Shown: positions 1 to 64,000 of the stretch, piece by piece
Numbering within the stretch: the stretch's first letter is position 1
How the letters are laid out: every line of letters starts with the position of its first letter
From: a virus
DNA: 64,000 nucleotides
Reading direction: 5' to 3' (one strand)
Virus record (IMG/VR): IMGVR_UViG_3300024239_000355
Location: 52,378-116,377 of that record
Program-made: the position numbers and the translations under genes
Notes under the pieces: model-generated
Seen by the model: the letters and a program-made list of their open reading frames with translations, nothing else
Database searches by the model: none
Told to the model about the DNA's origin: nothing

Positions 1-826
1 GCTTCTCGCGGATCACGTCGATCCCGCGCCGCTCAAGCCCTTTCCGGTTATCATAGAACAACACCAAGGCACCAGCCGGGGTGTCTTTGCGACGAAACGC
101 CGTCTCGGTGACTTTGTGTTCAGTCGCCTTGCCGAACCCAGTCCCAACCGAGAAGTAATCCTCCGTGATTCCCTGCGGGGAATACTCGGCACTCTGTGCG
201 GAAGTGGTTGAGAGAGTGGCACTTGCCTGGGTGATCCCCGCATCCATCATCTGCGGTGCCGCACCAACCGCCGTGGCGCCGCTGCCATAGGTTTCCACTG
301 TCTTGGTACTGTCGCACCATGTTGTGGTGTCCCGAACCCACTCGGGGCGCTGCCATGGTGCATACGGACGTTCAATGCGCCACACCGCCGGGGTGATCGG
401 TGGGTAATGAGTATGGATATGCACTTGATGATCGATCTTAGGGATTTCCTGTTCCTCGTACACGAGGAACCCAATCACACCAACGTTCTGCCCACCCTCA
501 CCGGCTTGTTCTGCATAGGCACGCTTGCGGTCTTGGAAGAAGAACTGGGCAACCTTGTCATTGTCAAGACGCCAGCCAGGAATGGTGATCGTGCCGTAAG
601 CGGACACGATGTACCCGCGCGATTCAGGACCGGCTTCCTTGCCGTCCATGACCGACAGCCCATCCACTGACGGGATGACCAGTACGCGCTTGCTGGTGAT
701 GTTGCGGAATTTCAGGGTGAAGTCGGAGCCTTTACGACCCTCGACAAAAATCTGGTTTTCGTGGGTGTATTCACGAACCGGCTTGCCGTTTACAAGAACG
801 GTAGCTTCAAAAGACCCGTTACGCAT
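1..826 (-). CDS. Conserved hypothetical phage protein, 3' end runs off the window
   Basis: Missing from the ORF track because it has no stop in the window. Hand translation from ATG 826 (RBS GGAAGGA): MRNGSFEATVLVNGKPVREY...IPGWRLDNDKVAQFFF...VGVIGFLVYEE...VGTGFGK...LVLFYDNRKGLERRGI, open to the edge. Confidence 0.75.
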   Translation of the reverse strand, partial: MRNGSFEATVLVNGKPVREYTHENQIFVEGRKGSDFTLKFRNITSKRVLVIPSVDGLSVMDGKEAGPESRGYIVSAYGTITIPGWRLDNDKVAQFFFQDRKRAYAEQAGEGGQNVGVIGFLVYEEQEIPKIDHQVHIHTHYPPITPAVWRIERPYAPWQRPEWVRDTTTWCDSTKTVETYGSGATAVGAAPQMMDAGITQASATLSTTSAQSAEYSPQGITEDYFSVGTGFGKATEHKVTETAFRRKDTPAGALVLFYDNRKGLERRGIDVIREK

Positions 827-954
827 AATTTTTCCTTCCGTGCAGGACTTCGCCGCCCTCTCACGCGAGGGACTTACCGCCTGCTAATGCGACCAGAACC
901 ATTCCGGTCACAGTTAAACCTATTTAGGTTCGACAAACGGAATAATAACCAACC

Positions 955-1371
955 TTAATTTCCAGCTTCAATTTCTTTTTTAGCCACATCAAACAAGATT
1001 TGATCATCACCAGCTTGATGTTTTTGAAGATGAGAGCGGAAATTAATCAAGGCTTCAAGGAGTGCGAGTTTGTTATAGTTATGTTTAATTTCATCACACA
1101 GAATTTTTGTACGATCCGCAAACAACTTATGATTCTCTTTATGCTCGGCACCTAGTGGAAATTTTGTTCCAAGCGTATCGATTAACTGTTCCTCAGTAAC
1201 CAAATGAGCAGTCAATAATGATTGAACTTTATAAATTTGCTGAAGGACACTTTGTGAACTCATACCATCGGAAACCATCAGTTTAAGATGATCCACATCA
1301 CGTCCGATAGCACGGTGTTGTTGAGCGCAAATTGCCACTAATTCGTTAATTGTCATGACCGATCCACCCAA
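955..1371 (-). CDS. Hemerythrin-like (HHE) di-iron protein
   Basis: Ligand pattern H...HxxxEE (HLVTEE)...HxxxH (HKENH)...HxxxxD (HQAGDD); upstream late-promoter motif CTAAATA at ~1388-1394 (minus). Confidence 0.75.
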   Translation of the reverse strand: MGGSVMTINELVAICAQQHRAIGRDVDHLKLMVSDGMSSQSVLQQIYKVQSLLTAHLVTEEQLIDTLGTKFPLGAEHKENHKLFADRTKILCDEIKHNYNKLALLEALINFRSHLQKHQAGDDQILFDVAKKEIEAGN

Positions 1372-1418
1372 TCACAGATTGTAATATTATTTAGTGCTTC
1401 TCTATGATAAATACATCC

Positions 1419-2147
1419 ATGAAAATTACTGACGTGACTACTCATTGGGAACATTGCGACTGTGGTTGCGATAAATCCCTTAGCTCCCCGGTGGAATTGA
1501 TACGTGCGTATAAACCCACGATACGCGGTAAGGTCGCTGATTTACTCGGCGCTAATACCCAGCTATCGGAAGCCACGGTTAAAGAAATAAAGTCGTTGTT
1601 TGATGATGATTTTCTTCGGCAGCGCGAACGCGCGACCGAGTTAGAGGGGTTTCGAAAATTCGGCTTCAAGGGTGATACATTGACGTACTACGTCCCCTCG
1701 TCCAAGTCTCGCGAACCGGGACATGCGATGGAGGGAAAGGGTTATCATGTCAAAGTCCAATTCGTGCAATGGCCGCAATTGGTCGAGGATGTCGATCTAA
1801 ATGCTAACGAAGCAGCGTGGATGGCATATTGGATCGGTGATGTACGCTTAAGCTGTACTTGCCCTAGTTTCCTCTACTGGGGCATGCAATATTTATGCAC
1901 ATCCATAGATGCGGCAATATATCCAGAGGTTCGCAAGCCTGTGAAGATGAATCCACAAGAGCGTGGCATCGTTTGTAAACATTTGAGAAGAGTATTAGAT
2001 TATCTGGGTACCAATCTTACTGATATTTCAACAGAATTCCGCAACTACAGGAATATGAATCCTGATAGCCGTCGCCAAGAAATCAATACCCAGCGACGGC
2101 AACAGAAAACTGTTACCCAGAAACGGATGGACGATCTTGACCAATAA
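1419..2147 (+). CDS. Conserved phage protein with SWIM-like Zn motif
   Basis: CTCPSFLYWG...CKHL motif; TAAATA at 1408-1413 followed 5 nt later by ATG 1419. Confidence 0.6.
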   Translation: MKITDVTTHWEHCDCGCDKSLSSPVELIRAYKPTIRGKVADLLGANTQLSEATVKEIKSLFDDDFLRQRERATELEGFRKFGFKGDTLTYYVPSSKSREPGHAMEGKGYHVKVQFVQWPQLVEDVDLNANEAAWMAYWIGDVRLSCTCPSFLYWGMQYLCTSIDAAIYPEVRKPVKMNPQERGIVCKHLRRVLDYLGTNLTDISTEFRNYRNMNPDSRRQEINTQRRQQKTVTQKRMDDLDQ

Positions 2148-3258
2148 ACTGTAGAATATCAGTTGCCTTTTGATATTTTCGCTCAAGGTATATGGTTGCG
2201 TCGGCATACAACAGATTGTATAACGCTTGAAAACTAGACTTGCGGCTAATTTGCAAATTAGCCGCGTATTCACTAACCCATATCCCATTAGTAATACCGA
2301 GTTCGGTTAAATAATTGGCAAAACCATCAAAAAATTGTTTTTGACCAGAAAGTGAGCATGCCCACTTTCGGGATCGATTACTTTCTTTATACAGACCGAA
2401 GCTACCATCCCCATCAAAGCACCCTCGAATGAAGTGTCTTTTTAGGTGTGGCGGCACAATTTCATCAGATGGAAACGTAATGGTATGGCTTTTGGCTTGG
2501 CGGACACCATGTTCTTCGAGCTTCTTGCTGATTTCACGGTTGCAGACTAGCAGTGATACCATATGTATATAAGTTCCATTAGGTATAGGTTTTGTTCTAT
2601 ATTTCAACGGTCTATCGTTATACCCCATCGCGTTCTTGATCTTTTCTAGAATCTCCACATCACTTTCTTGGATTTCCAGTGATACCGTATTTGTTTGACG
2701 GTGGTTGTACCCATCGGTGTAAAGCCATCCAAGGATGTACGCTTTCTCTTCGGTATCAATGATGTCGAAGTAATGATCGTCAATGGCATATTTGCGGCGT
2801 ACAAATGATAGATCACGGCGGGAAATACCGTTCCGTTCAAGAAGGGCGCGGATCGAAGAATTGGAGCATCCATACTTTTCACCAAGTTGTGTGCAATCCA
2901 TTCCATTGACATATGCATCAACGATTTCCGAAACTTTGCCATCAAGATGCCCAGGGCGATTATTGTAAGCATGCCGAATTTGCACTCCATGACGCTCAAG
3001 GAAACGACGCATAGAGCGCACATCACAAACATATTGGTTTGCCAATTCCCGCATTTCCATTCCGCCTTCATAGGCGTGGATAATCTGGTCGCAATGTTGT
3101 TCGAGTTTGCCAATATGAGTAGCACGATCAGTTTTCACTCTCACCCCTTCTTTGAGTAAGAGCCGATTAATCGTTTGCGGGTGGCATCCGTGTTCACTGG
3201 CGATGTGTTTAACGGGTTTTCCAGTTTTGTAATCAGCAATGATTTTATCAATGTTCAT
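2113..3258 (-). CDS. Free-standing LAGLIDADG homing endonuclease with N-terminal HTH-like repeats
   Basis: Two LAGLIDADG-like motifs AYILGWLYTDGY and HFIRGCFDGDGS; three repeated helical units (..I..Y..G.....LA..Y.C....IR.LL.R.G) at the N terminus. Confidence 0.85.
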   Translation of the reverse strand: MNIDKIIADYKTGKPVKHIASEHGCHPQTINRLLLKEGVRVKTDRATHIGKLEQHCDQIIHAYEGGMEMRELANQYVCDVRSMRRFLERHGVQIRHAYNNRPGHLDGKVSEIVDAYVNGMDCTQLGEKYGCSNSSIRALLERNGISRRDLSFVRRKYAIDDHYFDIIDTEEKAYILGWLYTDGYNHRQTNTVSLEIQESDVEILEKIKNAMGYNDRPLKYRTKPIPNGTYIHMVSLLVCNREISKKLEEHGVRQAKSHTITFPSDEIVPPHLKRHFIRGCFDGDGSFGLYKESNRSRKWACSLSGQKQFFDGFANYLTELGITNGIWVSEYAANLQISRKSSFQALYNLLYADATIYLERKYQKATDILQFIGQDRPSVSG

Positions 3259-3308
3259 GTCCGTTTTCCTTTTATTTATTTAGCACAAGGAAAACGGACA
3301 TGAACATT
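3250..3308 (-). promoter_or_regulatory. Perfect 22-bp inverted repeat with late promoter in the loop, covering the RBS and ATG of the LAGLIDADG gene
   Basis: AATGTTCATGTCCGTTTTCCTT (3250-3271) / AAGGAAAACGGACATGAACATT (3287-3308); the loop reads CTAAATAAATA on the minus strand. Confidence 0.85.
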
Positions 3309-3376
3309 ATCTATTGTGCTAATAATATTTCACCAATACTAAATAACCATAGCAGACACTTTGAAGGAAGTGCCAA

Positions 3377-3655
3377 ATGAGTGATATTGAACTTAGCCGT
3401 ATACGGCAATTAGCCGGTCTAACAAATTCTGAAGCTTCAATGCTGACTGAATCCGCAGACATCAATAAGTATGTCAAAGCAAAACTGTCTGGTTTTTTGG
3501 CTTCATTATTGGAAACTACTGCAAAAGACCTTGATTCCATTGCGGCGCAAATTGATGGGATTGAAATGGCGAAGCTCAATGAGAGCAGCCTATTCATGCT
3601 TACCGACCTGAAGATGCTGGTCGGGATGATGGCAAAATTAAAGACCAAATACTAA
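3377..3655 (+). CDS. Hypothetical protein (probably late)
   Basis: ORF with RBS GAAGGAAG; CTAAATA upstream at ~3340; RIRQLAGL motif recurs in other late genes of this window (RMRHLAGL, RMRQLAGL). Confidence 0.6.
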   Translation: MSDIELSRIRQLAGLTNSEASMLTESADINKYVKAKLSGFLASLLETTAKDLDSIAAQIDGIEMAKLNESSLFMLTDLKMLVGMMAKLKTKY

Positions 3656-3665
3656 GGGGTTGAGA

Positions 3666-4220
3666 ATGACGGATACTGAAGCAATTCGTAAGCTAATTGA
3701 AACTTTAGAATCTATCGGTCCCGACCCACTAACCGAAGGTCCGTTTGATTGGTTTAAGCGTAATAAACAGGCTGAACAGCCCGCTGTTCAGGCACGCCAG
3801 CCGCAACCGGAAACATCCGATCCTTTGATTGCGCATTGGAAATCTCTAGCATCGACCCTTAACAATGCATTACAATCATTGAAGTCTGGAAAATTATTCA
3901 GTGCATTTCATGGACAAGAAATGCAAAAAATGCCCAAGATTTTGGAACGAGCATTGTCGTTGGGGCAGCAAGTGATTACTGCCAAACAACGTAAAGAAAA
4001 CGCTGCATTCGTAAATCTCGGGCGGCAACTAGGAGCAACCCTGTCAGAACTGGCAACAATGCGCCAGCAGGGGTTCAATCAATATGACGGGAAAACCGAC
4101 CCGCAGGTTGCGGTGGAAGCTCGGCAATTCGCCGCTGCTTTGACAAATGTCCTCAAGCAAGTGAAGCCTTTCTTCACTGCTTTGTGGACAGATATTGAGG
4201 CTGTCCGCAAAGCAGCATAG
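3666..4220 (+). CDS. Hypothetical protein
   Basis: ORF following the previous gene with RBS AAGGGG. Confidence 0.6.
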   Translation: MTDTEAIRKLIETLESIGPDPLTEGPFDWFKRNKQAEQPAVQARQPQPETSDPLIAHWKSLASTLNNALQSLKSGKLFSAFHGQEMQKMPKILERALSLGQQVITAKQRKENAAFVNLGRQLGATLSELATMRQQGFNQYDGKTDPQVAVEARQFAAALTNVLKQVKPFFTALWTDIEAVRKAA

Positions 4221-4225
4221 TAGGT

Positions 4226-5482
4226 TTAACCGGCTATTGTTTTTTCATCCTGAACCGTCATGTGGATAGCACCGTCCGTAATTTCATCACTGATATCAAG
4301 GACGGTATCTTCCTTTGGGTTCCGCAAGTTACCAGCCATTGAAACCAGCATCGGCGTGCAAACGAGGCTCAAAACCGCAACACCGGTCCAGAAGTTTGCG
4401 TTCGGCAACAGCGGTGTCGCTGCCGTAATGACGATGAACGAGAATTCACCCGCTTGTGCCAATGTCAACCCGAGACGCAAGCTATTACGCTTACTGATTT
4501 TGATGGTTTGTGCCGCGATGTAGCCAGCGCCAATTTTAAGGGCGATCAAGAGCATCGCCACGCCGACAATTTTTGCCATATCCAGTGCGGGCAACAGAAC
4601 AGGTACTTGGGCGCCCACGCTGATGAAGAATATACCCAGAAACGTCGATTCAAGCGGCTTCATCACGCTCTTCACATCATGGTTCCATGCGGCACCCGCC
4701 ATCGACAATCCCGCAAGGAACGCCCCGAGGCTAGGTGAAAAACCGAAATACATGGATGTCACACCCATCGCCATGGTCGAAGCAATGATGGCTGGTAGAA
4801 AGAACTTGTTGCGGTGTTCGGCGTGGATCATGGAAATCAAGTTGTGTACAACCAGCTTTGATACCACGAAAATCACCGTCATCGTGATAGTGGCAGGAAT
4901 GAGTTTAATATCCCCACCGCCATGTCCATGTCCTTCGCCCGCGTTTTTGACCCCGGCAAGCATGACTAACATCGGAATGACCAACAGAACCAGCGGTACC
5001 ATCAGGTCTTGGAAGAGCAAAACCGATAATGACATCTGACCGTTCTGACCCTTCAACTGCCCAGAATCTTTAAGCATTTGAAGGACGAAGGCAGTGCTTG
5101 ACATCGCGAATGCAATACCAATTGCGATAGAACCATATAGAGACACCCCAAGAACTTTTGCCAGCACCCCAGCCAACACGCCACTGAAAATGAAGTGCGC
5201 CGGTCCTAAACCGAACACGTATTTCGCCATTGATTTCAGTCGATCAGCCGAAAGCTCCACGCCGATTAACAGTAGCAGGAACATGATGCCGACTTCTGAC
5301 ATCACGTATACGATAGTATCGGTCGGTGCAACAATCTTTAAACCACCGGGACCAAATGCAACCCCGGCAGCAATCAGTCCAAGATTTGGGTTCCACTTCA
5401 TGGCAGCAAATGCGGTAGTGATGATAGCCACCGCACCAAACAGCATCGCCACTCCAAGTGCTGCCTGCATGAACTCGGTCAT
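4226..5482 (-). CDS. Monovalent cation:proton antiporter, CPA2/Kef-like, membrane domain only
   Basis: Many hydrophobic segments; SEVGIMFLLLLIGVELS, AMSSTAFV, LLFQDL, LGAFLAG, LAQAGEFSFIV motifs typical of KefB/KefC; no C-terminal KTN/TrkA domain; ATGA overlap with the LysRS stop. Confidence 0.85.
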   Translation of the reverse strand: MTEFMQAALGVAMLFGAVAIITTAFAAMKWNPNLGLIAAGVAFGPGGLKIVAPTDTIVYVMSEVGIMFLLLLIGVELSADRLKSMAKYVFGLGPAHFIFSGVLAGVLAKVLGVSLYGSIAIGIAFAMSSTAFVLQMLKDSGQLKGQNGQMSLSVLLFQDLMVPLVLLVIPMLVMLAGVKNAGEGHGHGGGDIKLIPATITMTVIFVVSKLVVHNLISMIHAEHRNKFFLPAIIASTMAMGVTSMYFGFSPSLGAFLAGLSMAGAAWNHDVKSVMKPLESTFLGIFFISVGAQVPVLLPALDMAKIVGVAMLLIALKIGAGYIAAQTIKISKRNSLRLGLTLAQAGEFSFIVITAATPLLPNANFWTGVAVLSLVCTPMLVSMAGNLRNPKEDTVLDISDEITDGAIHMTVQDEKTIAG

Positions 5483-7053
5483 TGTACCTTCCCCCGAATA
5501 AGAGCAACGCTGTCCTTTATCCCGTAGATGGACACAAAGGTACCAAAGCGCGGACCTTGCGTCTTGCCGAACAACACCTCGTAGATCATCTGGAAGAACT
5601 CACGCAGGCGTTCCTTGCCGTAATGAGCCTTGCCGATCTCGTAGATATGGAACTGGATACCTTCCGCATCCAACCCTTGGTCGAGTGTCGCCAACTGAAT
5701 TGCGAGTGCCAGGAGCGCCGTGCGTTCCTGGGCGTTTGGGGTCTTGAACTGCTTGGTCGGCTCGATCTTGTCCACATAGTAGTTGATCGCGCCACGGATC
5801 ATGTCGTCCATCAACGCACGGCTGCCCTCAGGAACCGTCGTATGCTGGTTGACGAAACCCCACAGCACTTCAGGATCACGGCTGTTGGCGACTTCCACCA
5901 AATTCAGCAGCACCCCGAAGGTGATGTCGAAATTGGCATCAGGCACCGCATGCGGATGGATCAGCGAGATTACCTCGGGCATGCCTTCCACCGCAGACAG
6001 ACGGCAAGACTGCAAGTCCTTCAGATAGGCGTCAACCATCTGCGGGACTACATCAAAGTGAACCTTCTTGGCGGTGGTCGGGTTCTGGTACGCGAAATAC
6101 CAAATGACAGCGGCAGGGGCATACTTGAGCCACCGTTCGAGCGAGAACCCATTTCCTTTGGATTTGGATACCTTGTGACCATCCTTGTCGAGAAAGAGTT
6201 CATAGGTCATCAAAATCGGAGGTTCACGACCCAATGCGCGGCAAATTTCTTCTCCGAGACGGGCGGACGGAATCAAGTCCTTGCCATGCATTTCATAATC
6301 AACGTCAATAGCCACCCAACGGGCAGGCCAGTCCGTCTTCCATTGAAGTTTGCAATCACCATCCAAGATCGAATGGGATACATGCTTCTTGCCGCTTTCG
6401 TCGGTGAACGTCATATAGCGCATATGACGCCCTGGAACGCTCGGGTGAACATATGCATTGCGCACATCATGATGTACACGCCCGTCGATAATCGGCAGGA
6501 ACGGAAACCATGTGTTCTGTCGATCTTCGTTGATGCGACCGAGCGTCGGGAGAACAATGCCCTTAATTGCATGCACGTGGTCCGCAACCAAGTTAAGGGT
6601 CTTGTTATATCGACCCGTCTTATAGGCATCGGTGGCAGACAGGAAAATGTAATCGCGGTTGTTCTTCAACCCCAACTTGGCAAGATAATCCGTCATGCCT
6701 GCGTTTATGTACGCCGCGTAGCTTGAATGATGAGTCCCAAAAATATTCGGGATCATTGATACAGGGACACCAATGTATGGTTCAAGCGCAGCTTGTTGCT
6801 CATCGGTGAAGTTCGTCGGGACTTTGCGCAGTGCGTCGTAATCGTCTGAAACGACATAAAGAATCGTCTTGCGTCCAGTAAGACGTTCAAACGCTCGTCG
6901 TACCATAGTCAGACGCAAAATTTCGGAGACTGATCCGAGATGGACAAGTCCACTCGCCCCGAAACCGGCTTCAAAAACAACTGGACGATCTGAAGGATAA
7001 TCCCGTGTCCGCGCAGCAAGCTGCTCCGCTTGCTCTTGCACCCACGATCCCAT
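5479..7053 (-). CDS. lysS: Class I lysyl-tRNA synthetase
   Basis: GFGASGLVHLGS (HIGH-like), VSDDYDALRKVP, KTDWPARW, EMHGKDL, KVSKSKGN (KMSKS), GKTQGPRFG motifs of LysRS1. Confidence 0.93.
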   Translation of the reverse strand: MGSWVQEQAEQLAARTRDYPSDRPVVFEAGFGASGLVHLGSVSEILRLTMVRRAFERLTGRKTILYVVSDDYDALRKVPTNFTDEQQAALEPYIGVPVSMIPNIFGTHHSSYAAYINAGMTDYLAKLGLKNNRDYIFLSATDAYKTGRYNKTLNLVADHVHAIKGIVLPTLGRINEDRQNTWFPFLPIIDGRVHHDVRNAYVHPSVPGRHMRYMTFTDESGKKHVSHSILDGDCKLQWKTDWPARWVAIDVDYEMHGKDLIPSARLGEEICRALGREPPILMTYELFLDKDGHKVSKSKGNGFSLERWLKYAPAAVIWYFAYQNPTTAKKVHFDVVPQMVDAYLKDLQSCRLSAVEGMPEVISLIHPHAVPDANFDITFGVLLNLVEVANSRDPEVLWGFVNQHTTVPEGSRALMDDMIRGAINYYVDKIEPTKQFKTPNAQERTALLALAIQLATLDQGLDAEGIQFHIYEIGKAHYGKERLREFFQMIYEVLFGKTQGPRFGTFVSIYGIKDSVALIRGKVQ

Positions 7054-7067
7054 CGATATCTCCATCG

Positions 7068-7163
7068 GATAAATAGAAATGAGCAGTAAGGTCTTGGGCG
7101 GGCACCCATGACCAACCGCGACGAGAGAAGCGGCTGTCCTGCTCGTACCTATTTAGACGAGAG
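7068..7163 (+). ncRNA. Putative structured RNA element, copy A, between convergent late promoters upstream of a Zn-repeat endonuclease
   Basis: GATAAATAG-N4-GAGCAG-TAA-[hairpin GGTC.TGGG/CCCA.GACC]-AA-[CCGC loop GCGG]-CTGTC-CTGCTC-N4-CTATTTAG; same architecture at 63232-63331. Confidence 0.7.
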
Positions 7164-7171
7164 GTATCAAC

Positions 7172-8071
7172 GTGTCAAGGAAGAAGACGATCAGCGATTT
7201 TATCGCTGAAGCAATTGCCATTCATGGTGACCGCTACGATTACTCCAATGCAAAATACATTGGGGTCAAAAATCCAATAGAAATCAAATGTAAAGATCAC
7301 GGGTCTTTCTTTCAACGTATACATGTTCATTTGAACGGGCATGGCTGTCCGTTGTGTGGTTCGAACCGAAATTCTGTGGATCGATTTCTGGATAGAGCAA
7401 ACAAAATTCATAAAATGAAATATGATTATTCCAAGGTTCTTTACAAGAACCTAACGACGCCAGTCACCATTATTTGCCAAATCCACGGCGATTTCGATCA
7501 ATGTCCCAGAGATCATTTACAAGGATGTGGATGTCCTAAATGTGCAGGACGCAAAAATACAGAAGAATTTGTGCAACAAGCGCATCGTATTCATGGAGCC
7601 TATTACGATTATTCATCTACCACGTATACGGCTGCAAAACATAATGTGACTATACTGTGCCCGCGTCATGGCACATTCACACAGAAAGCCTATGCACATT
7701 TACGTGGGCAGGGTTGTCCATCGTGTTCCAAATGTTCTTCAAAGGCTGAGCAAGCATGGTTAGATCATCACGGAATTCCCGAGGAATACCGCCAATACCC
7801 AATACGGTTGCCAGAATTCAAACGCCCGCTTGTCGTTGATGGGTTCGACCCATCAACGAACACCGTCTACGAGTTCTACGGTGATTTCTGGCATGGTAAT
7901 CCTGCGTTCTTCGATCAATCTAAACCACATCGAGTCGCATCATCAAGACGGGGTACGTATGGTGACGTTTACAATCGAACACTCAAACGGCAAACAATAT
8001 TAGAGAACAATGGGTATAACGTTAAATGGATATGGGAAAGTGAATGGTTGCAAACGTCAAACCAACGATAA
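7172..8071 (+). CDS. Putative homing endonuclease: tandem CxxH/CxxC Zn repeats (DUF723-like) plus Vsr/EDxHD-like nuclease domain
   Basis: Three YDYS...I.C..HG.F.Q....HL.G.GCP.C repeats; C-terminal VDGFD...VYEFYGDFWHG; GTG start with SD GAGG. Confidence 0.8.
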   Translation: MSRKKTISDFIAEAIAIHGDRYDYSNAKYIGVKNPIEIKCKDHGSFFQRIHVHLNGHGCPLCGSNRNSVDRFLDRANKIHKMKYDYSKVLYKNLTTPVTIICQIHGDFDQCPRDHLQGCGCPKCAGRKNTEEFVQQAHRIHGAYYDYSSTTYTAAKHNVTILCPRHGTFTQKAYAHLRGQGCPSCSKCSSKAEQAWLDHHGIPEEYRQYPIRLPEFKRPLVVDGFDPSTNTVYEFYGDFWHGNPAFFDQSKPHRVASSRRGTYGDVYNRTLKRQTILENNGYNVKWIWESEWLQTSNQR

Positions 8072-8092
8072 AACAAATATGATCGACAATGG

Positions 8093-8179
8093 TTGACATC
8101 AGTAAACTGATTGAGTATAATGTGATTACTGGGGAATTTTCTGCGCGGACTTGACATCCGTATTTTGCGTGGCTATTAT
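8093..8179 (+). promoter_or_regulatory. Two tandem sigma70-type promoters
   Basis: TTGACA(8093)-N17-TATAAT(8116) and TTGACA(8151)-N17-TATTAT(8174). Confidence 0.8.
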
Positions 8180-8199
8180 CGTGCTTGTAAACAAGTACG

Positions 8200-10632
8200 G
8201 TGAATATTATGACCACGCTCGCTGATCTCGCCCGTCCCTACCAACTCCGCATGACGAACGAAATTCACCATATCCATCACACGGTTGGTGCGGCGCATGC
8301 GTATGCCCAAGCGCCAACAGGAACGGGAAAAACTTTCCTCATGTTCCTGTACGGTGAAACCCAACCTGGGTTGAAAATCATCGTAGCTGGACAAAGCAAC
8401 CTTATCCGACAGCATAAAGAAACACTGGATGAAATGGTTGCTTCCGGGCTGATCAATCCGGATGAGTGGTACATCGATACGTGGCAGGGTGTGGTTGCGC
8501 TGATCAAAAGCGGGAAGCATGCCGCGCTACAATCAGCCGCCGTACTTTTCTTTGATGAGTGCCATATTGGTGGCAGCAAGGGTGCGGTAAAACGTCCGTC
8601 CCAAGAACGTGACCAGATCAACAATAAGAGCTACCGTGCCATTATCGAGAACATCGCCCCTAAAAAACGGGTCAACGTGTCTGCAACTACTTGGGACGTG
8701 AATGAGCAGGTTTTGGGTCAACGGGATGGTCATGTCACCATCATGACCTATGAAGAAGGGTACGCCGAAGGGTATCTACACCCCGTGAGCTTGAACCGCG
8801 TCGATGTCGGCACCGACATGACCTTCAAGATCAAAAACATTGAAGAAGCGACTGGGGAAGATTTCCACGTTCTTGCCGAAAAAACCCCAGAGGAACTGTA
8901 TGCGTTCTTGCGCAACGAAGCCCACCGCCGTGGGGAACGGATCAGCGTTAAAGACATCACGGGTGTGGTTGAACACCGCCTCAAGACAATGATCGACCTT
9001 TACGCGACCAACCATCTGGGCGAGAAAGCCATTTTCTACTGCCCCAACACGTATTATGCGAATTGGGCAGCAAATCATTTCAACAAGCGCATGATCCGTA
9101 AAAATGGTGAAGGCGCGTGGGGCGATGCCGTTCATTCCAACATCGAGGTTAACATTGATCCCGTCATTGACGACTTCAAAGATACCGACCTGAAACGGGT
9201 CTTGTTCGTCGTCGGGATGCTGAACGAAGGGTTCGATTACCCGTCATTGGCATTGGCGTTCGATTGTGCGTTCAGTCCTGCCAATGTTCGCCGCATGTTG
9301 CAGCGGATTGGTCGTGTTATTCGCACGGTCAAGGATGGTATTAAGCCCCTTTCGCAATACTACTACGCGGTTGATGTCGTTCACTTGTTCAGCAAGAGCG
9401 GAAAAGGGCTGGTAATCCGTGATGATTTTCAAACGCCCGGCAGCCTGACCAATCTCACCGATGATGACCGTGCGTTTGGGATGATGGCGTTTGCCGACCG
9501 CGTTGGTATGGTCGCGATGGCGGATGAACTCGCTGATACTGCTGAACAGCGCCTCGCCGCCAATATCCCCGGTTCCGAAATCGTGGTTGAACACACTGAT
9601 GTCGAGAACGACGATGGTGAACACGATACGATCCGCATCGCGCGGACGCCGTTCTTCACGGTGGAATTGGTTGATGGATCGGTTAATCGTGGGCGCATTG
9701 CCTATCGGGATTTGTTCGCGTCCGTCAATATGTCTGAAGAGAACAAATTATTTGTCATCGCAATGGCAAGAAACAACGAACACCGCCCATCACAAAACAC
9801 CAAACTCGGTGCTTGTTTCCAGAACTATATTTCGCCCAACTCTAAAGCGTATGACCCTAATTTCCACCAATTGATCAAGGATTTGCGTCCTGATTGGTTT
9901 ATAAACAGTGCTGTCAAAATGAAAGAATACCTCATTTCCCGCGCTCGCAATGGAGACGAATGCCCATCCACGTATAAACATTCCACCGATCACAAAATTG
10001 GTATGGCTCTGCGCCGATACGTCAATCCCAATACAAACGTCTACGATTTGGTGTTTGACCAGACGATACGTAGTCTGCGCCCCGATTGGTTTGACGAAAG
10101 CACGGCTTCGTTAAAGAAGAAAATGCTGATCCAAATGGCGGTAAACAACGAGTCACAACCCACTCGGGGTTCCCACCCACAGTTGGCACTTGCATTCTAC
10201 CGTTTTATCAACCCCGCATCTGATCGGTATGATGCAGATTTTACCATCAATATACGTGGTCTGCGACCTGATTGGTTTGAAAACAAAAACGACTCATTTG
10301 AAGAAGAATTGGTTTTGATGGCAAAAAGCAAAAAACCGCGCCCGCGACAGAAAACGGAAATTGGTGCATTTTTAACTAGATGTACCACTGGTAAGAACAA
10401 AAATAGCGATTTTTCGTTAAAATTACGAGAGCTTCGCCCTGATTGGTTCATCCCAACTTCTACTTCGAATAAGGAAAAACTTGTAGGTATTGCAAAGAGT
10501 GGTGTGCCGCGCCCCCCGTTTTCCTCTAAAATGGGTCAAGCTCTATCATGTTACACCACAAAGTCCGGGTGTTACGATGAAGAGTTCTATTACACACTCA
10601 TTCACCTTCGACCTGATTGGTTCAAATCATGA
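8200..10632 (+). CDS. SF2 (DExH) helicase/ATPase with five C-terminal LRPDWF repeats
   Basis: APTGTGKT (motif I), FFDECH (II), SAT (III), GMLNEGFDYP (V), QRIGRVIR (VI); five ~60-aa repeats each ending LRPDWF. Confidence 0.85.
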   Translation: MNIMTTLADLARPYQLRMTNEIHHIHHTVGAAHAYAQAPTGTGKTFLMFLYGETQPGLKIIVAGQSNLIRQHKETLDEMVASGLINPDEWYIDTWQGVVALIKSGKHAALQSAAVLFFDECHIGGSKGAVKRPSQERDQINNKSYRAIIENIAPKKRVNVSATTWDVNEQVLGQRDGHVTIMTYEEGYAEGYLHPVSLNRVDVGTDMTFKIKNIEEATGEDFHVLAEKTPEELYAFLRNEAHRRGERISVKDITGVVEHRLKTMIDLYATNHLGEKAIFYCPNTYYANWAANHFNKRMIRKNGEGAWGDAVHSNIEVNIDPVIDDFKDTDLKRVLFVVGMLNEGFDYPSLALAFDCAFSPANVRRMLQRIGRVIRTVKDGIKPLSQYYYAVDVVHLFSKSGKGLVIRDDFQTPGSLTNLTDDDRAFGMMAFADRVGMVAMADELADTAEQRLAANIPGSEIVVEHTDVENDDGEHDTIRIARTPFFTVELVDGSVNRGRIAYRDLFASVNMSEENKLFVIAMARNNEHRPSQNTKLGACFQNYISPNSKAYDPNFHQLIKDLRPDWFINSAVKMKEYLISRARNGDECPSTYKHSTDHKIGMALRRYVNPNTNVYDLVFDQTIRSLRPDWFDESTASLKKKMLIQMAVNNESQPTRGSHPQLALAFYRFINPASDRYDADFTINIRGLRPDWFENKNDSFEEELVLMAKSKKPRPRQKTEIGAFLTRCTTGKNKNSDFSLKLRELRPDWFIPTSTSNKEKLVGIAKSGVPRPPFSSKMGQALSCYTTKSGCYDEEFYYTLIHLRPDWFKS

Positions 10633-11279
10633 CCTACGTTTGGTCCAACTCCGACCCGAAGCAAGCCTGTCGGGACAAAATCGTGGAAGTTGCCAACCAG
10701 CAGCTTCCACGGGTGCAACAGGTATTCACGTTGCCTTCTGAAGAGGCATTGTGTGCCAAAACGTTTCGATCAACTTGGCCCATGTGTGCCATGGTCGGCG
10801 TGGAGCGACAGAAGGGCATTTTCGAGCGCATGGACCGCAGTAGTGGGATTGTGATGCGTCGGTGTACCCTGCGGGAATACATCGCGTCACAAACCCTCCC
10901 AGAGCATCACTGTGACGTGGCGTTCTTTGACCTTGTTGGACCCGCGTCGCTGCCCAACCTTGGCGACATCGTAGATTTTGTCGCCAATGATCTGGTGGTG
11001 CATCGCAAAAACCCAATGGTGATGGCGGTTACGTTCAACAGCACATTCCGTCATGATCGGGATGCAAACCGTGTGTTGGATGCGATCACAACGGATGTAT
11101 GGCATGAAACCGGGGAATTGATCGGCTATACCATCGAAACGGTAACCGCTCTATTGTGTCAGAAAATCAGGGAACGAACCAGGGTTCGGCGGCTATCCGT
11201 TGTTCACCACGAAAGCTATCAAGCTCAAGATGGGTCAACACCGATGTTCTTCATCATTTTGCTGGTTGAGAAATACTAA
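10629..11279 (+). CDS. Hypothetical protein, possibly a degenerate methyltransferase fold
   Basis: ATGA overlap with the helicase stop; DVAFFDLVG segment followed by alternating beta/alpha pattern (MVMAVTFN, MFFIILLVE). Confidence 0.45.
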   Translation: MTYVWSNSDPKQACRDKIVEVANQQLPRVQQVFTLPSEEALCAKTFRSTWPMCAMVGVERQKGIFERMDRSSGIVMRRCTLREYIASQTLPEHHCDVAFFDLVGPASLPNLGDIVDFVANDLVVHRKNPMVMAVTFNSTFRHDRDANRVLDAITTDVWHETGELIGYTIETVTALLCQKIRERTRVRRLSVVHHESYQAQDGSTPMFFIILLVEKY

Positions 11280-11286
11280 ATACCCC

Positions 11287-11508
11287 ATGCGTATACGAGA
11301 AATTATCGGTGAAAGTACCGACCAACAAACTGTTGAGTTAGAGCGAATACACGATGAAATCCATCGTCTGCGGACCCAGGCAACCCGCATGCGGGAAATC
11401 GGGCGGCTAAACGGGGGTAGTGATACGTTGCCCGATGAGCTTGACGCCCAAGCATCGCGCCTCGAACGGTCGATCAAACGAGATAAAACCGCCGAGAAAG
11501 CTCAGTAA
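11287..11508 (+). CDS. Hypothetical late protein
   Basis: TAAATA 11277-11282, then 4 nt, then ATG; MRIREII start resembles MRIAEIL at 51592. Confidence 0.6.
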   Translation: MRIREIIGESTDQQTVELERIHDEIHRLRTQATRMREIGRLNGGSDTLPDELDAQASRLERSIKRDKTAEKAQ

Positions 11509-11512
11509 CCCC

Positions 11513-11680
11513 TTAGGGAAAGCTTACGGCTTGACGCATGCGACGCATTTCTATCTCTTTCTGGCGGCGTTCAAGATCAACATGATCAACTGCCTGAGAC
11601 AGATACCGTTCGTCTTCGTTCTCTACCGGCGCCCGGAAAATGTCTTTGATGAATGCCCAGATAACAGGAATAACGTGCAT
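11513..11680 (-). CDS. Small DUF3563-like protein
   Basis: ERYLSQAVDHVDLERRQKEI matches the E..YL..S.D..DLE.R pattern; RBS GAGGG. Confidence 0.6.
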   Translation of the reverse strand: MHVIPVIWAFIKDIFRAPVENEDERYLSQAVDHVDLERRQKEIEMRRMRQAVSFP

Positions 11681-11726
11681 AAGTTCCCTCCGATGCTGCA
11701 CCGCAGTATTTAGGAGGGAACCAAAA

Positions 11727-12182
11727 TCATCGTGCTATAGTGATCCCCCAAAAACCAAACGTGCTGGCTACGTCATTCGTCCAAAGATCACCAAGAATTT
11801 CTTGGAGAACGGTTTTTATGTCAGAATATTCTAATGCTTTACACCACGAACCTTCATTTGATTCGCGGCTGAACGACAACCCATATCCAACGTAAAGAAC
11901 CCACGTCGGCGCCTGCTTTTTCTTTAAAATTGGTTCGCCTTCACTAACAACCACGTACTTCCCGAATTTTTCGGATAGTTTTCCCTCGATTGTTTCCCGC
12001 AACGCCTCAAAGTCGTCACAGTAGTAATCGGTTGTGGTATTCCACATTGGCTTTCCACATACCGAGCAGAAATTACCAGTGCTTTCCGGGTGACTACAAC
12101 CGCGACTGCGGGTCGTAGACGGTTCGGGAATATAATTCAGCTTAACCCCGATCATCGCATGATTTTCGTACCACACGCCCAT
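11727..12182 (-). CDS. Hypothetical protein with Zn-ribbon
   Basis: CSH...FCSVCGK motif. Confidence 0.55.
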   Translation of the reverse strand: MGVWYENHAMIGVKLNYIPEPSTTRSRGCSHPESTGNFCSVCGKPMWNTTTDYYCDDFEALRETIEGKLSEKFGKYVVVSEGEPILKKKQAPTWVLYVGYGLSFSRESNEGSWCKALEYSDIKTVLQEILGDLWTNDVASTFGFWGITIAR

Positions 12183-12184
12183 AC

Positions 12185-12439
12185 TTATTCCCCAAACATC
12201 AATTTTTCACGGAATTCCTTGGTGATGATGGACATCCCAAAGGTTATTTCTGCCATTTGCCGGGCGAGAATGGGAATTGCCGCTTTATGAATAGCGGAAT
12301 AGGTGTCACTAAACCCAAGATCACGCAACGCAAATGAAAGTTCAGAGGTTCGTCCCATATATATTGCCGTCAGTCGTTCAATTGCCAGACGAACAGCAGC
12401 ATCATATTCCTTGGTTCCGGGAACAGGACGATCACTCAT
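12185..12439 (-). CDS. Hypothetical protein
   Basis: ORF with ATGA overlap to the upstream 59-aa ORF. Confidence 0.55.
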   Translation of the reverse strand: MSDRPVPGTKEYDAAVRLAIERLTAIYMGRTSELSFALRDLGFSDTYSAIHKAAIPILARQMAEITFGMSIITKEFREKLMFGE

Positions 12440-12615
12440 TTCTGTTTCCATCGCCAACAATTGTTCTCAAATACCATGGTTTCTTTCTTACAATATTTGC
12501 AAGTGTGTGTATCGCCCTCTTTCGGCGGGATGGTTGCCTCCAACATCGCTTCATCAATACTGGCGAGACAGCACCGAAACAGACCGCCGATATGAACATT
12601 GTATTCTTGTGCCAT
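12436..12615 (-). CDS. Small Cys-rich protein (59 aa, not in ORF track)
   Basis: Hand translation MAQEYNVHIGGLFRCCLASIDEAM...TCKYCKKETMVFENNCWRWKQK; starts right after the argS stop and fills the gap exactly. Confidence 0.6.
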   Translation of the reverse strand: MAQEYNVHIGGLFRCCLASIDEAMLEATIPPKEGDTHTCKYCKKETMVFENNCWRWKQK

Positions 12616-14307
12616 TTACATACGCTCCGGGATAGTAATACCCATAATGTCACACACGGTTTCCAACTGCTCCAACACCATTTCCACCATGGTGTAACGG
12701 GATGCCTCGCTGTCGCTCCCCACCACAGTGTGCTTGTGGTAGAACTCGTTAAAGGCAGCCGCGACTTTGTAGGCGTGTTCTGCCAGCCAGTGCGGTTCCC
12801 GCCGGTCATGTGCCACCATCAGCACATCCGGGGCACGCGCCAGTTCCAGCGCCACTGCCCGTTCTTCCGGGTTGGTGATTACGAAGTCGCCAGGGTCAAC
12901 CTCGGATTTGCGGAGGATGCTTTTGCATCGCACTGCCGTGTAAAGGATATATGGTCCTGTACGCCCTTCGAACGAGAGGAAACGGTCAAGGTCGAACGCA
13001 TAGTCAGTGCGCCGGTCATTTCGAAGGTCTGCATACTTGATTGCCGCCAGGGCGACATGTCGGGCAATTTCGTCCTTCTCGTTGTCGGAGAAATCGCTGA
13101 CGATGCGGCTCTTGGCACGGGCTTCTGCATCATCGAGCAACGACGTGAGGCTGACTAAATCCCCATCACGGGTCTTGAATGGCTTTCCATCGGGTCCGTT
13201 AATGGTTCCGAAACCGATATGCTCATACGAAAACTCGTATCCGGCTTTTTCCCCCGCGTAGCCCATGTGAGTGAGCAACTGAGTGGTTGCCGCGAACACC
13301 TGTTTGAAGTGCAGGGATTGGCGCTGATCCACCACGTACAGCACATCCATGACCGGGTAGTTGGTCGGATCAGCAGTAACACGTGAAATCAGGGTTGCCA
13401 CATCGGTGGTGCCATACAAAGCGGCACCGTCCGATTTCTGAAGGATCAGCGGCGGCATATCATCGCCCACCGGGATGACCAACGCCCCTTCGGATTCGTG
13501 CGCTAGATGATTGTACAGGGCATAGTTGATGATCGTGGTGCATTCAACCTGGGAATCGCTTTCGCCGTTCCATAGGTCAAAATTCACGCCCATGCGGTCG
13601 AAAATCACCCGAACATCATTTACGGAGATACGACGAAATGCTCTCCAAAGAGCAAATTCCGGGTCGTTCCCGTTTTGAAGGTTGGAAGTGCGAATTCGCG
13701 CGGCTTCCATCGCCAACGGATCAGTCTTACACCGTACCGACGCCGCACGATAAATGTCCAACAAATCATCGGCGGTAAGATTGGTGTGGTCACGGTTGGT
13801 ATGGATGATTTCATCAATCACCATGCCCATTTGAAGTCCCCAGTCGCCCAGGTGGATATCCGACGTGACGTTGTACCCGAGGAACCGGAAAAGCCGCTGT
13901 AAGCAGTCTCCGATGATGGCACTGCGCAGATGACCCACGTGCATGGTCTTGGCGACGTTTGGTCCCCCAAAATCGATCAACACGTTCTTGGTTGAGAAAT
14001 CCGGCAGTTCTAAACAGCCATCCACGGCGGTAAGCGTTTCTAGTAAGGAATCGGGCACGCGAATGTTGATGAAACCGGGACCGGTGACGGAAGCATCATA
14101 CCCAAGGGCAACTAGCTTCTCGACCACCCCCCTGGCAATTTCAGGGGCACTCGCACCGCTCTGTTTCGCCAGCGGCATCGCACCATTGCACTGATAGTCG
14201 GCCAATTCCGGGCGCCCGGATACAACAACCTTCGCGAAGGTCGGATCGTAGCCAAGCTCGGAGAAAACCCCAGCGAGGGTCGTGTGCAAGGTTGCTTGAA
14301 GAGTCAT
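12616..14307 (-). CDS. argS: Arginyl-tRNA synthetase
   Basis: ADYQCNGAM, GPGFINI, DFGGPNVAKTMHVGHLRSAIIGD, HLGDWGLQMG, LQKSDGAALY, KPFKTRDG, FEGRTGPYILY motifs. Confidence 0.95.
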   Translation of the reverse strand: MTLQATLHTTLAGVFSELGYDPTFAKVVVSGRPELADYQCNGAMPLAKQSGASAPEIARGVVEKLVALGYDASVTGPGFINIRVPDSLLETLTAVDGCLELPDFSTKNVLIDFGGPNVAKTMHVGHLRSAIIGDCLQRLFRFLGYNVTSDIHLGDWGLQMGMVIDEIIHTNRDHTNLTADDLLDIYRAASVRCKTDPLAMEAARIRTSNLQNGNDPEFALWRAFRRISVNDVRVIFDRMGVNFDLWNGESDSQVECTTIINYALYNHLAHESEGALVIPVGDDMPPLILQKSDGAALYGTTDVATLISRVTADPTNYPVMDVLYVVDQRQSLHFKQVFAATTQLLTHMGYAGEKAGYEFSYEHIGFGTINGPDGKPFKTRDGDLVSLTSLLDDAEARAKSRIVSDFSDNEKDEIARHVALAAIKYADLRNDRRTDYAFDLDRFLSFEGRTGPYILYTAVRCKSILRKSEVDPGDFVITNPEERAVALELARAPDVLMVAHDRREPHWLAEHAYKVAAAFNEFYHKHTVVGSDSEASRYTMVEMVLEQLETVCDIMGITIPERM

Positions 14308-14599
14308 CGGGTGCCCAACGTCGTTTGAAAAGTTCAAGATCATGTAATGACGAAAAACGAATATATCGCATCATCTTGTAATTTTCAACGACTTCTATTT
14401 CTATCCCGTGCGCCCGGCACCAATCACGTATTTCCTGATTGAACGGTTCGGCATCTTCGTCCTCTTGGTCCATATATGGCTCTTCGTCATACTCAAGGAG
14501 CCATTTGTCATTTTCGTCCAAGAGCCATACTTCAAATGGATCACAATGTTCGAAGCCTTTGAAGCCGTAATCAGCAAGCGTTCTATAGACCTTATGCAC
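14141..14599 (-). CDS. Hypothetical protein (3' end overlaps argS)
   Basis: The N-terminal ~100 aa look like a phage protein; the frame stays open about 165 nt into argS. Confidence 0.5.
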   Translation of the reverse strand: MHKVYRTLADYGFKGFEHCDPFEVWLLDENDKWLLEYDEEPYMDQEDEDAEPFNQEIRDWCRAHGIEIEVVENYKMMRYIRFSSLHDLELFKRRWAPDDSSSNLAHDPRWGFLRAWLRSDLREGCCIRAPGIGRLSVQWCDAAGETERCECP

Positions 14600-15108
14600 T
14601 ACTTACCCAACACTTTGGTCAAATACTGGTTGAACGCCGATTCTAGATACTTGGTTTCAACGCGCTGAAGAAGTTTGCGCATGACGATTCGGTCAGTCGG
14701 GTTCAGTTCTGCAACAAGCGAATCGATCTTGGTACGGCGCTCCGGGTCATCATCCACAAGGAACTGCTCGACTTCGGCGGCGCTTTCTTCTTGTTGTTGC
14801 TTGAGAGCTTTTTCGATTGCTTTGCGCCCCTTTGGTTCCTCTTTAGGCGCAGACGCGACCGGGGCGAGGGTTGGTTCCGGTTCAGGAGCGGGCGGTGGGG
14901 GAACCGGGGTTGGTTCGGCAGGCGCAATCACCGGCTGAGCGACACTTGCCCTAACAGGGGCATCCGGCTGGACACGATTTTCCACGAAGGACACGATCCG
15001 GTTCGCATAGTCGAGAACCAGATCAAGGTCGAAACGATCAGTTTGCGGGATCAATTGGGTCGCCAGTACGAAGCAATCGTACCGAATTTCCGAATCTGAT
15101 TTGGACAT
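14599..15108 (-). CDS. Hypothetical late protein with Pro/Ala-rich linker
   Basis: TAAATA 15133-15138 and SD GGAGG held in a hairpin (15110-15137). Confidence 0.65.
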   Translation of the reverse strand: MSKSDSEIRYDCFVLATQLIPQTDRFDLDLVLDYANRIVSFVENRVQPDAPVRASVAQPVIAPAEPTPVPPPPAPEPEPTLAPVASAPKEEPKGRKAIEKALKQQQEESAAEVEQFLVDDDPERRTKIDSLVAELNPTDRIVMRKLLQRVETKYLESAFNQYLTKVLGK

Positions 15109-15184
15109 AAAATACCTCCATAACTGTGGAAGTATTTATGACACTTCGCGGGTGTTGGTTCGGAACACCACGATGGCTTTGGTA

Positions 15185-15994
15185 TCAGAAAACCCCCTTG
15201 CGTGCGACGTAAACCAGCATATGGTCTTGACTACAGAAATCAAGACCATGCTTGTGATGGGCTTGCTTGATGAAACGTCCACAGCATCGGCAATGCGGTT
15301 GAAGTGCCTGCCGGGATGTCGTCGCTAGTGCCGGGTGATTCTCGATGGTCACGCCTTCGGGGATGGCGTCGCCATCCTCTTCCGATGCCCGTATGATCAG
15401 GAAGTTGATGAAGAGGCTGATCGGGAGGTTCAATACCTCCCCCTGTTTTACACCCAATCCACCAACGTACCGGATGAATTCTTCAAGGATATCGCTGGCA
15501 TTCATATACCGGTTAAACTCGCGGATGCGGTTCGCTTTGTAGACAACTTCCGCTTCGCTATCGTCAATCCGGTAACTACCGTTCTTATCGATGTGGATGA
15601 TCGAGCCATCTGCCATTTCGATTTGGGTGGCTCGACCCTGCTCAATACAGATGAGGTCAACGTTTCGAGGGATGTCTGTGCGGTTTTTGTGACGGTTGCT
15701 GTTCCCGATCCGGTAGCTGCCGTTTTCCTCGACAAGGATTAACCGCCCATCAGGCAGTTCGACTATGCAATCATGTCCCTTACCAATCTTGATGCGCCCC
15801 GCGCCACCAACATAAGCGTCGTATGAATCGCGCCATATACACAAATTGTTTGCAACCCAATTACCACCGGGCGTTAGCGAACTTCCATACGTTGGTGTTG
15901 CCAAAGTATTTGTGGAGGTGGTTGTAGTTGCCCACCTCGACGTATGAGTGCGTATCACCGACAGAATACGGTTCGTGTATGTGGTGGCGGACAT
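15185..15994 (-). CDS. Hypothetical protein with internal duplication and C-terminal Zn finger
   Basis: ELPDGRLILVEENGSYRI repeated as EMADGSIIHIDKNGSYRI; CRCCG...FCS..H at the C terminus. Confidence 0.6.
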   Translation of the reverse strand: MSATTYTNRILSVIRTHTSRWATTTTSTNTLATPTYGSSLTPGGNWVANNLCIWRDSYDAYVGGAGRIKIGKGHDCIVELPDGRLILVEENGSYRIGNSNRHKNRTDIPRNVDLICIEQGRATQIEMADGSIIHIDKNGSYRIDDSEAEVVYKANRIREFNRYMNASDILEEFIRYVGGLGVKQGEVLNLPISLFINFLIIRASEEDGDAIPEGVTIENHPALATTSRQALQPHCRCCGRFIKQAHHKHGLDFCSQDHMLVYVARKGVF

Positions 15995-15997
15995 AGT

Positions 15998-16312
15998 TTA
16001 CGTCCCGCAATTCAGCCAACGGTCGCGGAGGAAATGCGAAACCGATGAAGTCTGCATAGCAAGGTCGTTATGTTTCCAAACGTTGCGCTTTTCAATGGTA
16101 ACAGTGCGGTGATCCGATGAATACCGGTCAGAAGTCACTTTACCGTTCTGGATTACGCGGTAATGAAGATGCCCGCAATGGGGGCATTCGACCGCATGAT
16201 TACCGTCAACATCAAAGTCAATACGGGCGATAAAGTTCTTGTCGCAACTATGGCAGTATAGAGGCGTATTGACCATTCCCTGCTGTACATACATGTCTGC
16301 GGCGGTACTCAT
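15998..16312 (-). CDS. Zn-ribbon protein
   Basis: CHSC...ECPHCGHLH; RBS GAGGAA. Confidence 0.6.
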   Translation of the reverse strand: MSTAADMYVQQGMVNTPLYCHSCDKNFIARIDFDVDGNHAVECPHCGHLHYRVIQNGKVTSDRYSSDHRTVTIEKRNVWKHNDLAMQTSSVSHFLRDRWLNCGT

Positions 16313-16448
16313 TGCTGTTCCTCGGCTGCAATGCGGTTTGCGTAGCTGGTTTCCAGCGCCTTCAGGCGCTCCACCGACCATCCCTCAGGAACCCCGTCGT
16401 AATCATGGATGATTTGGCGGCGGGCTTCCCGACGATGTTCTTCGGTGA

Positions 16449-16934
16449 TCAGCGCGGACATGATTCCACGGCGTCTTGCAGCTTGCGCAGCGCCTTTTCC
16501 ACCTTCTTGACGCGCTTCTCAACCAGATGGCTGTATTCGCCATCAGTGATGGCGCGGGCACGCAGCTTGAGGGATTCCGCCACACGGGCGGCGGCGCTGA
16601 TCTGAACATCGGCGCTGACATAGCGCAAACCGGGCTTGACACCCGCCTTCATTACACGGTTGAAGTCAAAGGGCGTTTTGTCCCGCCACGTCCACTTTTC
16701 CTGGCAAACAGACTCTCCGCTTTTCCATGAAAACGCCTTCTTGAAATCCTTCTCGGTCATGGCATCCCGATAGCTGTATTCTGGGTTATTCGGATCAAAC
16801 ATTTCGTAGACGACGCGATCACCCTCGGTGCTTAAGACGAGAATCAGTGATCCATCATCGTGTTCCGCCCAGCACATCGCAGCAAGTTGATCGTGATTGG
16901 CGGGATTGTACCCAGGAACGTCATTTGTGGACAT
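16449..16934 (-). CDS. Hypothetical protein
   Basis: ORF with RBS CAGGAA and coding-like codon bias. Confidence 0.6.
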   Translation of the reverse strand: MSTNDVPGYNPANHDQLAAMCWAEHDDGSLILVLSTEGDRVVYEMFDPNNPEYSYRDAMTEKDFKKAFSWKSGESVCQEKWTWRDKTPFDFNRVMKAGVKPGLRYVSADVQISAAARVAESLKLRARAITDGEYSHLVEKRVKKVEKALRKLQDAVESCPR

Positions 16935-16962
16935 AGGCTATTCCTGCATTGGGTTGAAGGTT

Positions 16963-17376
16963 TTATCCGCGACCTTTTGCGGCATCTCGTATAGCAATGA
17001 AATCATCAACCGCATCACACCACGCGGCGAGTGTAGTTCCGAAATCATCAACATCGCCAGCAAAAACCGGGCGCTGGGTCGTCCACCAATCAAGAATGGC
17101 AAGATTGAAGCGGGAACGGCACTGGCTGTACGTCATCAGCATTGAACCATCTTGAACGATGGGTTCGATGCTGATTACATTTCGCATCATCTTGAGGGTA
17201 TTACCGATGATTGCAAAATCATCGGTACGGGTTGGTTGATCAAGAACTGCGATCAGCGTGGTCTTGTAGAGCGGTGCAACGATGCGTACACCTTTCACCA
17301 TTGCCAGAATGTTGATTACCGTTTCGGTAATTGGCGTATCAATGGTAATTGTGCAAAAACGAACGCGGTCAGTCAT
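16963..17376 (-). CDS. Hypothetical protein
   Basis: ATGA overlap with the phosphoesterase stop. Confidence 0.5.
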   Translation of the reverse strand: MTDRVRFCTITIDTPITETVINILAMVKGVRIVAPLYKTTLIAVLDQPTRTDDFAIIGNTLKMMRNVISIEPIVQDGSMLMTYSQCRSRFNLAILDWWTTQRPVFAGDVDDFGTTLAAWCDAVDDFIAIRDAAKGRG

Positions 17377-17996
17377 TGAATGAATACTCCCTGCTTTCTT
17401 AGAAGCAGAAAAATGGAAGCCATTTGGTCGGAATTGCAAGAATCTCCTAAAATTTTCTCAATTTCAAAATGCAACCCCGGAACCAATCGTGACTGAATTT
17501 CTTCCAAACATATCGGACGATAATTCCATACATCTACACCGACGTCGGTGCGATTCCCCAAAGGGGTGATATTACCATGGGTATGACCATGCAAATGTAA
17601 TGACCCATGGTATGCTGCGTTCCACGACAGCAACGGGTAATGGGATAAGACTATGGTTTTACCACCGTCCTTAATCTGGTGGATGCGATCCACTACCTCA
17701 AAACAATCACGTAGATTGCGGCGGAACCGTTCGTCGTGATTGCCTGGGACTAGAACAATATGACCGTTCAGGCGTTTGCGAATGGTCTTCAGCCCTTGCC
17801 AGCTTCCAAAACCGAAATCCCCCAGATGATACACCGTATCCGCAGACGTGACGACTTCATTCCAATTGGCGATCAACGCCTCGTCCATTTCTTCGGCGGA
17901 CGCATACGGACGGTTACAGAACTTGATAATACCAGATGGCATTTCACCAAGTTTGTTCCCGTGCTGAAAATGAGTGTCTGAAGTGAAATAAATCAT
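17373..17996 (-). CDS. Calcineurin-like metallophosphoesterase
   Basis: TSDTHF, HLGDF, GNHD, SHYP, HGHTH motifs. Confidence 0.9.
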   Translation of the reverse strand: MIYFTSDTHFQHGNKLGEMPSGIIKFCNRPYASAEEMDEALIANWNEVVTSADTVYHLGDFGFGSWQGLKTIRKRLNGHIVLVPGNHDERFRRNLRDCFEVVDRIHQIKDGGKTIVLSHYPLLSWNAAYHGSLHLHGHTHGNITPLGNRTDVGVDVWNYRPICLEEIQSRLVPGLHFEIEKILGDSCNSDQMASIFLLLRKQGVFIQ

Positions 17997-18076
17997 ACCG
18001 AATACCATGCACAATTCGGGACATTTTGCAAGTGGAAAGCCCGCCGCAAGGCGGGCTTTCCATCATCAGCACCTTG

Positions 18077-19078
18077 TTAAGCCGCTTCGTCGGCTTCTTC
18101 TGGGTTCTTGACCACGAGAGAATACAGAACGCCAGTACCCAAGATGAAGGCGATAATCGACAGGCTGATCACGTTCGGGATGTGGACCCCGAAGGCGCTA
18201 CCGATCAGTTTCGCGGCGACTACTACCAACAGAACCATCACCGCTTTATCGAGCGCCCAGAGCTTGTTCTGAGCGGCAACCAGCAGGAAGTACAGCGACC
18301 GCAGACCAGCAGCAGCCCACAGCGACGAGGTGATCATCAGGTACGGATCGCGGACCACGGCAACGATGACTGGCATCGAGTCGAACGCGAAGATCACGTC
18401 GCAGATTTCGATGCAGATCAGGCACAGGAACAGCGGGGTGACACCGTTCGAGAAGAACTTGCCCGCCGAGATATCGGGATTGGTCTTCCAGAACCGCTTG
18501 ACCATGTTCACCGACCAGTGGTTGGTGTAGTCCACGTCCTCGTCGTCATCGCCGTCCTTCCACATCTTCCAGACGGTCCAGAGGATGATCAAAGCGAAGA
18601 TGATCAGCACATAGTCGGACAGGTTGGCGACTGCGGCACCGGCACCCAGGAACAGTACGCGGAACACAATGGCGCCGAGAATGCCCCAGTAGAGGATTTT
18701 GTGCTGGAAATGCTGACGTTCGCCCGCGACCAAACCGAATGACTTGAAGATCAGGTAGAACGCGAACAAGTTGTCCAGCGCCAGTGCCTTTTCAAGGACA
18801 TAGCCGGTAGTGAACAGGCTGGCAGACTCGGCACCTTTTGACCACCATACGTAACCAGCGAACATCATCGAGCAAATCACCCAGATGATTGACCACTTGA
18901 GAGCGTCACCCATGGAAATGGGTTCATTTGACTTGTGGGAAGTCAAATCAATATAGATGGCAAGAAGGAACGGAATAAGGAACGCCGCCGCGTCCATTAA
19001 GGAAATGCCAGAATAGGCAGCGATCATCTGATCGAACATTGATCTTGTCTCCGGGTCAGGGTGGAACCGAAATTCCAC
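18077..19078 (-). CDS. terC: TerC family integral membrane protein
   Basis: EKALALDNLFAF, QHKILYWGILGAIVFR, DVIFAFDSMP motifs. Confidence 0.9.
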   Translation of the reverse strand: MEFRFHPDPETRSMFDQMIAAYSGISLMDAAAFLIPFLLAIYIDLTSHKSNEPISMGDALKWSIIWVICSMMFAGYVWWSKGAESASLFTTGYVLEKALALDNLFAFYLIFKSFGLVAGERQHFQHKILYWGILGAIVFRVLFLGAGAAVANLSDYVLIIFALIILWTVWKMWKDGDDDEDVDYTNHWSVNMVKRFWKTNPDISAGKFFSNGVTPLFLCLICIEICDVIFAFDSMPVIVAVVRDPYLMITSSLWAAAGLRSLYFLLVAAQNKLWALDKAVMVLLVVVAAKLIGSAFGVHIPNVISLSIIAFILGTGVLYSLVVKNPEEADEAA

Positions 19079-19093
19079 CCTGCCTGTTTGGCT

Positions 19094-19744
19094 TTAGCCG
19101 TTGAGGTATTCGCGACCGATGGTCTGAACGGTTTCTTCCAGACGGCGATCACGGGTTGCCTGACCGATGGTCTGGAACTTCCAAACACCATCACGCTTGT
19201 ACAGACGACCCATGACCATGCTTACGTGATTGGCGAACGACGGGTCGTGGGCGACGTTGTACTTACCGACCACGGCGACATCCGCGTCGATGATCGGGCG
19301 CGGCGCACCCTCATAAATGCGTATGGTCGCATAGGGAATGGTGGCGAAGTCGTGACCCTGGAACGAATTCAGGAAGAACACGACATGAGCCGCTTCACCG
19401 GGTGCCTTGGACAGATCAACGGAAATGGTTTCGTTATCCGTGCCATCATCACCATCGGTATCACCGACGCGATCATCACCCGAATGCTTGATCCAACCGC
19501 CTCGGGCGGTAAGATTGCGGAACGACACCGTTTCGATCAGGCGACCGGTGGCGTCGAACACTGCACATGAAGCATCGAGATCAACCGCCTCGGTGCTACC
19601 ACCCATGCCGAAGATACCCTTCTTCTGGATGGCGCCCCAGTTCAAACCAAGGCACACGTTGGTAAGCGACGTACCGTCAGCCTTGGACAGGTTGATTTTC
19701 TGCCCTTTGGACAGGTCGATAGGCGAAGTCGAAGTCGAAGTCAT
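19094..19744 (-). CDS. terD: TerD/TerZ family protein
   Basis: LSKGQKINLSK, VDLDASC, HSGDD..GD...D...DNE.I.VDL, WKFQTIG. Confidence 0.85.
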   Translation of the reverse strand: MTSTSTSPIDLSKGQKINLSKADGTSLTNVCLGLNWGAIQKKGIFGMGGSTEAVDLDASCAVFDATGRLIETVSFRNLTARGGWIKHSGDDRVGDTDGDDGTDNETISVDLSKAPGEAAHVVFFLNSFQGHDFATIPYATIRIYEGAPRPIIDADVAVVGKYNVAHDPSFANHVSMVMGRLYKRDGVWKFQTIGQATRDRRLEETVQTIGREYLNG

Positions 19745-19756
19745 TGGCGGAACCCC

Positions 19757-20374
19757 TTACTCGTACCATTTGCTGATGATGTTGGCCAGTCCGTTCGGAG
19801 CTTTGCCGTGACCTTCACCCAAACCGGTAAAACGCCAGTCGCCATCCTTGCGATACAGGCGACCCAATTCAGCGGCAGTTACCGCCGAAGCATCTTCATC
19901 CAGTTCGAAGGTGTAAAGGGCTTCACCATTGGTGTTGTTGTAAATGGTGATCTTCGGCTTGGCGACCTGTCCGAACAGGATCGGAGCGCAGTTCGGATTG
20001 GTTTCGACCTCGGGATTGTACGAGGTGCAGACGATGAGAAGCGCCTGGGCATCCGAGGCAACTTCATCCAGCTTGATGATGATGGTTTCGTTGTCGGCTT
20101 CACCATCACCGCCAAACTTGGCATCACCCTTATGTTCGATACCGGGCAGCGACGGGTTGGTGTAATAGCACAGACCACGCGGCGTGTTGGGTTCGCCACC
20201 CTTGACCATCTTGTCGTCGGCTCCGAGCAGAACGACCGAGGCATCCAAGTCTGCGGTCTGACCGGGCTTAAGAAGCCACTTCAAACCAATACGAATTTCC
20301 TTGAGTCCGGGCTGTGCCTTGGACAGGTTGATGCGCTCGCCCTTGGACAGGTTGATAGGTGCTGCTGACGCCAT
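19757..20374 (-). CDS. terD: TerD family protein
   Basis: INLSKGERINLSK, DLDASV, HKGDA..GGDG..DNETI, ELGRLYRKDGDWRF. Confidence 0.85.
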   Translation of the reverse strand: MASAAPINLSKGERINLSKAQPGLKEIRIGLKWLLKPGQTADLDASVVLLGADDKMVKGGEPNTPRGLCYYTNPSLPGIEHKGDAKFGGDGEADNETIIIKLDEVASDAQALLIVCTSYNPEVETNPNCAPILFGQVAKPKITIYNNTNGEALYTFELDEDASAVTAAELGRLYRKDGDWRFTGLGEGHGKAPNGLANIISKWYE

Positions 20375-20847
20375 GGTAGGTTCCCCGTAGTGGCATATTG
20401 CGAAAGAGTGAAGAGAAACAACCATACGTCTTCACCCATGTCAAATGTTTTTGAATATGTGTTCTTCGGGGATGTTTGGAGATTTTACAAAATCAAAAAT
20501 TTTACGTTTACATCCAAAAATTTTGGGTGGTTTCGTTCATTGAAACCACCCAATGCTAGGACGATAGAAAGCCATTGTAATGATTCGTTGTGCCCGCTTG
20601 CGTTAATTTGATGCACCTATACGGAAGGCTTTTGGGACGTATCCCAGGTGATGCCATCCACCAGATTTGTGACAAATAGACACTGATAAAATAGCCATCA
20701 CATACCATATATATACTGTATTTATCCTCCCTTTGTCCGGATAACACCAAAGTTAAGTCTGGTTTTTGAATTTTTTCCGACGATTAAATAGCCCTAGCGA
20801 AATGACAACTACGATGATACACTCCACTACACAATGGAGGTAATGTC

Positions 20848-21237
20848 ATGATTAGTTACACTCTCCAATGCGCGAATGGACATTCGTTCACGTCTTGGTT
20901 TCAGAGCAGCGAAGCTTATGAAAAGCTTGAAAAAGCTGGGCTTCTTTGCTGTGAAGAGTGTGGCAGCCACAATGTGAAGCGTGGTATCATGGCACCGAAC
21001 ATCTCCACGTCCGCGTCCCGCGAGGCTTCTCGACAAGAAGCCAAATACCGGGAGTTCCACGGCGTGAAGATGGAGGATGTTGGTGGGAAGTTCGCGGAAG
21101 AGGTCCGTGCGATCTACAATGGCGATAATCCCGACCGTCCGATATGTGGTACTGCTACCACTGATGAGGTAAAAGAATTGGTCGAAGAAGGTCACTCCAT
21201 TGCAGTGTTGCCGGAAGAAGACCGTTCTACTCATTAG
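20848..21237 (+). CDS. DUF1178 family Zn-ribbon protein
   Basis: MISYTLQCANGHSFTSWFQSSEAYE...GLLCC..CGS..V.R..MAP...EDVG.KFAEEVR...I.G.AT..E...L.EEG pattern. Confidence 0.85.
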   Translation: MISYTLQCANGHSFTSWFQSSEAYEKLEKAGLLCCEECGSHNVKRGIMAPNISTSASREASRQEAKYREFHGVKMEDVGGKFAEEVRAIYNGDNPDRPICGTATTDEVKELVEEGHSIAVLPEEDRSTH

Positions 21238-21245
21238 GAGGAAGT

Positions 21246-21419
21246 ATGATTTACCACGTTCTACTCACTGAAACAGGCGATTGCTCAGCAATTTCGACTT
21301 ATGTAAATTTCGTAGAGAACATGCGGTCGTCGGCAGGGGGAACAATTGTTCCCGTCGAAGCTACTACAATTGATGAAGCTGAGCAATTCGCCAAGCGCAG
21401 AGCCAACGAAAGAAAGTAG
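21246..21419 (+). CDS. Small hypothetical protein (57 aa, not in ORF track)
   Basis: Strong RBS AGGAGGA; MIYHVLLTETGDCSAISTY...AKRRANERK. Confidence 0.55.
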   Translation: MIYHVLLTETGDCSAISTYVNFVENMRSSAGGTIVPVEATTIDEAEQFAKRRANERK

Positions 21420-21691
21420 CATTTCATTCAAATATACTGACTTAATTCCAATGACCACTCAGACGGGTACGTCATTTTTCTGCGTTGTATTGACCTTCAC
21501 ATCCCAAGATCGTATCCTTATGGTGTTTAAGGAGATACGCCATGGGTATTCGCATCGAAATGGAATTCCATCCGGTCTGGTGGAAATGCGCTCCGCATTC
21601 GGAAGTGGCGCAGTTGTGGTGAACGTCATCACCGGAAAACCCACCCAACTCTAAAAGGCGCCTTATCTTTGTTTGGGAAACGTACAGAATC

Positions 21692-21722
21692 AAAACGGGG
21701 CGCCTTGCGACGCCCCGTTTAT
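21692..21722 (-). terminator. Rho-independent terminator after tmRNA
   Basis: AAACGGGGCG/CGCCCCGTTT stem flanked by A/T tracts. Confidence 0.7.
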
Positions 21723-21724
21723 TG

Positions 21725-22027
21725 GTTATTCTGTTGCCAGGGAACCAACCCCCACCTAACCGTTTGAGGGTTAGGGATTTACGGTTACCCGCGCTGCTAC
21801 GCAGCGAGAGCGACAACCTCGCCGTTATCATTGGCAGTTGTTGTGTTTGGTCCGTGGACATTAGCCCCGGCGGTACCATACCGGCCAACTCCTTCGACCT
21901 TTTCTTGCGGCTCGATCCTAGTTCACCCCCATGCCACCCCGTGATAACTTCGGGAGAGATTTGGTGGAGGTGGGCGGTACTGCCCCGCCGTGACCTACAA
22001 GCTATTACGTCGCTATCATCGCTGACA
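21725..22027 (-). ncRNA. ssrA: Circularly permuted (two-piece) tmRNA
   Basis: Minus strand: acceptor piece GCTTGTAG...GGCGGGGCAGTACCGCCCACCTCCACCA (3' end at 21962), ~31-nt spacer, coding piece starting GGGGGTGAACTAGGATCGA (21930). Acceptor stem GGGGGTG/CACCTCC has G3.U70 and A73. Tag frame 21835-21797 = ANDNGEVVALAA*. Outer ends approximate. Promoter TTGACA(22062)-N17-TATAAA overlaps TATAAATA. Confidence 0.93.
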
Positions 22028-22348
22028 GGGATATTTATATCGGTTTGTGTGTTGGGTGTCAATAACGATCTTTTTACCACGACCAACTTTCTTTGATTTT
22101 TCGACCGTGCAGAATTCCCGTAGCATCGCTTCATCGTCGCGATTGGAAATCTGCATGTGACATGACCAATCACCCCCTTGATGATGTAGGGGTGCTTCAT
22201 ATGGGTGGCACAAAAAACCGTGAGATCGTTTGTTCGTTTTCGTGAACCCATCTGGACCCCAGTGCGGTCCCTCGCTTTCGTCAATATCCAGCTTCTTATT
22301 GACTGAATGGACCACGAAGTCGGCAATCATTCCCGGTTCAAGATTCAA
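22016..22348 (-). CDS. Hypothetical protein
   Basis: ORF; its 3' end contains the tmRNA promoter. Confidence 0.5.
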   Translation of the reverse strand: MNLEPGMIADFVVHSVNKKLDIDESEGPHWGPDGFTKTNKRSHGFLCHPYEAPLHHQGGDWSCHMQISNRDDEAMLREFCTVEKSKKVGRGKKIVIDTQHTNRYKYPCQR

Positions 22349-22372
22349 TAATAACGCGGTATGGTACTCATT

Positions 22373-23023
22373 CTAGTTCTCTCGTTTTCGACAGACCCAA
22401 ATTGATGTTGGTCCGTCCACACGTTCTTCGCAGGCAAAATACGGGGTCAAAAGCCCAAGGTACTCTTCTCGGGTGATCCAGCGGAAAACCGTGGTGTGCG
22501 GAACCATTCCGGTGGCGCACTGCACATGGTGAACCATCCCATCCACCAACTGTGAAACTTCAACATAGTCCAGCCCGGTATCTGCTAGATGGTACTGTTT
22601 GACCACCGGTACGGATGGCATATTGTTGAATGTGTTGAACACGAACAGCCCATCGGTATCTATTACCTTGGATACCATGCGAGCGGTGGTAGCGGTCAGC
22701 CAGTAGTTTACTGCCTGCTGACACGCTACTACATCCCACGACTGTCCAAACCCAATGGCGTTTGGTAATGCTTCTTCAACCGTTTGATTGACTACCCAGA
22801 TGCCCATGTCTTTAGGGAAATGAGGGACCATTCGCGTCTCAGCTTCCAGATACACGACTTTAGCCCCCATGCTGGCGGCATAGGTGGATAAACGCCCACC
22901 CCCGCCGCACAAATCAAGGAGCCGTTTTCCTTTTAAGTCGATACCATGAAACAAATCCGCCACCGGACGCTTGAAGTAACGCGCGTATAGGGTCGCATAG
23001 GTGTCGTGGTCTGGATACCGCAT
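22373..23023 (-). CDS. Class I SAM-dependent methyltransferase
   Basis: Motif I LLDLCGGGG; WDVVACQQAVNY; GLFVFNTF; TGATG coupling to the upstream gene. Confidence 0.8.
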   Translation of the reverse strand: MRYPDHDTYATLYARYFKRPVADLFHGIDLKGKRLLDLCGGGGRLSTYAASMGAKVVYLEAETRMVPHFPKDMGIWVVNQTVEEALPNAIGFGQSWDVVACQQAVNYWLTATTARMVSKVIDTDGLFVFNTFNNMPSVPVVKQYHLADTGLDYVEVSQLVDGMVHHVQCATGMVPHTTVFRWITREEYLGLLTPYFACEERVDGPTSIWVCRKREN

Positions 23024-24195
23024 CACACCATATACTCCGACATTGGATCGGTGCCCTTGAAGAGCAGAAAACATCCATGACCAGCGATGTTGAAGCTCCC
23101 CTTCACTTCACGGATCGAATCGCGCACCGTTCCTGGGGGTGCATATGGGAGGGTCGGCAACCCATCAATTTGTTTATGTAGATGCACGATGACATTTGCC
23201 TCGGTCGTGCGGAACAAGTGATCGAGTAACGGCGCGTTCAGGGTTGCCTTATTACCGATGACGTTTACACAGCGGTTATCGTGGTCAATTCCAACCACGG
23301 TCGTAAACTCGTCCAATTCGTTCTTCCCGCGCGCCGTGGTCAGCATCGATTTGAATTGCCCACCCCACCAGCGCACTGCTACCGTACCAAACACATACCC
23401 TTCCGGTGATGTGGGGAACTCGGCACGGAAATGATCTATGAAACGACGCATAGTATTTCCATATCCGGTATTCATGGAAGCCGACACATACGAATCCGCA
23501 TCCGCATACGGGTACGACGACTCATGGTTCGTGTGGTAATAGCCATCCCGCACACAGTCCATGACGAATTCCACGATGCCGTCTTTGTGCATCGGATGAA
23601 CGCCGCGTTCCTTGGTCACGATATATTTCTGGGTCAAATCGTCGGTCTGGTTCGCGAACACCGCCGTTGCCTTAGACCAGAGCAAGGTTTCGTAGGCAGC
23701 GTGAACCAACTCATCATGGCTCACCCCAGCCAGCAGCTTAAACCCAAACAAGTGGGTTTTCGGCGCGACTTCTTTCACCATATCGATGATGCGGGGCGCA
23801 ATGGTGAAGTTGATCGGGATGATGTCCCCGACCTTATAATTATGGCTGGGGAATTTTCCCTTGATTGGTTCGGCTGGGATTAGGTTGGCGACCGCCGCCC
23901 CTAGGATAACCGCATCCATAGTCGGCGCGAGTTCGAGAACCTTATCACGGTAATCGAACAAACCATCATGATGCACGATGGTCAGATTACGCCCCAATGG
24001 TTGCGGTTCCTTCTGATTGCGCGCAGTCAAGTATACAATCTCGACTGCCGCTGGATCACCGACATAGGCACCGCGATTCCGGTCGCAAAACTGCTCGGCA
24101 AGTTCTGCCATGAGTCCGCCGCGAAAGCGGTTGGTGATGATTTTTACCGCATCCAGATAGGCGTGGACGGGACCACCGGTAATCAAAATTCTCAT
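23023..24195 (-). CDS. CoaB-like (phosphopantothenate-cysteine ligase fold) domain fused to class II aldolase/adducin-like domain
   Basis: ILITGGPVHAYLDAVKIITNRFRGG (cf. CoaB VLITAGPT.E..D.VR.I.N.SSG), ILGAAVAN, GFKLL, VFAN; C-terminal VIVHLH...APPGT...GHG. Confidence 0.7.
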   Translation of the reverse strand: MRILITGGPVHAYLDAVKIITNRFRGGLMAELAEQFCDRNRGAYVGDPAAVEIVYLTARNQKEPQPLGRNLTIVHHDGLFDYRDKVLELAPTMDAVILGAAVANLIPAEPIKGKFPSHNYKVGDIIPINFTIAPRIIDMVKEVAPKTHLFGFKLLAGVSHDELVHAAYETLLWSKATAVFANQTDDLTQKYIVTKERGVHPMHKDGIVEFVMDCVRDGYYHTNHESSYPYADADSYVSASMNTGYGNTMRRFIDHFRAEFPTSPEGYVFGTVAVRWWGGQFKSMLTTARGKNELDEFTTVVGIDHDNRCVNVIGNKATLNAPLLDHLFRTTEANVIVHLHKQIDGLPTLPYAPPGTVRDSIREVKGSFNIAGHGCFLLFKGTDPMSEYMV

Positions 24196-24554
24196 GGCAT
24201 TATCCTTGTTGAACAGACCGGTACGATGTGCGAACACCGTTTGCGCCCGCCATCGCAATAGCGGACGATCTTGCACGGTTTGTGCTTGAGTATCCACTTG
24301 ATGTCCGGGTCTTTGGTATTGTACGCCCACTTTATGTTGATAGGAAGACCACGTTCCAAGGAACAAATCCGCTGCCAGATTTGTTCCCGACGTTTCTTAC
24401 AGGTTCCCGCGTTCCGGTGAAGCCATGCGTTCGCCTTGTGCGGCGGACGATTCTCTTTCAACCATTGAAGCTGTCGTGGGGTCTTGGCTTTAAACACGAT
24501 CATTCTTCGAGTTTTGCGCGAACTGCCACCGGGTCTAGCCCAAGAAGGCGACAC
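24192..24554 (-). CDS. Hypothetical basic protein
   Basis: ORF with ATGA overlap to the CoaB-like gene; true start may be internal. Confidence 0.5.
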   Translation of the reverse strand: MSPSWARPGGSSRKTRRMIVFKAKTPRQLQWLKENRPPHKANAWLHRNAGTCKKRREQIWQRICSLERGLPINIKWAYNTKDPDIKWILKHKPCKIVRYCDGGRKRCSHIVPVCSTRIMP

Positions 24555-24682
24555 GCTGCGTCAAATGCTTCCGTGGCGGAATATGTTTCAAAGAAAAGTT
24601 TTGCATTTTCGCAGCCATGGAGGAAAAACAATAACGTCGCAAGGTCACTTTTTGCGTCCATAATTTTACTTCCAGTGTCGTT

Positions 24683-25474
24683 CTAGTCGTTGTTGCGTGC
24701 GATCACATACGAGAACGTCTGCCCAGTGGCGTCGAGGATGAAACACGTTTCGCTATTACACTTGGCAGAAGATTTCAACGAAATACTCATTTGTCCGATC
24801 TCATTTGCAACTACCATGAGAGCATCCAAATCAGTATTCTTGCTGACCAGTTCCGGACGTGCAGCCAACAGAACGGCATCATCACGACCCATGGGATTGT
24901 ACCCATGTACGTAATAGAAGGACTTGGGGTTTGCCTTAATCTTCTCTCGAATCTCTTCGGGGGCTTTACGCAACCACTTATCCAGATCATCGTCAGGAAT
25001 CATACCCACAAAAGTATCGTTTTTAAAACGATAGACGCCATATGCAACCACATTCATGTCATTAATTTCGATGTCGAGCGACGCTCCCGGCGCATCGTCA
25101 ACCGCATGTTCATTCGTTGCGGGGGTCGGCATTGCCGCCATCATCAGCTTCACTGCTGACGCCGGGTCCGTCGCAAGTTCTTTCTCGACCAAATAATGGA
25201 CAAATCGAATTTTGAAATTGTCATCCCATTGTTCGAACGGAATGGCATCAGCGCCGATCTCGGCATGGCGCACCATGAAACGTACCCGAACTTGTTCGGA
25301 TACCCCATGCCCCATATCAAGGGCAAGGCAACATAGCATTGCCGCAGGACCAACCGGAACCTTCATCGTTTCATACATCTCGATGACCATGGGGGTCACC
25401 GCCGACGCCACATCACCCGCGATTTCCGAATCGGGAAATGATTCGTAGATACTCTTTTCGATGATCTCACGCAT
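24683..25474 (-). CDS. Hypothetical protein
   Basis: ORF with RBS CAGGAG, downstream of a terminator at ~25500-25535. Confidence 0.6.
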   Translation of the reverse strand: MREIIEKSIYESFPDSEIAGDVASAVTPMVIEMYETMKVPVGPAAMLCCLALDMGHGVSEQVRVRFMVRHAEIGADAIPFEQWDDNFKIRFVHYLVEKELATDPASAVKLMMAAMPTPATNEHAVDDAPGASLDIEINDMNVVAYGVYRFKNDTFVGMIPDDDLDKWLRKAPEEIREKIKANPKSFYYVHGYNPMGRDDAVLLAARPELVSKNTDLDALMVVANEIGQMSISLKSSAKCNSETCFILDATGQTFSYVIARNND

Positions 25475-25559
25475 CAGTGTGTCTCCTGTGCGAAACGCAA
25501 ACTGGCGATAGACAAAACAAGTCTATCGCCAGTTTGCAATCAGTTATGACGAGCGAACA

Positions 25560-27782
25560 TCAGTCGCCAACAACATTCGCAACCTCGATGGGTTCGAACT
25601 CGTTGGCGGCATTCTGTCGGACGAATACGTAAGCGGGTCCGCCGTTAATCATCACTTCGGCATCCGAATACACCACCGGAATGGTGCCCGGTTTACCATG
25701 GACGAATACATCCGCCACGGACGGCAGCGCCGACAGGTACTCCAAGAAAGCCGGAAGCTTCTCTTGCAGATGACCGCCATTCTCAGCCGCCGAACGGATT
25801 GAACCATACAGATTGGCGTCGATGTACACAGCCTTACGCTCCATCACGTCGATGTACGCGATGTACTTGGTCAAATTGGCACCCTTGATCGGGAACACCA
25901 TTTGGGCACGCGACGGCTCATAGAGCGCCCCAGCCTCGGCATTAACGCCCCATTGAATGGTGGCGAGAACGTCTTCAGCATCATCGAACTTGATGCTGCT
26001 GTAGCTCAGAATGTTCCAAACCGCGTAGCGGACGCCTTGCTTCGCCAGTTTATCGAGGTACAAATCGATCATCTGACAACCGCGACCTTCGATTTCCTTG
26101 CTGGTGGTCGGATCACCCGAGAAAATCGCCGCTGTGTATTCGGTGATTTCGAGACGACGGTTCCAGTCCTGCCCACCATGAACAGGGAAACGTTCTTCCG
26201 ACCAGCAACAGGCACCTACCGGAACCCACGACTCATCAAAGAAATTCACCCCGTTGTCGAACCAAATATTTCGCCCAGTAGTGGAAACTTGCTTCCAATA
26301 ACTGGCAACACGGACAAAGTTCATTTCCGCTGGAATTTCAAAGACGGTGCCGCGACCATACGGCGCAAGCTTCTGATCGTTGGTTTGAAGCTTCACGCGA
26401 TCCGCATTGCAATCCACATTGAAACCAGCCGGATACGACTCGTCCAGACGCGAGGCGATGACACGCGAAATAGCTGCACGGAGCTTGCGCAGATGATCGA
26501 AATCGATCTTCACTTTACTGTTGGTACGAATCTGCGCACGGGTCCAGTTACCTTTGGGCGCCGCGATCAGCGTGGTGCGGTTGTTGATGGTGGACAGATA
26601 GCCGTCCAGCTTCAACAACTGCATGGTGGACAACTTCGGAACCACGGTCACAAAGGCATCCACTGCCGCGCCACCAAACACCGCGTAGGTCTTGTGCAGA
26701 CGACGCATAAATTCACCCGGACGGGTCCGCAGCGACTCCAGAACCACAGGGTCACCCATGGCGATGCCGTACTCGACCATCCCCGCAAAAGTCTTGTGAA
26801 CACCACGATACAGGATATCATAGGCTTCCGACACGCGCGGAAAGTTGTAGTCGCCCGGACGCAGGGAACGCAGCAGCTTCTTCCACACCTCGGGACGCAG
26901 ATAAAAATCATCCACCAGATGCACGCAGTTCTCCAACAGCGCCAGCAGGAACTTGCGCTTGGAACGGTTGAACTTCGCGAACTTGGTGCCGTACTGGAAC
27001 GGCGGCACAGTCGGCTTCACCCGACGACCCCAGCCACGCACGGGCGCGGACAGAATGCGCTTGCACAGCGCACGATGGGCTTCGGTAATCTTGCTGGTAC
27101 GCAGGGATACGTCACCACCAGACAATCCAACTGCCAAACGCAGTACGTCAGTCGCAGTGGACATCTTCACCGTCCGACCTCCGTCAACCGCCTGTACTGC
27201 GAGCAGAATGGCGTTTTCCTTGAAACCGAACGCATCTACGTCAATGGATGGCATCAGATAGCCATACAGATAGAACGCATGGTCCTTCTGCGAATCAGTC
27301 CACCGCGTGGGCAGCTTACACAGATTCTCAAAGATAATGTGCGGAGTGTCGTCGGTGCCGAGCGCCAACACCTTCAGTGAAACCTTTTCCTTCAGTTCCG
27401 GGCGCTGTTCTTCGGACTGAGTGAACCACTCATTGGGCGTACCAATGTACATAAGAATCTGGTTAAACCAGTAATGCGCCCGCGACATTTCAAGAACTTC
27501 CTTCGGGAAATTCTTGTAAACGACGAAATCCGCCATGTTGCGGTCGGCACCGGTCACGTTTTTGACCGCAGGCTCGATCTGCTTCCAGAACTCACCAAGT
27601 TCCTTGGTGGTTAGGGAAACGAGAGCGCGAACGGTATCCGGCGCTGGGACAAATCCATAGTAGGCGAGGTTGGACAGTACCGTCCCCAGGTAAATCTCCT
27701 TCATTTCCGGCTTTGCTTCGGTCGCCCGCGATTTCGGAACCGGAAGAAAGCCGTTGGAGATCAGGAGAATGCAGTTGTCCAT
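25560..27782 (-). CDS. Large TerD-related phage protein
   Basis: Long GC3-biased ORF; RPGEFMRRL, APKGNW, PYGRGT motifs; C-terminal FSGDPTT...G..MIDLYL...GVRYAVWNI segment resembles the TerD fold. Confidence 0.55.
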   Translation of the reverse strand: MDNCILLISNGFLPVPKSRATEAKPEMKEIYLGTVLSNLAYYGFVPAPDTVRALVSLTTKELGEFWKQIEPAVKNVTGADRNMADFVVYKNFPKEVLEMSRAHYWFNQILMYIGTPNEWFTQSEEQRPELKEKVSLKVLALGTDDTPHIIFENLCKLPTRWTDSQKDHAFYLYGYLMPSIDVDAFGFKENAILLAVQAVDGGRTVKMSTATDVLRLAVGLSGGDVSLRTSKITEAHRALCKRILSAPVRGWGRRVKPTVPPFQYGTKFAKFNRSKRKFLLALLENCVHLVDDFYLRPEVWKKLLRSLRPGDYNFPRVSEAYDILYRGVHKTFAGMVEYGIAMGDPVVLESLRTRPGEFMRRLHKTYAVFGGAAVDAFVTVVPKLSTMQLLKLDGYLSTINNRTTLIAAPKGNWTRAQIRTNSKVKIDFDHLRKLRAAISRVIASRLDESYPAGFNVDCNADRVKLQTNDQKLAPYGRGTVFEIPAEMNFVRVASYWKQVSTTGRNIWFDNGVNFFDESWVPVGACCWSEERFPVHGGQDWNRRLEITEYTAAIFSGDPTTSKEIEGRGCQMIDLYLDKLAKQGVRYAVWNILSYSSIKFDDAEDVLATIQWGVNAEAGALYEPSRAQMVFPIKGANLTKYIAYIDVMERKAVYIDANLYGSIRSAAENGGHLQEKLPAFLEYLSALPSVADVFVHGKPGTIPVVYSDAEVMINGGPAYVFVRQNAANEFEPIEVANVVGD

Positions 27783-27802
27783 AGGAACCCCCAAAAAGAA
27801 AT

Positions 27803-27872
27803 GTGGACGGAAAGCGTCTCGGTAATTTCAGCCAAATGATTGTAGAAGGAACCGAGGACATAGCCGCCCACG
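27803..27872 (-). ncRNA. Structured RNA motif copy 1 (5' leader of the TerD-related gene)
   Basis: GTGGGCGG/CCGTCCAC and CTCGGT/ACCGAG stems, TCCTTCTA, small TCA/TGA hairpin; promoter TTGACA(27907)-N17-TACTTT directly upstream. Confidence 0.65.
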
Positions 27873-27917
27873 CCGAACAAAGTAATGGTTCGCGATAATC
27901 TTGTCAATAGCCCAAAC

Positions 27918-37088: not shown

Positions 37089-38929
37089 CAGTTTTGGGAA
37101 TTGATTTGGGTTCTACGAATTCGTGCGTCGGAATCATTGAGAACGGTAAGTATAAAATCATAGCCAACGCAGAAGGGTCGAATACAACACCATCTATTGT
37201 TGGTTTCACAAATGACGGTATCACAGTCGGACAACCGGCCAAACGTCAGGCAGTGACCAATCCGGTAAACACGATTCATTTGTCCAAACGGCTCATCGGG
37301 CGTCGTTTTGATGATCCTTTAATCAAACAGCATCAAGCATTGATTGCGTATGAAGTTGTACCATCAGAAAATGGTGATGCATGGATACAAACTGAAAAGG
37401 GAGCATACTCCCCATCACAAATTTCAGCATATGTATTATCCAAAATGAAGTCTACTGCCGAGGATTACCTCGGACACAAAGTTTCTCAAGCAGTTATCAC
37501 CGTCCCGGCATATTTTAATGATGCACAACGACAAGCAACCAAGGACGCTGGGCGGATTGCCGGGTTGGATGTGATTAGGATAATAAATGAACCAACTGCT
37601 GCATGTTTGGCATATGGACTTGATGGTAAAAAAGAAGGAATTATCGCGGTTGTAGACCTTGGTGGATCGACGTTCGACATTTCGATCCTCGAAATTGGGG
37701 ATGGCGTGTTTGAGGTTCGCTCGACCAATGGTGACACCTTCCTTGGTGGCGAAGACTTTGATAACGCCCTGATCGACCACCTCGCGGAAGAATTCCAGAA
37801 GACCACTGGGATCGATTTGCGCAAGGACGTGCTTGCTCTACAGCGTCTTCGCGAGGCTGCCGAGAAAGCAAAGATCGAACTGTCCGGGTCCATGCAGACG
37901 GATGTCAACCTTCCGTTCATAACGGCTGACCAGACGGGTCCGAAGCATCTTCAGGTATCGATTACCCGTGCCAAATTCGAATCCCTGGTCGAACCGCTGA
38001 TCCAGCGGACCCTTGAACCATGCCGCCAAGCATTGGTGGATGCCGGGGTGTCCCTATCCCAGGTTGATGAAATTGTACTGGTCGGTGGTATGACCCGGAT
38101 GCCGCGCGTTCAGGCGGCGGTGAAGGCATTCTTCGGTAAAGAACCGCATAAGGGTGTGAACCCCGATGAAGTAGTTGCTGCTGGTGCTGCGATCCAGGCG
38201 GGTGTGCTTCAGGGGGACGTGAAAAACATCCTTTTGCTGGATGTGACACCATTGAGCCTGGGGATTGAAATTGGTGGTGGAATGTTTGCGCCGCTAATCC
38301 CACGTAATACCACGATCCCAACTAAGAAAAGCGACGTATTCACCACGGTACATGATAATCAGGACACGGTACAGATCGTTGTGTATCAAGGTGAGCGTCA
38401 GATTGCTCAACACAACAAACTCCTGGGGCAATTCCAGCTTACCGGCATTCGCCCGGCTCGTCGCGGCACTCCACAGATCGAAGTGACGTTCGATATCGAC
38501 GCCAACGGCATGGTTCATGTCTCGGCAAAGGATCGCCAAACCGGCAACGAACAGCGCATTGAAATCACCGCCAATGGTGGTTTGACCGAAGATGATATAC
38601 AGGCGATGATTCGGGACGCCGAAATTCATGCCGAAGAAGACGCGGAACGTAAAAAGGTCATTGAAGGCAAGAACATGCTTGATGGCGTGATTGCGGCGGC
38701 TGAGAATGCCGTTGAAGAGCATGGGTCGTATGTCGATGGCGCTGCGCTGGAAAGCGTCCGTTCAGCCCTGGAAAACGCCCGTGCGTTGATGGAGAACCCC
38801 AACGCCACCTCTCAGAGCATTGCGGATGCCACCCAGCAGCTTTCCGACGTAATAACCACCCTGGCAAAAACGGCGCAAGCGACCCAGGAAGTCCAGACGG
38901 GGATTATTGACGGCGAAATCGTTGGATGA
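37085..38929 (+). CDS. dnaK: Hsp70 chaperone DnaK
   Basis: [71 protein letters not shown]. Confidence 0.97.
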
Positions 38930-38973
38930 TGTATAGTATCTGGGGAGAATAACAGTTCTCCCCAGATACTCTC

Positions 38974-39285
38974 CTAATTTCGCTTTCGTGAAAATTCGAA
39001 ATAGGCGTCGTAATTTTCGCAGTACGCAGGTTTGTCGTATTTTACGGTCCATCCGGCTTTCCGGAACACGTCTTCCACATCCAACCAATGGTTATCGAAC
39101 AACTGGTCCTCGGTAATTTGGGTAGCAGCCACAATTCGCGCTACCACGTCTTTCTGTTTTATCACAGCGCGACCAGATGACAGCTTTTCAACGATCATAT
39201 CGTTGAAAGCCTTAATCACTTCATCTGGGATTGAGTGGTTTTTAAGTTTCTTCGCCTCGTCAGGCGTAATCGGTGCTACTGGCAT
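38974..39285 (-). CDS. Conserved hypothetical phage protein
   Basis: IPDEVIKAFN...WLDVEDVFRKAGWTVKYDKP; RBS GAGG. Confidence 0.6.
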   Translation of the reverse strand: MPVAPITPDEAKKLKNHSIPDEVIKAFNDMIVEKLSSGRAVIKQKDVVARIVAATQITEDQLFDNHWLDVEDVFRKAGWTVKYDKPAYCENYDAYFEFSRKRN

Positions 39286-39378
39286 TTTTACCTCGGCCAA
39301 AACTACCGGGTGATAATACCAAAGCACGCCGAATCATCAAAAAAGAAAAGGGCGGGATTTCTCCCGCCCTATCTTGGC

Positions 39379-40200
39379 TTATTCAGCCGTTTCCGGTTCT
39401 GCACCATCGAAAAGGACATCCACGCGGTTCACCACTTTACGGAATGGCGGCATTTCAATCTCTGCGATTTCACGCCGTTCAACCGGGGCAGTGGGTCGTC
39501 GTCCCTCGGGGATGCGAGCAAGAACCTCAGGGGTGAGTTCCTTGATCACGGTTCTCCGCTGAACAAACGTTCCGCGTTTAAATGCAGCCGGGTAGTCATT
39601 GAAGTTGATGCCAGCCTTAGCCCACATCATTTCCTGCATTTCTTTACCCGACTTACCGTCAAGCTCCTTGTGGGAGAAAACCGACCGAGCCGCCATCGAA
39701 ACAGCGTTTTTGGTCGCGTCTACTTCTCGCCACAGAAAAGCGTTGGCGGCTTCATTCTTCGTAGGAAGCTGGAAGATGCGACAGTCAAAAACCGGTCGCG
39801 CCTTCATCACCTTCTCTGGCCAAACTTTCATGGCTTCCATCATGAATGCCGACGTTGCCATCGCCGCCAAGATGGAGGTCATCTTGAAAATTTTTCCATC
39901 GAAGAAAACCTGCGAATCGTAGCTGTCACTGTACCAGAGAAGACTTATCTCATCCGATTGAGTGTAGCCGACGCGCGCATTGGTCGCCTCGACAAGGTAC
40001 TTTACAGTCTCGATCATGCACCGAGACATGTTCACGTCATAGGGACGCTCCATGCCTTTGGTGAACTTCGAGAAGCACTTTCCGTCAATACGAGCGTAGA
40101 TCGGGAGCAACGGAATAAACCGACGCCCAGTCTCCTGGCGTTCCAGCATTTTCATGCGGTCGCCAAAATTATCCATGCTCTTTTTTTCCACTTTCGCCAT
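39379..40200 (-). CDS. tRNA(His) guanylyltransferase / Thg1-like protein
   Basis: ARIDGKCFSKFT, YTQSDEISL, PVFDCR, WREVDATKN, GINFNDYP..FKRG motifs; RBS GGAGG. Confidence 0.9.
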   Translation of the reverse strand: MAKVEKKSMDNFGDRMKMLERQETGRRFIPLLPIYARIDGKCFSKFTKGMERPYDVNMSRCMIETVKYLVEATNARVGYTQSDEISLLWYSDSYDSQVFFDGKIFKMTSILAAMATSAFMMEAMKVWPEKVMKARPVFDCRIFQLPTKNEAANAFLWREVDATKNAVSMAARSVFSHKELDGKSGKEMQEMMWAKAGINFNDYPAAFKRGTFVQRRTVIKELTPEVLARIPEGRRPTAPVERREIAEIEMPPFRKVVNRVDVLFDGAEPETAE

Positions 40201-40214
40201 GCTGTCCTCCATAC

Positions 40215-40301
40215 GGCGGGTTAAGCATAGCTCAGCGGTAGAGTTTTAGGTCTGACCCCACGATTTCTTTTGGAAGGAAATCGCTGGTCCACTCGCCACC
40301 A
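40215..40301 (+). other. Aberrant tRNA-like sequence (acceptor stem, CCA, D arm; no canonical T arm), antisense to the Thg1-like gene leader
   Basis: GGCGGGT/ACTCGCC+ACCA; TAGCTCAGCGGTAGAG; long hairpin CGATTTCT-TTTGGAA-GGAAATCG; no GTTCRA. Confidence 0.55.
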
Positions 40302-40325
40302 GTTCTCCTTTCGGAAAACAAGTGC

Positions 40326-40354
40326 ATCATAACGTTTGGTACATACAATGTCAA
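40326..40354 (-). promoter_or_regulatory. sigma70-type promoter for the Thg1-like gene
   Basis: TTGACA-N17-TATGAT. Confidence 0.7.
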
Positions 40355-40359
40355 ATACT

Positions 40360-40492
40360 AAAAAGCCCGCCAATCGCTTGGCGGGCTTTTTCCATTTAAT
40401 CGTTTGCGGCGTTAAGGAACGGGAATTTCTTACCGTTAAGCCCGGCGCAGCATGTATTAGAAGATTAAAACCCGCCATTGGCGGGTTTTAAT
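40360..40492. terminator. Two bidirectional terminators
   Basis: AAAAGCCCGCCAA/TTGGCGGGCTTTT (~40361-40392) and AAAACCCGCCA/TGGCGGGTTTT (~40467-40490). Confidence 0.75.
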
Positions 40493-40804
40493 TTACTCGA
40501 TGTGTTCGATAGCTTTACCGGGTTCGACTGTTCGCCAATCCGGCCATTTCCGTTCTTCGTTCTTCGTCAGTTTTGCATCAAGTGCTGTTGCAATTTCTTC
40601 CGGGGAAAATCCCCGGCGCCATGCACCATCACACGCCAGAAGAATAACGTCGATCCATTCAGTAAGATCGTGGGGGTCTTTTTCAATCTCTACAATCTCT
40701 TTTCGAAGATGATCAATGACCCCATCCGTTTTTTCCCCAGGACCGAACGTGCGCTCGGAGAACGCTTTTTGACGGTATAGGTGTGCAACTAGATCGAACT
40801 GCAT
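40493..40804 (-). CDS. DUF550 / MazG-like dNTP pyrophosphohydrolase
   Basis: FSERTFGPG...GVIDHLRKEIVE...EWIDVILLA.DG.WR...KL.KNE.R.WPDW. Confidence 0.8.
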   Translation of the reverse strand: MQFDLVAHLYRQKAFSERTFGPGEKTDGVIDHLRKEIVEIEKDPHDLTEWIDVILLACDGAWRRGFSPEEIATALDAKLTKNEERKWPDWRTVEPGKAIEHIE

Positions 40805-41184
40805 TAGCGGCTAAACCCCGGACCAGTCACCCCACCAACCCCACCCGGCGTAATCGGCGGAATGGTAGATGCGACCTGAATGCTGGAAGTCAATTGGCGA
40901 TACTGCGCAGCAGCATCCGACCGTGCCTTGTCCACCGTGATGATGGCGGTCTTGCTCAACGGCAGTTTGGCATCTTCGTTTACACCGAGCATGAATGGAG
41001 CCATTGCAACCATACCCTGCCCACCATGACTACCGGCGAGAACCAGGGTCAGCGGCTTGGTAATGGTCAAATGGGTAGCACTGTCCTCAACGAAACGTGC
41101 AATCACTTCTTCACCAGACAGAAGCTTGAGAGCGACAATCTCTTCCTTCGCGAATGTCGGCGTTTTGTTCTTTTCAACTAACAT
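40804..41184 (-). CDS. Conserved T4-like hypothetical protein
   Basis: IVALKLLSGEEVIARF motif. Confidence 0.6.
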   Translation of the reverse strand: MLVEKNKTPTFAKEEIVALKLLSGEEVIARFVEDSATHLTITKPLTLVLAGSHGGQGMVAMAPFMLGVNEDAKLPLSKTAIITVDKARSDAAAQYRQLTSSIQVASTIPPITPGGVGGVTGPGFSR

Positions 41185-41497
41185 TATTCACCTTTTCAAA
41201 ATGAGCCGGGGTGTAATCATAGGCATCCGCCCCGAAAATCGATCCTAAACAAATAGCTTGCATCATCTGGTTATAGTAAATCTCCCAGAGGTCGATACCA
41301 AAATCACCTCCGAGTTTACCAGTGGGCTGGATGAAGTCGATTCCGTTACCTTCACCGGTTGCTGCGTTATAGGCAGCTTGAAGGGCAGCATCAATGTAGG
41401 TTGTAATCACCGACTTATGAGAATTACTCAATTGCGATGATTGAGCTACGAGAGCCAATATTTCTTCTGCGGTGTAAGTTTTATTATCACCTGTCAT
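41174..41497 (-). CDS. Hypothetical protein
   Basis: ORF with RBS GAGG. Confidence 0.5.
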   Translation of the reverse strand: MTGDNKTYTAEEILALVAQSSQLSNSHKSVITTYIDAALQAAYNAATGEGNGIDFIQPTGKLGGDFGIDLWEIYYNQMMQAICLGSIFGADAYDYTPAHFEKVNNVS

Positions 41498-41505
41498 ACA
41501 ATACC

Positions 41506-42705
41506 TCATACCAGTTCGAGACGTTGATTAAAAATCATCAACCGATAATCATACCCAAGGGTGCGGGTCGCATTTTCTTTGGCTTGATTTCTTTCAAGGT
41601 GTAGGAAGTATGTATAATCGCTTTTTACCTCGACAATCAATTTCTTTTCTGGAAGGTAAAAATCTGGATAATAACGACGTATCTTCCCGTCATGCTCATA
41701 CCAAATTTCCGGCATATCACCACGTCGATAAAGTATATTTTCTTCGGTTAACCCTTCATCCAACAATATCTGATACGCATATGGCTCATAACCCTGTAGA
41801 CGGAGCAATTTTCCAGAGGGTGTTATATAGTCACGATGTCGGAATGCAGCGTGTAATACTTTTTCCGCGATATCAGGGTCATGCATATAATGATCCACAC
41901 CATAGCGTTCACGGCATGTCTGCTGGAATTTAGCTCGCACGTCAGGTGATTGGGCGGGGTATTCAACACCGAAATGTTCATGTGAGGTTGACCGCGCTTT
42001 CGCCCGCATTTCTTCTGACTGCATGGTGTATTCAACGCCATACCGTTCCATGTGAGTCTTTCTATACTTTTCTTGAACATCTGGATGAGACGTTGCACTT
42101 TCAAACCCATATTTCTCAAGACATGTTGCTCGCATCTTTGCTTGAACATCAGGAAGTCCAGTGACGTATTCAGTGCCAAATTTTTCTAAACATGTCTGAC
42201 GCATCCGCGACTGTACATCCCCCAAATGGGTTGCACGGGTTGCCCCGTACCGTTCGAGGTGCGTTTGATCGCAACGAGTCTTCCCCATTTCAGTCTGCAT
42301 AATATTATCTGCACCATAGCGATCACGTTGTGTCTGTCGCGACTTCGCAAGAAAAACCTCGGATTGCATATTATGCTCAACCCCATGCCGTTCAACCATG
42401 ATGGCTGACCGGCGTTCTTGGAAACCGTCTGCTTGAAATGGGTTCTCAACACCATATTTCTGAATATTGGTTTGTTTTGTTTTTTCTCGTACATCAGCGC
42501 GTTGTTGGTGGGTTTCTACCCCATACTTTGCAAGGTTGTTTTTTCGTTTCTTCTCTATTGTTCCGGGGCAACTTGCGTGAGCATTACAACAGCACCATTT
42601 CAGTTGTTTTGTGATTTGCCAATGCGCAGGTTGCCCACATCCGTATTCACAAATACGAGTGGCGGTTTCGTGATAGATTGGTTTCTGAGTGTTATATTTT
42701 GCCAT
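41506..42705 (-). CDS. Putative endonuclease: about ten 23-aa (K/R)YG repeats plus C-terminal PD-(D/E)xK domain
   Basis: Repeats K..QT..E(K/R)YG.....Q...; YYPDFYL...IVEVKS. Confidence 0.7.
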   Translation of the reverse strand: MAKYNTQKPIYHETATRICEYGCGQPAHWQITKQLKWCCCNAHASCPGTIEKKRKNNLAKYGVETHQQRADVREKTKQTNIQKYGVENPFQADGFQERRSAIMVERHGVEHNMQSEVFLAKSRQTQRDRYGADNIMQTEMGKTRCDQTHLERYGATRATHLGDVQSRMRQTCLEKFGTEYVTGLPDVQAKMRATCLEKYGFESATSHPDVQEKYRKTHMERYGVEYTMQSEEMRAKARSTSHEHFGVEYPAQSPDVRAKFQQTCRERYGVDHYMHDPDIAEKVLHAAFRHRDYITPSGKLLRLQGYEPYAYQILLDEGLTEENILYRRGDMPEIWYEHDGKIRRYYPDFYLPEKKLIVEVKSDYTYFLHLERNQAKENATRTLGYDYRLMIFNQRLELV

Positions 42706-42717
42706 TCGTCACCTATG

Positions 42718-42751
42718 TAAATACCCCTGTGAGAAATCACAGGGGTATTTA
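42718..42751 (-). promoter_or_regulatory. Perfect 15-bp hairpin bounded by inverted TAAATA motifs upstream of the repeat endonuclease
   Basis: TAAATACCCCTGTGA-GAAA-TCACAGGGGTATTTA. Confidence 0.7.
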
Positions 42752-42774
42752 TCATTCGTGGGTGTCCATTTGAT

Positions 42775-45180
42775 TTATGCTACATCGGTTGATGAAGCTT
42801 TTTCTTCGTTGAAGTCGATAGGACAACCACCGGCTGAAGAGCAATCAATGTGTTCGAAACCAATGTCTTCGGACATTGCCTGCTGGATGGCATTGGCAAA
42901 CTTTTCGAACTCGGTCTTCGTTACGGCTTCCTCTGGGGTATATTCGAACGCCGCCATGTTGATCTGAGGCATGACCGAGCAGCAGCGAACCTTGCTCTGA
43001 TGTTCACGGAGCGAATCCGCAAACGACTTGTAGTCCACCAGTTCAGGCTTGTACTTGAGAGTGTAGCTGATCTGGTTGCCGTAGTTGTCCGACGCAGGAA
43101 CACCCTGCTCGTCCGTACCATGTATCCAGAACTTCTCACCTAGCATCAGCCAGGAATACTGTTCATCCGGAGTCGCCTCACCAGCCATAACCAACTTCTC
43201 ACCCATACCGAGCGAAGCAATGGTCGGTTCAGTCGGGAAGCCAACAATAACGGTACCCTCGTACTGCTTGAGCGCACGGGTCGGATAACCGTTCTTCTTG
43301 TACTGCTCCACCAACGGATCATCGTTGCGGAACTGCACCCAACGCATGTACCACGCCAGAGCGGGCAAGTGCCAACCCTCGGTCAGCCCAAACAACTTGG
43401 ACGTGGTGCCAGCGGGCTTAATCGTGGTCATGGTGTGCGGCACCTTGACACCCAGCACACCGGCATAACGGATCGCCTCTTCCTTGACGGAACGATTGAA
43501 GCGAGCCATCGTCAGCCAGAACGCCAGCGGCTTGGCAGCCTCAATCTTCGCCTGCGGCCAACCATCGACATATTCGATATCGGCAGCCGTAGCGACGACC
43601 TTGCCGCCTTCGACCACGTTACCGGACACCGGATCGACCTTGATCACGTCGCGGAAACCCAGACCGAAGAACTTGAAGGCGAATTCGTGGACACCGGTCA
43701 TGCCGACGCCGATACGGTTGGTGCGCTCGACTTCCTTCTTGTACAGGGAGTCCATGGTGTTGACGCGCATTAGCGCACGCACCGCGACACGGAATGCCTC
43801 ATCAGCCTCGTCCAGGGTCTCGGCATGGAAGGGAACCACGTCCGCAATCACACAGTAACCGCCCAGGATGTTCAGGGCAATCTCACCGCAAGGATTGGTG
43901 ATGGTGTGGTACTTCTTTGACTTCGCCTTCTTGGCAAGACGACCCAAGTAGATTTGGGTGTCGTCGTTGACCTTGTACTTGGCAGACTCAACAAAGTCAC
44001 CACGGTTAAGGTCTGCCCATCCGTCATCCTTCTGCACCAGTTTGTGGGCATTGATGATGCCCGGCTCACCAGTACCATCACCATACGCAGCCTGTGACAG
44101 CAGCTTCCACACCTTACGGGCATGCTGTGCATCAGCAGTCATGTACTCTTCGGTGCCACGTTTCAGTTCCAGCAGCTTCCAGAACTCATCGTCAACCATG
44201 ACAGAGTTGTTGGACGACCACAAAAAGCCCATAGGCGCAATCTTCGCCTGCTCACGGTAGGCAATCACATCCTCGAACGACTTACCGCTATACTCAATCG
44301 GGCGCTTGATCAGGATAAATTCAGCGATGGTAGGATCGCGCCACCATTTAGTCGCCATACGAGCCGCACGGCGGGCACCACCGACCAGAACACATTCCGC
44401 AAAATAGTGGTCGATGTACATGGCTTGCAGCCACTTGGACAGACCGGCACCACGCAGCGACGCTGCCTTCAGGAAGGCATTCATCAGTGGTACAGGACCG
44501 GACGCCGGGCGGTTCTGCATACCTCCAATCGGGGCACCCTTCGGGCGGACTTCGGAGAAATCGAGAATCAGCAGCTTATCTTTATGAATTTTCTCAAACG
44601 CGGCATTTTCCCAGAGTTCCAGTGCCTTTGCCCAACCCTCACGGCTGTCTGGCACTTTGAACCACATCACGTCGCGACCAGTACCGTACTTGTGCTTGGC
44701 GTCGCGGACGCTTTCGTGTGCCGACCAGTCAAAATCCGGATGAGTGTGATCAATAACACAACGAATAGCAGGCGCATTATCCCAGTCAACCAGCATCATG
44801 TCGTCATCGTAGCAACGACCGACACCACTGCCGTTCAACAGCAGATAGAATTCGACAAAGCTCGATGCGCTGGTGGCGCAGTTGGTGAACACTTCCATAT
44901 TACGGAAGGGCTGGTTCTCATCACCATGCTGAAGGTGACGACCAGACATCAGCAAACTAGCATTGGCAATGTGCTTCCGAAGAAGCGAATATTCAGCCTG
45001 CTGTTCATCCTTTGTTCGCGCCAAAAGTGAATTACCGAGAGCAACACGGCTGGCAACATCGCCCCAATTTTCAAGGGTACCATCTTCTTTCTTGCGTAGG
45101 ATAGTGCGCTCGGCAACTGCCTGACCCATCCCAGGGTGCAATTCCCGATATTCATTCTTGATAACTCTAAGTTCCGCCAT
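42775..45180 (-). CDS. nrdJ: Class II (B12-dependent) ribonucleotide reductase
   Basis: FTNCA, GSGVG, GGARRAA, TNPCGE (thiyl Cys), RIGVG, TTIKPAGTTS, C-terminal C....GC redox pair; no ATP cone seen. Confidence 0.9.
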   Translation of the reverse strand: MAELRVIKNEYRELHPGMGQAVAERTILRKKEDGTLENWGDVASRVALGNSLLARTKDEQQAEYSLLRKHIANASLLMSGRHLQHGDENQPFRNMEVFTNCATSASSFVEFYLLLNGSGVGRCYDDDMMLVDWDNAPAIRCVIDHTHPDFDWSAHESVRDAKHKYGTGRDVMWFKVPDSREGWAKALELWENAAFEKIHKDKLLILDFSEVRPKGAPIGGMQNRPASGPVPLMNAFLKAASLRGAGLSKWLQAMYIDHYFAECVLVGGARRAARMATKWWRDPTIAEFILIKRPIEYSGKSFEDVIAYREQAKIAPMGFLWSSNNSVMVDDEFWKLLELKRGTEEYMTADAQHARKVWKLLSQAAYGDGTGEPGIINAHKLVQKDDGWADLNRGDFVESAKYKVNDDTQIYLGRLAKKAKSKKYHTITNPCGEIALNILGGYCVIADVVPFHAETLDEADEAFRVAVRALMRVNTMDSLYKKEVERTNRIGVGMTGVHEFAFKFFGLGFRDVIKVDPVSGNVVEGGKVVATAADIEYVDGWPQAKIEAAKPLAFWLTMARFNRSVKEEAIRYAGVLGVKVPHTMTTIKPAGTTSKLFGLTEGWHLPALAWYMRWVQFRNDDPLVEQYKKNGYPTRALKQYEGTVIVGFPTEPTIASLGMGEKLVMAGEATPDEQYSWLMLGEKFWIHGTDEQGVPASDNYGNQISYTLKYKPELVDYKSFADSLREHQSKVRCCSVMPQINMAAFEYTPEEAVTKTEFEKFANAIQQAMSEDIGFEHIDCSSAGGCPIDFNEEKASSTDVA

Positions 45181-45370
45181 CTCACATACTCTCCATTCTC
45201 GTACTTAACCTCACCGACGCAATGCCTCAACAATCCAAAACGGTATTGGAACCAATTGCATAGTTGGTGAATATTCAGATTTGACCAGTTGGCTGGGTGG
45301 TTTATTTAGATATACGTCTTTGCCATAATGTAGGTGGTTTTTATACACCCATCTAAAACAAAGGAGCAAT

Positions 45371-45835
45371 TTATTTCCGGTTTGTTCTCACATAGATTCC
45401 ATCCACGAAAGTATAGGTTTCCATGCGATCCACTTTGTTCCCAAGGGTATTGACGGCAACAATACCACCCAGGGCATAGTTCAGAACCCATTGATTATCA
45501 GCGACAACCACGATGAAAATTCCCTGTTCTTCGTCTTTGATCAACTCTAGCTGCAAACGACCATCCCACCGTTGATCGGTGACATACAATAGGGTGTGAT
45601 ACATACAGATCGCGACCCCGGTCGCACACAACTGCCCTTCATGTATCAGTTGCCATGGTTCAGGCCAATTTTTTGGTTGATCCCAATCCACATAGAATTG
45701 GACAAGTGGAATATCTGACCAATATTTTGCGACCAACGTCAATTGCTGGTCATCGGACAAATTAGACGTAAGTGTATCCCGAAAACGTTTCCATTCACGA
45801 AAGCGTTTAGATGGGGGAATATTAAGGATGGTCAT
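45371..45835 (-). CDS. Conserved hypothetical protein
   Basis: ORF in the late operon between the tail-like gene and nrdJ. Confidence 0.6.
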   Translation of the reverse strand: MTILNIPPSKRFREWKRFRDTLTSNLSDDQQLTLVAKYWSDIPLVQFYVDWDQPKNWPEPWQLIHEGQLCATGVAICMYHTLLYVTDQRWDGRLQLELIKDEEQGIFIVVVADNQWVLNYALGGIVAVNTLGNKVDRMETYTFVDGIYVRTNRK

Positions 45836-45838
45836 GAA

Positions 45839-47755
45839 TTAATCCGTTTTCCATTTGCGAACAAAAATATACAGACGTGCATCGTTCCCTGCACTCATCG
45901 TGTACTGCATCTGAAGCTTGGAAGTCGCAGAATCCTTGACAAAAGAGAACACCACTCCGATGTTTGCCATTTCTTGGTAATCATCATCGGTTGCGATGGT
46001 CGTATCTGTCGCAATACACCGTAACATCCCAACGCGCAAAAACGAATCACGTTTCAAACTGTATTCGACAATCAACGTATTTGTTTCGTTGAGATCGAAA
46101 AATGCCTCTTCTCCATTTGCGAAGGAAATTTGCTGTGGTTGGGCGGTTGGGGTGAGGACAATGGCATCTACGTTCATGGGGTCCATCATGATCCCACCCA
46201 TGCTAATACCATCAGAATATTGCGCCCATGTATTGGTAATAACGGTATTTTTTCCGTTTTCATTACCAATACGATACAACACACCATCTTTATTGACACA
46301 TGGTATCACATCGTAGTGGATATCCTGACGACCAAACGAATCACCAATGGCGAAGTTATCAGTCGCTCCTTCACGATTCGGGGCGGGATCGCTGTAGAAA
46401 AATATCGCTTCGTACTCGAAGTCACATGGGGTCACTGCCCCGCCGGGGATCGTACAGACATTTGTCAACGCAATCCCGGTACGCTCGTAATGGTTCGATA
46501 AGGAACCATTGTTGGTTCCTGGGGTGAAAACTGCAAATCCATATCGGCGAATCATATCGAAATGGGACGTTTCTACATGAACGCCACGCGGACCCCACAG
46601 ATATTCCACCGAACTAGGGTTGGCAACCGGCGACCCAACGTCCCCCAAATCCTCACCGACATTCACGCCATCAAATAGGTCAGTGAACATCGAATTCATC
46701 ACGGTGACTTGCACTACGTCATCTTTGGCGTAAAGACCATAGCCACGTTTTGAGAAACGACAGTCGGAGAACGTAATTTTCTTGGTCTTCATGGCGTGAT
46801 CAACGTCCGATCCGGACGGACCCGATACGTAGACGGCCCGGGAAAGAGTCGAGGTGGCACCGATTACCGGAGTTTGACTACAATCGTATTCATAACCAAC
46901 AAAATCACAATCAATAAAACTAACGTTTTGGGCATTTGCCACGCGAACTACATCTCCTTGTGTAGTATTCATAAACGTAATTCCCGTTACAAGGATGTCT
47001 TCAACCGGGAACCCAAGTTGTAAAATATCACCACCCGCCCATTGTGCATTAGGAACGGGTGGAAATTCAAAACGATCAAATAGACCAACGTCGTCGGGAT
47101 AATCGGCAAATGTTTGGGAAGCATTTTCACGCTGGAACGTAGCCGTACCAGCTACGTAGTCTTGCCCGGCTACCGCAGGTACTCCCATTTTGATAATGGT
47201 ACGTCCACTCCCATCCCCGATCAAGATAGTCTTGCGAAGAAACGGTAGTGGACGATTAATTACATAAATTCCAGCCGGGACATACAGCGCCCGCCATGGT
47301 CCTACTGAACCATCATACAAACTGAATGGCTCACGCAGGAACATTTCGTACATTGCTCTGCGCAAATTTAGGGTTTCTTCATCAACCGCCAACGGATTTT
47401 CGTTGCCATCGCCGCGCACCCCAAATGCTTTTACTGAAACACGTTCATCAAGGCGTTCTTGAAGACGACGAAGAGCTTGCCACCCAGCGTTCACACGCGG
47501 TACCAAAGAACCCGTTAACGGGTCTTTTTCCCGCCATAGGTACTGATATCGCATCAAATCAAGATGAGGACTGAATTCAGTGAAAACTTCGGTATTGCCT
47601 TCTTGAGTGGCACCCTCCGCAATTTCACCGTTGCCAATGAACAAGCGGCGTTTGTCCAACGCCCACGCAATCTCGCCAGAAGCCAGATTCAGTCCTTTAA
47701 AATCACGGAAAAGACCTCTCCGGTGCTGAATTCGTGAAATGGTCGTGATTGCCAT
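45839..47755 (-). CDS. Probable virion tail/baseplate protein: Mtd-N-like N terminus and pectate-lyase-like beta-helix
   Basis: RIQHRRG...LASGEIAWALD.RRLFIGNG; VSVKAFGVRGDG...LYVPAGIY; CTAAATA promoter upstream at ~47788. Confidence 0.65.
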   Translation of the reverse strand: MAITTISRIQHRRGLFRDFKGLNLASGEIAWALDKRRLFIGNGEIAEGATQEGNTEVFTEFSPHLDLMRYQYLWREKDPLTGSLVPRVNAGWQALRRLQERLDERVSVKAFGVRGDGNENPLAVDEETLNLRRAMYEMFLREPFSLYDGSVGPWRALYVPAGIYVINRPLPFLRKTILIGDGSGRTIIKMGVPAVAGQDYVAGTATFQRENASQTFADYPDDVGLFDRFEFPPVPNAQWAGGDILQLGFPVEDILVTGITFMNTTQGDVVRVANAQNVSFIDCDFVGYEYDCSQTPVIGATSTLSRAVYVSGPSGSDVDHAMKTKKITFSDCRFSKRGYGLYAKDDVVQVTVMNSMFTDLFDGVNVGEDLGDVGSPVANPSSVEYLWGPRGVHVETSHFDMIRRYGFAVFTPGTNNGSLSNHYERTGIALTNVCTIPGGAVTPCDFEYEAIFFYSDPAPNREGATDNFAIGDSFGRQDIHYDVIPCVNKDGVLYRIGNENGKNTVITNTWAQYSDGISMGGIMMDPMNVDAIVLTPTAQPQQISFANGEEAFFDLNETNTLIVEYSLKRDSFLRVGMLRCIATDTTIATDDDYQEMANIGVVFSFVKDSATSKLQMQYTMSAGNDARLYIFVRKWKTD

Positions 47756-47801
47756 GGTGCCGCCCTCAACTCGCTAAGACTTCAATGTATTTAGCGATTT
47801 A

Positions 47802-48629
47802 TCAGGCAGCTTTGTCACTATGGAACGTACCAAAGCGATGCAACCACTTATCCATATACTTATTGAAAGTTCGACCGGTAACCATAAATTCTTTAAATTT
47901 TAAATCGCGGTCAACCATCAATATTACAACAGTGCTAATATCTGTCCCAAATAGCTCATTATGAGCTAAGGAGTAGGCGCTTCCCTGTAGGAAGTAGTCT
48001 TCGATATCTTCCTCTTTCTTGATTTTCTTAGCCGATTTATAGTCGATGATAGCGGGTTTACCACGGTATACCCCGATCAAGTCGGCAGTACCGGCATATA
48101 ACGAAGGGAAATACAGCCCTTCTTCCATGCCCCATACCTCGTTGAGGTGTTTAAGCCCGCATTCAATGATCACATCCGACATATCACGAGCCATTTTACG
48201 AATGACATTACTACCAGTCGGGCGTTCAATACTCATGATAAAATTTTCAAGGTGGGTATGCATTAAGCTCCCCAACCGGGTCGCCTCAGTACGAATTCGT
48301 TCTGCTTCAACTTCACCAACACGCTTCTTCCACATTTCGAGGAAGGTTTTGTCGCCCGTGGCGCTAAGAATGGTGGTTACCGATGTGAGGTTGCCGGTAG
48401 GTGTCGCATAGTATCGCTTACCAGAAACGCTGTCAGTCACGCGCTGCATATAGTCAGTGGCGATCTCACCGGTCGGATAAAGCCATGCATGCTTACCGTC
48501 TTGATGTGTCTTGGTAACTTTAGTGCCATCACGATCTGCAAAGTAAATTGCGCCAGTTTCTTCGTCTTGTTTTTCTTCGATTACCGAGCAGTATTGGAAT
48601 TGTTTATTATAAGGGGGTGGGGTAAACAT
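47802..48629 (-). CDS. PD-(D/E)xK exonuclease (Cas4/lambda-exonuclease-like, T4-type)
   Basis: SVTTILS, WKKRVGE, GSLMH, YAGTADL, IIDYKS, YFLQ..AY motifs. Confidence 0.85.
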   Translation of the reverse strand: MFTPPPYNKQFQYCSVIEEKQDEETGAIYFADRDGTKVTKTHQDGKHAWLYPTGEIATDYMQRVTDSVSGKRYYATPTGNLTSVTTILSATGDKTFLEMWKKRVGEVEAERIRTEATRLGSLMHTHLENFIMSIERPTGSNVIRKMARDMSDVIIECGLKHLNEVWGMEEGLYFPSLYAGTADLIGVYRGKPAIIDYKSAKKIKKEEDIEDYFLQGSAYSLAHNELFGTDISTVVILMVDRDLKFKEFMVTGRTFNKYMDKWLHRFGTFHSDKAA

Positions 48630-48709
48630 GTTCACCTTTTGTTCCAAATGAAGTGAGGGGAAAACCCACACGCAACGGATTTTCACCCTCACCGGATGCC
48701 TAAGTCAAT

Positions 48710-49012
48710 TTATTCTGCTGCCGCTGCCGGTTCGTAATGCACCACTTGTTCGGCAATATTGATGATACGGTCAATGTTGTCTTTCAACTCGGAAAGACCC
48801 GGATCGCGTTTTTGGGGACGGAGGACGCTCGTTAAAGAATTCGGATCAATAACACGACTGGTTGAAATCATATAAAACATATCATCCAACATCATACGTG
48901 CATCATGATGCAATTCCTTGTTTATGATAGTCGAGAACAGACCATTTTTCATAGCCGACTTGCCAATTTGGCGCTGGTAGTCGTACAACCGGAATACCTT
49001 ATCTGCAAACAT
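48710..49012 (-). CDS. Hypothetical protein
   Basis: ORF with RBS AAGGAG. Confidence 0.55.
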   Translation of the reverse strand: MFADKVFRLYDYQRQIGKSAMKNGLFSTIINKELHHDARMMLDDMFYMISTSRVIDPNSLTSVLRPQKRDPGLSELKDNIDRIINIAEQVVHYEPAAAAE

Positions 49013-49029
49013 TTCGTTCTCCTTGAGGT

Positions 49030-49332
49030 CTACAATTGTTCTCTTAGGCGACCGATCTCATCGAGAAGATCGCGCCTAATTTCGCGCAATCCTTTCGTCC
49101 CCACCTCCTTTCCAAAACGTTTAAGAATTTCGTAGGACTCGGCTGAAATCCGATATTCGGTTTGAGCCAACACTAATTGCTCCGTGATGGTATCTATCAC
49201 AGAGTAATAAGCACGTATTGCCGCAAAAACCTTACGTTGTGCGTCGGTCTGTGGGGCATAACTTTCAATAAAAACCTCTATTTCAGGTTTTTCTTTTTGG
49301 AGGTCTTTTAAGAAGTCAAAACTGGACATCAC
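49030..49332 (-). CDS. Hypothetical protein
   Basis: ORF with RBS GGAGG. Confidence 0.55.
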   Translation of the reverse strand: MMSSFDFLKDLQKEKPEIEVFIESYAPQTDAQRKVFAAIRAYYSVIDTITEQLVLAQTEYRISAESYEILKRFGKEVGTKGLREIRRDLLDEIGRLREQL

Positions 49333-49352
49333 AAACCCCCTCCGGGGTAGGG

Positions 49353-49730
49353 TTACAGCAGCCCGGCGAGGTGCCGCATACGATGGATACTCTCGTTCAT
49401 ACCATTTTGACCCGGCTTTGTGGGTTTGGTGGGCTTGTTTGGCGTATTCCCCACCGTATCACCCTCATCATCACCATCGGATGCAACAATATTATCCACA
49501 TCAACCGTTTCGGTATGCCCGGTATCATCGCGTACAACTGCTTTATTACCAGTTTTTGCAACAAATTCTTTCGCCACACCTGCTTCATCAGTATCCACTA
49601 CCGTGTCACCACGTTTGAGTTGGGCTACTTTCATAGCAGCAGCGGCATTCTTTACTACGGATTGTACGGCATTTTCAGCAAGAACTTCCGAGAAATAACT
49701 TGTGAGTGGTTTAATTTGCTTACCGTACAT
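49353..49730 (-). CDS. Hypothetical late/virion-type protein
   Basis: ATAAATA upstream; C-terminal NESIHRMRHLAGL. Confidence 0.6.
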   Translation of the reverse strand: MYGKQIKPLTSYFSEVLAENAVQSVVKNAAAAMKVAQLKRGDTVVDTDEAGVAKEFVAKTGNKAVVRDDTGHTETVDVDNIVASDGDDEGDTVGNTPNKPTKPTKPGQNGMNESIHRMRHLAGLL

Positions 49731-49776
49731 AGTATCACCCTTAAAATGTGGTATCAGTATTTATCTATCTTTTGAT

Positions 49777-49977
49777 TTATTGTCCAAAACCACGTTTGAA
49801 AATACGTTTAGATGTCTTTATGGGGTTAAACCCTTCATCCATCTCTAATCGCTGCTTACGATCACTTTCGATAGTCGCATCTCCCATGTCATACACACAT
49901 CGAAACAATTTCTTGAAAAATGGACGAACGTATTCTGGTTTTTCGGGTTCGGGTTCTGGTGGAATGTCACAGGTCAT
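49777..49977 (-). CDS. Hypothetical protein
   Basis: ORF in operon context. Confidence 0.45.
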   Translation of the reverse strand: MTCDIPPEPEPEKPEYVRPFFKKLFRCVYDMGDATIESDRKQRLEMDEGFNPIKTSKRIFKRGFGQ

Positions 49978-49981
49978 TTGG

Positions 49982-50824
49982 TCACCATGTAATGAGGACT
50001 TTATAAGCTGGTCCTGTTGATTTATAGACTATTTCATTGGTATTTACTTCATACCCGCGATCCCGCATAGCGGCTTTAAATTCCGCCATGGTGTTTGGCG
50101 AACCACGCGGTACATCCATATCAATGAATGCGTACCGTTGTCCAACCGCTTTCATCCGTTCAATCTCTGCATCCGCAATCTGCGCATACAGGACACCAGG
50201 GATATCGGTTACAATGGTGCTAGAAGGCGCTGCTGACGCCGTGGAAGCCCCACAGGTATTCATGGCTATCGCATTGCTCATAGACCCGTACACAGCTTCC
50301 ACCGAGTTTGCAGGCAGTGTGGCTGTCATGGTTGGGAACATCGGCAAATCAGCCTGCGTAACGCCCTGTTGACCAACATGCATCACCTGGGTCACACCCG
50401 GCGCATGCGTCACCATGGCGGTGTCCACTTTACCTTTGACAAACTCGCTCAGCACCGGCTTCTGTTCGGTGAGCATCTGGTGCTTCACACCCGCTTTTGG
50501 GGCGTTCTTAAGCCACGGCTGGGTATGATACTCATTGCGCCCTTTAGCAGCCGTAATCTCCCCTACCATGTCCTGATAGAATTGCGCTTGTGCTTTCTCT
50601 TGGGCACGTCGAACCGCCGCCATAGGGTCCGCAAGGTCTTCCAATTCGCGATCAGAGAGTTCGCGACCGGTGTTTCCGTCGATGTTAATTACTTTATGCC
50701 CGGCAACCATTTTGCCTTGGGTCGGGTCGAAAATGGGATTTTCCCAGTCATCAACAACTTTTTTAGTCGGCTGAATGCCTGCCGGTTTACCCCGGTCACT
50801 CAACCGGCGTGCCTGATGGGTCAT
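49982..50824 (-). CDS. Hypothetical protein
   Basis: ORF; C-terminal domain resembles the adjacent 110-aa ORF (..GY.V......T..Y...I.W). Confidence 0.55.
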   Translation of the reverse strand: MTHQARRLSDRGKPAGIQPTKKVVDDWENPIFDPTQGKMVAGHKVINIDGNTGRELSDRELEDLADPMAAVRRAQEKAQAQFYQDMVGEITAAKGRNEYHTQPWLKNAPKAGVKHQMLTEQKPVLSEFVKGKVDTAMVTHAPGVTQVMHVGQQGVTQADLPMFPTMTATLPANSVEAVYGSMSNAIAMNTCGASTASAAPSSTIVTDIPGVLYAQIADAEIERMKAVGQRYAFIDMDVPRGSPNTMAEFKAAMRDRGYEVNTNEIVYKSTGPAYKVLITW

Positions 50825-50829
50825 TTACC

Positions 50830-51162
50830 TCACCACTGAATATGCCAGTAAAAAGTCTGTGGATTGCTCGGGCTTTGTTTACGAACAATAGAGTATCCGA
50901 GGTCACGAAAATACTTCTCCACATCATTCATGTGCATTTCAAGAGCGCGATCTTCCATTTGTTCGCGCCAGACCTTCCAATAACGAACAGGAAGACAATC
51001 CCCCTGTCCGCCCATGGTCATCGGGGAATTGCTTACGAAACATTCAAGTTTACCATCATCAATGGCATACATGACTTCAATTTCGACATGCCGGATTTCA
51101 GCCAGGATCGGAAGAATGGTCTTCGGAGCCAGGGTACGAGCCTGGGATGCTGATGGGAACAT
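50830..51162 (-). CDS. Conserved hypothetical protein
   Basis: ORF; YFRDLGYSIVRK....TFYWHIQW. Confidence 0.6.
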   Translation of the reverse strand: MFPSASQARTLAPKTILPILAEIRHVEIEVMYAIDDGKLECFVSNSPMTMGGQGDCLPVRYWKVWREQMEDRALEMHMNDVEKYFRDLGYSIVRKQSPSNPQTFYWHIQW

Positions 51163-51163
51163 T

Positions 51164-51592
51164 TTACTTGTCCTTTACGCTCTGCTTAGCCTGCTGAGTT
51201 GCTTTGGACGATACCTTTTCTTTTGTCTGGTCTTGCTTTTCCTCACCAGCCTTAGCTTTATCATCCATACCTTCCTCTTCGGCGTCGTCTTCGTCATCCC
51301 CATCATCACCAGCGAAATCATCGCTATTCGGGGTGAAGCTGTCATCAATAACAATGAAGTCTTTGTCCTCATCAAAGTCACTAATCAATCCAGCTTCCTT
51401 CTGCCGATCAAGAAATTCCTTCAACCAGTCTTCATCAATATCGAAACCTTGTTCCTGGGCGCTCCGTAGGAATTCAGTAAAACCAATTTTTTCAGTTCCG
51501 GGTCTAGCCTTGAACGTATCAATCAGTGTTACCAAATCCCATTCCGGATCGTTGTCAAGGAAGTTCTCGTTGAGGATTTCCGCGATGCGCAT
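51164..51592 (-). CDS. Acidic hypothetical late protein
   Basis: ORF coupled to the upstream gene. Confidence 0.6.
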   Translation of the reverse strand: MRIAEILNENFLDNDPEWDLVTLIDTFKARPGTEKIGFTEFLRSAQEQGFDIDEDWLKEFLDRQKEAGLISDFDEDKDFIVIDDSFTPNSDDFAGDDGDDEDDAEEEGMDDKAKAGEEKQDQTKEKVSSKATQQAKQSVKDK

Positions 51593-53568
51593 TACTTGCC
51601 CGCCTTCTTGACCTTCTTCGCTTCCTTAATGGTAGCCTTGTTGCCGATGAAAGCAGCCATGTCCTGTTCAAACTGCTTCTTGATACCCTGATAGGTTTCA
51701 TCAAGCTGTGCCAATTTGTCGTCGGCGAAGTCATCCAAACGACCATGCGCATCTGCATGTTCCTTGACGACGTTATGAACTTTCTTAAGAATAGTCAGCA
51801 CGGAAGTCTTTGCTTCACCAGACACTTTCTGGATATTCTCGACCAGGGCATCGAAATTCTTCAGACCGTTGTTTTCGTACCACTTACCAAAACCGTCAGC
51901 GGCAACCACATCATGCATGCGGCTGATCACCCACACTGCCTGCTCTTTGTCGTTCAAATCAAGGGATTGACCTTCGGTAAGAGTGCGTTGCATATCAAGG
52001 ACACGACCGACAAAAGCGGTGTAGCTTTCGAATACGGGGTTGCGCTTGTTCTCAACCATCTTAGCGATCCAACCGGCAACCACCTTCGGCTTTTCTGCGG
52101 TCTGCTCAGCAACCTTGGCAACGAACGCATTGTAGCGTTCCTTGTCAGCAAAGTTCTTCTTCGACTCTTCGAAATATTCCAACATTGTCGAACGGAAATC
52201 AGCTTCAGTCAGCCCCGCTGCCTGAATGGCTTCTGATAGTTGGAACGGCATCTTCAGACCGTTTAAGGCAACAACACGCAGAAGACGTTCCTTATTCTCG
52301 ATAATATACTTATCGAGAGTTTCTTCCATCTTACCAACGCTGATCAGTACATCATCCTTCACGGTTTCGCGAAGCTTCGTGTAGCTGGCAAGAACAGCCT
52401 TCCGAGCTTCGGTCAGGTTGTTCTTGCGGCGCTTCACACGGTATTCGAGGTCTTCACACACGGTGACAACCTCCGGAGGAAGGGTCAGATCAACCGCTTC
52501 ACCGAACTTTTTTTTTACGTCGAGCGGAGCCTTTTTCGGCAGAACACTTTCCTTTTTGGCACGCCCAACCGGCTCGGATTCTGGACCAGATGCCGCATCT
52601 GCACCACTGAACTCATCACCCAAGTCTTCCAATCCTTCGGTCGAGTCACCAGTGTCACCCAGGTCCAAATCATCACCTTCACCACCAGTGTCACCAGTGT
52701 CACCCAGGTCCAAATCATCACCTTCACCACCAGTATCAGCATCACCAGTGTCACCAAGGTTCAGATCATCACCACCCATATCGCCCATGTCAGCAGCCAT
52801 ATCGTTACCTAGCTCATCAACACCTTGACCATTCAAAGTCAAAATTTGATTATCAATACCTTCCTTAGCAGCCGATAGCGCATCAATCGCAGTCTGAAGT
52901 TTTTCTTTTACCCCGCCATCAAAACTCTTTGCCATATTGGGGTCGAACACACTAGTGATACGATCTTTCAGGTCCATCAAATCCTGAACCTGCATTTCTG
53001 CTAATTTAGCAAGCATTTTCTGAATTTGTTGAGTAAGATCACGAGCGGCGAGAATAACTTCTGCTTGCTCAAGGTCATTTTCCAACAGTACACTCAACTT
53101 AGTGACGGTGCTTTCCGTGACCTTCTTCACTGGAATCTTAGAAGACGCCAATTTATTTGCACGCTCTTGAAGAGCTTTTAACTTCTTCTCAAGCAAAGCC
53201 TTCTTTTCGAGCAATGCCTTATTATTCTTCACGGGCTTCATATGGGACTCCTCAACTGGCATCTTTGTGGTGGCGATAGCTACTGATTCGCGAACATCTT
53301 GACGACGACGCGGCTTACGTTTTGGCGCAATTTCACGCAAGAAAATACGAATAGCTTCCATAATAAGAATATTTTGCGTGTACGTTGGATCACGATGATA
53401 GTTATTAAACTGTGCTTCATTAATAATGCGATTTTTCTCAGCAACAGCAGCGGAGTATGCCTCACGCAGATCACGCTCGGATGACCGGTCGAAATCAATC
53501 TCAACACCATGTAACATCTTCAGCGTATGTGTAATTTGCTTGAGTTTACGATTAGACATACTCGCCAT
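51592..53568 (-). CDS. Large coiled-coil/acidic virion-morphogenesis-type protein
   Basis: LE.DLEQAEVILAA...; acidic repeats; TAAATA upstream at ~53598-53603. Confidence 0.6.
   Translation of the reverse strand: MASMSNRKLKQITHTLKMLHGVEIDFDRSSERDLREAYSAAVAEKNRIINEAQFNNYHRDPTYTQNILIMEAIRIFLREIAPKRKPRRRQDVRESVAIATTKMPVEESHMKPVKNNKALLEKKALLEKKLKALQERANKLASSKIPVKKVTESTVTKLSVLLENDLEQAEVILAARDLTQQIQKMLAKLAEMQVQDLMDLKDRITSVFDPNMAKSFDGGVKEKLQTAIDALSAAKEGIDNQILTLNGQGVDELGNDMAADMGDMGGDDLNLGDTGDADTGGEGDDLDLGDTGDTGGEGDDLDLGDTGDSTEGLEDLGDEFSGADAASGPESEPVGRAKKESVLPKKAPLDVKKKFGEAVDLTLPPEVVTVCEDLEYRVKRRKNNLTEARKAVLASYTKLRETVKDDVLISVGKMEETLDKYIIENKERLLRVVALNGLKMPFQLSEAIQAAGLTEADFRSTMLEYFEESKKNFADKERYNAFVAKVAEQTAEKPKVVAGWIAKMVENKRNPVFESYTAFVGRVLDMQRTLTEGQSLDLNDKEQAVWVISRMHDVVAADGFGKWYENNGLKNFDALVENIQKVSGEAKTSVLTILKKVHNVVKEHADAHGRLDDFADDKLAQLDETYQGIKKQFEQDMAAFIGNKATIKEAKKVKKAGK
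52646..52775 (-). repeat. In-frame 45-bp tandem repeat (GDDLDLGDTGDTGGE)
   Basis: TCACCAGTGTCACCCAGGTCCAAATCATCACCTTCACCACCAGT at 52646 and 52691, plus a third degenerate copy. Confidence 0.9.
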
Positions 53569-53607
53569 CCTAATAACTATGTGTAGCGCACTGAACCTAT
53601 TTATACT

Positions 53608-54345
53608 TTATCCACGCGCATGCAACTTCTTCAAAGCGTTGCGTGCAGCCACCGCTTCATCCTTGGCCCGATCATAACGTGCCTCGAACACATTAGCGGC
53701 ATGCCCATCACCTTTCTGACGATGTTTTAGTGCATGACGCCGGAAATTGGCGGCATCTGCCCATTGCGTGGCGAACTTATCTTCAAGACGAAGAACTTCA
53801 CGAACTTCCTGGCTGGTAATAGTTTTACCTTTGTTAAAATGACGAACCAGTAGGTCGGCAGCTTCAAAAAGCATCAAGTCTTCAGCAAGCACCGTGTTGG
53901 AACCAGCCTGGACGACACTGTAATACTTAATCTGTTTGGCAGACTGGCTTTCCGATAGACGGACACGAATTTCCCATGCGCCGACACGAACACCATTGTC
54001 CACTTCTTCCGTCATAATAGCGCGACGAACTTCCGGATTCGTGCGGCTCTCTTCCACCAACATTTCCGCAGTACCATCAGCAACCTGATGAAACCGTTCC
54101 AGAATGGACGCCATCTGACGCACATCTTCCTGCGAACAGAAAGTCGAACCCATCACCGGATCATAGCTTTCAGTAATTGGCTGCTGGCGGGGAGCCTGCT
54201 GTTGACCGTAATTTGCGTAATTACCCTGAACGTGCGCTGGAAGGTTTGCACTACCACCATTCATAATGTTCATGAGACGGCTCATTTCAAGTTTGTCCTT
54301 CTCAGTCGGGACAGCGGGTACGGGAAGATAGTAGTCGTGTGTCAT
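53608..54345 (-). CDS. Conserved hypothetical late protein
   Basis: RBS AAGGAG; TATAAATA motifs upstream (~54377, ~54408). Confidence 0.6.
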   Translation of the reverse strand: MTHDYYLPVPAVPTEKDKLEMSRLMNIMNGGSANLPAHVQGNYANYGQQQAPRQQPITESYDPVMGSTFCSQEDVRQMASILERFHQVADGTAEMLVEESRTNPEVRRAIMTEEVDNGVRVGAWEIRVRLSESQSAKQIKYYSVVQAGSNTVLAEDLMLFEAADLLVRHFNKGKTITSQEVREVLRLEDKFATQWADAANFRRHALKHRQKGDGHAANVFEARYDRAKDEAVAARNALKKLHARG

Positions 54346-54473
54346 GTGTGTCTCCTTGGTTCTAACCGTGTCGGTATTTATACTCGGCTTCGTTGCCAAT
54401 GCTGAATATTTATAGAGGACAAATAAAAAAGTCGGACACTTTCGTATCCGACCTTTTTACCATGCATTGAATA

Positions 54474-54818
54474 CTAATCTCGCCATACGTCATCTAACCC
54501 ATTAAACCGGTAGGCAATCTCATCTTCTTCACGTAAACGCAACAACACGCCGCGCGATGTTAAACGGAAGGCAACTTCGCGTTCACGTTCGCTAAGATTG
54601 CTCTTGCGAATACTGCCTTCCTTCTCAATTTTCTCAATCAACTCATTTTCTTCGTTGTTGACCGATATCACCAAACCACCCCGAACCTCACGAATCTTCA
54701 TTTCCTGAAGACGTTTTTGAGGTACAGGAACCACGGGTGCTTGGGCTGGCTGATTTTCCAGAATCCCAAGCAACTCAATGAAACTACGGATTTGCGACTT
54801 TTCTTCAAACCGAGACAT
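54474..54818 (-). CDS. Conserved hypothetical protein (winged-helix-like C terminus)
   Basis: LSERE.EVA..L..RGVL.R. Confidence 0.55.
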   Translation of the reverse strand: MSRFEEKSQIRSFIELLGILENQPAQAPVVPVPQKRLQEMKIREVRGGLVISVNNEENELIEKIEKEGSIRKSNLSEREREVAFRLTSRGVLLRLREEDEIAYRFNGLDDVWRD

Positions 54819-56002
54819 TAGAACGTCACATCTGCCGGGGGCACAAACGGAGAAGTAGTCGGCGCCGCAGAAGGCATAGCAGTGGCAATTGCATTATCAA
54901 TGTCCAAAAACCGCTTACCAGTTTCCTTGACTTTATTATGGAAATCTTCAGCGCGATCCACAAACATCTTGAATTCGCTGATTTTCATATCCATAACCAA
55001 CCGCGAAATCCGATCAAGTGCCTCAACAGCTTCCTTGTATTCTTCACTAAAATCATCACCACCCATCGCTATTGCACCACCAACAGGTGTCGGAATTGGT
55101 GCGACCGTCGATGGAGCCGGAAGAGCCGGAAGAGCAGGTACCGCGTCTAAATCATCAACCGGTTCCATGTCATCAACTATATCAGCGGCGGGTTCGTCGT
55201 TCATAACAACCGGTGGCGGGTCGAGCGGATCATTCCCCATATCCAACATCGGCTCATCTGATTCATCTTCAGTGATCGGCAGACCCGCTAGTTGGCGCAT
55301 ACGAGATAAGGCAGCTACATTAGTCATGCCTAGCACACCCTCTGTTACTTTCGTCACTTCACGACGGTTAACCATCTGAAGCTTACCATTGACAACAACG
55401 CCGATTGTATTTGCAGGACCATTTGGTACCTGAACCACAGTACGGCGACCTTCGTAAATTACTTTTTCACCCTTGGTGAAAGAAACCGGTCGTTGAATTT
55501 TCATGTCTGCGCCCTCAATGCATTGGGTTTTACCAGAATATTTATTATTCTGGTTCTTTCGGCTTTCCAAAATTCTAGTCAACCGAGCCTCAAGCATTGG
55601 TTCAGCTTTAATAAACATACGCGATCCAACACTACGAAACGCAACGTTGTTCAACTTTAACCATTTCTCTAGACCAGAACGGCGAGAACTTTCCGAAATC
55701 GTCACTACGAAATTAAACCCTTGCTTCTTCAACGATTCAGCAGTCACCGTTGTTTGGTTTTCGCGTTTGTTACTTTCGGCTTTGGATATCAGCGTATCCA
55801 CGGTTTCCTCATCATCATAATCAACAGCCAACTGAAGAGAGAGGTAGTCTTCCGCACCAAGATGCTTGGTCACGTTCTCAGAACGCTCCTTGAACTGATT
55901 GAACTTTGGGTGTTTCTCTTCCATTCCCGGCTTAACAGTAATGCCGTTCTGACGCATCAGCATGGATGCTAACCGAATTTCAAGTGGTTTCTTCTCATCC
56001 AT
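54818..56002 (-). CDS. Hypothetical late/virion-type protein
   Basis: RBS GGAGG; contains RMRQLAGL. Confidence 0.6.
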   Translation of the reverse strand: MDEKKPLEIRLASMLMRQNGITVKPGMEEKHPKFNQFKERSENVTKHLGAEDYLSLQLAVDYDDEETVDTLISKAESNKRENQTTVTAESLKKQGFNFVVTISESSRRSGLEKWLKLNNVAFRSVGSRMFIKAEPMLEARLTRILESRKNQNNKYSGKTQCIEGADMKIQRPVSFTKGEKVIYEGRRTVVQVPNGPANTIGVVVNGKLQMVNRREVTKVTEGVLGMTNVAALSRMRQLAGLPITEDESDEPMLDMGNDPLDPPPVVMNDEPAADIVDDMEPVDDLDAVPALPALPAPSTVAPIPTPVGGAIAMGGDDFSEEYKEAVEALDRISRLVMDMKISEFKMFVDRAEDFHNKVKETGKRFLDIDNAIATAMPSAAPTTSPFVPPADVTF

Positions 56003-56216
56003 TATTTTTTCCTCCACGCTGCGCGGGTAAACTGACTGGGTTTCCGGCGTTCTTCTTGATAACAAACCGGCGTTTGAACGAAGGGCGTTTAGTTTCGTCC
56101 TCTTCCTCTTCGGAAACACGGGTCAATTCACCATCACGGCGCACAAAACGAACTACATTCGTTTCATGAAGTGCAGCGCGACCAACCCAATCTTCGAACA
56201 TTTCAGATAGTAGCAT
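55995..56216 (-). CDS. Hypothetical late protein
   Basis: CTAAATA upstream at ~56244. Confidence 0.5.
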   Translation of the reverse strand: MLLSEMFEDWVGRAALHETNVVRFVRRDGELTRVSEEEEDETKRPSFKRRFVIKKNAGNPVSLPAQRGGKNNG

Positions 56217-56289
56217 GCTAAAACTCACAAACTATTTCAGATATTTAGCATTTGTATCAGACGTTTATATACAACCAGTCTGGATCAAC

Positions 56290-56640
56290 TCAATTATCTG
56301 ATAAGTAACGAATCATTAAATCAGTAAGCCTATCGAGCTTAACATCAAGTTTTTCTTGACCATATCGAAGTTCATCGGCGCGTGCCGCTAAATTCTTATG
56401 ATTTGCTTCGATGGTGGCAATCCGTTGTTCAATACCACTCATGTCACATTCTTCTTTGAGATCATCATAGGCTTTGACTACGTTTTTTTGGACATGCTCC
56501 ATACGGGAAATGCGTTTTTCAAGCTCCATGTCAGCGCGTTTCCAATCCTCATTGGTTCGCGATTCTTGAAACATTTTCACAATCGCGAAAGCCAGCGCGA
56601 AAAGACCGCCTATTACAGTAATCGCCACTGGCCAATCCAT
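56290..56640 (-). CDS. Membrane-anchored coiled-coil protein (holin/XhlA-like architecture)
   Basis: One N-terminal transmembrane helix followed by a coiled coil. Confidence 0.45.
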   Translation of the reverse strand: MDWPVAITVIGGLFALAFAIVKMFQESRTNEDWKRADMELEKRISRMEHVQKNVVKAYDDLKEECDMSGIEQRIATIEANHKNLAARADELRYGQEKLDVKLDRLTDLMIRYLSDN

Positions 56641-56798
56641 ATTGCACCGCCCTTAGTCGTAGTTACTATATATTTACGTCTCAGAAGTTATATAATAAAC
56701 CCACAGAGACTAAACTATTGTTATTGTTTATGTTGTTACAAACAAAAAGAAAAGGCGGGATGTAATATACATCCCGCCTTTTTGTGGTCTAACGAAGA

Positions 56799-57209
56799 TT
56801 AGAGAACTTCGTTACGAACAACGGCGACGTTGTTGCCGCTGGTGTCACCAACGGAGAAGGAGAAACCTTCGATACCGTCGAGAGCCAGAGCAAGGTCTTC
56901 ACCATCTTCACCCCAAGCACGGGTATGCTCGATGGCGAACTTGAAGGTGTAGACCGAAACCGTTGCGCCAGTGCCAGCAGCCGGGAGGTCGGCAATCGGA
57001 CCAGTCTCGCTGGTGACGGTTACATCGCTCAGAATGACCGGCTGGGCACGCAGGTTGATGGTCTCAACCAGCTTGTCCAGGCTGTGCTGGGAAGCGTTAG
57101 CCGGGTTGCCAGTAACGCGAATGTCCACAAGGGTGCGGACAGTGAAGAAGTCCATATTGCCGGTAAGCTTCTCACCAGCGAAAACGTGACCGTGAACCTT
57201 CTCTACCAT
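56799..57209 (-). CDS. Probable virion structural protein
   Basis: Highly biased codon usage, strong RBS AGGAG, late promoter upstream, terminator downstream (~56750-56785). Confidence 0.6.
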   Translation of the reverse strand: MVEKVHGHVFAGEKLTGNMDFFTVRTLVDIRVTGNPANASQHSLDKLVETINLRAQPVILSDVTVTSETGPIADLPAAGTGATVSVYTFKFAIEHTRAWGEDGEDLALALDGIEGFSFSVGDTSGNNVAVVRNEVL

Positions 57210-57367
57210 GGTAATCTCCTAAATTTCAATTATGGGTTCGGGGTGATCCCTTCTGAAATTATTTAGCATCAATTTTTGAAGACTATTGGAAACCAGCTTT
57301 TCTGCGGTTTTTAACCCTTGGTCTTGTATTTATTCACTTACACATGAGGTGTAAGCTAAATAGAATT

Positions 57368-58429
57368 ATGTGGCTTACATATCGATATCGCCTATACCCA
57401 ACTACTACCCAGAAAGCAGCAATTCACCGTATTTGTGGAAGCCAGCGGTGGGTGTGGAACATGCTGCTCGGGTTGAACATCAAACGATACCGAGAACGGC
57501 GGGACGTATTGTCATATCCGCAGATGTGCGAAAAACTTCCCTTGCTCAAAACCCAATGCCCATGGCTTAAAGAAGTTCCATCACAAGCATTGCAGTATGT
57601 AGCGCGTGAACTCGACCGGGAAATTCAGTGGCACCTACGCAACACGCAGTCGTTTCCTACCTTTCGTAAGAAAAAGGAAGCGCACGGCAAGTTCACCGTT
57701 CCTCAATTTGTGAAGCCGGGCACCAAGACCATTACGATCCCGAAAGTCGGGGAAGTGCCATGGATTCGCCATAGCGACCATACACCAATCAACGGCGGGT
57801 CGGTTGTGTGGGATGGGGACCGGTACTTCATCGAGTTCCGGATAGAAATTACCCAGCGCCAACCCAAACGTGACATCCCAAAGACGCAGGCAATTGGTCT
57901 TGTTCTTGGATCGGAGCATTTCCTGACTGACTCGAACGGGGAGCAAATTACTATTCCCCCTACCGTCCCCAAAGCCACGGCACGCCTGGAACGACTTCAA
58001 CGACAAATGAAGCGCAAGAAAAATGGGAACAATCAGATCAAATTAGGAAAAGTAATCCGATGCCAGGAAATGCATCTTGCAGATGCGCGTCGAGATTTCT
58101 TTCACAAAATCAGTCGCTATCTATTGATTCGCAACGACCTCATTTGTGTTGAAAACTCTCTGAGAACCAAAGAGGGTGATCTGTTCGTGGCGATTCTCAA
58201 GGGAAAAGCAGAACGGTACGGTAAAAAGGTCATCGTGATCGACCGTTTTCATCCGTCCCATCTAACCTGTCATGCCTGTGGACAAAAAGAAGTCACCATG
58301 ACCGGGTGCGGTTCTTGCGGCACTACGTTCAGTCCATGGATCAATGGAGCCATAAACGCCCTGGAATGGGGCTACAAACAATACCGCCGGGGCGGCGGTA
58401 ATCTACGCCTTTCAGATACGAGTGCGTAA
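57368..58429 (+). CDS. tnpB: IS200/IS605-family TnpB homologue with inactivated RuvC (TldR-like); no TnpA nearby
   Basis: YRYRLYPT..Q HTH, R.V.N, FP.FRKK, FFHKIS, Zn finger CHACG...CGSCG. RuvC-I reads IGLVLG (D to V), RuvC-II VEN (E kept, following segment shortened), RuvC-III SPWINGAIN (DRD.NAA.N Asp lost). Confidence 0.85.
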   Translation: MWLTYRYRLYPTTTQKAAIHRICGSQRWVWNMLLGLNIKRYRERRDVLSYPQMCEKLPLLKTQCPWLKEVPSQALQYVARELDREIQWHLRNTQSFPTFRKKKEAHGKFTVPQFVKPGTKTITIPKVGEVPWIRHSDHTPINGGSVVWDGDRYFIEFRIEITQRQPKRDIPKTQAIGLVLGSEHFLTDSNGEQITIPPTVPKATARLERLQRQMKRKKNGNNQIKLGKVIRCQEMHLADARRDFFHKISRYLLIRNDLICVENSLRTKEGDLFVAILKGKAERYGKKVIVIDRFHPSHLTCHACGQKEVTMTGCGSCGTTFSPWINGAINALEWGYKQYRRGGGNLRLSDTSA

Positions 58430-58510
58430 GTCCAAGTAGTCGGAAGACCAATTGGCCGCATTCGGGGAAGGAAGCCGCAAGGCAGCCCACACCAGTGTAC
58501 CTTGATATCT
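58380..58510 (+). ncRNA. Putative omegaRNA scaffold (to ~58490) plus ~20-nt guide (58491-58510)
   Basis: TACCGCCGGGGCGGCGGTAATCTACGCC...TAAGTCC...GGAAGGAAGCC-GCAA-GGCAGCCCAC resembles IS605 right-end RNAs; the following ACCAGTGTACCTTGATATCT fills the gap to the convergent stop. Confidence 0.55.
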
Positions 58511-60231
58511 TACCGCCGAATAAGTACCGGCTTCGCAGGTTTCTTCTTTTTGCCTTTCTTAGGCGGGTAAATCGAAGCATTCGGGTCGCCTGCACCCAAC
58601 GCGGTGGCAGCAGTCGCGACACAGCCCGCTGTGGTGCCGTTTTCGATGATGGTGTTACCCTGGTGTTGGAATGACGGCCCAACGAAGCCAGCGCGGGCGC
58701 TAACGCCCTTATTGGCGGTACCCGGCGGATCGTACTTAATGTGCTTCTCTGCCTTATCGAAACCAGCATCATCGGACTGGTAATTACCCTTTGTCCGTTT
58801 CTTCTTGGCTTCGTCAACCATGCTCTTATAGGCATCTCCAAGAGCCTCTTCGGGTTCATTACCCTCAACATCCCCACCCGCAGCCATGGTATCTCCCCAC
58901 TTTTTAAAGGATACCGAAACGGCTTCTGGTTTAGATGGTTTTGTTGGCTGTGTGGCAATTGGGGTATCGAATACGTTCAGATCACCTTCAACGTCATCTT
59001 CCGTTGCAAACTCAAATTCGTTCGTATCGGTCTCATCTTCACGGTGATTAATTTCAAAATACATCACCGGCTCGTGACCAAATTTCTTAGTAAACATTCG
59101 GACGATATCAACCGCATCATAGTCCAACTCAGCAGCCACGCCCGCAACGATATCATTGATTAATGCAGAATACGGACCAAAAATTGCATTCTTGTCACGC
59201 AGATACTTGCTCATTTTAGACAGAACTCGATTAGCGATCTTGTCCTCGTCATCAGAGGCGTCCTTTTCAGGTGCTACCGTATCATGTCGCACATTATATT
59301 TACGCAGTACGTCATCGGTGTAAGACGGCTCGTGATTTGGTTCAGCGTTGTTTGGTACCGCCGTATCAGTACGGGGTGGAAGCGATGCATAAATGGACGG
59401 ATCATCACTGACCGGGGCTTCCGCTCCATCGACTTCCGTTCCGTCAACATCAGCCGATTCGCCCATATGCATCAACTTACGCCCAAGTTTATACCCGAGA
59501 TAAGTCGCACCCAATACCGCAGCACCTTTCAGAAGCTTATTACCAGACCCAGATGCCCCAGTGGTTCCGGTGTTGGTTTCGGGATTATTAACCCCTTTAA
59601 GCTCAAGTTTTTGTGCCTTTGCCAGTTGTTCCAAATACGGAAGAAGCTCACTTTTCTTGGCTCGGGTACGGAGAGCCAAAAGAAGCCGCGTCATTGTAAG
59701 CTGCTTTTCGGAATGATTTAGGTCTTCCCAATCTATAATCAAACGACGAATTGCGCGATAACCCGAATCCCGTATATTAAGAGCATTTTCCATTTTAAGC
59801 AAAAAACGTCGATCCATGTTAATATCAGTATCATTTTGCGCCACCATCCGAAGCCAGCGCACAATATCAACTTCACGAGCATCTACATCTTCAAGATGAG
59901 TGCGGCTGGCATCCGGTTTCTTGTACTTTCCCTCATTGCCATTTAACAATTGAAATAACAGCAAATAAAGATCGGTACCCATACGCCGAAGCTGCTTAAA
60001 ATGTCCATACATAACGGTTGCCTTGGCGTATTTGGCTGCCACAGGCGCGAAATCAAACTCGCTCTTAAGAATTTTCAAGGAGAGAAGATAGAGGAAGATA
60101 AAATCCGTGACATCTTTGGCAGTATAATTACCAAATGCCTTTTCGTTACGGATCAAGGTAGACTCAAGCATACCGTCCACAACTTGATATTCGCCGTCTA
60201 CGAAATTATTCAGAAAGGTCTTCTCGCTCAT
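58510..60231 (-). CDS. Conserved virion-associated-type protein
   Basis: TAAATA 60260-60265 with SD GAGG in a hairpin (60235-60261); C-terminal ENGTTAG.VA...K-rich RR end. Confidence 0.6.
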   Translation of the reverse strand: MSEKTFLNNFVDGEYQVVDGMLESTLIRNEKAFGNYTAKDVTDFIFLYLLSLKILKSEFDFAPVAAKYAKATVMYGHFKQLRRMGTDLYLLLFQLLNGNEGKYKKPDASRTHLEDVDAREVDIVRWLRMVAQNDTDINMDRRFLLKMENALNIRDSGYRAIRRLIIDWEDLNHSEKQLTMTRLLLALRTRAKKSELLPYLEQLAKAQKLELKGVNNPETNTGTTGASGSGNKLLKGAAVLGATYLGYKLGRKLMHMGESADVDGTEVDGAEAPVSDDPSIYASLPPRTDTAVPNNAEPNHEPSYTDDVLRKYNVRHDTVAPEKDASDDEDKIANRVLSKMSKYLRDKNAIFGPYSALINDIVAGVAAELDYDAVDIVRMFTKKFGHEPVMYFEINHREDETDTNEFEFATEDDVEGDLNVFDTPIATQPTKPSKPEAVSVSFKKWGDTMAAGGDVEGNEPEEALGDAYKSMVDEAKKKRTKGNYQSDDAGFDKAEKHIKYDPPGTANKGVSARAGFVGPSFQHQGNTIIENGTTAGCVATAATALGAGDPNASIYPPKKGKKKKPAKPVLIRR

Positions 60232-60272
60232 ATCTACCTCGGTGTAACGCTGACCGAGGTATTTATCCAGAT

Positions 60273-60301
60273 TGACACTAGACGCAAACGTGATATGATG
60301 T
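60273..60301 (+). promoter_or_regulatory. sigma70-type promoter for the zeta-like ORF
   Basis: TTGACA-N17-TATGAT. Confidence 0.7.
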
Positions 60302-60325
60302 TTTAATTTGGAATGGTGATAACTA

Positions 60326-60592
60326 ATGTTTAACCACACCACCGACCTGCGCACATGGGGCGCTAAGAAAGCGACGGATGAGCAGCGGTATGTTGCTCGG
60401 GAAAATGAGGCATTCCGGGTTGAAGCCCGCCGAAATAGATTACTTGGTGAATGGGTTGCCGCCAAAGTGGCGCCCTTCAAGAATTTGAGGATATGGCTCG
60501 CTTCCAAATCATGGTCGGGCAGCCCTAGATCACGCTGCGTTCCGACGAACAAAAAGCGCCTTACGCTCGCTTTCCTTCATGAAATTCCGTGA
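60326..60592 (+). CDS. DUF1476 / F1Fo-ATPase zeta-subunit-like protein (N-terminal half only)
   Basis: E.RY...E..F.VEARRNRLLGEW.A matches the zeta core E.KF..D.E..FKAEARRNRLLGEWAA; similarity is lost after AAK. Confidence 0.6.
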   Translation: MFNHTTDLRTWGAKKATDEQRYVARENEAFRVEARRNRLLGEWVAAKVAPFKNLRIWLASKSWSGSPRSRCVPTNKKRLTLAFLHEIP

Positions 60593-60802
60593 AACAATAT
60601 TCGTCAGTATCGTGTTGACGGAAAACTGGGTCCATTCCATACCCTCGGGATGGCGAAGCACAGCGGTAGTTTGCCGATTAAGCAAATCGGAAAGTTCCAG
60701 GTAAGTAGAGACTTCGTTCTCAATGAGAAGGTTCCGCAAATGGTAGAGGAAATCGTTCGCCCAGCGAGCCGACAATCGAACCGGTGCTTTTACTTTGGAC
60801 AT
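60530..60802 (-). CDS. Hypothetical protein
   Basis: ORF in operon context. Confidence 0.5.
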   Translation of the reverse strand: MSKVKAPVRLSARWANDFLYHLRNLLIENEVSTYLELSDLLNRQTTAVLRHPEGMEWTQFSVNTILTNIVSRNFMKESERKALFVRRNAA

Positions 60803-61122
60803 TCACAATCCCCGCACATCTTGACTTTTCGCGTAATGTATTGTTTATCGCCAGGAAGACGATACTCAATTTTCACGTCCCGAAGATGGTTCTCGTGATA
60901 CGTTCCACCGCAGGACCAGCATACCATCTGGTCACCCATATCGATTTCTTCAACACGCAACACCACACAGACCAAGTGTTTTCGATCACTCGGGTGATAT
61001 GTGCGAAGAACGAAACGATCATCGATATGGGTAACGCCAAAGCCAGCCTTGGCGATTCCCTGACGAATGATTTCGAGGATTTCTTCCTCGCGTTGGTTCA
61101 GTGTGACTTCCATTACCACCAC
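60790..61122 (-). CDS. Hypothetical Zn-ribbon protein
   Basis: CWSCGG...CGDCECP. Confidence 0.5.
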   Translation of the reverse strand: MVVMEVTLNQREEEILEIIRQGIAKAGFGVTHIDDRFVLRTYHPSDRKHLVCVVLRVEEIDMGDQMVCWSCGGTYHENHLRDVKIEYRLPGDKQYITRKVKMCGDCECPK

Positions 61123-61355
61123 TCATACCCGGCATCATGAAGGAGCGGGCGAAACAACGGTTCATAGTCCGGATCACGCAGCACTTTGTGCATTTCAGAG
61201 CTATTGAAACGTTTCTTCGGACGATCCTTCAACTGACAATACCACCGAGGGGGCGACCAGCGCCCCTTCGTATTGTCATACAGAATTTCATGCTTGGGCA
61301 ACGCCCACAGCTTACGAAGCCACTTCTCGTTTTTGCGACGCATCGTGCGCGACAT
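61113..61355 (-). CDS. Hypothetical basic protein
   Basis: MSRTMRRKN...PPRWY...GYEWW. Confidence 0.5.
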   Translation of the reverse strand: MSRTMRRKNEKWLRKLWALPKHEILYDNTKGRWSPPRWYCQLKDRPKKRFNSSEMHKVLRDPDYEPLFRPLLHDAGYEWW

Positions 61356-61425
61356 GATACACTCCCATGTTAGTACATGAGAGTGTGTCGTAGACGCGAT
61401 AATGCTTATTGAGGACGACCACGTT

Positions 61426-62004
61426 TCACCCCAGATTCTGCCGCATCCAGTACAACCCAATGATCAGGCTGGACGTATTCAGTTCGCCACGATCCAGCTT
61501 CAGGTAGGCTTCCTTGAGCGGCATCTTGATCACCTTGATGTCCTCGTGGTGATCCTGAAGCCCCCCATGGGTAGCCGCACCGCTGGAGTCGATGTCCGCG
61601 ACGAAAATATGCAGCTTCTCGGTACAGGCACCGGGGCTGGGATACAGCGAGGTGGCGTGGAAGATGTGGTTGATCTTACAGCCGGGCGCCTCTTCCTCGA
61701 CCTCACGACGCGCCACATCTTCGGGCGCCTCACCTTCCACATCCATGGACCCGGCGACAATTTCTTTTAGCCAAGGATCATCACCATTAACGGCGGCACC
61801 AACCCTGAACTGTTCGGTGATCACGATCTCGTCGGTAGCTCGGTCGTACAGCAAAATACCAACACTGTCACCACGATGAAATACACAACGACTAAAAGCC
61901 ACGGTATCCGTCCCATCATACCGTTCATGTTGAATCGTGACAGTCTTAAACACAAATTTTCCAATTTGCGCCAACACCCGATCATCGACACACGAAAAAC
62001 GCAT
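61426..62004 (-). CDS. Nudix hydrolase (NudF/NudK, ADP-ribose or NDP-sugar pyrophosphatase-like)
   Basis: QFRVGA, EIVAGSMD...A.REVEEE Nudix box, SPGAC.E, EDIKV. Confidence 0.85.
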   Translation of the reverse strand: MRFSCVDDRVLAQIGKFVFKTVTIQHERYDGTDTVAFSRCVFHRGDSVGILLYDRATDEIVITEQFRVGAAVNGDDPWLKEIVAGSMDVEGEAPEDVARREVEEEAPGCKINHIFHATSLYPSPGACTEKLHIFVADIDSSGAATHGGLQDHHEDIKVIKMPLKEAYLKLDRGELNTSSLIIGLYWMRQNLG

Positions 62005-62071
62005 TTCACACCTCGCTGACTTTCGCAGTGATGTATAGCATACAAAGATCGAAAATGCAAGAAGTCTGAAA

Positions 62072-63226
62072 CTACAAGCACACCGGGATGCACCGTCGAA
62101 TGTTGTGGTAACGGCTGTCTGGAATTTCTCGAAGGAAAACCGCCGTCTCGTGCTTAATTTTGTCAAAGTCAGTTTCCCAGATATAGACTAAATTGTACCC
62201 TCCGTTGATAATTTTTCGTTCCCGCTCAATGGTCTTTCGAAACAAATCCCCGTAAGAATGCTTGTTGGAGCGATTAATTTCGGTCGGATGATATATTTCC
62301 GGGTTACCATGCCAATAATCCCCATAAAACTCGTAGACCGTATTACTGTGTGGATCAAAACCATCCACACGAACCCACACCCCATCATCGAATTGAAGTT
62401 TATACTCGATGAATTCTTTCCCAACTTGATACAATGACAACCAGTCATTTTGTTTCTTTGTCATACTACAAGATGGACACCCCCGCCCCTGTAAATGTCC
62501 CAAAGGACGTTGTTCAAACAATCCATGTTGCGGGCAAATAATTTTCACTTTCGTCGTGGAATCCTCATATGAAACCAAGTTGTAATCATATTTGTTCCCA
62601 TGCACCATACGTGATCTGGTAATAAAAATTTCAGTAGTAAGGAACATCGACTCATATACACACTTAGGACAGTTTGCTCCACCCAAATGTTCTTCGGGAG
62701 TTTGCTCGAACAACCCATGTTTATGACATATTATTTGTACTTTAGTCCTGTTGTTAGTGTAATCAACCATCGAGTAATTATATCGATCCTGATGTACTTT
62801 CGTGGCGGCTAAAACAAAATCTTTGGTTGTTCTCCGTTGATTATTAGCACATTTCGGACATCCATGTTTACTACTGATATGTTTATTTGGCATTTGAAAG
62901 AACTCTCCATGTTCCGCACAAATAATTCTAACTGGCGTTTTATTATTACAATACACCACATTAGAATAATCATATCGATTTCCATGCACAACCGTAGCTC
63001 GTTGTATAAAATCATCAGTGGTTAGGGTGTCCTTTCCGCTACATTTCATACACCCCTTGCCACAAAGATGGTTAGATGGTAATTGCTCAAAATCACCATG
63101 CTCATGGCAGGTAATTATTACTTTTACAGTTTGTTTAACGTATTTGGTATGAGAGTAGTCATATTTGTCGCCGTGAATAGCTTTGCATTCAGCGATAAAG
63201 TGTTCTGTTGTTTTTCTTGATGACAT
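62072..63226 (-). CDS. Putative homing endonuclease: four Zn repeats (DUF723-like) plus Vsr/EDxHD-like domain; paralogue of 7172-8071
   Basis: YDYS...I.C..HG.F.Q.P..H..G.GC..C x4; VDGFD...VYEFYGDYWHGNP. Confidence 0.8.
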   Translation of the reverse strand: MSSRKTTEHFIAECKAIHGDKYDYSHTKYVKQTVKVIITCHEHGDFEQLPSNHLCGKGCMKCSGKDTLTTDDFIQRATVVHGNRYDYSNVVYCNNKTPVRIICAEHGEFFQMPNKHISSKHGCPKCANNQRRTTKDFVLAATKVHQDRYNYSMVDYTNNRTKVQIICHKHGLFEQTPEEHLGGANCPKCVYESMFLTTEIFITRSRMVHGNKYDYNLVSYEDSTTKVKIICPQHGLFEQRPLGHLQGRGCPSCSMTKKQNDWLSLYQVGKEFIEYKLQFDDGVWVRVDGFDPHSNTVYEFYGDYWHGNPEIYHPTEINRSNKHSYGDLFRKTIERERKIINGGYNLVYIWETDFDKIKHETAVFLREIPDSRYHNIRRCIPVCL

Positions 63227-63231
63227 GTTTT

Positions 63232-63331
63232 ACACCTGCTAAATAGACCCATGCGGGACAGCCCTCTCAACACCTGCGAGGGTTTTATCGAGGGGTAGGA
63301 GCCTCGATAATTACCGCTATCTCTATTTATC
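63232..63331 (-). ncRNA. Putative structured RNA element, copy B
   Basis: Minus strand: GATAAATAG-N4-AGCGG-TAA-[TTATCGAGG/CCTCGATAA]-AA-[CCCTC loop GAGGG]-CTGTC-CCGC-N6-CTATTTAG. Confidence 0.7.
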
Positions 63332-63447
63332 TTCAGGGTCTCGAATGATTAGCTGCCACAAAGTAAAGCCAGTTAGATATTTTGGCGTAGCTTGACAGGA
63401 GACTAAGTACAAGCTACTATGGCACTATTAGGCAAGGAGGATTTGCC

Positions 63448-63708
63448 ATGTTCGGCTTTATCAGACAGATCATTCGCGACCTTCGCACCCCGGATACACC
63501 GGTAAACATCGAGAAGGCGCATCGCGAGTCCTACAATCGTGCCCGGATGGGTACCGACAATCTGACCGAAGCGCAATTGAGCCGTCCAGTTCCGCAAAAA
63601 AAGTCGGAGCCGAAAACAGTTCCGGCTCCGACTAACAATGATGACGACATCTGGGCAGTCGTTAACGCGGAAATCGACCGCCGACTTGCCGAGGATGCTA
63701 AGAAGTAG
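63448..63708 (+). CDS. Hypothetical protein
   Basis: Promoter TTGACA-N17-TACTAT (~63392-63420) and RBS AAGGAGG. Confidence 0.6.
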   Translation: MFGFIRQIIRDLRTPDTPVNIEKAHRESYNRARMGTDNLTEAQLSRPVPQKKSEPKTVPAPTNNDDDIWAVVNAEIDRRLAEDAKK

Positions 63709-64000
63709 CGTGCGCCCGCGCAGCCTTGTAAACGGCGTTCGCAAAGTCCGGATTGTCCGCCATGGCGTCGTTCACGGCGTCTAGGAACTTCTTGCGCTTT
63801 GCAGGATCGTTTATAATGTCATCCAGCTTTTGGGTGGTACCCTGCTGTGTAGAACCCTGGTTACCCGCTTGCCCTGGCGAACCTTGACTCGGTGATTGCT
63901 GCGGTTGGGCTTGATTGGGCTGGTCTTCTGCTGCTTGCGCAGCTTCCCCAGTACGATCTTGCCAGTCGTGAATGATAGTCGTGAGCTTCTTAAGAAGCGT
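63698..64000 (-). CDS. 3' part of a Gln/Gly-rich protein whose start lies outside the window
   Basis: Open minus frame TLLKKLTTIIHDWQ...YKAARAHATS* ending at TAG 63700-63698. Confidence 0.6.
   Translation of the reverse strand, partial: TLLKKLTTIIHDWQDRTGEAAQAAEDQPNQAQPQQSPSQGSPGQAGNQGSTQQGTTQKLDDIINDPAKRKKFLDAVNDAMADNPDFANAVYKAARAHATS

What the first reader, a model, noticed from the sequence alone, without database searches (positions are those of the whole stretch)
7068..7175. Conserved three-stem element in front of both Zn-repeat endonucleases; its loop 8-mer is copied next to each gene's own Shine-Dalgarno
Seen: the same architecture lies at 7068-7163 (+) and 63232-63331 (-): GATAAATAG-N4-P1-TAA-P2 hairpin-AA-P3 hairpin-CTGTC-P1'-CTATTTAG. 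The stems differ in sequence but keep pairing (P1 GCAG/CTGC vs GCGG/CCGC; P3 CCGC/GCGG vs CCCTC/GAGGG). In copy A the first 8 nt of the P3 loop (GACGAGAG, 7120-7127) are repeated exactly right after CTATTTA (7156-7163). In copy B a different 8-mer (GCAGGTGT, 63277-63270) is repeated at the equivalent position (63239-63232). Both downstream 8-mers overlap the SD (GAGG, AGGTG). The element is bracketed by convergent TAAATA late promoters. Inference: a programmable-loop RNA tied to this nuclease family. One model is an antisense RNA from the reverse promoter that presents an anti-SD loop to silence a toxic nuclease. Another is an RNA whose loop specifies a DNA site next to a fixed TATTTA motif (guide- or bridge-like autoregulation or targeting). 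I know of no described family with this layout.
Basis: partly seen in the sequence, partly recalled or inferred. Interest (0 to 1): 0.9.

Follow-up and report, generated by a model that had tools for sequence, protein, structure and literature searches.

The report
Start-site-matched RNA leader of selfish nucleases
A folded ~85-base cassette sits in front of selfish DNA-cutting-enzyme genes of many unrelated families in T4-like phages; one loop always copies the ribosome landing site of the gene behind it, which points to a re-programmable, probably antisense, brake on translation.

Summary
The genome (195 kb, T4-like, subsurface metagenome) has four copies, not two. I collected 53 distinct copies from uncultured T4-like phages (28-55% GC), plus four more from whole-genome scans.

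All share four features:
- TAAATA motifs in inverted orientation as the outer arms.
- Three covarying stems, P1 to P3.
- Near-invariant junction bases.
- A P3 loop holding a 6-10 nt copy of the downstream gene's translation-initiation region (Shine-Dalgarno plus non-SD flank, or the start codon itself).

The longest shared word between loop and own start site averages 7.25 nt, against 4.5 nt for other elements' start sites. No other loop or flank shows such a match.

The element is not tied to the Zn-repeat nuclease. It precedes GIY-YIG, HNH, Vsr/DUF559-like, endonuclease-I-like and TnpB genes. It is absent upstream of the 80 closest homologues of that nuclease. No Rfam family matches.

Best reading (about 0.4): the region is transcribed on both strands. 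The opposite-strand RNA folds into the mirror structure and displays an anti-start-site loop that represses its own nuclease. A guide- or bridge-like role is unsupported.

Other agents in this scan noted comparable nuclease-leader cassettes in other genomes. Whether they are the same family is untested.

The parts
7068..7076 (+). Copy A: forward late-promoter-like motif GATAAATAG, the 5' arm of the outer stem P0
   Evidence: Sequence. TAAATA is kept in 50 of 53 homologues. ATAAATA is about 2-fold enriched in this genome and usually lies 20-40 nt before ORF starts.
7079..7146 (+). Copy A: three-way junction. P1 is 7079-7086 paired with 7139-7146. J1/2 is TAA at 7087-7089. The P2 hairpin is 7090-7113. 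J2/3 is AA at 7114-7115. P3 is 7116-7119 paired with 7130-7133. J3/1 is CTGTC at 7134-7138.
   Evidence: MFE fold, covariance-model hit of 50.4 bits, covariation statistics.
7120..7127 (+). Copy A: 8-mer GACGAGAG at the 5' side of the P3 loop, a copy of the start-site region
7149..7155 (+). Copy A: CTATTTA, the 3' arm of P0. On the minus strand it reads TAAATAG, a candidate late promoter facing the lysyl-tRNA synthetase gene.
   Evidence: Sequence. The reverse hexamer is TAAATA in 46 of 53 homologues.
7156..7174 (+). Copy A: translation-initiation region of the nuclease gene. The 8-mer GACGAGAG is at 7156-7163 and overlaps the SD GAGAGG. The GTG start is at 7172-7174.
7172..8071 (+). Nuclease A: 299 aa, three Zn-ribbon (DUF723/DUF4379-like) repeats plus a Vsr/PD-(D/E)xK-like C-terminal domain
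   Evidence: phrog_559 at E 2.5e-44; PF05265
5479..7065 (-). Divergent neighbour of copy A: class I lysyl-tRNA synthetase. Its start codon (7065, or more likely 7053, which has a GGAG before it) lies 2-14 nt from the element. Its mRNA must therefore begin inside or beyond the element and carry the element's antisense as leader.
   Evidence: PF01921 at E 4e-85; sequence
63323..63331 (-). Copy B: forward late-promoter-like motif GATAAATAG (P0 5' arm)
63253..63317 (-). Copy B: three-way junction. P1 is 63317-63314 paired with 63256-63253. TAA is at 63313-63311. P2 is 63310-63285. AA is at 63284-63283. P3 is 63282-63278 paired with 63266-63262. CTGTC is at 63261-63257.
   Evidence: MFE fold; covariance-model hit of 57.6 bits
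63270..63277 (-). Copy B: 8-mer GCAGGTGT at the 5' side of the P3 loop
63240..63246 (-). Copy B: CTATTTA (P0 3' arm), which reads TAAATAG on the opposite strand
63224..63239 (-). Copy B: initiation region. The 8-mer GCAGGTGT is at 63239-63232 (SD AGGTG). The ATG is at 63226-63224.
62072..63226 (-). Nuclease B: 384 aa, four Zn-ribbon repeats plus a Vsr-like domain (paralogue of A)
   Evidence: phrog_559 at E 1.5e-74
63448..63708 (+). Divergent neighbour of copy B: 86-aa ORF with an AAGGAGG SD, starting 116 nt from the element

Best explanation
The element is a portable expression-control cassette for selfish nuclease genes (homing endonucleases and TnpB) in T4-like phages. Its 5' arm is the gene's own late promoter (NATAAATA). 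The region between the two inverted TAAATA motifs is transcribed in both directions. The opposite-strand transcript starts at the inverted TAAATA and/or comes from read-through of the neighbouring genes, which mostly lie on that strand. It folds into the mirror-image three-way junction. Its P3 hairpin then displays, on the 3' side of the loop, 6-10 nt that are exactly complementary to the ribosome-binding region of the nuclease mRNA. That region lies just outside the overlap of the two transcripts. Loop-to-start-site pairing (about -12 kcal/mol) would block 30S binding and keep the nuclease low, specifically for the cognate gene even when a genome carries 4-6 cassettes. Shown: the structure, its covariation, the loop/start-site identity, the multi-family association, the strand bias of the neighbours, and the lack of room for a neighbour's promoter outside the element. 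Inferred: that TAAATA is used as a promoter on either strand, that the antisense RNA accumulates, and that it represses translation.
For: 1. Identity implies a complementary partner. The copied block covers whatever the ribosome needs: SD plus non-SD flank in 37 of 46 cases and the start codon itself in 5 SD-less cases. The three non-SD bases 5' of the SD core are 90% identical to the own gene's against 28% for other genes', with 19 different triplets. This is base-pair-type specificity, not mere SD-likeness.
2. No complementary sequence exists in cis on the sense RNA within 150 nt either side. The only complement is the other strand.
3. Antisense transcription is hard to avoid. The upstream neighbour is on the opposite strand in 35 of 45 loci. 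Its start codon is only 2-40 nt from the element in 9 loci, including all but one copy in this genome. So that gene's promoter must lie in or beyond the element. The downstream neighbour is also mostly on the opposite strand (18 against 9).
4. The 3' arm reads TAAATA on the reverse strand in 46 of 53 copies, although neither that arm nor the downstream sequence was constrained by either search pattern.
5. The strand test favours antisense. Internal A.C pairs, which are G.U on the antisense strand, outnumber G.U pairs by 30 to 15 over distinct helices (p = 0.036). The antisense fold is more stable in 39 of 53 copies (p = 0.002). In P3 the count is 9 against 2. Five of the seven reverse-arm variants are T-to-C changes that keep P0 paired only on the antisense RNA.
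6. Cognate antisense-loop:start-site duplexes average -12.4 kcal/mol against -6.9 for non-cognate pairs. The four copies in this genome and all but the two TnpB-linked copies in the 543-kb phage carry different words.
Against: There is no transcript evidence. The genome comes from a subsurface metagenome with no RNA runs. In lake metatranscriptomes, a relative's element and nuclease gene are not covered by any RNA contig, and only the neighbouring gene is. The strand asymmetry is modest, partly reflects base composition (sense G+T = 0.47), and is not corrected for phylogeny. A first impression that loop/start-site mismatches are always A-versus-G did not hold in a systematic count of first mismatches. 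Seven of 53 copies have a mutated reverse TAAATA yet keep the loop copy. An antisense RNA fully complementary to the leader would pair with the leader anyway, so the need for an extra loop copy is argued, not shown. A-rich junctions and an A-rich P2 loop 3' end look more like a sense-strand RNA fold. The near-invariant junction bases are not explained by simple antisense pairing.
Confidence: 0.4

Rival explanations
1. Sense-strand start-site mimic acting in cis. The P3 loop on the nuclease mRNA's own leader presents a second copy of the ribosome-binding region. It either traps 30S subunits non-productively (decoy, lowering translation) or holds them as a standby site (raising it).
For: The copy is on the same RNA as the gene, 33-38 nt upstream, and lies in a hairpin loop. 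37 of 46 copies contain an SD-like core. A-rich junctions fit a folded sense RNA. The forward promoter is the best-conserved feature (50 of 53).
Against: A ribosome decoy needs only the SD core, yet the non-SD flank is 90% identical. In SD-less genes the loop copies the AUG region instead. In a third of distinct P3 helices the sense stem carries an A.C mismatch that is a G.U on the other strand. In several copies the sense fold pairs the copy in an alternative register.
Confidence: 0.2
2. Anti-antisense decoy. Because the nuclease gene usually lies backwards within its neighbours' transcription unit, read-through RNA is antisense to its start site. The sense P3 loop mimics the start site and soaks up that antisense segment, protecting nuclease translation. 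This would be a selfish counter-measure.
For: Both neighbours lie mostly on the opposite strand (35 of 45 upstream, 18 of 27 downstream). The identity of loop and start site fits a competitor.
Against: The stoichiometry is one decoy per start site. The copy is kept in the 10 loci whose upstream gene is co-directional and ends in a terminator. The strand test favours an antisense P3.
Confidence: 0.1
3. An ordinary T4-type translational lock only. In long transcripts the outer stem closes the structure against the ribosome-binding site. The late promoter in its 5' arm gives RNAs that cannot form it. The loop copy would be a by-product.
For: The late-promoter motif in the 5' strand of a helix directly abutting the SD is the layout described for T4 e, I-TevI, segB and Aeh1 mobE. 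The closest case is seg43(25) of Aeromonas phage 25, where a stable hairpin ends just before an unsequestered RBS (PMC2988022, PMC3014915). In copies A and B, upstream bases extend the helix into the SD.
Against: The SD is not inside any conserved helix. Predicted start-site accessibility differs little between long and late-start RNAs (0.47 against 0.52). Upstream genes are mostly divergent, so sense read-through is unlikely. A by-product would not be maintained across 53 diverged copies with 19 different flank triplets.
Confidence: 0.1
4. A DNA-level signal: a folded-DNA or repeated-word site used in cassette mobility, recombination or nuclease autoregulation (operator-like, as for I-TevI).
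For: G.U pairs are very rare on both strands (1.7% of pairs), as expected if both strands or DNA must pair. The element marks the left boundary of a presence/absence polymorphism of the nuclease gene (L020 against L035). I-TevI binds an operator over its late promoter (PMC2988022).
Against: The repeated word always coincides with the SD or AUG, which a DNA site need not do. There is no third copy at the far end of the gene. Six unrelated nuclease types, including RNA-guided TnpB, cannot share one DNA-recognition logic.
Confidence: 0.07
5. Guide- or bridge-like RNA. The loop specifies a DNA site next to a fixed TATTTA motif for targeting or recombination.
For: Loop sequence equals flank sequence, as in the target loops of IS110 bridge RNAs (own knowledge). 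The loop is 'programmable' across copies.
Against: The word is not at a fixed distance from TATTTA (0-22 nt). Only one loop has any match. There is no recombinase or common protein partner. The nuclease's closest homologues lack the element.
Confidence: 0.03

Closest known systems
Leader hairpins with an embedded late promoter in front of T-even homing-endonuclease and late genes (T4 e, soc, 49, I-TevI/II/III, segB; Aeh1 mobE; the unsequestering hairpin of seg43(25) in Aeromonas phage 25). Sources: PMC2988022, PMC3014915.
   Same: It occurs in T4-like phages. A TATAAATA-type motif forms the 5' strand of a helix that ends at the ribosome-binding site of a nuclease gene. The presumed purpose is to keep a selfish nuclease low or late.
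   Different: Here the helix encloses a sequence-conserved three-way junction shared by many nuclease families and phage lineages. The SD is not paired. The second arm is itself an inverted promoter motif. One loop copies the start site. Upstream genes are mostly divergent rather than co-transcribed.
IS10/Tn10 RNA-IN/RNA-OUT, and similar cis-antisense control of selfish genes
   Same: Face-to-face promoters at the 5' end of a selfish gene. A stem-loop antisense RNA whose loop nucleates pairing with the ribosome-binding region.
   Different: RNA-OUT physically overlaps the start site. Here the predicted antisense RNA starts upstream of it, and complementarity is supplied by a separate loop copy. 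The scaffold is a three-way junction, not a single hairpin. Transcription is unproven.
Rfam int-alpA motif (RF02996). An earlier agent in this scan reported it as a Y-shaped leader of endonuclease cassettes with a loop matching the ribosome-binding region.
   Same: A Y-shaped leader before selfish genes. By that note, it has the same loop-equals-RBS property.
   Different: It is not the same family. There is no RF02996 match to any copy at E up to 5-10, nor anywhere in this genome.
IS110-family bridge RNA, and TnpB/IscB omega RNA (HEARO) (own knowledge).
   Same: A structured RNA next to a mobile-element nuclease or recombinase, with variable loop or guide sequences that match nearby DNA. Three copies here precede TnpB genes.
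   Different: The element lies 5' of the gene, whereas the omega RNA lies at the 3' end. The match is to the gene's own start site, with a single matched loop. It is shared with protein-only nucleases. No Rfam hit.

Membership tests
T4-type RBS-sequestering leader hairpin with embedded late promoter | Late-promoter motif (TATAAATA-like) within the 5' strand of the helix | tested here: met
   TAAATA is in the 5' arm in 50 of 53 copies. The motif is enriched before ORFs in this genome. The carriers encode a gp23-type capsid protein. Promoter activity itself was not tested.
T4-type RBS-sequestering leader hairpin with embedded late promoter | SD and/or start codon base-paired inside the helix in long transcripts | tested here: not met
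   The start-site block begins 0-22 nt after the last paired base. Predicted unpaired probability is 0.47 in long RNAs against 0.52 in late-start RNAs.
T4-type RBS-sequestering leader hairpin with embedded late promoter | Gene lies on a polycistronic early or middle transcript from upstream genes | tested here: not met
   The upstream neighbour is on the opposite strand in 35 of 45 loci.
Cis-antisense control (IS10 RNA-OUT type) | Convergent promoter giving an antisense RNA | tested here: inconclusive
   An inverted TAAATA is present in 46 of 53 copies, and the neighbours' start codons leave no room for another promoter. No RNA data exist.
Cis-antisense control (IS10 RNA-OUT type) | Antisense RNA overlaps the target's ribosome-binding site | tested here: not met
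   The inverted TAAATA lies upstream of the start site. Complementarity comes only from the loop copy.
Rfam int-alpA (RF02996) | Covariance-model score at or above the gathering score (35.8 bits) | tested here: not met
   No match at E up to 10 in the window region, in 8 other loci or in the whole genome.
IS110 bridge RNA / guide RNA | Adjacent cognate recombinase or a single conserved effector protein | tested here: not met
   The downstream genes are GIY-YIG, HNH, DUF559/Vsr-like, Endo-I-like, DUF723-type and TnpB.
IS110 bridge RNA / guide RNA | Two loops matching target and donor DNA at fixed positions | tested here: not met
   Only P3 matches anything. The match moves with the start site.

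The most novel reading that the evidence does not exclude
The three-way junction, with its near-invariant junction bases (GGUAAU, AAACC, GGCUGUCCC), is a protein- or ribosome-recognised scaffold. Its P3 loop would be a freely re-programmable specificity module. That would make it a natural, portable 'plug-in' RNA repressor that any selfish gene can adopt by rewriting 8 nt, working as an RNP rather than by plain antisense pairing.
Probability: 0.15. Interest if true: 0.85.

Novelty: new variant of a known kind. Interest (0 to 1): 0.7.

Why it matters
Homing endonucleases and TnpB are the raw material of genome-editing tools and major drivers of phage genome mosaicism. How a phage tolerates many of them is only understood for a few T4 genes. 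This cassette shows three things:
- One regulatory module is shared horizontally among at least six unrelated nuclease families.
- It carries its own promoter and, probably, a replacement promoter for the neighbour it displaced.
- It has an 8-10 nt field that co-varies with the start site of whichever gene follows.

That gives a directly testable natural design for gene-specific translational repression. It also gives a sequence signature (covariance model R2) for finding mobile nuclease cassettes, and their remnants, in uncultured T4-like phages.

Tried and rejected
- **Upstream ORF coupling.** I tested whether the loop's SD or AUG starts an ORF that ends at the main start codon. Stop positions and frames are scattered. 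Rejected.
- **Cis partner.** I looked for a sequence complementary to the 8-mer within 150 nt either side on the sense RNA. No consistent site was found.
- **Target-site duplication.** There is no third copy of the word after the nuclease gene.
- **Mismatch asymmetry.** Several hand-read cases suggested that loop/start-site mismatches are always loop-A against site-G, which would be U.G wobble for an antisense loop. The systematic first-mismatch tally is symmetric, 9 against 8. Only four internal cases remain (L014, L021, L031/L096, L441). These are confounded by selection for G in the SD, so I do not use this as evidence.
- **Reciprocal control.** I tested whether the P2 loop, or any complement, matches the neighbour's start site. 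It does not.
- **Known families.** There is no Rfam match, including ribozymes and int-alpA.
- **Isolate phages.** The window region and a relative's locus have no close match in 50,697 phage records; only tRNA genes match.
- **RNA evidence.** No RNA run holds the window. For relative L013, four lake metatranscriptomes give contigs only over the neighbouring gene (L013 3405-3880). None covers the element or the nuclease gene. This is uninformative, not negative.
- **Bacterial and archaeal genomes.** None of 80 pattern hits is a real element.
- **Alignment.** MAFFT alignments of the copies were not structurally sound. I seeded the covariance model from two near-equal-length copies with a hand-written structure instead.
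Full report
**1. What is in the window**

- Copy A is at 7068-7163 on the plus strand. Copy B is at 63331-63232 on the minus strand.
- Both have the same order of parts:
  - GATAAATAG, a short linker, then the P1 5' strand.
  - TAA, then the P2 hairpin.
  - AA, then the P3 hairpin.
  - CTGTC, then the P1 3' strand and a linker.
  - CTATTTA, an 8-mer, about 8 nt, then the start codon.
- The 8-mers are GACGAGAG for A and GCAGGTGT for B.
- Each 8-mer occurs right after the 5' strand of P3 and again right after CTATTTA. Neither occurs elsewhere nearby.
- Thermodynamic folding returns this four-helix layout as the minimum-energy structure for both copies.
- The genes behind them are paralogous phage endonucleases. 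They have three or four Zn-ribbon repeats and a Vsr-like domain (phrog_559, PF05265/PF14311).

**2. The genome and further copies**

- The window is part of a 195-kb single contig at 49% GC.
- The contig comes from a subsurface metagenome and encodes a T4 gp23-type capsid protein.
- ATAAATA is about twice as frequent as expected. It usually lies 20-40 nt before ORF starts, as expected for T4-type late promoters (established for T4: PMC3014915).
- Two more copies lie outside the window.
  - Copy C is at genome 30592-30671, before a truncated HNH gene. Its word is TCGGTGAA.
  - Copy D is at genome 23362-23448, before a frameshifted Zn-finger/HNH gene. Its word is CAGAGGA.
- So all four copies obey the loop-equals-start-site rule, each with a different word.
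- In three of the four, the divergent upstream gene starts only 2-20 nt from the element. For copy B the distance is 116 nt.

**3. A widespread family**

- I ran two pattern scans of IMG/VR. One used only junction bases. The other used the forward motif plus junction bases.
- I also scanned metagenome contigs once, then confirmed hits with covariance models.
- This gave 53 distinct elements of 71-92 nt and 28-55% GC.
- Five large carrier contigs (165-543 kb) all encode gp23-type capsid proteins. They hold 1-6 copies each.
- Covariation is strong:
  - 95.5% of cells are paired, against 76% in shuffles.
  - There are 235 cells with changes on both sides, against 65 in shuffles (0 of 500 shuffles reach this).
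  - All eight P2 pairs and three of four P1 pairs show compensatory changes.
  - Register-shift controls collapse.
- P3 also covaries: CCCAG/CTGGG, CCTAC/GTAGG, CCTT/AAGG, CCAACT/AGTTGG, CCGC/GCGG, CCCTC/GAGGG.
- The junction bases GGTAAT, AAACC and GGCTGTCCC are close to invariant. More distant copies found by the model alone relax them to NTGTCCC.
- No Rfam 15 family matches.

**4. The loop rule**

- *Size of the effect.* The longest word shared between P3 and the 40 nt downstream averages 7.25 nt for an element and its own gene.
  - It averages 4.51 nt for other elements' genes.
  - It averages 4.13 nt when a P1/P2 segment is used instead.
  - 75% of cognate pairs share 7 nt or more, against 7.4% of non-cognate pairs.
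- *Specificity.* Nothing comparable holds for the P2 loop, for complements, or for the upstream flank.
- *Position.* The block ends 3-9 nt before the start codon in 40 of 46 cases, which is SD spacing.
  - It contains the start codon itself in 5 cases where no SD is present. These are the TnpB genes, L057 and L084.
  - It usually starts right after TATTTA, but moves 9-22 nt away when the start site does.
- *Flank identity.* The three bases 5' of the SD core do not pair with 16S rRNA. They are 90% identical between loop and own start site, against 28% for other genes. There are 19 different triplets.
- *Independent test.* Copies found without any pattern constraint obey the rule too: L438 with ACTAGGGT, L440 with GCAAGGAAG, L441 with 8 of 9 bases, and copy D.

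This is real co-variation between two unpaired, identical segments. The only general reader of an arbitrary 8-mer is a complementary nucleic acid.

**5. Not tied to one nuclease**

The downstream genes include:
- GIY-YIG (PF01541, SegE-type).
- HNH (PF01844, PF13392).
- HNH-repeat plus endonuclease-I-like.
- DUF559/Vsr-like.
- The DUF723/DUF4379 type.
- Several PHROG 'endonuclease' families.
- Bona fide TnpB (PF01385, PF07282, PF12323), seen in three contigs.

Conversely, none of the 80 closest relatives of nuclease B in viral contigs has the element within 1.2 kb, with either model. A nuclease-less allele (L020) keeps the element and a remnant of the SD word. The homology break falls right after that word.

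**6. Which strand?**

There is no cis complement of the word on the sense RNA. The following points bear on the opposite strand.
- *Neighbour orientation.* The upstream neighbour is on the opposite strand in 35 of 45 loci. The downstream neighbour is on the opposite strand in 18 of 27. The cassette typically sits backwards among its neighbours.
- *No room for a promoter.* In 9 loci the upstream gene's start codon is 2-40 nt from the element. For copy A it is the class I LysRS gene. That gene's transcript must therefore start in or beyond the element and carry its antisense.
- *Reverse motif.* The 3' arm reads TAAATA on the reverse strand in 46 of 53 copies.
- *Pair types.* Non-Watson-Crick pairs are rare. 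Those present favour the antisense strand: A.C 30 against G.U 15 over distinct helices (p = 0.036), and 9 against 2 in P3.
- *Fold stability.* The antisense fold is more stable in 39 of 53 copies (p = 0.002).
- *Arm variants.* Five of the seven variants of the reverse arm are T-to-C changes. These break the promoter motif but keep pairing only in an antisense RNA that spans both arms.
- *Outer stem as a helix.* One promoter-less variant (L177) replaces both outer arms with a different, perfectly complementary 10-bp helix. So the outer stem is a real helix as well as a pair of motifs.
- *Pairing energy.* The antisense P3 loop would pair with its own gene's start site at about -12.4 kcal/mol, against -6.9 for non-cognate sites.

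These points make an antisense, loop-presented anti-start-site RNA the best reading. All of them are indirect, the statistics are modest, and they are not corrected for phylogeny.

**7. What argues otherwise**

- Predicted start-site accessibility barely differs between long and late-start sense RNAs. So the classical T4 lock is not evident.
- The layout still resembles that lock, especially the unsequestering hairpin of seg43(25) (PMC2988022).
- A-rich junctions suit a sense fold.
- The invariant junction bases are unexplained by plain antisense pairing and hint at a protein or tertiary contact.
- No RNA data could be obtained.
- A cis decoy or standby role, an anti-antisense decoy, and a DNA-level role therefore remain open, with the weights given under rival explanations.

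**8. Comparison and novelty**

The kind is known: post-transcriptional control of T4-family homing-endonuclease genes by a structured leader with an embedded late promoter (PMC2988022, PMC3014915). Antisense control of selfish genes is also known (IS10; own knowledge).

What is new here:
- A sequence-conserved three-way junction shared across many nuclease families and phage lineages.
- Inverted promoter motifs serving as its outer arms.
- A loop that is rewritten to equal each gene's start site.

Other agents of this scan reported nuclease-leader cassettes read as antisense RNAs (e1-3294369, e1-3482524). Another reported an int-alpA-type leader whose loop matches the RBS (e1-3035393). My elements are not int-alpA. 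I could not test identity with the other two; a sequence look-up found no overlap.

I rate this a new variant of a known kind, with interest 0.7.

Noticed in passing
window 5479-7065 (-): A phage-encoded class I lysyl-tRNA synthetase (PF01921, E 4e-85). Its likely start is at 7053, preceded by GGAG. It lies directly against the element, so its promoter must lie inside the nuclease cassette.
   Followed up: partly
genome 23362-23448 (L445) and 30592-30671 (L005:1093-1172), outside the window: Two more copies of the element in the same genome. One is before a frameshifted Zn-finger/HNH gene (frame 0 for about 50 codons, then frame +2 with the HVDH...N motif). The other is before an HNH gene that loses similarity after about 35 codons. 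Both are decaying nuclease genes that keep an intact leader.
   Followed up: partly
L062:1620-2884, L054:11740-13004, L147:700-787: The same leader precedes full-length TnpB (OrfB_IS605) genes. Two are in a 543-kb jumbo T4-like phage and one is in another contig. Here the loop copies GCAGATG, which includes the start codon. No TnpA or omega RNA was looked for.
   Followed up: partly
L177:561-631 (-): A variant without promoter motifs. The outer arms and P1 are replaced by one continuous, different 10-bp helix, while the junction bases, P2 and P3 are kept. No start-site copy is detectable. It is a single 1-kb metagenome contig.
   Followed up: no
L020:8468-8552 (-) against L035: A presence/absence polymorphism. 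L020 has the element followed after 8 nt by a convergent tRNA gene. L035 has an ~860-nt nuclease ORF inserted at exactly that point, and two cassettes in tandem.
   Followed up: partly
L003, L063, L084, L021, L018, L049: Many cassettes sit inside phage tRNA gene clusters. L049 also has a permuted alpha-type tmRNA gene about 300 nt from the element (RF04321, 68.9 bits).
   Followed up: no
L063:1821-1933 (+): A Y-RNA-like (YrlA, RF02553) match at 37.9 bits, E 4e-5, below the gathering score of 69. It lies within a phage tRNA cluster.
   Followed up: no
So not every nuclease gene of this phage uses the cassette.
   Followed up: partly

Follow-up and report, generated by a model that had tools for sequence, protein, structure and literature searches.

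A two-gene unit of huge phages and CPR bacteria pairs a CoaB-like and aldolase-fold fusion protein with a putative small-molecule methyltransferase

CoaB (PPCS) works in the CoA pathway and is described as a monofunctional streptococcal enzyme (2gk4; TIGR02114) and as the ligase half of CoaBC (Dfp), in which it is fused to the CoaC flavoprotein. CoaB has an N-terminal glycine-rich loop, the motif D-x-V-[KR]-x-I-[TS]-N with the catalytic Asn, an AAVA stretch and the Lys K289, all of which recur in the phage domain described here. An Asp of CoaB (Ec D279 / Msm D281 / Hs D183) coordinates a divalent cation with the triphosphate (PMC7794376, PMC12985681), and nucleotide motif II of CTP-using bacterial CoaB reads N-P-D (PMC12985681). 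The class II aldolase superfamily (FucA, AraD, RhaD, MtnB/APIP, YgbL/OtnC, HMPD decarboxylase and pyruvic oxime dioxygenase; PF00596) and the ToxA-type methyltransferases (8rdl, 5jdz; Methyltransf_11/25) are the closest described relatives of the two other folds found at this locus. Full-text literature searches returned no paper describing a CoaB-aldolase fusion, and databases label the unit "phosphopantothenate-cysteine ligase" or "hypothetical".

The locus lies in a 64,000-nucleotide window (the whole stretch of DNA that was analysed) of a 195-kb phage record that is 63% complete. Its features are as follows.

23023..24195, minus strand: fusion protein of 390 aa (translation), with an N-terminal CoaB/PPCS-fold domain and a C-terminal class II aldolase-fold domain
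23587..24195, minus strand: CoaB-like domain, residues 1-203 (hhalign to E. coli Dfp; HMMER alignments to 2gk4, 5int and 4qji)
23026..23586, minus strand: class II aldolase-fold domain, residues 204-390, start approximate (Foldseek, VIA-align, hhalign)
22373..23023, minus strand: class I SAM methyltransferase, 216 aa (weak Methyltransf_25/11/23 matches; profile relatives)
24192..24503, minus strand: orfB, 103 aa, basic and Cys-rich (ATGA overlap at each end)
24500..24661, minus strand: orfA, 53 aa, a short ORF 5' of orfB and coupled to it (codon score +0.17)
21720..22066, minus strand: permuted alphaproteobacterial-type tmRNA (ARAGORN; Rfam RF01849, 132.6 bits, and RF04321, 96.6 bits)

An earlier note on this DNA had described ORFs joined by ATGA and TGATG overlaps 5' of a tmRNA, and their coordinates and overlaps were all verified on the minus strand: orfA and orfB overlap by ATGA at 24503-24500, orfB and the fusion gene by ATGA at 24195-24192, and the stop codon of the fusion gene and the start of the methyltransferase gene share one base in a TGATG at 23025-23021. 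Based on homologue alignments, the start of the fusion protein was set at MRILITGG (24195) rather than at the TTG at 24366, and that of the methyltransferase at MRYPD (23023) rather than at 23074. The tmRNA lies approximately 300 nt downstream of the methyltransferase gene on the same strand and is treated as a neighbour of the two-gene unit, not as a demonstrated part of it. Rfam over the operon returned the tmRNA and no further match, and a promoter and terminator scan gave counts no higher than those in shuffled sequences.

The three-ORF operon proposed earlier holds as an arrangement of coupled reading frames in this phage, whereas the conserved unit comprises two genes and leaves orfB outside. 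No match to orfB was found in Pfam, PHROGs, NCBIfam, a phage tblastn, a 5.8-billion-protein search or the ESM Atlas, and in codon usage it scores as neutral (+0.006 per codon vs +0.18 to +0.31 for sure genes); the conserved unit therefore has two genes, not three, and orfB is an orphan. With an RNA fold z of -2.35 and a 13-bp perfect hairpin at 24360-24388, orfB may be a structured leader rather than a member of the conserved unit. None of orfA, p263 and a 744-aa protein recurs in the related loci.

At E<=1e-3 the fusion protein has 1006 homologues, of which the best 120 cover 97-100% of the query at 49-58% identity. A methyltransferase not co-conserved with the fusion, together with complementation of coaB, had been set beforehand as what would refute the proposed pathway, and the two were adjacent or fused in all of the 25 related loci examined, drawn from jumbo-phage contigs and CPR genomes, so that the refutation fails. 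The methyltransferase gene is directly downstream in 23 of these (tblastn); it was identified by blastp in one further locus (L027) and as a fused domain in the last (L017). Aldolase-methyltransferase fusions and triple fusions of approximately 800 aa were also found. Around 65 columns across both domains of the fusion, including a His triad and many charged residues, are invariant between phages and CPR at 50-60% identity. The unit thus recurs in huge phages and in ultra-small (CPR) bacteria.

The N-terminal domain was assigned from both sequence and fold. PF04127 matches residues 2-187 of the fusion (E 1.4e-13), and a search with the AF2 model of the fusion (pLDDT 89, pTM 0.87) using Foldseek returned CoaB structures, the best being 2gk4 (E 1.7e-13, TM 0.76), along with 5int, 6th2 and 1u7z; PHROGs gave no match to the fusion. 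As noted earlier, the domain lacks its CoaC partner, and no CoaC (PF02441) was found in the 195-kb record. Like CoaBC, the phage protein joins the ligase to a second enzyme domain, but that domain has the aldolase fold instead of the CoaC flavoprotein fold. In the hhalign alignment to E. coli Dfp, N22 (E. coli N210) and K114 (K289) are aligned and invariant, and K18 occupies the R206 position. The SSG of CoaB/PPCS is replaced in the phage family by F-[KR]-G. At the cation-ligand Asp, the alignments to four solved CoaBs place an invariant N104, turning AAVAD into AAVAN. Nucleotide motif II in the fusion family is A-P-R-I-I (A-P-R at 133-135) vs N-P-D-I-V in CTP-using bacterial CoaB, and the KxKK loop reads K-G-K-F-P-S-H. 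Streptococcal CoaB is also deviant in motif II (T-P-K), and the departure of the fusion at motif II and KxKK is the weaker evidence. Together with A-P-R in motif II, the exchange of Asp for Asn at the cation site suggests that the substrate or the nucleotide differs from that of CoaB. The CTP-activated intermediate that the earlier note carried over from CoaB is not assumable for this family, in which motif II is A-P-R and not N-P-D.

A role as a true phosphopantothenate-cysteine ligase, serving or hijacking CoA synthesis with the extra domains as regulatory or side activities, would agree with the streptococcal-type CoaB being the closest family in sequence as well as in fold (2gk4, E 4.7e-19), and with the retained AAVA stretch and equivalents of N210, K289 and R206. 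We consider this very improbable. The top NCBIfam matches of the fusion, TIGR02114 and NF005231, score 59 bits vs a cut-off of 217 and 76 vs 265, respectively, and TIGR00521 scores 45 vs 220, so that all three CoaB equivalogs fall 3- to 5-fold under their cut-offs; an invariant Asn also stands in place of the metal-ligand Asp. CoaC (PF02441) and CoaE (PF01121) were absent from five of five CPR carrier genomes in searches that included positive controls, although these genomes are incomplete, and no other DFP protein was found in the same five at the family cut-off. In these incomplete genomes, as around the phage unit, the CoA pathway in which CoaB works is not found, and the product of a PPC ligase would therefore have no onward pathway. 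The obligate aldolase-like fusion and the obligate pairing with a methyltransferase are likewise not explained by CoA synthesis. The claim that the unit does not make CoA is thus borne out by the sub-cut-off equivalog scores, the invariant Asn and the missing CoaC and CoaE in the five incomplete CPR genomes.

The C-terminal domain had been read as an aldolase/adducin-like metal-binding domain from its VHLH...GHG motif, and both the fold and the motif hold up. Pfam gave no match for this domain in the window protein, although 15 of 36 homologues match PF00596, and its family profile found nothing among PDB sequences and retrieves no canonical aldolases; the fold was recognised only through structure and profile-profile alignment. 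The model of the domain (pLDDT 94) was matched by Foldseek to FucA, YgbL, AraD and MtnB (E 1.5e-6). With VIA-align the best Z was 11.8 (rmsd 3.0 over 137 residues), the top 15 rows were all members of the class II aldolase superfamily (Z 9-11.8), and the next unrelated fold had a Z of 3.3. An hhalign comparison with a profile built from five E. coli paralogues gave Prob 79% and E 1.6e-5, and was used in place of a single-sequence hhalign register to FucA (Prob 10%), which was dropped. The phage domain is shorter than the class II aldolases, with approximately 150 aligned residues and a family-specific helical N-terminal piece.

The motif supplies three invariant His (H338, H340 and H373), which align to the metal-binding H92, H94 and H155 of FucA. 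At the position of FucA Glu73 (Asp76 in AraD), which is both a ligand and the general base, the profile-profile alignment (Prob 79%) places an invariant Asn, N320; the earlier single-sequence alignment had a non-conserved Asp there, and neither alignment has a conserved carboxylate. Among the phosphate-binding residues of FucA (N29, T43, G44, S71 and S72), the Gly alone is kept and the others are T271, R289, T318 and L319, in an alignment of moderate confidence. A further invariant basic and polar cluster comprises R289, K291, E293, K316, D359 and R362. Unlike members of the superfamily, the phage domain never stands alone: among 1.84 billion representatives it had 390 hits, and it lies behind a DFP domain in every full-length protein. 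Two apparently stand-alone proteins (P0177 and P0237) come from genes cut by contig ends. A reading as methionine salvage was rejected, as no MtnA, MtnC, MtnD or MtnK partner was found in any locus examined and the catalytic carboxylate is absent.

With both metal-site carboxylates replaced by Asn (N104 and N320), either domain, or both, could serve for binding and not for catalysis. In a stronger form, one or both would be a catalytically dead scaffold that presents or senses a ligand (a nucleotide or metal), and the methyltransferase would be the real enzyme. The Asp-to-Asn and Glu-to-Asn changes fall on two canonical metal and base positions, and solved FucA E73Q and E73S structures are among the Foldseek matches; both exchanges are textbook inactivating mutations of FucA. 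Motif I of the methyltransferase is degraded in some triple fusions, which indicates that parts of the unit can decay. Against this, an Asn remains able to coordinate Mg2+ or Zn2+, and the invariant columns over both domains, His triad included, are typical of selected active sites. We therefore hold a dead scaffold to be quite unlikely. The three known folds locked together, with both catalytic carboxylates changed to Asn, suggest a chemistry beyond the known scope of these superfamilies.

The methyltransferase has weak Pfam matches (Methyltransf_25/11/23) that are below gathering scores. Its motif I reads LDLCGGGGR, in which D37 and G41 are invariant, and the acidic residue that follows strand 2 in class I enzymes is found in 'VDxE'. 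The family profile matches many solved class I methyltransferases, the best being ToxA (8rdl, E 2.1e-11, aligned positions 7-194), and the nearest solved relatives are enzymes of small molecules, namely ToxA, phosphoethanolamine N-MT and UbiG. The phage protein has in common with the ToxA type, over nearly its full length, a Rossmann core with motif I as GxGxG, a Tyr-containing helix at the N-terminus and a beta-rich lid at the C-terminus, and is of comparable size (about 215-245 aa). The match to ToxA is of 47 bits only, and the motifs QQAVNYW, FNTF and VHHVQ are specific to the phage family and are not those of ToxA. All NCBIfam equivalogs scored far below cut-off, and the protein falls into no named substrate class (ToxA, UbiG, RsmD etc.). 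A prediction of a complex between the fusion and the methyltransferase scored 0.10 vs a mark of 0.32 and gives no evidence either way.

The earlier suggestion that the product is a modified nucleotide or small molecule now leans toward the small molecule and away from DNA or tRNA hypermodification, because of the type of methyltransferase, the near-neutral to acidic pI (the fusion has a median of 7.3 and the methyltransferase one of 6.15) and the lack of a nucleic-acid-binding domain in any of the three domains. In a hypermodification of tRNA, tmRNA or phage DNA, the ligase would attach an amino-acid-like group to a base bearing a carboxylate, and a cap would then come from the methyltransferase. 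The setting of the unit speaks for this: in the window it lies amid translation genes (the tmRNA, EF-Tu, ArgRS and RNase T), in one other phage it is flanked by two RNA ligase genes, RlaP, Tpt1 and RNA ligase turn up repeatedly in its vicinity, four CPR loci have tRNA genes close by, and its carriers, huge phages and CPR, are presumably rich in translation genes. The proteins themselves speak against it, as they have no RNA- or DNA-binding domain, a neutral to acidic pI, and a methyltransferase to which RNA methyltransferases are marginal matches. Linkage is also inconsistent, with 21 of 26 loci having no linked tRNA or tmRNA, and no co-conserved base-flipping or DNA-modification partner (glycosylase, kinase or transferase) was found in the loci examined. 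Hypermodification is, in our judgement, unlikely.

We favour, with moderate confidence, a reading in which the two genes form a self-contained, three-activity system for making or tailoring a small and probably anionic (phosphorylated or carboxylated) metabolite, outside CoA synthesis. The CoaB-like domain would bind an NTP, activate a carboxylate as an acyl-nucleotide and couple it to an amine or thiol; such PPCS-like activation and coupling is proposed because equivalents of N210, K289 and R206 are retained. In the aldolase-fold domain, the metal bound by the three His would then hold or transform the same molecule by Lewis-acid chemistry, in which the classical Glu/Asp-driven enediolate step would be unusable because the base is an invariant Asn. 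Finally, the dedicated small-molecule-type methyltransferase would methylate the product. We infer this mechanism, and the order of its steps is a guess.

The genes around the unit vary among carriers, and no conserved neighbours were found in the CPR loci. The most recurrent neighbour family is NAPRTase (four loci), followed by NAD synthase (three); others include ADP-ribosylglycohydrolase and LigA. Of the eight viral records with a NAPRTase, five have it no more than 7 kb from the unit. These five cases fall into two distinct clades, show two arrangements, and amount to about two independent events because related phages share synteny. Both NAPRTase and NAD-synthase genes are found within 7 kb in two phage clades, and in one further contig the unit is surrounded by NAPRTase, Macro and NadE. 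The link to NAD genes is absent from the present, 63% complete record, from the complete phages G006, G016 and G019, and from all CPR loci. Further surroundings of the unit lead away from NAD metabolism, with RNA ligases, a Cys/Met PLP enzyme or, in the window, translation genes. The unit thus adjoins members of the known phage NAD+ reconstitution and salvage sets (NadV/NAPRTase-family genes and partners), or elsewhere ADP-ribosylglycohydrolase and Macro genes, but has no protein family in common with these sets, and the linkage is partial and consists of gene positions.

An anti-defence metabolite, as suggested earlier, draws its evidence from this genomic context, the NAD-salvage neighbours in some phages. 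It is possible but doubtful that the product feeds or protects the NAD+/ADP-ribose and RNA-repair economy in phages. A fuller version, in which a new methylated, amide-linked metabolite tied to pyridine-nucleotide or ADP-ribose metabolism would let huge phages, beside their NAPRTase/NadE genes, sustain NAD+-dependent processes or blunt NAD+-depleting immunity, and in which CPR would have borrowed the unit for life on a host, is a long shot; if true, it would be a third and chemically new route beside the known phage NAD+ reconstitution pathways. Knowing the product would put right a systematic mis-annotation and extend the small metabolic repertoire of CPR bacteria by one reaction; it might also bring to light a phage metabolite, auxiliary or counter-defence, that is new.

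The source virus record is 195 kb long with an estimated completeness of 63%, and among phage records its only nucleotide-level relative is the jumbo phage XacN1. The unit considered here comprises a gene for a fusion of a CoaB-like and an aldolase-like domain and a methyltransferase gene, and lies downstream of two small ORFs, orfA and orfB:

24661-24500, minus: orfA, 53 aa, ATGA overlap with orfB
24503-24192, minus: orfB, 103 aa, ATGA overlaps with orfA and the fusion gene
24195-23023, minus: fusion gene, 390 aa, start MRILITGG
23023-22373, minus: methyltransferase gene, 216 aa, start MRYPD, sharing one base with the fusion stop in TGATG
~300 nt beyond the methyltransferase gene, minus: tmRNA, permuted alphaproteobacterial-type

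The earlier note described three ORFs coupled by ATGA/TGATG overlaps; the overlaps are present, but orfB does not stand as a conserved member, having no homologue in any search and not being kept with the unit. The note's coordinates implied longest-ORF starts, and homologue alignment sets MRILITGG and MRYPD instead. Neither orfA, orfB nor two further upstream genes are conserved alongside the unit in the related loci. The codon score of orfB is neutral, its stretch (24196-24503, minus) folds better than shuffled sequences (z -2.35), and a perfect 13-bp hairpin with a 4-nt loop lies within it at 24360-24388; the stretch may be a structured leader, in place of or alongside a gene. Further upstream, a 744-aa gene (25560-27794, minus) matches phrog_33734 (E 1.5e-169) and scores 171 bits, under the family cut-off, against the MXAN_6230/SCO0854 RING-domain family NF041916.

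Searches returned 1006 fusion homologues (E<=1e-3), the best 120 of which share 49-58% identity over 97-100% of the query. Related loci (n=25) were compared, comprising 15 jumbo-phage contigs, one 522-kb assembly, and genomes of the candidate phyla radiation (CPR) and other MAGs. By tblastn, the methyltransferase is directly 3' of the fusion gene in 23/25; in the other two it was seen by blastp (L027) or is fused (L017). The methyltransferase is thus co-conserved with the fusion, adjacent or fused, at all 25. Other arrangements are aldolase-methyltransferase fusions and triple forms of ~800 aa. Of 1.84 billion representatives searched with a profile for the aldolase-like domain, only 390 clusters matched, and in full-length proteins the domain is always behind a DFP domain; seemingly stand-alone cases were genes cut by contig ends. 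In a maximum-likelihood tree, a shallow CPR clade lies inside more divergent phage sequences, and the grouping of the window's fusion with that of a complete 203-kb phage is weak; the closest phage copy is from a 485-kb uncultured phage. Divergent triple-fused forms at ~30% identity (P0123-P0128, ~800 aa; L031:8001-10388; L017:5989-7611) have a methyltransferase-like part with a degraded SAM motif I and without the strand-2/3 region, and the extra ~300 residues of the ~800-aa forms match no known family. Full-text literature searches turned up no description of the fusion or of the two-gene pair that it forms with the methyltransferase.

Both domains, first called by eye, were recovered by profile and structure comparison. 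Residues 2-187 match PF04127 (DFP/CoaB, E 1.4e-13), and the AlphaFold2 model built from 36 homologues (pLDDT 89, pTM 0.87) matches CoaB structures in its N-terminal half, best S. pneumoniae 2gk4. The C-terminal half has no Pfam match in the window's protein; 15 of the 36 homologues match PF00596. Modelled by itself (pLDDT 94), this domain resembles FucA, YgbL, AraD, RhaD, MtnB/APIP, HMPD decarboxylase and pyruvic oxime dioxygenase, with Foldseek E 1.5e-6 and VIA-align Z up to 11.8 for the class II aldolase superfamily vs Z 3.3 for the top unrelated fold.

When aligned with E. coli Dfp and with CoaBs of known structure (n=4), the CoaB-like domain retains N22 (Ec N210; the I-[TS]-N Asn), the Lys at the Ec K289 position (K114) and the AAVA stretch, with K18 standing for Ec R206. 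In CoaB, the triphosphate-bound cation is coordinated by an Asp (Ec D279, Msm D281, Hs D183; PMC7794376, PMC12985681); at this position the family has an invariant Asn, N104. Motif II is A-P-R vs N-P-D in CTP-using bacterial CoaB, so CTP cannot be assumed to be the nucleotide of the fusion. The aldolase-like domain was aligned, profile to profile, with five E. coli paralogues (FucA, AraD, SgbE, UlaF, YgbL; Prob 79%, E 1.6e-5). H338, H340 and H373 align to FucA H92, H94 and H155, and invariant N320 aligns to Glu73, which in FucA is metal ligand and general base. Most phosphate-binding residues of FucA-type enzymes are substituted, and a new invariant charged set is present (R289, K291, E293, K316, D359, R362). 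As aligned, the classical catalytic carboxylate is replaced by Asn in each domain. On this account a non-catalytic scaffold is a rival, less probable reading of the fusion; the fold scaffolds and most ligand-binding positions of both domains are in place.

A genuine PPCS, as the PF04127 match might indicate, is opposed by scores 3- to 5-fold under the cut-off of all CoaB equivalog models. In five incomplete CPR carrier genomes, neither CoaC (PF02441), CoaE (PF01121) nor a second DFP protein at family cut-off was found, with positive controls, a pattern consistent with a role outside CoA synthesis, as the earlier note had proposed. CoaC was also not found in the 63% complete, 195-kb phage record, in agreement with a CoaB-like domain lacking its partner.

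The methyltransferase is class I (motif I LDLCGGGGR) with family-specific motifs QQAVNYW, FNTF and VHHVQ, and all its matches to named families are under cut-off. Its family profile best matches ToxA (8rdl, E 2.1e-11, nearly full length), followed by further small-molecule methyltransferases. A nucleic-acid modification system is disfavoured by this methyltransferase type, by the near-neutral pI of the unit's proteins and by the lack of any nucleic-acid-binding module found in the unit. Given these features and the obligate three-domain association, we favour a compact small-molecule pathway. The CoaB-like domain would carry out nucleotide-dependent acyl activation and then coupling, the aldolase-like domain Lewis-acid chemistry at a metal centre without the classical enediolate base, and the methyltransferase methylation, perhaps in that order.

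In a set of 132 neighbouring ORFs drawn from 15 viral loci, NAPRTase (4) and NAD synthase (3) recur most among Pfam families, followed by ADP-ribosylglycohydrolase, RlaP, RNA ligase, Tpt1 and NAD-dependent DNA ligase. A NAPRTase-family gene occurs in 8/14 distinct viral records carrying the unit and is <=7 kb from it in five of the eight, in two separate clades and two arrangements. The unit is surrounded by NAPRTase, Macro and NadE on a sixth contig, and is flanked elsewhere by two ADP-ribosylglycohydrolase genes, by a Cys/Met PLP enzyme gene, or, on the 221-kb phage contig L036, by RNA ligase (PF09414) genes on either side (5787-6731 and 9081-10091). The latter contig also has a nucleoside deoxyribosyltransferase-like gene 6 kb downstream. 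CPR loci showed no recurrent neighbour, and neither NAPRTase nor NadE was found in this 63% complete phage record, where the context is translation-related, with tmRNA, plus TerC and TerD genes:

12616-14343: ArgRS
18077-20425: TerC and two TerD
28509-29747: EF-Tu
33568-34443: RNase T-like exonuclease

The linkage is therefore not universal; association with NAD/ADP-ribose and RNA-repair genes is real in some lineages, not all. In the phage clade with NAPRTase and NadE beside the unit, a gene directly 5' of the fusion encodes a conserved Cys-rich protein of 176-195 aa (L005:5395-5982, L011:5461-5991, L016:5448-5993, L014:9672-10229) with no Pfam match and the motif YC..CC..PW...G.I..G.RKRV..DW...IH.W.

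Around the window's unit, genes for translation and stress functions are densely packed, tmRNA included. Between the methyltransferase gene and tmRNA, an ORF (22016-22348, minus, 104-110 aa) has a codon score of -0.21, overruns the tmRNA promoter (TTGACA-17-TATAAA, about 22062-22032) and is probably not a gene. At the tmRNA 3' end, a GC-rich perfect palindrome (21693-21720; 10-bp stem, T-runs on either strand) looks like a bidirectional terminator ending the minus-strand unit.

What the first reader, a model, noticed from the sequence alone, without database searches (positions are those of the whole stretch)
40200..40354. T-armless tRNA-like sequence lying antisense within the leader of the Thg1-like gene
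Seen: the plus strand has a 7-bp acceptor stem (one G.U), discriminator A, encoded CCA and a textbook D arm. It also has a 6-nt insert after the acceptor strand, one long hairpin with loop TTTGGAA and no T arm. The Thg1-like promoter (minus) transcribes across it, so the mRNA leader carries TGGTGGCG and CTCTACCGCTGAGCTA, complementary to tRNA 3' ends and D arms. Inference: either a decayed or minimal tRNA (possible substrate or decoy for the repair enzyme or for anticodon nucleases), or a leader that senses tRNAs or tRNA fragments by base pairing.
Basis: partly seen in the sequence, partly recalled or inferred. Interest (0 to 1): 0.6.

Follow-up and report, generated by a model that had tools for sequence, protein, structure and literature searches.

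The report
tRNA-His-derived leader of phage TLP gene
The tRNA-like stretch is real, but it is not a working tRNA: it is one copy of a conserved RNA module, apparently descended from a histidine tRNA gene, that lies back-to-front in the untranslated leader of a phage tRNA-repair enzyme gene and probably controls that gene.

Summary
The described features are all present at 40215-40301 (+). They are a 7-bp acceptor-like helix, A+CCA, a consensus D arm, one long hairpin, a 6-nt insert and no T arm. ARAGORN and Rfam do not call it a tRNA.

The new result comes from relatives. The three closest Thg1-like (TLP) genes found in metagenomes (66-72% protein identity, synonymous sites saturated) carry the same module in the same place and orientation. 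Two boxes are invariant: CATAGCYCA and CACTCGC(N)ACCA. The long hairpin changes by compensatory substitutions. One relative has only the boxes. None has an intact tRNA. About 170 other TLP loci lack the module.

Box B equals the 3' acceptor strand of alphaproteobacterial tRNA-His, and one relative keeps the His anticodon loop. I therefore read the module as tRNA-His-derived, matching the enzyme family.

Strand evidence favours the mRNA:
- Sigma-70-type promoters stand upstream of the gene (three called by the scan, one read by eye).
- A 5' hairpin with GNRA loops pairs fully only on that strand.
- Wobble pairs and folding energies lean the same way.
- No conserved promoter was found for the tRNA-sense strand.

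Best reading: a selected cis-regulatory leader. A tRNA-sense small RNA is not excluded. The mechanism is inferred, and no expression data cover the element.

The parts
39379..40200 (-). Thg1-like protein (bacterial-type TLP) gene, 273 aa from the ATG at 40200. An in-frame ATG at 40212 lacks a ribosome-binding site.
   Evidence: ORF list. Pfam Thg1 3e-28 and Thg1C 1e-5. Closest solved structure is the Bacillus thuringiensis TLP 4KGK, 2e-39. Family-invariant acidic residues D39, D83 and E84 are present.
40205..40210 (-). Shine-Dalgarno GGAGGA of the TLP gene.
   Evidence: Read. An AGG core is aligned in all four leaders.
40215..40221 (.). Partner strand of the closing helix P0. On the plus strand it is the 5' acceptor-like strand GGCGGGT. 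On the mRNA it lies 4 nt upstream of the Shine-Dalgarno sequence.
   Evidence: This strand is poorly conserved: one base deleted in L009, two mismatches in L006, absent in L007.
40226..40236 (.). Box A, CATAGCTCAGC. It comprises a shared inserted CA plus tRNA positions 8-16. On the mRNA strand it contains a conserved AUG.
   Evidence: CATAGCYCA is invariant in all four loci.
40230..40244 (.). D-arm-like hairpin, 4-bp stem with a 7-nt loop.
   Evidence: Kept in all four loci. The L006 version pairs only on the mRNA strand, through two U.G pairs. The outer pair of the window copy forms only on the plus strand.
40261..40283 (.). Hairpin 2, the anticodon-arm-like hairpin. The loop reads TTTGGAA on the plus strand.
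   Evidence: Stems differ between loci by changes on both sides. L009 has the His anticodon loop TTGTGGA here. The hairpin is absent from L007.
40290..40301 (.). Box B, CACTCGCC + ACCA. On the mRNA it reads UGGU followed by GGCGAGUG, the 5' acceptor strand of tRNA-His including G-1.
   Evidence: Invariant apart from the one base before ACCA, which is C, C, T or absent. It matches positions 66-73 of alphaproteobacterial tRNA-His 8 of 8, and no other of 43 tRNAs in one such genome.
40302..40319 (-). P1, a 7-bp hairpin with a GAAA loop at the predicted 5' end of the TLP mRNA, directly abutting box B'.
   Evidence: 21 of 21 cells paired, 5 of 7 pairs compensatory, and one U.G per sequence that would be a mismatch on the plus strand. 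Loops are GAAA, GUAA and GAAA.
40326..40354 (-). Sigma-70-type promoter of the TLP gene, TTGACA-17-TATGAT.
   Evidence: Equivalent sites occur in L009 (10 of 12) and L007 (11 of 12). In L006 the site is TTGACT with TATAAG, read by eye; the scan did not call it.
40361..40392 (.). Bidirectional terminator-like hairpin that isolates the TLP unit from the upstream gene. A second one lies at 40458-40490.
   Evidence: Read. The hairpins and their T runs aligned to the terminator parts of leader models. The simple terminator scan did not list them.

Best explanation
The element is the window's copy of a conserved RNA module of about 60-115 nt. The module forms the 5' untranslated leader of a monocistronic phage Thg1-like (TLP) gene and descends from a tRNA-His gene lying in the opposite orientation.

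Shown:
- The module is under purifying selection in four related phages.
- It has lost the T arm.
- It carries a shared 4-6 nt insert before U8.
- The strand with evidence of transcription and strand-specific structure is the mRNA strand.

On that strand the order is: promoter; a 5'-terminal 7-bp GNRA hairpin (P1); box B' (UGGU plus the tRNA-His 5' acceptor strand); the mirrored anticodon hairpin; the mirrored D hairpin with box A'; a weak partner for box B'; the Shine-Dalgarno sequence.

Inferred: it is a cis-regulatory leader that ties TLP synthesis to the state of its substrate. Box B' is invariant while its partner in cis is sloppy. I take this to mean that box B' has a conserved partner in trans. 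The most likely partner is the exposed 3' acceptor strand plus CCA end of a 5'-damaged tRNA-His, or the TLP protein itself. Occupancy of box B' would change the fold next to the ribosome-binding site.
For: Conservation:
- The boxes are invariant in the window, L009, L006 and L007, although 4-fold sites of the adjoining genes are 23-42% identical.
- Hairpin 2 and P1 keep pairing through changes on both sides.
- The module is absent from 164 other TLP loci scanned and from further close relatives whose gene maps leave no room for it.

mRNA strand:
- Strong sigma-70-type sites stand upstream of the gene in the window, L009 and L007. In L006 a TTGACT/TATAAG site was read by eye only.
- P1 begins 5-7 nt after the -10 hexamer, has GNRA loops, and is fully paired only on this strand.
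- Over all helices the mRNA strand has 11 G.U and 7 mismatches, against 5 and 13 on the other strand.
- The leader MFE is lower on the mRNA strand in 4 of 4 loci. RNAalifold gives -15.9 against -12.6.
- No promoter-like site for the tRNA-sense strand in 3 of 4 loci.

tRNA-His origin:
- In 301 alphaproteobacterial genomes, the only tRNAs I recognised among the listed acceptor-pattern matches are eight tRNA-His genes (12 matches were not listed).
- Box B matches positions 66-73 of tRNA-His 8 of 8. No other of 43 tRNAs in that genome scores above 6 of 8.
- L009 carries TTGTGGA in the hairpin loop, as in tRNA-His of the G-1-less alphaproteobacteria.
- L006 carries the U72-A73 signature of those tRNAs.
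- TLP genes sit next to tRNA-His genes in other phages and in Gemmataceae.
Against: - No RNA data cover 40200-40355, so transcription of either strand is inferred only.
- There are only four loci, so the covariation statistics are thin.
- In the window copy itself, three G.U pairs favour the tRNA-sense strand.
- The invariance of ACCA, and the tRNA-sense consensus of U8, A14 and GG, are explained at least as naturally by a plus-strand RNA.
- Box B carries an extra A compared with the C73-CCA end of the tRNA-His genes that match it. No tRNA-His ending exactly like box B was found in the 301 genomes.
- Global alignment does not single out tRNA-His.
- No terminator or clear anti-Shine-Dalgarno switch was found in the leader.
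Confidence: 0.45

Rival explanations
1. A small RNA is made from the plus strand: a T-armless tRNA-His mimic. Archaeal TLP can bind tRNA-His through acceptor stem plus anticodon without touching the elbow. Such an RNA could therefore be a TLP ligand, whether substrate, decoy or cofactor. Being fully complementary to the leader, it could also act as a cis-antisense regulator of the TLP mRNA.
For: - Tool results: the tRNA-sense features are exactly the conserved ones, namely the 3' acceptor strand with A+CCA, U8-A14, and an anticodon-like arm.
- The window copy has three G.U pairs that exist only on this strand.
- The pattern of an invariant 3' strand with a degenerate 5' strand recalls tRNAs whose 5' ends are rebuilt by TLPs from the 3' strand. 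That comparison rests on my own knowledge of mitochondrial 5' editing.
- From a paper: PMC4820378 describes a second TLP binding mode that uses acceptor stem and His anticodon.
- A bidirectional terminator lies 60 nt downstream on the plus strand in the window.
- L007 has a 9-of-12 promoter-like site on this strand.
Against: - No promoter-like site on this strand in the window, L009 or L006.
- P1 and the L006 and L009 helices pair properly only on the other strand.
- The 4-6 nt insert between acceptor strand and U8, and the missing T arm, preclude a normal L-shape.
- The acceptor pairing is not maintained in L006 or L007.
- L007 lacks the anticodon-like arm altogether.
- The window and L006 have U where the His anticodon has G34.
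- tRNA detectors find nothing.
Confidence: 0.28
2. It is a decaying tRNA-His pseudogene that happens to lie in the leader. It has no function of its own beyond spacing the promoter from the gene.
For: - There is no T arm, and the middle part differs greatly between loci.
- One locus has lost most of it.
- TLP genes often neighbour tRNA genes.
Against: - Neutral sites between these phages are saturated, yet two boxes of 9 and 11-12 nt are invariant.
- Two hairpins are maintained by compensatory changes.
- The shared insert and the shared T-arm loss show that the odd design is old and has been kept.
Confidence: 0.12
3. It is a chance resemblance, or a DNA-level site such as a phage attachment core copied from the 3' end of a host tRNA gene.
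For: - IMG/VR classes the record as a provirus.
- From my own knowledge: attachment cores often copy tRNA 3' ends.
Against: - The module keeps a fixed place and orientation relative to the TLP start in four phages whose upstream neighbours all differ.
- It includes a D-arm box as well as the 3' end.
- No integrase gene is adjacent.
- A 16-nt D-arm consensus plus a 7-bp helix plus ACCA is far beyond chance. Each full box occurs only once in the 195-kb genome (box A and box B allowing up to 2 mismatches); looser 11-nt box-A-like matches are scattered elsewhere.
Confidence: 0.03

Closest known systems
tRNA-His of Alphaproteobacteria. Two types were seen here. The G-1/C73 type has acceptor GCGAGUG. 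The type with G1.U72 and A73 belongs, from my own knowledge (Wang, Sobral & Williams 2007), to the Rhizobiales-Rhodobacterales-Caulobacterales group, which lacks G-1.
   Same: - Box B equals positions 66-73.
- Box A equals positions 8-16.
- L009 keeps the loop UUGUGGA.
- A precedes CCA as in the A73 type, and L006 has U72-A73.
   Different: - No T arm.
- A 4-6 nt insert before U8.
- Extra sequence after the D arm.
- The anticodon stem is too long.
- The 5' acceptor strand is degenerate.
- It is not detected by ARAGORN or the Rfam tRNA model.
T-box riboswitch leaders (Rfam RF00230).
   Same: A leader of a tRNA-related gene carrying UGGN-type sequence complementary to the NCCA end of a tRNA. The proposed logic is the same: the substrate RNA is read by base pairing.
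   Different: - No match to the T-box model at E<=10.
- No specifier loop or terminator/antiterminator pair.
- The complementarity runs about 12 nt into the acceptor strand, which is paired in an intact tRNA.
- The host group differs.
tRNA-mimic operators in mRNAs of tRNA-binding enzymes, such as the E. coli thrS operator bound by ThrRS (own knowledge).
   Same: A tRNA-like fold sits next to the Shine-Dalgarno sequence of the gene for an enzyme that binds that tRNA. Autoregulation by the enzyme is a natural reading.
   Different: Here the tRNA-sense features lie on the strand opposite to the mRNA. Only the acceptor helix reads the same on both strands. Binding was not tested.
ColE1 RNA I / RNA II, a cis-antisense pair whose loops resemble tRNAs and respond to uncharged tRNA (own knowledge).
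   Same: A leader and its possible antisense partner both fold into multi-hairpin, tRNA-like shapes.
   Different: That system controls plasmid replication, has no enzyme gene and shares no sequence with this module. An antisense transcript is not shown here.
T-armless mitochondrial tRNAs, and mitochondrial tRNA 5' editing by TLPs in amoebozoans (own knowledge).
   Same: - Acceptor stem, D arm and anticodon arm without a T arm.
- The 3' strand is conserved while the 5' strand carries mismatches, next to a TLP gene.
   Different: - Mitochondrial armless tRNAs keep the 2-nt acceptor-to-D junction and a 5-bp anticodon stem.
- ARAGORN's mitochondrial mode does not recover the proposed fold.
- The mismatches lie deeper than positions 1-3.

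Membership tests
tRNA (Rfam RF00005 / ARAGORN) | Recognised by covariance or heuristic tRNA models. | tested here: not met
   No call by ARAGORN at standard or lowered thresholds. No RF00005 match at E<=10 in 1 kb or in 108 nt. The same search finds 5 tRNAs elsewhere in the genome.
tRNA (Rfam RF00005 / ARAGORN) | Four-arm cloverleaf with a T arm and T loop. | tested here: not met
   Only 5-7 nt lie between hairpin 2 and the 3' acceptor strand in the window, L009 and L006.
tRNA (Rfam RF00005 / ARAGORN) | 7-bp acceptor stem followed by discriminator and CCA, maintained in relatives. | tested here: inconclusive
   7 bp in the window, 6 bp plus a bulge in L009, 5 bp plus mismatches in L006, none in L007. 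The 3' strand and ACCA are invariant.
tRNA-His descent | Acceptor sequence, discriminator and GUG anticodon loop of tRNA-His. | tested here: inconclusive
   Box B matches tRNA-His 8 of 8 and no other tRNA type. UUGUGGA is present in L009 only; the window and L006 have U at position 34. Global alignment does not rank His first.
T-box riboswitch | Stem I with specifier, T-box sequence and antiterminator. | tested here: not met
   No RF00230 match. No terminator-like site in the leader.
T-armless mitochondrial-type tRNA | Acceptor stem, 2-nt junction, D arm, 5-bp anticodon stem and a short replacement loop. | tested here: not met
   The junction is 8 nt and 16 nt follow the D arm. ARAGORN -mt reports a different 61-nt fold, not this one.
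Bacterial-type Thg1-like protein (the adjoining gene) | Thg1 catalytic domain with the conserved acidic residues, and nearest relatives among TLPs. | tested here: met
   Pfam PF04446 at 3e-28. D39, D83 and E84 are invariant in 38 homologues. The best solved match is the B. thuringiensis TLP 4KGK. Activity was not tested.

The most novel reading that the evidence does not exclude
The leader is a riboregulator that reads the enzyme's own damaged substrate. Box B' on the mRNA is a copy of the tRNA-His 5' acceptor strand plus UGGU. It would pair with the 3' strand and CCA end only when a tRNA-His has lost its 5' strand. That pairing would release the weak cis helix beside the ribosome-binding site and switch on the repair enzyme.

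A still bolder variant rests on the shape of the mRNA's 5' end. The triphosphate end sits at the base of a 7-bp hairpin, directly followed by box B' as a single-stranded template. That is itself a primer-template which the 3'-5' polymerase could extend.
Probability: 0.15. Interest if true: 0.85.

Novelty: new variant of a known kind. Interest (0 to 1): 0.6.

Why it matters
Thg1-like 3'-5' polymerases are widespread in large phages and are assumed to repair tRNA 5' ends. Nothing is known about how their expression is controlled or what they act on during infection.

A selected, tRNA-His-derived module welded to the leader of one TLP clade gives a concrete handle. It links the enzyme to tRNA-His specifically. 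It also offers two short invariant boxes to mutate.

It could reveal one of three things:
- a substrate-sensing leader with T-box-like logic for tRNA damage;
- a tRNA-mimic autoregulatory site;
- an armless tRNA-like ligand of a reverse polymerase.

It also shows that judging strandedness from one copy can mislead.

Tried and rejected
**Expression**
- One search of public runs found the phage in subsurface DNA runs and, as small identical fragments, in wastewater RNA-type runs.
- The laid contigs cover parts of the TLP and upstream genes but not 40174-40355 in the RNA-type runs. They cannot show strand or ends, so nothing follows about expression of the element.
- A variant strain (X4) is identical over the element, which is uninformative.

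**More homologues**
- Protein-pattern search with the single protein in IMG/VR found nothing.
- With an alignment, it gave 80 IMG/VR loci and 80 genome loci, none with the boxes.
- Box patterns in IMG/VR and JGI metagenomes gave only chance hits in coding DNA, or an ordinary tRNA-Ala.
- blastn against deposited phages hit only the coding region.
Four returned no DNA for the asked contig, though their gene maps leave at most 72 nt upstream.
- The records behind L006 and L007 are not held, so their tRNA sets could not be read.

**Other attempts**
- Host: the phage EF-Tu is 79-83% identical to many alphaproteobacteria with no clear nearest lineage.
- Upstream ORFs: short ORFs start in box B' and at the AUG in box A'. 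Their frames, lengths and peptides are not conserved, and L007 shifts frame while keeping the box. I therefore rejected a leader-peptide explanation (reading).
- Pairing of the boxes with each other, with the coding start or with the phage's own tRNAs: none found.
- No covariance model was built. With four sequences and no further candidates, it would have added nothing.
- Earlier notes of this scan hold no look-alike of the element.

Full report
**What is in the window**

- GGCGGGT (40215-40221) pairs with ACTCGCC (40291-40297) over seven pairs, one of them G.U.
- A and CCA follow at 40298-40301.
- Six extra bases follow the 5' strand.
- Then come T8-A9 and a D arm of consensus sequence (40230-40244).
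- Sixteen unassigned bases follow.
- An 8-bp hairpin with loop TTTGGAA lies at 40261-40283.
- Only six bases remain before the 3' strand, so there is no T arm.

The neighbouring minus-strand gene (39379-40200) is a Thg1-like protein:
- It matches Pfam Thg1 at 3e-28.
- The family's invariant acidic residues are present.
- Its nearest solved relative is the Bacillus thuringiensis TLP 4KGK.
- GGAGGA sits 5 nt before the ATG at 40200.
- A sigma-70-type site with 11 of 12 matches lies at 40354-40326.

The TLP mRNA must therefore cross the element.

tRNA detectors do not accept the element:
- ARAGORN finds nothing, even at lowered thresholds.
- Its mitochondrial mode proposes another, weak fold.
- Rfam gives no tRNA or T-box match at E<=10.

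Single-sequence folding is not exceptional on either strand.

The window is part of a 195-kb viral record. It carries a permuted tmRNA of the alphaproteobacterial kind.

**Relatives**

About 5,500 TLP homologues exist in the protein collection. On a tree of the best 120, the window's protein falls in a clade of six.

I could read DNA for four other members of the clade. Three of them carry the same module between a sigma-70-type promoter and the TLP start, in the same inverted orientation:
- L006, 72% protein identity.
- L009, 71%.
- L007, 66%.

Two boxes are invariant:
- Box A is CATAGCYCA.
- Box B is CACTCGC, then one variable or missing base, then ACCA.

The module differs in its middle part between loci:
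- L009 and L006 have the long hairpin in the same place, but with different stem sequences that still pair.
- L009 has an extra hairpin after the D arm.
- L007 has a short form, box A then 8 nt then box B, without the long hairpin.

No relative has an intact tRNA there.

Four-fold degenerate sites of the four TLP genes are only 23-42% identical. Unconstrained sequence is therefore saturated, and the boxes and helices must be under selection.

The module is narrow in distribution:
- It is absent from the fifth clade member read (L101).
- It is absent from the next-nearest proteins.
- It is absent from 160 further TLP loci from IMG/VR and from species genomes.
- Pattern scans of IMG/VR and JGI metagenomes gave only chance matches.

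**Link to tRNA-His**

I searched 301 alphaproteobacterial genomes for a helix with the element's acceptor sequence. Among the listed matches, the only tRNAs I recognised were eight tRNA-His genes (12 matches were not listed).

Their sequence is G-1, GCGAGUG, UA, D arm, and so on to CACUCGC, C73, CCA.
- Box B therefore equals positions 66-73 of tRNA-His.
- Among the 43 tRNAs of one such genome, only tRNA-His matches it 8 of 8. The next best score is 6 of 8.

Further signs point the same way:
- The hairpin loop of L009 contains UUGUGGA. This is the anticodon loop of tRNA-His in two Rhizobiales genomes, whose tRNA-His has G1.U72 and A73.
- The window and L006 differ from it by one base (U for G34).
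- L006 has U-A before CCA, the U72-A73 signature of that type.
- TLP genes neighbour tRNA-His genes in a phage pair (L033, L035) and in four Gemmataceae genomes, there on the same strand and as ordinary tRNAs with G-1 encoded.

I put tRNA-His descent at about 0.7. There are three caveats:
- A global alignment does not rank tRNA-His first.
- Box B has an extra A relative to C73-CCA.
- The argument leans on 8 nt plus one loop plus the gene association.

**Which strand**

Judged from the window copy alone, the tRNA-sense strand looks better. Three G.U pairs would be A.C on the mRNA.

The family says otherwise:
- Directly after box B' on the mRNA strand lies a 7-bp hairpin, P1. It starts 5-7 nt after the -10 hexamer, so at the predicted 5' end of the mRNA.
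- P1 has GAAA, GUAA and GAAA loops. All 21 cells are paired and five of seven pairs changed on both sides. Each sequence has one U.G that is a mismatch on the other strand.
- The D-like stem of L006 pairs only on the mRNA strand.
- The outer parts of hairpin 2 in L006 and L009 also pair only on the mRNA strand.
- Over all helices the count is 69 Watson-Crick, 11 G.U and 7 mismatches for the mRNA strand, against 69, 5 and 13 for the other.
- The minimum free energy of the leader is lower on the mRNA strand in all four loci.
- RNAalifold gives -15.9 against -12.6 kcal/mol.
- A promoter-like site for the tRNA-sense strand appears only in L007, at 9 of 12 matches.

The evidence is real but thin, because it rests on four sequences. 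It does not exclude transcription of both strands.

**How it may work**

Shown: a selected module with two sequence-constrained boxes and structure-constrained hairpins, in the leader of a monocistronic TLP unit.

Inferred from here on.

The closing helix between box B' and the bases just upstream of the Shine-Dalgarno sequence is weak and drifts. It is 7 bp with an A.C in the window, 6 bp plus a bulge in L009, 5 bp in L006, and absent in L007. Box B' itself never changes.

A sequence that is invariant while its cis partner is free to decay suggests a conserved partner in trans. Box B' is a copy of the tRNA-His 5' acceptor strand preceded by UGGU. It is therefore complementary to the 3' acceptor strand and CCA end. 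In the cell those are exposed only when the 5' strand is missing, which is the substrate state of a TLP. This is my preferred mechanism.

A second possibility is autoregulation. A helix reads the same on both strands, so the closing helix on the mRNA is also a sense copy of the tRNA-His acceptor stem beside the ribosome-binding site. TLP binding there would repress translation.

The main rival is a plus-strand armless tRNA-His mimic. It is attractive because archaeal TLP has a second binding mode that uses acceptor stem and His anticodon and not the elbow (PMC4820378, read). Acceptor strand and anticodon-like arm are exactly what the long forms keep. Against it stand:
- the missing promoter;
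- the unpaired acceptor in L006 and L007;
- the loss of the arm in L007;
- the P1 evidence.

**Comparison with known systems and verdict**

- It is not a tRNA by any test applied, and not a T-box.
- It works most like tRNA-related leaders: T-box, or the thrS-type mimic.
- If the other strand is expressed, it works like a cis-antisense pair of the ColE1 kind.
- The searches I ran in the paper library found no paper describing a leader or regulator of phage TLP genes.
- The earlier notes of this scan hold no look-alike of the element.

I class it as a new variant of a known kind. It is a small family and its function is unproven. It has a clear experimental handle and a specific, unexpected tie between a Thg1-family gene and a tRNA-His relic.

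Noticed in passing
G000:C1:24141-32340 (same phage record, about 20 kb upstream of the window start): ARAGORN calls eight tRNA genes, only Glu (5) and Asp (3), all with encoded CCA. Several have odd D arms and long variable regions. Rfam's tRNA model accepts only five. A phage carrying many variant tRNA-Glu and tRNA-Asp genes and nothing else suggests decoys or replacements for tRNAs targeted by a host nuclease.
   Followed up: partly
window 39616-39898: In a second subsurface sample (run X4) the same phage is identical over 2.7 kb, except for 34 substitutions packed into 283 bp inside the TLP gene. This looks like a recombination patch from a diverged allele.
   Followed up: no
window 40361-40392 and 40458-40490: Two bidirectional terminator-like hairpins stand in tandem, 65 nt apart, between the dATP/dGTP pyrophosphohydrolase-like gene and the TLP promoter. 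The spacer could hold a small transcript.
   Followed up: no
L129, L130, L165, L170 (Gemmataceae genomes), about 70-90 nt after the TLP stop: A TLP gene is followed on the same strand by the tRNA-His gene in four Gemmataceae genomes. The tRNA is ordinary, with G-1 encoded and C73. The fixed pairing of the two genes is nevertheless notable.
   Followed up: partly
window 39310-39487, 39757-40105, 40501-40819: Short contigs 100% identical to the window occur in wastewater RNA-type libraries from three studies. The same phage, first seen in subsurface samples, is therefore present in wastewater too. Whether as RNA or as DNA carry-over cannot be told.
   Followed up: no
G075 (an alphaproteobacterial genome of the sample), several contigs: One genome holds 25 matches to the acceptor pattern because it carries arrays of GGCGAGTG-like heptamer or octamer repeats in inverted pairs. 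This is an unrelated repeat family.
   Followed up: no

Follow-up and report, generated by a model that had tools for sequence, protein, structure and literature searches.

The 64,000-nucleotide stretch of viral DNA analysed here (the window, which lies within a 195-kb phage record) carries, between two blocks of minus-strand genes, a single long plus-strand ORF (57344/57368-58429), and this ORF encodes a protein of the TnpB family. The question raised by the locus is what a TnpB whose nuclease appears to be dead would do for a large phage. The original prediction held that the gene arose by an independent domestication inside a virion-gene block, that it lies behind a late promoter and that its product is an RNA-guided regulator. 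[quoted passage not shown] TldRs are polyphyletic, and some of the 506 proteins reported are phage-borne. The features of the locus are collected in Table 1.

Table 1. Coordinates of the features at the dead tnpB locus (window positions)
Feature	Position	Strand	Remark
p136, 136-aa gene	56799..57209	-	divergent neighbour of the dead tnpB in 3/3 phages
TAAATA promoter of p136	57260-57265	-	
7-bp hairpin CTTACAC-ATGAG-GTGTAAG	57337..57355		between the plus-strand TAAATA and the minus-strand AATAAATA (57327-57334)
TAAATA promoter-like motif	57357..57362	+	5 nt before ATG
Nuclease-dead TnpB-family gene	57368..58429	+	353 aa; stop 58427-58429; frame unbroken
V179 codon	57902-57904	+	
E262 codon	58151-58153	+	
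Lid-region deletion	after codon 263 (58154-58156)	+	~19 alignment columns gone behind E262-N263
W324 codon	58337-58339	+	
Omega-RNA scaffold, ~128 nt	58364..58491	+	overlaps last 66 ORF nt; ends ...GCAGCCCACA
Candidate guide, ~19 nt	58492..58509	+	start uncertain by 1-2 nt; placed by scaffold homology
p573, convergent gene	58510..60231	-	ORF start possible up to 60552 upstream

The TnpB protein and its active site

The length of 353 aa is counted from the ATG at 57368, and the equivalent Met is used by the orthologues in three other loci (L002, L009 and L010); gene callers choose a later ATG, which yields 322 aa. The protein has Pfam-type matches to HTH_OrfB_IS605 (residues 3-45), OrfB_IS605 and Cas12f1-like_TNB, it scores 165 bits against NCBIfam guided_TnpB (cut-off 100), and it is also matched by PHROG 506 'transposase'. 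An AlphaFold2 model, for which the input was an 80-sequence alignment of the best matches among 1.84 billion representative proteins, is confident throughout (pLDDT 93.3, pTM 0.85), and its top structural match by Foldseek is the ISDra2 TnpB ternary complex (8h1j_A, TM 0.81/0.79). The uninterrupted TnpB frame of the original prediction is confirmed. Its other observation, that tnpA is absent, extends to the whole 195-kb record, in which no Y1 transposase was found; tnpB itself is single copy in that record, and no second copy was found.

Alignment to ISDra2 TnpB had been proposed as a check on the claim that two of the three RuvC acidic residues are replaced, and it upholds that claim. In the phmmer alignment with ISDra2 TnpB (8bf8/8h1j), D191 pairs with V179 in the GLVLG segment of RuvC-I and D361 pairs with W324 in the SPWING segment of RuvC-III, while E278 pairs with E262 (CVEN), so that the Glu is kept. 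Across the 80-sequence alignment, the three catalytic columns hold D, E and D in 76/80, 79/80 and 76/80 sequences, respectively. The Arg that precedes the third Asp, conserved in 76/80, is Pro in the window protein; the zinc-finger cysteines are present in the window protein and in its L002 orthologue. Neither the intact D-E-D RuvC triad of an active IS200/IS605 TnpB element nor the signs of its mobility (a TnpA partner, multiple copies, variable sites) were found. Judged by its sequence, the window protein is a RuvC-dead TnpB; in the model, the TnpB fold is whole and the catalytic centre alone is missing.

The RNA scaffold and the candidate guide

The original prediction pointed to an IS605-like RNA region at the 3' end of the gene, followed by ~20 nt before the convergent stop. 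This region ends GGCAGCCCAC at 58490, leaving 19-20 nt to the convergent stop (58510-58512), and the scaffold comprises the final 66 nt of the ORF and a further 62 nt beyond it; it can be aligned both to L002 and to the 3' end of an intact relative in L010. When the window is compared with L002 by blastn, 58132-58491 align and the similarity breaks off exactly after ...CCCACA; third-position identity with L002 climbs from codon 256 on. A consensus fold for the three-sequence alignment (window, L002 and L010) has 33 pairs, with 96% of cells paired. Eleven of these pairs are compensatory (both sides changed), versus 0-2 in controls with the partners displaced by 1-3 columns, and 11 double-changed pairs were reached in 0/500 shuffles. 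A covariance model built from the same three sequences scores the window (58364-58493) at 149 bits, L002 at 144 and L010 at 128; further matches (21-35 bits) fall precisely on the 3' ends of six other phage tnpB genes. In L009, the RNA is eroded (31.5 bits): just the 5' part and the closing helix are left, and 29 nt stand in place of the central 58 model positions, so that a full-scoring scaffold is found in two of the three members of the dead clade. No Rfam family was matched in an Rfam search. The covariation and the model's matches at tnpB 3' ends show that a bona fide omega-RNA scaffold is retained beside the dead TnpB.

The first hairpin of the omega-RNA (CCGCCG-GGG-CGGCGG, window 58382-58400), read on the minus strand, has a T-rich run behind it and is scored as an intrinsic terminator, at which p573 transcription could also end. 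(Contigs of the locus from RNA libraries are short, of low depth and picked by the query itself; they are probably DNA carry-over.)

The candidate guide falls in the 3' untranslated tail of the convergent gene. The post-scaffold sequences of the window and L002 diverge, and their guides are unlike at the seed end; once one stretch is shifted by 5 nt, 12/19 positions agree. In L002, the post-scaffold DNA (L002:11113-11141) doubles as a sigma-70-like promoter (TTGACA-17-TATTGT), and this promoter precedes an extra 177-aa gene (11165-11698) that is absent from the window phage. Guide matches were sought with start offsets from -1 to +2 in the 195-kb record, in 10 kb past its start and in 2.2 Mb of related loci. 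All hits were 11-13-mers at chance level. No match of at least 13 nt was found in the ~205 kb of phage DNA (the record plus 10 kb, about two-thirds of the genome); the related loci gave a lone 13-nt match, at chance level, inside a Nudix gene of L002; and matches of 12 nt with a perfect 6-nt seed in the same DNA are at chance level and have no common flank. The left flank yielded no TAM, since the three loci share one insertion and no left end could be delimited for the intact tnpB of L010. Since neither a guide target nor a TAM was found in these searches, the repression of a host or phage promoter that the original prediction suggested is something that we infer.

Relatives, insertion site and promoter region

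The same phage, with 100% identity over 57200-58620, is represented by at least ten contigs, which come from subsurface, soil and wastewater samples. Among 1.8 billion representative proteins, the RuvC lesions are common to just two relatives, both encoded by other large phages. The first, P0002 (L002), is 48% identical and has D->A and D->M replacements, with the E kept; the second, P0027 (L009), is 38% identical and has D->V and E->S, has lost the zinc finger and the third motif, and retains the C-terminal GYKQYRCGGG. The deletion after the Glu position is common to all three dead proteins. Searches of GenBank phages, IMG/VR (by DNA pattern and protein motif), GTDB genomes and JGI metagenomes gave no further clade members, the closest proteins there being ~34% identical at most. 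In a maximum-likelihood tree, the three dead proteins form one clade (100/99), with the L009 protein on a long branch, and the sister of this clade (100/95) is the intact P0026 of L010, in which DED is present and which is 38% identical. Because the three dead proteins are monophyletic beside an intact sister, a single inactivation in their common ancestor is the simplest reading.

The insertion site is also the same in all three phages, amid homologues of p573 and p136; the p136 proteins are 60-73% identical among the three, and in L009 the p573 homologue is a 252-aa gene that matches the N-terminus of p573. In relatives that have no TnpB (L174-L177, L180, L199 and L200), the p573 homologue lies directly upstream of p136 on one strand, and the elements ahead of p136 there are TATAAATA, a hairpin in the 5' UTR and a Shine-Dalgarno sequence. 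The shared site in three phages together with the empty arrangement in relatives indicates one entry of TnpB into this spacer, where it was retained.

Whether the gene has been retained for its protein bears on the alternative of a homing TnpB that persists as a relic in slow decay because its intergenic slot is tolerated, with a functionless protein and a 3' end that is constrained in some other way, e.g. as a bidirectional terminator for the convergent gene. The erosion in L009 (Glu->Ser, loss of the zinc finger, a shortened RNA and a long branch), the likeness of the first scaffold hairpin, on the minus strand, to an intrinsic terminator of the convergent gene and the great rarity of the clade all fit such a relic. 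However, the comparison of the window with L002 gives a pN of 0.37, far under a saturated pS of 0.80 (Fisher p = 1e-31), with third-position identity near random along most of the gene and all 353 codons of the window frame open. The 48% identity of the two TnpB proteins falls inside the 28-67% range of neighbouring phage genes from the same genome pair, a level on par with that of neighbouring core genes, and the best-conserved part of the protein is its N-terminal RNA/DNA-binding domains. These rates and the neighbour-like conservation argue for a selected gene and against neutral decay, so that a gene under purifying selection, not a relic, is what the substitution pattern points to. In addition, the AlphaFold2 model is confident along the whole length, and the compensatory changes span the entire scaffold, not a single hairpin. 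A relic is consequently unlikely. The original prediction had named three findings that would tell against it, namely intact catalytic Asp residues, frameshifts or neutral decay in relatives, and the lack of both a bound guide RNA and a target; all three were examined as far as computation reaches and none refuted it, and the selection and synteny comparison that it had proposed (rates and a common site in three phages) came out in its favour.

The gene is preceded by a TAAATA motif, and the spacer up to the ATG is 5 nt long in the window, L009 and L010 and 6 nt in L002. Across the 195-kb record, 45/206 crude ORFs have TAAATA at most 60 nt upstream, versus ~4 expected; nine ORFs with a length of 50 codons or more show the exact arrangement TAAATA-N5-ATG, among them one for a GIY-YIG endonuclease. 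In T4, the late promoter is TATAAATA at -13 to -6. With such a placement, +1 would be the A of the ATG, and a leaderless mRNA is predicted; TAAATA-N5-ATG is thus predicted to be a recurrent leaderless promoter class in this phage. Of the promoter claim in the original prediction, the motif, its spacing and its recurrence stand, and the promoter is T4-like and probably late, with 'late' being what we infer from that likeness. The same arrangement is found on the intact P0026, and it is therefore a feature of this TnpB lineage and was not gained at domestication. (ORFs of the N5 class begin at record (G000) positions 5876, 9279, 16768, 38871, 53796 (window 1419), 82123 (window 29746), 181368 and 190852; several start alike, with MRIxEI/MRxxEL, and may be a paralogous family, and one is the GIY-YIG endonuclease gene, next to tuf.)

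The 7-bp hairpin upstream of the motif had been proposed as a remnant of the transposon left end. It is kept in L002, and another stem (TTTACC/GGTAAA) is found at the same place in L009. However, L010, with its intact TnpB, has no hairpin immediately before TAAATA, and L205, which has no TnpB, has a similar hairpin that overlaps TAAATA and drives an unrelated divergent gene beside p136. A left end is thus disfavoured, and the hairpin is better read as part of a divergent promoter region.

Possible functions and known counterparts

The reading that we favour, with modest confidence, as the most likely mechanism is RNA-guided, non-cleaving binding of DNA that blocks transcription. An IS200/IS605-type TnpB element circulating in large phages would have inserted once between p573 and p136; its nuclease would have been lost in the common ancestor of the three phage lineages, and TnpB would have been kept as a phage gene. 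A leaderless mRNA of the dead tnpB is probably made from the T4-type TAAATA promoter. The omega-RNA scaffold would form by folding of its 3' end (58364-58491), with a guide of 9-19 nt that begins at about 58492. The resulting ribonucleoprotein may then bind complementary, TAM-flanked DNA without cutting it and block transcription as TldRs do, and its target could be the host, a co-infecting phage or an unsequenced part of the same phage. The failure to find a guide target in the DNA searched, the small size of the clade (three members only), the eroded RNA and protein of L009 and the lack of a host-derived partner gene, such as accompanies the fliC and oppF TldRs, speak against this explanation.

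It is quite unlikely that the protein has instead been domesticated as a DNA- or RNA-binding protein with a role other than guide-directed repression, perhaps as a sequence-specific regulator of the p136/tnpB promoter region, acting through its HTH/WED domains, or as a chaperone for antisense RNA against the 3' end of p573. Such roles would fit the pairing with p136 and the shared divergent promoter region with its conserved palindrome, strict in 3/3 phages, as well as transcription from the tnpB promoter that runs antisense into the 3' end of p573 and the retention of the protein in L009 with a reduced RNA. The palindrome, however, is found without TnpB too, and two lineages have kept the full scaffold, with covariation, at saturated synonymous divergence. 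Because covariation persists despite this divergence, retention of the scaffold is hard to explain unless the protein still uses RNA.

If the protein is an RNA-guided binder, it might be aimed at the empty site of related phages that lack the element and serve as a factor in competition or exclusion between phages. The ancestral guide of any TnpB is the flank of its right end, and the ancestral target was therefore the empty site, where TAM and flank adjoin each other; moreover, the empty sites of relatives lie immediately upstream of the p136 late promoter, and the partial likeness of the post-scaffold DNA in the window and L002 (the shifted match described above) would fit. Yet no close empty-site relative was found and those available have no guide match, the two guides differ at their seed ends, and in L002 the 177-aa gene now sits beside the guide, which indicates that the flank has changed. 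Such a target is distinctly improbable, and the more specific proposal that the dead TnpB and its guide RNA form an inter-phage weapon, silencing a competitor's essential late gene near the p136 promoter, is very doubtful; in that proposal, the carrier would be immune because the element splits its own site. Finally, it is hardly credible that the protein is still an active nuclease with a rearranged catalytic site, as could be supposed from the Glu262 and zinc-finger cysteines kept in the window and L002, since both Asp positions are hydrophobic and differ by orthologue (V/A/V; W/M/absent), Pro replaces the Arg beside the third Asp, the segment behind the Glu is deleted, the Glu is missing too in L009, and there is one copy only and no tnpA.

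Guide-directed repression would place the window gene among the TldRs. Like them, it is derived from TnpB in homology and fold, has lost RuvC catalytic residues clade-wide, has no transposase or transposon context, occupies a fixed genomic position under purifying selection, and lies next to an omega-RNA-derived scaffold (weak in L009) followed by a short candidate guide; the progressive loss of RuvC and ZnF is seen here in L009. As judged from these characters, the gene has every sequence-level feature of a TldR save a promoter target. It differs from the known TldRs in that it belongs to an independent clade, its nearest intact relative being P0026, in that it lies between two large-phage genes and not beside fliC, oppF or csrA, in that its predicted promoter is T4-like, TAAATA-type and leaderless, and in that the window protein keeps the Glu and the zinc finger. 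The independent domestication of the original prediction is upheld by the separate clade, the fixed site in three phages and the purifying selection, and the gene is probably a new, rare TldR branch in a new setting rather than a new kind of system.

Two intact TnpBs and one dead effector provide further comparisons. With ISDra2 TnpB (PDB 8h1j, 8exa and 8bf8), the window protein shares domain order and fold (TM 0.81), and in both the scaffold RNA begins inside the 3' part of the gene, with the guide behind the scaffold; unlike ISDra2, the window protein has Val and Trp at the D191 and D361 equivalents and a deletion behind the E278 equivalent, and its gene is single copy, with neither TnpA nor recognisable transposon ends. 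The intact P0026, from a metagenomic contig (L010), is a sister lineage with a homologous omega-RNA, the TAAATA-N5-ATG start and a C-terminal WGYKQY motif; unlike the window protein, it has the DED triad and the lid segment intact, and its gene lies in a context of AAA/DUF2201 genes with no hairpin immediately before TAAATA. A natural nuclease-dead Cas12f with a sigma-E partner (Hoffmann et al., PMC13472631) is likewise a dead RNA-guided binder of the TnpB/Cas12f family that was exapted for transcription control. That protein is an activator of transcription that works with a dedicated sigma factor and CRISPR-type guides (PMC13472631), whereas the window has neither a sigma-factor partner nor an array.

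Few clades of TldR-type regulators are known, with roles worked out for flagellin and oligopeptide transport only. The present locus adds an independently domesticated clade in large uncultured phages, one without a host-derived partner gene, and with 353 aa and a ~128-nt scaffold it represents a compact natural dead effector. Without a target it is a well-supported annotation and not the discovery of a mechanism; a target, if found, would reveal the job of an RNA-programmed DNA binder in large-phage infection, which could be host shut-off, the timing of the phage's own genes or competition with other phages.

The surroundings of the locus provide several further observations. The 'virion-gene block' of the original prediction holds in part: a virion structural protein and a possible tail-terminator-like gene are present, intermixed with genes for RNR, an exonuclease, Nudix and homing endonucleases. 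An 869,618-bp metagenomic contig that overlaps the record (L005; ENA ERZ27245855 k141_178484) has the identical dead-TnpB gene 3.4 kb from one of its ends. The DNA past the start of the 195-kb record (L202) is phage-like, with ClpX-like and Smr genes and many uncharacterised ORFs, and a walk beyond the record start met further phage-like genes only and no host DNA. The phage extends beyond the record; either the 'provirus' label or the 869.6-kb contig is perhaps artefactual, or else the genome could be very large.

Many large phages, with contigs of up to 561 kb, have a p136-family member as a core gene. The elements ahead of it always come in one order: a TATAAATA-type motif, a hairpin in the 5' UTR (variable in stem sequence, preserved in pairing) and a strong Shine-Dalgarno sequence (window 57210-57270); a protein-language-model search gives a weak lead that suggests a tail-terminator/Gp37-like protein. 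The p136 neighbourhood also draws other insertions. L178 has another TnpB (27% identity) immediately downstream of p136 (6383-7453, minus strand), and the unrelated divergent gene of L205 lies upstream of p136 (2-85, minus strand). In L009, a 254-aa protein with several HTH or sigma-70 region-4-like repeats (11740-12504, minus strand) is encoded two genes from the dead tnpB, and it has no homologue in the 195-kb record.
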